From: Dehalococcoidia bacterium
GTDB taxonomy: Bacteria > Chloroflexota > Dehalococcoidia > Lucifugimonadales > UBA3495
DNA length: 15,813 bases
Assembly (NCBI GenBank): GCA_030740155.1
Contig: JASLXV010000049.1
Span: forward strand, 1 to 15,813
Reading direction: 5' to 3'
Positions 1 to 15,813 of this stretch are shown here, piece after piece. The notes beneath the pieces are model-generated. The model was not told where the DNA came from. It searched no databases and saw nothing but the letters and a program-made list of their open reading frames with translations. Every line of letters begins with the position of its first letter. The first letter of the stretch is position 1. The position numbers and the translations under genes were made by a program.

Positions 1-122
1 AGCGCAGAAAGGAGGTGAAGGCTCAAACGATCGATAGGCGAAGACTTCATAACCGGACCCTCAGGCAGCTCACCCAAGCTCTTCCACACCTCTGATCTCT
101 CGGGTCCCAAACTGTCCCATTT
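1..122. mobile_element. Possible end of an inserted element or rearrangement junction interrupting the ThiF/E1-like gene
   Basis: ThiF-like sequence stops abruptly at about 123. Bases 1-120 are about 55% GC by hand count, visibly lower than the adjacent gene. A tandem GTCCCA repeat with 10-bp period (104-109, 114-119) sits beside the junction. No transposase or integrase gene is visible in the window. Confidence 0.3.
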
Positions 123-565
123 GTGCTGGTTGCCAACAGTCGAGTGTCGAAGACGCCCTTGAGCCGGCTGAACACGTCAGTCTCCAGCCGGACCACCTCG
201 GTCTCGCAGGCTTCCGGAGGGGCCGATTGGGAGGGGAAGAAAAACGCTCTCAGGGACGGCGTCTCCGGGCCGGCCACCGCAAGCACCAGGAGATGGCTGG
301 TTCCCGGAGCGGCGAGGCCAACGGGATAGATAGGGACCCGGCCGGGGCCCACTAGGAAAGCGAAGCACCGCAGGTCCGCGCCGGTCTCGCCGGTTCCGGA
401 CAATGTATACGCCGGCCCTCCCTCCGGAACGCGAACGACGATGAGTTCCTCTTCCGCGTCGAGGGTTGCGGTCAGCTCCAGCAGAGGTGTGGCGTCAGAC
501 GGCGGCCGGGCCCCGGCTAGTTGAAACAGCTTCTGTTCCGCCCCTTCGTCCAGAACTACAAACAT
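47..565 (-). pseudogene. Truncated ThiF/E1-like (ubiquitin-activating enzyme family) protein, N-terminal fragment, possibly with a degenerate JAB/MPN-like N-terminal domain
   Basis: The segment EVVRLETDVFSRLKGVFDTRLLATST resembles the 'FSR..G......L' element that precedes the GxGxxG Rossmann motif in ThiF/MoeB/E1 proteins. No GxGxxG follows in any of the three minus-strand frames before the window edge. The ORF lies directly downstream of an E2-like gene. Confidence 0.6.
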
Positions 566-664
566 CGGTCGGCTTTCATCACGCCTGGTAGCGCAGTAAC
601 TCGGCTCAATTCGATGCGCGTGGCCTCCAGCGTGTTGGGGACCCAGCGCCGGGCCACCGGAGGA

Positions 665-1768
665 TCAGTAGCTGGTGGTGATTACGAGGTCATCGTGCTC
701 CGGGCGGGGCCAGTGGCCCGTTTCGAGCCACACCTCGTAGCAATGGAGCCAAAGGGAGACCCACGACATCACCGTGGCGGCGGTTGTCTTCGGTCCCCAA
801 GACCGGTCATCCTTATGAAAGAGGCAGAGGTGGCCATCGGGGTAGATGTGACGGCTCTGTTCAATCTTCGGCTTCATCACGTAGACCTTGGGCGGCCTAT
901 ACGGAAAGGAGTCGGGATAGCGGAGGTGCACTTCGTACTCGTGGCCGGCCCAGGTAGTTACAATGCCCTGCCAGAAGCAGTCGCCGTCGGGGGCGGAGCC
1001 CATCTGGAAACTCGGGTAGAAGCGCCGCATTACCTGCTGCTCTTGCTCCAGCAGCCGCGCCTTCACCCGGTACCATTGTTTCGGCCGGGCATACCAGGTG
1101 TTTTCCTTGATGGTGGCCACGGGCTTGCCGTCCTTGGTCCGGAGCACGCCGTCCTTGAGTTCGACATCGTCCAGGCCCAGGACGGTGCCATCCATGGAGA
1201 CGCCAACCTCATCACGCTCGATGGCCTCAACGACTCCGGCCCACTCCGCGCTGCATTCGGAGCACCTCTGTTGCTGGTCCGGGTCCCGGTGGTCGTCGCC
1301 AACGATTCGCCGGCATTTCTGGCAGGTAAACGTCTGGCTCGCGGGCAGCCGGTCGTGGCATAGGGAGCAAAGGACCTTCCGCCCTTCGGTGCACTTGGCG
1401 CACTTTCGCAGGTCCTGGTCGTAGTGCTGGGCGCACAGTGGCGTCAGGCCGCAATTGGGGCAGCGAAAATTGCGGTCCTCATACACCTGTTCGCCACCGA
1501 ACGCGCAGTACATCAACCGCATCTGCTGCTGGATGATCACGTCGCGGCCCGCCACGTTGCCTTCCCCAACGCCCTGAACTTTAACGTTGCCGGGGCCGCT
1601 GGAGGCCGGGCCGGCCCCTGAGACCGGCGCCGGCGTTTCCGGCTCCCCGTCGTCGGACGCTGGTTCGGCCACTGCGAGGCCCTGATCCAACGGCTTCCCG
1701 CAATCGCCGCAGAACCCCTGCCCCGGTTCCGGGTTGTACTCCGTTTGGCAATGAGGACATTGGGCCAT
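665..1768 (-). CDS. Multidomain prokaryotic E2 (ubiquitin-conjugating/UBC fold) protein with N-terminal zinc ribbon and two tandem Cys/His zinc fingers
   Basis: C-terminal WQG...YEVHLRYPDSFPYRPPKVYV...HIYPDGHLCL...W matches the UBC signature (P.xP..PP.V; H....G.ICL); the catalytic Cys codon is at 824-826. The N-terminus has CPHC..CGDC plus two Cys/His clusters. Start placed at ATG 1768 because of the SD-like AAGAGGTG at 1777-1784; the ORF track extends to 1819. Confidence 0.8.
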   Translation of the reverse strand: MAQCPHCQTEYNPEPGQGFCGDCGKPLDQGLAVAEPASDDGEPETPAPVSGAGPASSGPGNVKVQGVGEGNVAGRDVIIQQQMRLMYCAFGGEQVYEDRNFRCPNCGLTPLCAQHYDQDLRKCAKCTEGRKVLCSLCHDRLPASQTFTCQKCRRIVGDDHRDPDQQQRCSECSAEWAGVVEAIERDEVGVSMDGTVLGLDDVELKDGVLRTKDGKPVATIKENTWYARPKQWYRVKARLLEQEQQVMRRFYPSFQMGSAPDGDCFWQGIVTTWAGHEYEVHLRYPDSFPYRPPKVYVMKPKIEQSRHIYPDGHLCLFHKDDRSWGPKTTAATVMSWVSLWLHCYEVWLETGHWPRPEHDDLVITTSY

Positions 1769-2054
1769 CGTAACCGCACCTCTTATGGTACTACGCAGAT
1801 ATTCTACATCATTCGCCACTTATGAAGTAGCCCGTGCGTTCGTCCCGGATACGGGCGGCTTTAACGCGGCGTCGCGAGCCGGTTGACTCGATTGGGAAGA
1901 GAAGTAGCCCGGGTCCCTTGCCGGCGATGGCGGCACATGATTATGTCAACGAGTCCCGGCGGCGCCCTACCGGCTACGACAAGGGGATGTAGCGCCCCAG
2001 ACACCGGTCCCGTGGCTCCGCGGCTTAGTCCTGAGCCTCTCCAGCGTAGCATCG

Positions 2055-2079
2055 GCAAAGGGGCCAACTTTGCTACAAT
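2055..2079 (+). promoter_or_regulatory. Putative extended -10 promoter with overlapping inverted repeat (operator candidate)
   Basis: TG-C-TACAAT at 2071-2079, 37 nt upstream of ATG 2117. GCAAAG-N7-CTTTGC inverted repeat at 2055-2073. Confidence 0.45.
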
Positions 2080-2116
2080 ACCAGCATACGGAGCCAACCC
2101 GGCGACGAGGCAACCG

Positions 2117-3322
2117 ATGGACAAGAACCCCGAAGCAGTGGTGATCGGCGGAGGGATCGTGGGCGCGAGCATCGCCCATTACCTGGCCCTCAAAGGCCTC
2201 AAGAACACCGCGTTACTGGAAAAGGAAGCCCTGGCCAGCGGCGCCACCGGCGTGGCTACCGCCCTGGTCCGGATGCACTACACCAACCCTTGGGACTCCC
2301 AGCTGGCGCTCCGGAGCTGGGAGGTCTTCGACAACTGGGATGAGTTGATCGGCGGAAGCTGCGGTTTTAACAAGACGGGGTTTATCTTCACCGTGGGCCA
2401 CCGGGAGACGGAGAAGCTGCAGAAGAACGTCGACATCATGCGCGATGTCTCCGGCATCAACACCCGCGTCCTGTCCGCGGCGGAGCTGAAGGAGATGCTC
2501 CCCCTCTGGAACTTCGATGACATCGGCGCGGCAGCCTACGAGCCCGATAGCGGATACGCCGACCCTTATTCGGCAACCACCAGCCTGGCGGGCCGGGCCC
2601 GGGAGTTGGGTGTCTCCATCTTGCTTGGCGTGCGGGCCACCGCCATACGCACTGAGGGGGGCCGGGTAACGGGGGTGGAAACGTCCACGGGCTTCATCTC
2701 GACGCCCACCGTGGTGCTGGCCGCCGGAGCCTGGTCCACTCCCCTGGCGCGGACCGCCGGCCTGGAGCTGCCCGTCACCGGGATGCTGCTCTCCGCGGGC
2801 ATTCTGGAGCGTCCCGCGGGGCTGGAAGAGTCACACCTGGCCTGCATCGACGCCTCCCAGGGAATCTATTTCCGGCCCGACACCGGGAAGCTGACCATTG
2901 CCGGCCTCAGCAGCGTGGTCGACCGGCGGGAGTCCCCCAAGGACCTGGACCCGGACCGTTTCACCACTGAACCCCCGCTGGACTGGACGGTGCGAACCGG
3001 GACCCGGATGGCCAACCGCATTCCCGGCATGATCGACGCCGGCTGGCAAAGGGCCTGGAGCGGGGTTGACGGCAACACGCCGGACGGCCACGCCATTCTG
3101 GACCGGGCCCCCGGGGTGGAAGGGCTGTATCTGGCCGTGGGAATGAGCGGCACCGGGTTCAAGACAGCGCCCGCCGTCGGCATTTGCATGGCGGAGCTGA
3201 TAACCGAAGGAGCCGCCCGTACGGTGGACATCGTCCCCTTCAGCCTCAGCCGCTTCAGCGAGGGCCGGCTTCTGGTCGGCCAGCACGAGTACAACCATTA
3301 CTTCGCTGAGACCGGGCCGTGA
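2117..3322 (+). CDS. FAD-dependent oxidoreductase, DAO / sarcosine oxidase beta / glycine oxidase family
   Basis: N-terminal VVIGGGIVG..IA..LA dinucleotide-binding motif, LEKE..ASGATG, VVLAAGAWS, TPDG.AIL, G.SG.GFK.APAVG. Start placed at ATG 2117 (GAGG upstream) rather than 1883. Confidence 0.92.
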   Translation: MDKNPEAVVIGGGIVGASIAHYLALKGLKNTALLEKEALASGATGVATALVRMHYTNPWDSQLALRSWEVFDNWDELIGGSCGFNKTGFIFTVGHRETEKLQKNVDIMRDVSGINTRVLSAAELKEMLPLWNFDDIGAAAYEPDSGYADPYSATTSLAGRARELGVSILLGVRATAIRTEGGRVTGVETSTGFISTPTVVLAAGAWSTPLARTAGLELPVTGMLLSAGILERPAGLEESHLACIDASQGIYFRPDTGKLTIAGLSSVVDRRESPKDLDPDRFTTEPPLDWTVRTGTRMANRIPGMIDAGWQRAWSGVDGNTPDGHAILDRAPGVEGLYLAVGMSGTGFKTAPAVGICMAELITEGAARTVDIVPFSLSRFSEGRLLVGQHEYNHYFAETGP

Positions 3323-3326
3323 CGCC

Positions 3327-3362
3327 GGGCGGGGCGACCCGCCCCCGGGAGGTTTTACCTCC
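3327..3362 (+). terminator. Possible terminator or stabilising hairpins after the DAO gene
   Basis: GGGCGGG-GCGA-CCCGCCC (GNRA loop) at 3327-3344, then GGAGGT-TTT-ACCTCC at 3348-3362. There is no clean U-tract. Confidence 0.3.
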
Positions 3363-3551
3363 ACCGCCTCTTCGCGGCTTCCCAACGCTCGCCACAGTGC
3401 CACGCGGCCCCCGGCGGCCGGGGTTTCTACCCGGCCCGCCACCAGATAAGGGAGCGTTCACCGGGGGCTTGCAGTGTTTCCCGGCCCAAGGTATCCATGG
3501 GCCAATCCCCATCTGGCTTTTGACAGCTTCCGCGCACCGTTTTTCACCGCT

Positions 3552-3580
3552 TTGACAGGAGTTAGTCATTCGTAGACAAT
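3552..3580 (+). promoter_or_regulatory. Putative sigma70-type promoter of the catabolic operon
   Basis: Perfect TTGACA (3552-3557), 17-nt spacer, GACAAT (3575-3580), in an AT-richer patch about 120 nt upstream of the LeuC-like start. Confidence 0.55.
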
Positions 3581-3701
3581 ATCGAATATGTGGCTGGGCG
3601 GTGGCCGGGCGGCGGGCCGTCACTCCGGCCACGGTCCAGCGCAGCTAGCCGGGCCCCGTGGCGGCTTTTCGCCAGCTTTTCGTTTGAAGGGAGGACCAAT
3701 C

Positions 3702-4979
3702 GTGGGCCAGACAATGGCGGAGAAGCTCTTTTCCCGGAAAAACCTGGCAGGCTCCCCGGTGAAAGCGGGGGAGATCATCGAGGCCAAACTCGACGGTCTC
3801 ATGTTCCATTACGGCCTCTTCAGGGCCACCCAGCAAGCTATCGAGGCCGGCTTCACCGAGGGCCTGCCCCGGGTGTGGGACCAAGACCGGGTCTTTGTCC
3901 TGGTGGACCACCACCAACCGGCGCCCACCCAGGCCCTGGCCGACCGCAACCAGGTATTGCGGCGCCAGGTAGAGCGGCTGGGCATCAAGACCTTCCACGA
4001 CGCCGAGCCGGGCATCGCCCATCAAATGATGCCGGACTACGGGCTGGTGCGGCCGGGAGAGCTGGTCCCCGGCACCGACTCCCACGCCGTCGCCTACGGC
4101 GCCCTCAACGCCGGGGGGACCGGAATCTCCGGCATCGAAGCAGTATATGCGGCAATCTTCGGCGAACTCTGGTTCCAGGTGCCCAAGACCGTCAAGGTGG
4201 TCCTGGAGGGGCATCAGCCCAGCTACCCTATAGCCAAGGATATTATCCTGAGTCTGGCGGGCCAGTACGGCGACGATTTCGCCGGCAGTTTGTCCATCGA
4301 GTACACCGGCTCCCTGGTTCCTCAGCTCACCATGGACAGCCGGATGTGCCTTTCGACCCACGGCGTGGAAGTGGGGGCCAAATTCGCCCTGTTCCCGGCG
4401 GACGAAAGGACCCACGAGTACATTCGGCGCAAGACGGATAAACCGTATGAGCCGCTGGTCGCCGACCCGGACGCCGAATACGAGCGGGAGCTCGTCCTCA
4501 ACGTGGACGAGATGCCTTTCGTGGTGGCCAAGCCCCACCAGTTCGGCAACGTGGCGCCCGTGGAGGAGGCGGCCGGGACCAAAGTAAACCAGGCGCAGAT
4601 CGGCTCGTGCGCCAACGGCCGCTTCGAGGACATCGAGATCGCCGCCCGGATGCTGCGGGGGCGCAAGGTAGCCAAAGGGGTCCGATTCATCGTGTCACCG
4701 GCTTCCCAGGGGGTCTACCTGCAATGCCTCGAGGCCGGGCTGGTTCGGACCATCGTCGAGGCCGGCGGCCAGTTCGCGGGCCCCGGATGCAGCATATGCC
4801 AGCCGATGCTGGGATTCATTTCCGAAGGCGAAGTCTGCATCACCGCCACCACGCGGAACTTCAAGGGGCGCAAGGGCAGCCTGAACGCCGACATCTACCT
4901 GGCCGGCCCGCTGACAGTCACGGCGGCAGCCGTGGCGGGGGAGATCGTAAATCCCAAGGAGGTGTTCCATGACCTCTAA
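3702..4979 (+). CDS. Aconitase-family hydro-lyase large subunit (LeuC / homoaconitase-like, 4Fe-4S)
   Basis: MGQTMAEK start (GTG 3702, GGAGG at 3690-3694), DHH, GI.H, GTDSH, IGSCANGR.EDI, CSIC, TRNF.GR.G. All three Fe-S Cys ligands are present. Confidence 0.93.
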   Translation: MGQTMAEKLFSRKNLAGSPVKAGEIIEAKLDGLMFHYGLFRATQQAIEAGFTEGLPRVWDQDRVFVLVDHHQPAPTQALADRNQVLRRQVERLGIKTFHDAEPGIAHQMMPDYGLVRPGELVPGTDSHAVAYGALNAGGTGISGIEAVYAAIFGELWFQVPKTVKVVLEGHQPSYPIAKDIILSLAGQYGDDFAGSLSIEYTGSLVPQLTMDSRMCLSTHGVEVGAKFALFPADERTHEYIRRKTDKPYEPLVADPDAEYERELVLNVDEMPFVVAKPHQFGNVAPVEEAAGTKVNQAQIGSCANGRFEDIEIAARMLRGRKVAKGVRFIVSPASQGVYLQCLEAGLVRTIVEAGGQFAGPGCSICQPMLGFISEGEVCITATTRNFKGRKGSLNADIYLAGPLTVTAAAVAGEIVNPKEVFHDL

Positions 4980-5475
4980 TATCAACCGAGTGATGCGAGG
5001 CCGGGCTTGGACCTTCGGCGACTCCGTCGAAACCGACATCATCTACCCTTTCTATCTGTACCCTTCGATGGAAGAAGTGAAGAAGCACACCATGGAGGCC
5101 CTGCGGCCCGAGTTCGCCAAAGAGGTCCAGGAAGGGGACATCGTGGTGGCGGGGCGGAACTTCGGCTGTGGCTCCTCACGGCCGGCCACAGTGCTCCGGG
5201 AAGTCGGCGTCGCCGCTATCATCGCCGAGTCGACATCCCGGTTGCTGCTCCGCAACAATGTGGCTCAGGCCATCCCAACCTTCGTCGCGCCGGGGATCAC
5301 CGGCATCGTCGAAAACGGGGACGAGCTTGAGATCGACTACCCTAATGGCATCGCCCGGAATCCCAGGACCGGCGCGCAGGTTGCGCTGACCAAGTATCCT
5401 CCACTGATAGAGCAGATTTACGAGGCCGGGGGCATGCTGGAATACGCCCGCCGCCGTTTCATCGCCGAGACGTAG
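4969..5475 (+). CDS. Aconitase-family hydro-lyase small (swivel) subunit (LeuD-like)
   Basis: GRAW.FGD.V.TD.I.P, V..GDI.VAGRNFGCGSSR, IAES..R, GG.L. Overlaps the large-subunit gene by 11 nt. Confidence 0.92.
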   Translation: MTSNINRVMRGRAWTFGDSVETDIIYPFYLYPSMEEVKKHTMEALRPEFAKEVQEGDIVVAGRNFGCGSSRPATVLREVGVAAIIAESTSRLLLRNNVAQAIPTFVAPGITGIVENGDELEIDYPNGIARNPRTGAQVALTKYPPLIEQIYEAGGMLEYARRRFIAET

Positions 5476-5543
5476 CCGTAATCGGCGGACTCGAATCCAG
5501 AGTTCTCCACCAAAGTTCTCGAAACGAGGAAGGAGCTTTTTGT

Positions 5544-7004
5544 ATGGACAAAGAGGTCAGCTGCGGAGTGGTGGTAGCCGGCGCCGGAAACGCCGCCCTG
5601 AGCGCGGCGGTATCGGCCGCCGAAGCGGGCGCCAAGGTGGTCGTGCTAGAAAAAGCTCCCGAGGCTCTGCGGGGCGGCAACACCTACTTCACCGGCGATT
5701 TCCGGTTCCCCTGGGCCTCGGTTGAAGACCTGGCGCCCCTGGTGCCGGACTTTTCCGATGCCGAGGCCAAGGGCATGAGGGATGCGTCCACCCCCTACTC
5801 TCAAGCCGACTTCTACGACGACGTGATGCGGGTGACCGAGGGCCGCTCCGACCCCGAGTTGTTGGAGCTGCTGGTGAGCCAGGCGTTCCCCACCATGCAG
5901 TGGATGGCGGCCATGGGGCATACCTGGGTACCAAGCTACGCCAACCCCACGGCCAGCATGCCGGTGGCCCTCAACGGCGGCGGCGCGACTCTCTCCGACC
6001 ACTGGTTCGACGTGGCCGCCCGCAAGGGTGTGGAGATACTCTACGACCACCAGGCTATCGAGTTGCTCCCGGACTCCGCGGGTGAGATCAGCGGCGTCCG
6101 CGTCCAAACCCCGGAGGGGTACACCACATTCCACGCCAAGGCGGTGATCCTTGGCTGCGGCGGATTCGAGTCCAACGCGGCCATGCGTTGCAGCTACCTC
6201 GGGACGGGCTGGGACATGGTCAAAGTCCGCGGCGTACCCTTCAACACCGGCGACGGCTTGCGCATGGCCATGGACATCGGGGCCTGGCCCCACGGCCACT
6301 GGGGCGGTTGTCACGCCTCTCCCCAGGACTTGGCCCTTCCCGAGTACAGCCTGCGCTCCGGCATCCCTTCCTCGGACTACGCCCGCTACGCCTACCCCTT
6401 CAGCGTGATGGTGAACCTCCAGGGTCAGCGGTTCGTGGACGAGGGCTCGGACTCTCGGACCTACACCTACGCCAAGACCGGCCGGGCCATCATGGCCCAG
6501 CCCCAGGCCGTGGCCTTCCAGATATTCGACCGGAAGTGCGAAAGCCTCCTGGGAGACTACCAGCGGGCCAGCGGTGGCTGGGCCAAGACGCTGCCGGAGC
6601 TGGCCAACATGCTGGGGGTAGATCCGGAAGGATTGGTGCGCACCATCGAGGAGTACAACGCCACGGTGCAGCCGGGGGACTTCAATCCGATGCGGAAGGA
6701 CGGCAATCATACGCTGGGCCTCGATATCCCCAAGTCCAACTGGGCCCAGACCATTGATGAGCCGCCGTTCTACGGCTGCGCCGTCGTATGCGGCATCACT
6801 TTCACCTACGGGGGAGTGCGCATCAACACCAAGACCCAAGTCTTGCACACCACGAACCGGCCGATCCCCGGGCTGTACGCCTGCGGAGAGATGGTGGGCG
6901 GTATATTTTATGTCGGGTACGCCGGCGGATCGGGCATGACCCAGGGCTCTGCCTTCGGGCGCATCGCCGGCAACGAGGCCGCCCACCGGTCCCTGGGCGA
7001 GTAA
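5544..7004 (+). CDS. tcuA: FAD-dependent tricarballylate dehydrogenase TcuA-like flavoprotein (FAD_binding_2)
   Basis: GAGNAALSAA..A.E.GA.V.VLEKAP...RGGN, GGFESN..MR..YLG.GWD..KVRG..FNTGDG, GHW.GCHA, RFVDEG......TYAK.G, GITFTYGG, GLYACGE.VGG.FY..Y.GGSG. SD AGGAG at 5531-5535. Confidence 0.85.
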   Translation: MDKEVSCGVVVAGAGNAALSAAVSAAEAGAKVVVLEKAPEALRGGNTYFTGDFRFPWASVEDLAPLVPDFSDAEAKGMRDASTPYSQADFYDDVMRVTEGRSDPELLELLVSQAFPTMQWMAAMGHTWVPSYANPTASMPVALNGGGATLSDHWFDVAARKGVEILYDHQAIELLPDSAGEISGVRVQTPEGYTTFHAKAVILGCGGFESNAAMRCSYLGTGWDMVKVRGVPFNTGDGLRMAMDIGAWPHGHWGGCHASPQDLALPEYSLRSGIPSSDYARYAYPFSVMVNLQGQRFVDEGSDSRTYTYAKTGRAIMAQPQAVAFQIFDRKCESLLGDYQRASGGWAKTLPELANMLGVDPEGLVRTIEEYNATVQPGDFNPMRKDGNHTLGLDIPKSNWAQTIDEPPFYGCAVVCGITFTYGGVRINTKTQVLHTTNRPIPGLYACGEMVGGIFYVGYAGGSGMTQGSAFGRIAGNEAAHRSLGE

Positions 7005-7085
7005 AGCCGGCCCGGAACCCCCATCCAGCACTGCTCGCTTCCAAACGCGGGGCCGCCGCCACGCAGGTGAGTAGGAGGAAACGAT

Positions 7086-8507
7086 ATGATGCAGACCGCC
7101 AGCGAGACGGTAACCCATAGAGACGCGTCTTCCGACCTGGCCCGCCACGCGGTGACACTAGCCTACGGCGCGCTGCCGCCGTCCGTGGTGGAGCTGACCA
7201 AGCAGTGCGTGCTGGATACCCTGGGCGTTATCATCGGCGCCGGCCAACTGGCCCCGGAAGCCCAAGCCGTGGCCGGCTTCGTCAAAGAGATGGAAGGCAA
7301 ACCGGAGAGCACCCTCCTCAGCTTTGGAGGCCGGGCCCCGGCGCCCTGGGCCGCCTTTTCCAACGGCAGCCTCGGCCACATGATCGACTACGATGACCGG
7401 TGCGGCGGAGGGCATCCCAGCGTCACCACGGTGCCGGTGGCCTTCGCCACAGCCGAAAAGCTGGGCGGCGTCTCGGGCCGGGAGCTGCTGGCCGCCATCG
7501 CCGCGGGGGTCGACATCCAGACCCGGCTCAGCCTGGCCATTCCCGACGTGGAGTGGACCATGACCGAAGGGTGGTTCGCCACTCAGCTCCTGGGGTTCCA
7601 GTCCGGCGCCGCCACCGCGGGCCGCCTGCTGGGTCTGAACGAAGAGCAGATGCTGAACGCCCTGGGCATTGCGTTCACCCAAGCCAGCGGCAGCCGGGAG
7701 ATGGCGGTGGGCACCGCCACCCATGCCCGGGCCCTGCAAGCCGGCTTCACCGGACAAGGCGGCATCGTCGCCGCGCTGTTGGCCGGTCGGGGCATCACCG
7801 GGCCTCGGAACAGCCTGGAGGGCCGGTATGGACTGTACCAGGTCTACCTGCACACCAAACCCGACCGCGACGCCCTGATCGGCGAGCTGGGGACCCGTTT
7901 CTCCACCCTGGACGACCACTGCTTCAAGGCGTGGCCCGCCTGCGCCGCCACCCGATCCCCGGTGGGGGCCCTCCTGGGTCTCCGCGAAGCCCACGGCATC
8001 CGGCCCGAGGATGTGGAGGAGATCGTGCTGGTGGGAGGGGACATGCACACCCAGTTGCTTTCGGAGCCCCTGGAGTCCAAGCGGTGTCCCCAGACCAGCA
8101 TCGATGCCAAGTACAGCATTCCTTTCACCATTGCCGCGGGCATGGTCAATGGGAACGTCACCCTGGGGGCCTACACCCCCGACGGCCGCATCGACCCCGA
8201 CGTACTGGCCATGGCCGGCCGAGTGCGCCACCAGCCGGTGCCGGAGGATCGTAAGACCTCCCTAATCCCCACCGTGGAAGTCCGGACGAAGGACGGCCGG
8301 GTGTTCTCCAAGGCCGAGGAGTTTCCCCTCGGAGACAACGAAAACCCCATGTCTCAGGAGCAGATCGAAGCCAAGTTCCGCGATTGCGTATCCTTCTCGG
8401 CCCGGCCCGTACCGCCGGCAAACGTGGACCGGGTGATCGACCTGGTGAACCGGCTCGAAACATTGTCCGATGCGACGGAAGTCATCCGGCTCCTGTCCCC
8501 AAGCTAA
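7086..8507 (+). CDS. MmgE/PrpD family protein (2-methylcitrate dehydratase / epimerase / decarboxylase superfamily)
   Basis: LDTLG, AAF.NG...H..DYDD....HP, SGRELL.A...G, NALG.A..QASG, G.TG....LEG..G, FK.WP.C, AKYSIPF, G...NPM......KF. SD AGGAGG at 7073-7078. Confidence 0.92.
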   Translation: MMQTASETVTHRDASSDLARHAVTLAYGALPPSVVELTKQCVLDTLGVIIGAGQLAPEAQAVAGFVKEMEGKPESTLLSFGGRAPAPWAAFSNGSLGHMIDYDDRCGGGHPSVTTVPVAFATAEKLGGVSGRELLAAIAAGVDIQTRLSLAIPDVEWTMTEGWFATQLLGFQSGAATAGRLLGLNEEQMLNALGIAFTQASGSREMAVGTATHARALQAGFTGQGGIVAALLAGRGITGPRNSLEGRYGLYQVYLHTKPDRDALIGELGTRFSTLDDHCFKAWPACAATRSPVGALLGLREAHGIRPEDVEEIVLVGGDMHTQLLSEPLESKRCPQTSIDAKYSIPFTIAAGMVNGNVTLGAYTPDGRIDPDVLAMAGRVRHQPVPEDRKTSLIPTVEVRTKDGRVFSKAEEFPLGDNENPMSQEQIEAKFRDCVSFSARPVPPANVDRVIDLVNRLETLSDATEVIRLLSPS

Positions 8508-8553
8508 GCCATAACCGCACCGCACCGGCAGGCCGCGGGCCGAAGGAGTGAAA

Positions 8554-9660
8554 ATGGCTACCGACCCGAAAACCGAAGGCATCGTCTTGATGGGCACCGG
8601 CGACGTGGGGCCGATACACGAGCCAATGAGCCAGTACCCGGAGTTGGTGCGCCCCACCCTCGCCGAAGCACACATCCGTTTCGGCCAGTGCGAGCGCCTC
8701 TACTCGGACCGGGGGACGCTCCAGATACATTCCAACGGCCACCACAGCCGGCTGGCCCCCAGCATGGCTTCGATCTTCACCGATTGCGGGTTCGACGTGG
8801 TTTCCCTGGCCAGCAACCACTCCATGGACTGGGGAGAGGACGCGCTAATGGACACCTGCGAGCTGATGCAGGAATTGGGTATCCAAACCGCGGGCGCGGG
8901 CGCGAACCTGGACGAGGCGAGACAGCCCGCCATCGTGGAACGGGACGGGGTCAAGGTGGCGTTCCTGGCCCGCTGCTCCGTCCTGCGGGACGGGTACGCC
9001 GCGGAGGCAAAGAAGGTCGGGGTTGCGCCGCTGCGAGCCCACACCTACTACGAGGCCCAAGAGTACCAGGCGGGCACTCCACCCCGGGTGGTTACCGTAC
9101 CCTGCTCGGAAGACCTGGAGATGCTGCGGGAGGACATCCGGAAGGCCCGGCAGCAGGCCCACGTGGTGGTTATCTCTCTGCACTGGGGCATCCACTTCAT
9201 CCCCCGGGTCATCGCGGACTACCAGCCGTTGGTAGCCCATGCCGCTTTCGAGGCCGGGGCAGACCTTATTTTGGGCCATCACGCCCACGTGCCGAAGGGC
9301 ATCGAAGTGTACCAGGGGAAGGCCTGTTTCTACAGCCTGAGCAACTTCATGATGTCCAGTTCCGGCACGTCCAAGGCCATGCTGGACCGCTACAACATTG
9401 AACTGGACCCGGAGTACCCGCATCTGCCCTACGGCGCCGCCGCCAAGCGAAGCTTGATAGCCCGGGCGGTACTCTCGACCGAGGGGGTCAAACGGGTCTC
9501 CTTCCTTCCGGTCATGATCGACAAGCAACTGAGGCCCGAGGTGCTACATCAGGGAGATGCCCGCTTCGACGACGCGATAAGCTACATGGATTGGGCATCG
9601 GAAGGGCTCGCCCATCGGTTCGACGTGCAGGGCGACGAGGTGGTGCTCACCGGGTCTTGA
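8554..9660 (+). CDS. CapA family (PGA_cap) metallophosphoesterase-fold protein, apparently cytoplasmic
   Basis: GD, GFDVVSLASNHSMDWG, AGAG.NL.EA..PAI, SLHWG, AGADLILGHHAH, YSL.NF. No N-terminal TM segment or signal peptide. ATG 8554 with AAGGAG at 8543-8548. Confidence 0.9.
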   Translation: MATDPKTEGIVLMGTGDVGPIHEPMSQYPELVRPTLAEAHIRFGQCERLYSDRGTLQIHSNGHHSRLAPSMASIFTDCGFDVVSLASNHSMDWGEDALMDTCELMQELGIQTAGAGANLDEARQPAIVERDGVKVAFLARCSVLRDGYAAEAKKVGVAPLRAHTYYEAQEYQAGTPPRVVTVPCSEDLEMLREDIRKARQQAHVVVISLHWGIHFIPRVIADYQPLVAHAAFEAGADLILGHHAHVPKGIEVYQGKACFYSLSNFMMSSSGTSKAMLDRYNIELDPEYPHLPYGAAAKRSLIARAVLSTEGVKRVSFLPVMIDKQLRPEVLHQGDARFDDAISYMDWASEGLAHRFDVQGDEVVLTGS

Positions 9661-9712
9661 GCCAAGGCGCCACCCGCAACCGAACCAGTGAATTAGAACT
9701 CGGAGGTCAGCC

Positions 9713-10630
9713 GTGTCAACCACCAAAGCCACCACCCAGCTCCGCCAACTCATCCACCGCCAGGGCCAGGTCATGACGGTCATGCATCCACCCAGCGTGG
9801 CCCTGGGACGGGTCATGGAGGCCGCCGGTACCGAGGCCGGGTTCAGCGGCACCTCCGGCGTGGTGGGCTCCTATACGGGGCTGGCCGATGTGGGCGTGGC
9901 GACCCTGTCGGAATGCCTGATGGTGGCGGGCTGGATCGCCAGAGCGGTCAATTTTCCCATCATCATGGACGGCGACACCGGCCACGGCGGCATCATGGCC
10001 GTCCGCCGGATGGTCCGGGAGTGCATCCGGGCCGGCGTGGCGGGCGTGCGTATCGACGACCAGGCCATCGAGCGCAAACGCGGCACCGGCTCCGGCGGTA
10101 TCGTGCTGGAGGACCTGGATATCGTCCTGGGCCGCTACGCCGCCGCCGTGGATATGAAGAACGAGCTGGACCCCGATTTCGTCGTCATGGCCCAGTGCTA
10201 CGCCGGAGAGTCGGAAGACGCCGGTCTGGATAACGCGATACGCCGCATGACCGCCTACAAAGAGCAGGGCAAGGTGGACTGGGTACAGTTCTCGGCGCCC
10301 CGGTCCGCCGAGGAGATAAAGCGGGCCCGTCAGGCCATCTCCGGCCCCTTTTCGGTGATGCAGGGCCACATGCCCACGCCCCTCAGCGATGAGGAGCTAC
10401 TGGAGATCGGGGTCACCATCGCCTGGGTGCCGGGTATCACCCATAGAGTTACCTACGTGGCCCTGTACGACTTCGTCAAGGACTTCATGGAGAGAGGAGC
10501 CCAGGCGGTCGATGACTTCGAGAACCGCAACGCCGGCCATCCGTTCGTTCACGGCGCCCTCAGCCGTGGCGTGGACGGTGAAGACACCGCCAAATTCCAG
10601 GAGCTGGAGGCCAAGTACTTCTCCAGCTAG
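9713..10630 (+). CDS. Isocitrate lyase / PEP mutase superfamily protein with divergent active site
   Basis: G..D.G..TL.E, PII.DGDTG.GG...V.R.V, AGVAGV.IDDQ, DPDFV.MA. GTG start with GGAGG at 9702-9706. Confidence 0.88.
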   Translation: MSTTKATTQLRQLIHRQGQVMTVMHPPSVALGRVMEAAGTEAGFSGTSGVVGSYTGLADVGVATLSECLMVAGWIARAVNFPIIMDGDTGHGGIMAVRRMVRECIRAGVAGVRIDDQAIERKRGTGSGGIVLEDLDIVLGRYAAAVDMKNELDPDFVVMAQCYAGESEDAGLDNAIRRMTAYKEQGKVDWVQFSAPRSAEEIKRARQAISGPFSVMQGHMPTPLSDEELLEIGVTIAWVPGITHRVTYVALYDFVKDFMERGAQAVDDFENRNAGHPFVHGALSRGVDGEDTAKFQELEAKYFSS

Positions 10631-10664
10631 ACTTGAAGATTCAGATCTAGGGAGGACGGAATCC

Positions 10665-11147
10665 ATGACCCAACCAGAGACCATCACCGAGGTCCTTGAG
10701 CCGGAACACCGCTGGATCGACGAACGGTTCGAGCGGTTCCAGGCCCTGCTGGCCGCCGGCCAAGTTGATGCGGAACCCTTCGAGGAGGCCTCGAAGGCCC
10801 TGCACCGTCACATGTACGTGGAAGAGGAGATACTATTCCCCGAGGTGGCGACGCGGGGCTTGGCGGCCCCAGTGGAGGTGATGTTCCAGGACCACGGAGA
10901 GATTGCCCGGCGCATGAACGCCGTACACGGGCTCATCGCGAGCGGCGCCCCTCCTTCGGATCTCGAAGCCGCCCTCGAGGCCGTGATTCAGGTCCTGGGA
11001 GAGCACGGCACAAAAGAGGAGATGATCCTGTATCCGACCGCCGACCAGGTCCTCGTCGGTCCGGATTTTGCTCAACTCGTGGAACGGGTAAGGAGCGAAG
11101 CGGTGCCGGAAGGCTGGTTGTGCCGCGTGCTCGCCGGCGAGAAATAG
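10665..11147 (+). CDS. Hemerythrin (HHE) domain protein
   Basis: EHRWID, RHMYVEEEILFP, MFQDH, EH..KEE.ILYP (paired H-x3-E motifs). ATG 10665 with GGAGG at 10651-10655; the longer 10389 start overlaps the upstream gene and is unlikely. Confidence 0.88.
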   Translation: MTQPETITEVLEPEHRWIDERFERFQALLAAGQVDAEPFEEASKALHRHMYVEEEILFPEVATRGLAAPVEVMFQDHGEIARRMNAVHGLIASGAPPSDLEAALEAVIQVLGEHGTKEEMILYPTADQVLVGPDFAQLVERVRSEAVPEGWLCRVLAGEK

Positions 11148-11434
11148 GGTAGCGCAGGTATCCGGTGTCGGCTTGTTCCCGACGGGGCGAAGCAGCCGGT
11201 GATTTTGGCTTAGGGTCCGACCGAGCAAGCCCGCGGCTCTGGCCAAGGCTCGGTGATTGTCTGGCGCCGGCAATCCCGGGCCGGCGCTCGTTGCTGGCAC
11301 CCAGGGTCAAGACCAACCGACTGCAAAGGGTAATCACGTCTTACGCGGGCGTTCGCTCCCGTCCGTCCGGAGGGCTTCTCAGCTGGTGCGGAAAACTGCC
11401 CGCGTGCTCACCCTCGTCGGGCCGGCCTTCGCAT

Positions 11435-11543
11435 CCCCGTCATTCCGGCGAAAGCCGGAATCTAGGCGCCGCTTTCACCACAAAGGCGAAGTCGGTGGGG
11501 AAGCCCACGTCTATGGATTCCGGCCTGCGCCGGAATGACGGGG
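11435..11543. repeat. REP-like palindromic doublet (two inverted CGTC-type REP units, REPIN-like)
   Basis: CCCCGTCATTCCGGCGAAAGCCGGAATC (11435-11462) and GATTCCGGCCTGCGCCGGAATGACGGGG (11516-11543) are inverted copies, 26/28 identical. Each is itself a hairpin. Confidence 0.85.
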
Positions 11544-11592
11544 GGGGGGAGGACGCCAGTGTCGGGGTATGACCTATCCCAGAGTCAAAGAG

Positions 11593-13296
11593 CTAGGCGT
11601 CGTTGCCCTGGCCGGCCCAATTCCCCTTGCATGACAGGCAATACCGGCTGATTTGGGAGACCAGCGCGGTTTCTTCCTTCCCCAGTATCGCCTCTAACCT
11701 ACGAAGCATGCTCGAAGAGGCTACCGGAGCGCCGCAGGTAACGCAGCGGGCCTCTCGGTCCCGGCAGAGGGTTACCGGCTCTTCGGTGAGCCGGGCGAAG
11801 TCGGTCGTCCGCTTCACTCCGATTGCCCCGGCGACACTTTCCGGACACACCGGGAGGCACTTCTCGCAGGCGACGCACCGGCTTCCATCGAAAACGAGTT
11901 CGACCCGTTCGTCGTCCCGCTGGGTCGTCAAGGCTCCCGTTGGGCAAGCATCGGCGCACACGCCGCACAGGGTGCACAGCTCCGGAACGACCTCCACGAC
12001 TCCGACCGGAGCACCGGGATGATCGAGGGTGAGGGTGGTTGGTAACCCGTATCTTTCTTTCAGCGTGCGAAGGGCCAAGCCCAACGCCGCCGGGCCGAAC
12101 ATACTCTCAATGGACTCCTCGGCCGGGGCGGCGCCGGAGCCCAGCGGTGCGGTAATTGACCCAATCCGTTCCGGCTCATCTTCGGGGCTCACCAGGGTTA
12201 CCAGCTCAGGCGCCTGGCCAAACGACCGAAGCAGCGCGTGGCAATAATCCACCCTCTCCTCGACGAGCGCCCGTTGACCGGGGGGGCAGGCGTCACCGCA
12301 GGCCGTCAAGCCCACCGGCAATCCGGAGGCCACGCACCTGAGAATGCAGCTTGCCGGCACCATTCCAACGCAGGGCACCACCAAGGGGAGCCAATAGGGC
12401 GACGCACCCACACCTCCCGGCCCCGCCTTCTCGACAGCCGGGATACTCTTCCGGCAGGTGAACAGGACCCGGCGTTCCGTCAGATCGTCGTCAAATCGTA
12501 TCGAGTCCGTTGCCAGCAGAACCCCGATCTGGGCCTCGATTTCGGCGGGAGAACCCCCCGGAAGGCGAACGGCGTCCTTGGGGCATACCGCCAGGCAGTT
12601 GCCGCATCCGTCACACCCCAACCGGCTTATCTCAATGAACTCCCCGGTGCTGGCCATTGCGTCCCGGGGGCAGGCCTGAACACAGAGGGAGCAGCCCTCG
12701 CCAGCCGTGCAGCGCCGGCCATCGATGGAGGCCACCACCTGATACTCAATAGGCGGCAAGGTGAATAAAGCGCGGCGACTGACCTTTTGGGTCAGCATGG
12801 CCAGGCACGGTTTGACGTTCTCGGGCGTACTTCCCGGATAGGCACGTGCCTTCGCGACGGCGCCGGCCAGCAGAAGCTTGGCCTTTTCGGTTCCGCGGTC
12901 CTCCCCCTTCACCTGGGAACAAAGGCCTCCCAGGCTCACGGGGACGATGCCCAGCGGGTCCAGGCCGGCCTTCCTGGCCTCGGCATGGAGCGCCACCTCG
13001 GAGTAGTCCAGAGCGCATAGGCCCAGGACGACGTGTTGGAACCCGGCCTCGCCGGCGCGACGGACTTCCTCGGCGGCGTGGCAAAGGTCCGCTACCACCC
13101 GGGCCTGAAGATCCTCGTTCCCCTGTTCAAGCCAGCGGCAAAGCTCTTCAAGGTTCAGGCCGTTACCCATCGTCCGCAGGTCCTGGCAAAGCAGAACGGC
13201 GGTGGACGTGGTTGGGTTCTTCTGCCTAAGGCCATCTTTTATCGCGAGGGCCGCCACAGGCCCAACTTTTCCATTGGAAGAAACCAATGAGTTCAT
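11593..13296 (-). CDS. Multi-4Fe-4S protein: HdrA N-terminal-like domain, ferredoxin pair, MvhD/FlpD-like domain, second ferredoxin pair, C-terminal CxxC...CxxC
   Basis: CTAGEGCSLCVQACP, CDGCGNCLAVCP, CTLCGVCADACP, CVACEKCLPVCP; FTC / VPCVG / ACGDAC; GLDP.....V....CS.V......TEKAK.L...AVAKAR. ATGA overlap with the upstream gene at 13293-13296. Confidence 0.85.
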   Translation of the reverse strand: MNSLVSSNGKVGPVAALAIKDGLRQKNPTTSTAVLLCQDLRTMGNGLNLEELCRWLEQGNEDLQARVVADLCHAAEEVRRAGEAGFQHVVLGLCALDYSEVALHAEARKAGLDPLGIVPVSLGGLCSQVKGEDRGTEKAKLLLAGAVAKARAYPGSTPENVKPCLAMLTQKVSRRALFTLPPIEYQVVASIDGRRCTAGEGCSLCVQACPRDAMASTGEFIEISRLGCDGCGNCLAVCPKDAVRLPGGSPAEIEAQIGVLLATDSIRFDDDLTERRVLFTCRKSIPAVEKAGPGGVGASPYWLPLVVPCVGMVPASCILRCVASGLPVGLTACGDACPPGQRALVEERVDYCHALLRSFGQAPELVTLVSPEDEPERIGSITAPLGSGAAPAEESIESMFGPAALGLALRTLKERYGLPTTLTLDHPGAPVGVVEVVPELCTLCGVCADACPTGALTTQRDDERVELVFDGSRCVACEKCLPVCPESVAGAIGVKRTTDFARLTEEPVTLCRDREARCVTCGAPVASSSMLRRLEAILGKEETALVSQISRYCLSCKGNWAGQGNDA

Positions 13297-14000
13297 GGCG
13301 CCTCCCTAACAGCATCAAAACGGAGCAGCAGGCCATCGATCAGGTCGCCGTCGTGTACGATGAACGCCCCGGCGGCCCGGGTCGCGCTGGCGAAGACGCC
13401 GTCAGGGTTCAGTGCGTTCACTCCGCAGGCGAATTGCGGAAACCAACGGTTCAGGTGGGCTCTCAGAAACCTGCGCTCGGTTTTCAGGAATTGGCGGGCC
13501 TGGCGTATGTCCTCGGCCTCCCAAAACTCCGCCTCTCGGGCGCAAAGAAAGCTCATGAACTCCAGCTCCACGGCCACGTGGTCCGGCGCTTGGCGCGGGG
13601 ATGACGAGGCAGCAAGACCCGCGCGAGCGTATTCGATCTCCAGTTGGGCCAGCAGCAGGGCCGCAGCGGCGGGCTCCGGCGCCAAGTAGACCGATTCGTA
13701 GATTGGACAGGGAACGTTGGGGCGGCTGACCTGGAAGCTGGAGACATACTCGCCCTGGAGGGCGGCGGCCTGCTGCGGACCCAAGCCCGCCAGGGCGTCA
13801 AGAAACAGGTCCCACTCCCGGAAAAAGGCGAAGCCGGCCCACGGTTCACTCTGGCGGGCCAGCTCCCCGGCCACGATTCCGATGGTCTCCACCCTCTCGG
13901 TGTCAGGATAGACCAGGCTCTGGCTGAAGAGCCGGTAGGCGGCCTGGCGCAGGCGCGTCAGGCTCTCCAAGGGACATAGTTTCTCCGAAACTGTTCTCAT
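13293..14000 (-). CDS. TorD/DmsD family molybdoenzyme maturation chaperone
   Basis: R...Y.LFS.....P, PIYESVY, PDHVAVELEFM..L, FL..HL..W.P.F motifs, in operon context. Confidence 0.93.
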   Translation of the reverse strand: MRTVSEKLCPLESLTRLRQAAYRLFSQSLVYPDTERVETIGIVAGELARQSEPWAGFAFFREWDLFLDALAGLGPQQAAALQGEYVSSFQVSRPNVPCPIYESVYLAPEPAAAALLLAQLEIEYARAGLAASSSPRQAPDHVAVELEFMSFLCAREAEFWEAEDIRQARQFLKTERRFLRAHLNRWFPQFACGVNALNPDGVFASATRAAGAFIVHDGDLIDGLLLRFDAVREAP

Positions 14001-14006
14001 TACGGG

Positions 14007-15167
14007 TTATGCTCGTGCTGATGTTGAGGCATGGGGTTCATCCGCCAGACCCAAAACCTTCTCGCCGACCGTGTAGAGCACCAGAATCATGGAAAGCGCC
14101 AGTATCACGTACGACCATTCCCACACGGACGGGGTATACTTCACGAACTCCGGCAACCACTGGCCGTGGAGTACCGGTTCGTACTCCCCCGCCAGCACCA
14201 GGTCCATGCGTCCGGCGAAGAGCCCGATGAGCGCTGACACCGGCGCCGCTACGAGGGCCCACGTCTTTCTCCGCAACGCGGGCACTCCCAGCAGAATGAG
14301 GGGGAGTACAAACCCGAGCCAGACCTCAATGTGCCAATAGTAGGTCTCGACGGCGTGGCTGAGGCTGGCATAACCCGCCGCCTCCGACCCGGGATATACC
14401 GTCACGATCACCCTCCACGTGAAGAAGAGGGAGACCAGGGCGATAACCAGGGCGTAGTGCTTGGCGACATGATCCATCATGCCCCGCATTTGGTCACGGA
14501 TGCCCTGCTTCGAGACAGCCTGAGTGACCAGGGTGAAGAGCATTATGGCGCCGAATCCGCTGAACAGCGCTGTCAGGAGGAAGTACACCGGCATAAAGGC
14601 GCCGAAGTGCGCGGGGCGGCCGATAACGAAGCCAAACACCGCTCCCAGGGTAGAGTGGGCTGCAATGGCCGATATGAGAGTGGCTATTCCAAGCACCTTG
14701 CCGAGTTGGGTATCCGACCTGCCTGTCTGTATTGTCCAGAACTTGCCTACCAACACCACCAGATATATGGAGTACAGCAGGGACATCCACCACATGGCTG
14801 AGGTGGGGTTGGGGGAGAACATGAAGTTTATGGCCCGGAAGGGTTGACCCAAGTCACTCCCGATTACCACAAATCCGGCGAGCAGCGCCAATATGGCGAT
14901 GAAGACAGCTCGTTTGGCGATAGGCCGGTAGGTCTCGATGCCGAAGACCATGTACAGAGATGCGACGAAGGTAAGCCCTGTAGAGGTGAGGACCAGGAAA
15001 ACGTAGAGGGATATCCCGAGTCCCCAGGGCACCAGGTCCGTCGTATTGAAGACTTCCGAGTGATCGTGAGTTAGTATCCACAGGATAGCAAAGACCCCCC
15101 AGGCCAAACCTAATCCCAGAAACCCCAGCCAACCGAAGTAAACGGGGGACCTCCACTGTACTAGCAT
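14007..15167 (-). CDS. nrfD: NrfD/PsrC family polytopic membrane anchor subunit
   Basis: VPWGL.I..Y.F, DLG.P.R, PNPTS.MWWM..LY..Y, HSTLG..FG, P.YFL..A..SG, Y.PS..E, and many hydrophobic helices. AAGGAGG SD upstream. Confidence 0.9.
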   Translation of the reverse strand: MLVQWRSPVYFGWLGFLGLGLAWGVFAILWILTHDHSEVFNTTDLVPWGLGISLYVFLVLTSTGLTFVASLYMVFGIETYRPIAKRAVFIAILALLAGFVVIGSDLGQPFRAINFMFSPNPTSAMWWMSLLYSIYLVVLVGKFWTIQTGRSDTQLGKVLGIATLISAIAAHSTLGAVFGFVIGRPAHFGAFMPVYFLLTALFSGFGAIMLFTLVTQAVSKQGIRDQMRGMMDHVAKHYALVIALVSLFFTWRVIVTVYPGSEAAGYASLSHAVETYYWHIEVWLGFVLPLILLGVPALRRKTWALVAAPVSALIGLFAGRMDLVLAGEYEPVLHGQWLPEFVKYTPSVWEWSYVILALSMILVLYTVGEKVLGLADEPHASTSARA

Positions 15168-15219
15168 CTCAGCACCCTCCTTTTGAGTAGCGATATCCAG
15201 CCTGCTTGCCGTCCGGGGC

Positions 15220-15813
15220 TTAATCCTTCGCTATCACCGCTTCGATCTGCCGGGCCCCAATCCCAGGCTCGGCCCCGTTTATGTAGCGCACCTTGGGTCT
15301 GGTCCCGAACTCATCCTGCAGACGGAAAGAGGAGTTCCCGGCCAGGAGCTTGGAAACGTCGCTGTTGGGGTCGTCCAAGTCACCGAACTTTAGCGCGAAG
15401 GACGGGCAGTTGGCCACACAGGCCGGCTTGAGGTTTTTATCCAGCCGGTGGACGCAGAAGGTGCACTTCTGCACCACGCCTTTGACGTGCCCGCCGCCGG
15501 CGATGGACCGTTGCTCCGGGCCATATACCCTATCCAGGTCCGGGTTCTTATAGGGGGGCACGACGCCGTTGGTAACCCTTTCCAGGGCGGCCGCGGCCGG
15601 GGAGTCCCAATCCAGGTACTGGTTCTTCTCCGGGCTCTTCGCGTTGAAATAGTTGACGCCGTAGGGGCACGCGACCTCGCAGTAGCGGCAGCCGATGCAG
15701 CGTTTCCAGTCGACGGCTATCACGCCATTGTCCTTCTTGTACCGTGCCCCGACGGGGCAAACCTTCACACAAGGGGCGTTGTCGCAGTGCATGCAGGGGC
15801 GGGGCATGAACCG
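15220..15813 (-). CDS. 4Fe-4S dicluster electron-transfer subunit (NrfC/PsrB/DmsB/DsrO family), 5'-truncated by the window edge
   Basis: PRPCMHCDNAPCVKVCP, CIGCRYCEVACPY, KCTFC.HR, PACV..CP, FGDLDDP.S.VS, GT.PKV.Y. The first Cys cluster is missing and the frame is open to the window end. Confidence 0.93.
   Translation of the reverse strand, partial: RFMPRPCMHCDNAPCVKVCPVGARYKKDNGVIAVDWKRCIGCRYCEVACPYGVNYFNAKSPEKNQYLDWDSPAAAALERVTNGVVPPYKNPDLDRVYGPEQRSIAGGGHVKGVVQKCTFCVHRLDKNLKPACVANCPSFALKFGDLDDPNSDVSKLLAGNSSFRLQDEFGTRPKVRYINGAEPGIGARQIEAVIAKD

Follow-up and report, generated by a model that had tools for sequence, protein, structure and literature searches.

A Dehalococcoidia E2 gene predicted to supply its own protein tag in a ubiquitin-like conjugation system

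In E2-CBASS, the clade G cyclases end in a helix plus a three-strand motif, the Gly of which is linked to the Cys of the E2; this Gly is numbered G398 or G406, differing between the two descriptions (PMC12948482; 10.1101/2022.05.25.493364). G406 of SmCdnG is the residue joined to SmE2 C101, and the linkage is abolished by G406V and G406L but tolerates G406A (10.1101/2022.05.25.493364). The motif also binds the E2 noncovalently at three interfaces (PMC12948482). In the Bub systems, BubAB provides a precedent for a tag-E2 precursor that is cut by a JAB peptidase, and the E1s use a crossover-loop Tyr as the nucleophile (PMC11601596). In processed ubiquitin-like modifiers (Ubls), exemplified by BilA, conservation ends at one residue and is followed by a variable tail (PMC10557695).

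Here, we analyzed an E2 gene of the Dehalococcoidia genome G000. The window, i.e., the whole stretch of DNA under study (15,813 nucleotides), is the entire contig C49 of this genome, and its start is the contig start. A sequence-only reading of the window had suggested an architecture possibly distinct from those of Cap2 CBASS, Bil, and Bub. This view was upheld, as defining features of each of these systems, and also of E2-CBASS, are missing.

The E2 gene and the broken E1 gene in the window

The features of the region are as follows.

665-1768, minus strand: E2 gene, ATG at 1768, 367 aa; zinc ribbon, linker, two zinc fingers, tag module, and E2, in this order; predicted precursor polyprotein
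1685..1768, minus strand: N-terminal zinc ribbon, aa 1-28, with C4, C7, C20, and C23; conserved, weak DZR match in 35/54 members
1523..1681, minus strand: low-complexity linker, aa 30-82; predicted disordered, pLDDT <50
1391..1507, minus strand: Cys/His finger 1, aa 88-126; C88, C103, C112, and C123 invariant
1253..1369, minus strand: Cys/His finger 2, aa 134-172; missing from some homologues
1091..1252, minus strand: tag module, aa ~173-226; helix, beta-hairpins, then I-K-E-N-T-W-Y226; predicted modifier end
1088..1093, minus strand: predicted cleavage junction between Tyr226 and Ala227; a rival register places the cut after Ala227
668..1084, minus strand: E2/UBC domain, aa 229-367; H307, H313, catalytic C315 (codon 824-826), and invariant terminal Y367
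141..565, minus strand: 5' remnant of the E1 gene (~142 codons of a 408-aa gene); N-terminal domain and first ThiF residues
1..138, no strand assigned: end of a multicopy element inserted in the E1 gene; imperfect TGT...ACA inverted ends; the contig ends inside the element

The E2/UBC domain with an intact His and catalytic Cys, as first read from the sequence, was confirmed. Its C-terminal part matched Pfam UQ_con (28.4 bits; cut-off, 27), PADLOC E2 models matched the ORF (best E, 5.5e-24), and the UBC fold expected for the C-terminal domain was found in residues ~227-363 of the AlphaFold model (Z up to 10.8). Among the fold matches, the best identity was to the Serratia E2-CBASS E2 (8hsb_B; 29%, Z 10.7). 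Both C315 and H313 are present in 54/54 aligned homologues and H307 in 53/54; H307 and C315 correspond to SmE2 H87 and C101 (mapped through the locus L080). The named homologue records belong to Dehalococcoidia, SAR202, or Chloroflexota. The zinc ribbon, linker, and two fingers noticed in front of the E2 were all present, and finger 1 gave only sporadic matches to FYVE, B-box, and Prok-RING_2 (2-3/54 members). In the linker, window positions 1520-1594 (aa 59-83) hold a semiconserved motif of Gly, Asn, and beta-branched residues, VGEGNVAGRDVII, which reads QVDIGDKVTNVY in others and which we take to resemble RHIM or amyloid-signaling motifs. As a shared interaction motif it was rejected: its HMM found no second carrier in the genome and the loci.

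The 99-nt spacer between the E2 ORF and the second ORF (566-664) was read correctly. On its own, the second ORF (47-565) had no Pfam and no PADLOC match. Over bases 141-565, it shows 100% identity to the beginning of a ThiF-family E1 of 408 aa that is intact in L024, a near-identical locus (99% identity) whose E1 protein matches ThiF (E 4e-35). The ORF is a chimaera, the final ~30 codons of which come from the repeated element at bases 1-138, and therefore the stop at 47 is not that of E1. E1 is cut after ~142 codons.

The genome contains 33 matches to the ends of the element, of which 17 lie at contig ends, and four internal copies of 229-273 bp have imperfect TGT...ACA inverted ends. This MITE-like, 229-273-bp element is active in G000; it is found at window positions 1-138, in contigs C27, C33, C57, and C66, and in others (33 and 44 end matches), and many contigs break inside it. 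The 3' remainder of E1 and the JAB gene are absent from the assembly. The same E1-element junction was detected in sequencing runs X1 and X6. Misassembly as the cause of the break is disfavored, since X1 shows this junction as a loose end and so does X6, which is not designated a source run. Run X1 holds pieces of the E1 3' part and JAB at a depth of 3.3 versus 17.7; their zero cover in X6, X17, and X19 proves nothing. Two RNA runs contain pieces of the E2 gene, one of them also the E1 5' part, which is no proof of transcription. Since E1 is broken by the element, this copy of the operon is probably inactive in the studied strain, and therefore the analysis rests on relatives. A second, independent inactivation was observed in L015 (positions 10001-12640; genome G003), where the E2 is split over two frames and a 431-aa ORF between E2 and E1 is presumably a transposase.

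The remainder of the contig (window 2117-15813) carries metabolic genes, namely those for FAD oxidoreductases, two paired aconitase genes, MmgE/PrpD, PGA_cap, PEP mutase, hemerythrin, and an NrfD/Fe-S/chaperone cluster. No link of the genes in 2117-15813 to the E2 operon was seen.

The operon in relatives

The family set comprised 58 loci, which form 26 groups at 90% identity. In relatives, the E2 gene heads a conserved E2-E1-JAB operon. The tabulated neighbors agreed with the proposed E1 partner, which lies directly downstream of E2 in 39 of the 40 loci with room for it, and added the JAB gene, invisible in the window and present in 28/29. The exceptions are L065 without E1 and L071 without JAB. 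In the listed loci, E1 and E2 are separate ORFs, and the best library matches were the PADLOC E1-E2 and JAB models. An NCBIfam search named no system.

The 408-aa E1 has one ThiF domain with intact adenylation and zinc motifs and no catalytic Cys: none of the 22 aligned E1s has a crossover-loop Cys between the zinc CxxC and EPG. Tyr312 of this loop is invariant (22/22), and its likeness to the Bub Tyr is a positional analogy only. A Tyr was found at the equivalent place in 7/8 further-ranging E1s in one listing, and according to a separate comparison the eighth has it too. The E1 N-terminal domain gave only subthreshold leads in the ESM Atlas (ThiF, 0.79; Cap2_linker, 0.77). That this domain is an inactive JAB was not supported (hhalign probability, 0.1%; no JAB motifs conserved there). 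In the JAB, E29, H89, H91, S99, and D102 are invariant (17/17). Weak evidence points to a Cys-less E2-like domain at its C terminus (RWD, E 0.03-0.05; profile match to E2, E 0.011).

An SPFH-like gene is present in 15/19 long loci, but only in 6/10 groups, and is often a fusion of a zinc ribbon, SPFH, a coiled coil, and a class III cyclase. Beside the operon (L043:8746-11127, L025:15112-17511, and L052:4075-7655), fusions of a zinc ribbon, an SPFH-like part, a coiled coil, and a class III adenylate cyclase recur, as do SPFH-zinc ribbon proteins and a 517-aa protein; all of these are candidate targets. The neighboring class III cyclase was rejected as a Pycsar-like modifier because its C terminus lacks the motif and it is usually encoded on the opposite strand. 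Among the conserved neighbors of the 58 loci there was no CD-NTase gene and no exporter. Clustering of 5,857 frames showed no recognizable conserved small ORF, and no conserved neighbor cluster was recognized as DUF6527 (BubE). A single CdnG query, run without a positive control, had no match in 5 genomes.

The E2 family is rare. A near full-length match was found in 3/61 relatives, and E1 was found at E <= 1e-40 in 1/301 genomes of the class. A split-type E2 query (see below) had no match in one scan of viral contigs.

The module in front of the E2 domain and its free counterparts

In distant homologues, the region just before the E2 consists of a helix and a V-x-V-x-x-x-G hairpin, followed after a variable linker by [ILV]-K-P-x-x-W-Z. 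P0077 and P0082 contain the module in tandem copies, and P0116 has it behind the E2. In 13 cyclase-free loci of the E2/E1/JAB type (L074, L076, L100, L101, L103, L113-L115, L127, L130, and L133-L135), it is a separate gene of 50-125 aa. Given the tandem repeats, the placement behind E2, and the separate gene, the module is autonomous. Other fusions were also observed: P0205 is an E1-E2 fusion in that order, one E2 among P0167, P0194, and P0156 carries what we take to be a TIR-like C terminus, and these four include a large protein of helical repeats in which the same zinc finger occurs several times.

Using hhalign, 17 nonfamily E2-fused modules matched the family module (93%, E 2.6e-7; score 35 versus a maximum of 15.6 in 60 shuffles). 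An HMM of these 17 ranked four free peptides first to fourth, above 52,741 background ORFs. The family-only HMM did not rank the free peptides high (best rank, 27), and therefore the family is linked to the peptides by way of the outgroup modules and of a profile match that is weak (12%; score 18.1 versus a shuffle maximum of 11.6). The ESM Atlas gave no lead for the module. When 401 sampled Chloroflexota genomes were searched with the E2 profile, 7 matched besides G000. Four of these have E2-CBASS loci, in which the E2 directly follows a long ORF with a CdnG-type tail; the other three have cyclase-free E2/JAB/E1 cassettes with the module as a separate small gene. Together with two earlier loci and the results of further searches, these make up the 13 free peptides.

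In 10 of the 13 free peptides, W-[FY] is followed by 0-8 unconserved residues: five end with [KR]PQRWF and then 0, 2, 3, 6, or 8 residues, and five with RRAWY and then 0, 2, 2, 2, or 6. The remaining ones are one with W-A and two ending G-E-[FY]. The peptides of L114 and L133, which belong to two lineages, terminate exactly on the aromatic residue; each comes from a single draft genome, one of them 16% contaminated. Conservation of the peptides stops at the residue after the Trp, which corresponds to Tyr226 of the window E2, invariant in 54/54 aligned homologues. At position 227, the same homologues have Ala (43), Val (8), Ser (2), or Thr (1), and none has Gly. The pLDDT of the E2 model falls to 59 at residues 221-230. 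In many fused outgroup copies, the residue after the Trp is Gly or Ala. An HMM that included the L103 peptide detected no peptide within 5 kb in 5/10 further regions.

Every cassette observed has an E2 with an intact Cys. In the split cassettes, the E2s end with EAD, EVD, or similar and lack the Tyr367 tail, yet the peptide is kept. One E2 clade outside the 54-member alignment ends in Ala or Ser instead of Tyr. SPFH, TPR/membrane, and Cys-less E2-like neighbors recur in the split cassettes too. In the Chloroflexota family f67 (L103, L127, L130, L133, and L134), the peptide has a long acidic, Pro-rich N terminus and is followed by a gene of ~400 aa, which in L103 belongs to the PCMT family and in the other four loci is an ORF of similar size resembling it. 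On a Mesorhizobium AR10 plasmid (L076:4810-9716), a 57-aa peptide ending GGEY is followed by E2, a Phd-antitoxin-E2-like fusion, E1, JAB, a further and presumably nuclease-like ORF, and a patatin; this proteobacterial cassette looks defense-like. On cyanobacterial plasmids (L079:1-5898 and L086:1-4392), a Bub operon directly adjoins an E2-CBASS operon.

We compared the module with the CdnG tail. SmCdnG ends VPKNTFYG and the window E2 reads IKENTWYA. Modeled on its own (pLDDT 72), the module has a helix and then hairpins, and its top match of 48,161 chains was SmCdnG 353-406 (Z 3.1, rmsd 3.7, 45 aligned), a target named beforehand. This match is weak, with unrelated chains tied within 1 Z, and Foldseek with the same model neither listed the SmCdnG tail nor named a clear fold. 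The structural alignment ends with Y226 opposite residue 406, in a tail that is poorly modeled. No beta-grasp chain appeared in the fold searches with the module, which does not exclude a beta-grasp. Module HMMs had no significant match to CdnG tails (best, 2.8 bits). The family-only profile scored below its controls (10.8 versus up to 16.0 for control windows; 10.5 versus a shuffle maximum of 11.1). The broad module profile scored above shuffles (14.7 versus 9.3 with 11 tails; 13.3 versus 9.3 with 15 tails) and above control windows (16.8 versus 11.3), but at only 1-6% probability. We conclude that the module is probably related to the E2-binding tail of CdnG.

Proposed mechanism and comparison with known systems

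The sequence-only reading had placed the modifier either beyond the break or among noncanonical ones; the noncanonical option is the better one, with a candidate inside the E2 ORF. The E2 gene probably specifies a tag as well as the enzyme that conjugates it in a ubiquitin-like tagging system. The cut at W225-Y226/A227 would be made by the JAB or, as in the case of SmE2, by the E2 itself, and would release the zinc-finger part ending with Tyr226. The ThiF E1 would then adenylate the new C-terminal aromatic residue, and the tag would pass via the crossover-loop Tyr312 (as an oxyester, by analogy with BubCD Y370) to Cys315 of the E2. Ligation to a target lysine would follow, with the zinc fingers riding as cargo or as targeting modules, and the JAB would take the tag off the target. 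Cys-less E2-like domains on the JAB and on neighboring SPFH or membrane proteins would bind the tagged proteins.

The same residues could be read in the register of CdnG, with the cut after Ala227 (the counterpart of G406), probably made by His307/Cys315 of the E2 as in E2-CBASS, and with an E1 that only recharges the released tag. The ends IKENTWYA and VPKNTFYG, the Ala at position 227 in 43/54, and the kept equivalents of SmE2 H87/C101 are in line with this register, as is the tolerated G406A (10.1101/2022.05.25.493364). We nevertheless regard it as rather unlikely: 8/54 homologues have Val at 227, the substitution that is dead in SmCdnG as G406V (same source); two free peptides end before the 227 equivalent and others have I, Q, G, S, or A there; and the structural alignment, in its poorly modeled tail, pairs Y226 with residue 406. 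For a cut after Tyr226, the loss of linkage in G406V and G406L implies that a bulky terminal Tyr would need a remodeled pocket.

Cleavage itself would be dispensable if the module were an uncut docking or autoinhibitory element of the E2 and the real modifier were the E2 C-terminal tail (Tyr367) or a sulfur-carrier-type Ubl encoded elsewhere. The noncovalent binding of the CdnG motif to E2 at its three interfaces (PMC12948482) would suit docking, Y367 is invariant together with E357 and D359 (54/54; window 668-700, aa 357-367), and the genome carries a separate ThiF-family gene elsewhere. But the E2s of split cassettes lose the Tyr tail while the peptide stays, conservation up to one residue followed by a variable tail of 0-8 residues is the pattern of processed Ubls (BilA, PMC10557695), and the tandem repeats suggest processing, which makes an uncut module unlikely in our view. 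Less still speaks for a RiPP-like maturation, in which the ThiF enzyme would adenylate the peptide C terminus for cyclization or a small-molecule adduct instead of protein attachment. The peptide-modifying ThiF-family enzymes MccB and PaaA are among the solved relatives of E1, and the PCMT-family methyltransferase gene of L103, with its look-alikes in four loci, would fit such a pathway. However, an intact-Cys E2 accompanies every cassette, the Dehalococcoidia family has no PCMT neighbor, its module bears a zinc-binding cargo of 170 aa, and exporters are not among the conserved neighbors; we consider this pathway very unlikely.

The likeliest role of the tagging system favored here would be signaling at SPFH membrane complexes during stress or when phages attack. 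The recurrent SPFH, TPR/membrane, and Cys-less E2-like neighbors are a pointer to membrane-complex signaling. The proposal of a distinct defense or stress module stands as far as the architecture is concerned; the defense role is putative, because most neighbors are SPFH, cyclase, or membrane genes and not defense genes. The patchy distribution and the repeated inactivation (studied strain and L015) fit a defense-like role, whereas the presence of a related split cassette in 10/14 sampled f67 genomes fits a fixed one and hints at a role beyond mobile defense islands. More tentatively, the loci may represent an undescribed conjugation family, in which a CdnG-type tail serves as a free-standing, non-beta-grasp modifier with a C-terminal Tyr or Phe, is transferred from an E1-Tyr oxyester to an E2-Cys thioester, and marks SPFH-associated membrane complexes. 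In this broader and possible reading, the modifier would exist as a peptide of ~50 residues, as tandem repeats, or as a zinc-finger tag fused to its E2.

In the excerpts of the compared papers, Ubl modifiers are activated at Gly, with Ala tolerated in one mutant test. If true, a Tyr or Phe at the end of a modifier, together with a mixed relay from Tyr to Cys, would broaden the known E1/E2 chemistry. The module indicates that the "ubiquitin-like" tail found on E2-CBASS cyclases likely also occurs independently, as a tag that can be swapped. The E2-CBASS authors suggest the cyclase tail as a possible ubiquitin ancestor; with the tail as an independent tag, this idea could be tested using three enzymes and a peptide of 60 residues.

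We compared the operon with known systems by their published descriptions, and it lacks features that define E2-CBASS, Cap2 CBASS, Bub, and Bil. With E2-CBASS (Serratia CdnG and E2; 8hsb), it shares the E2 subtype (29% identity, Z 10.7), the H87/C101 equivalents, and probably a helix plus beta-sheet C-terminal motif as the modifier end, and cyclase-E2 fusions are known there (10.1101/2022.05.25.493364; PMC12948482). In contrast to E2-CBASS, in which the E2 is alone as described, the present loci add E1 (39/40) and JAB (28/29), have no CD-NTase or CBASS effector among the conserved neighbors, and do not conserve the H152 equivalent. Their motif is attached to zinc fingers or stands alone as a free peptide, and its predicted reactive end is Tyr or Phe (Y226, 54/54; Gly at 227, 0/54) instead of Gly.

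Type I Bub (BubAB/BubCD/BubE) has a modifier-E2 precursor, as predicted here, and likewise an E1 with an invariant Tyr and no crossover-loop Cys, and a JAB peptidase. Its E2 uses Ser, whereas the present one uses Cys-His (C315, 54/54). Other differences from the Bub description are an active JAB encoded by a separate gene with a Cys-less E2-like tail, a modifier not recognizably beta-grasp, and no DUF6527 protein recognized among the conserved neighbors (PMC11601596).

Cap2-Cap3 (type II CBASS/Pycsar/MBL) combines a nonubiquitin C-terminal tail as modifier, as predicted here, with a homodimer-type ThiF E1 and a JAB, which are shared as well. However, Cap2 is an E2-E1 fusion with a crossover-loop Cys, while the present E1 and E2 are separate and the E1 lacks a catalytic Cys; no signaling enzyme bears the present tail, and the neighboring class III cyclase ends in unrelated sequence (10.1101/2022.03.31.486616). 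Bil types I and II share the separate E2, JAB, and E1 and, as predicted here, a modifier with a short unconserved C-terminal extension. The present operon differs from their description in gene order and has no IAD-AAD-CYS E1, and no separate beta-grasp gene was recognized in it (PMC10557695). It also matches none of the operon types 6a-6e as described in the excerpts of PMC1779556. The literature search found no description of an E2-E1-JAB system with a fused module; operon tables in paper supplements, which lay outside the search, could include such loci. By analogy, the E2 and tail of the operon would work as in E2-CBASS, and its E1 and precursor as in type I Bub.
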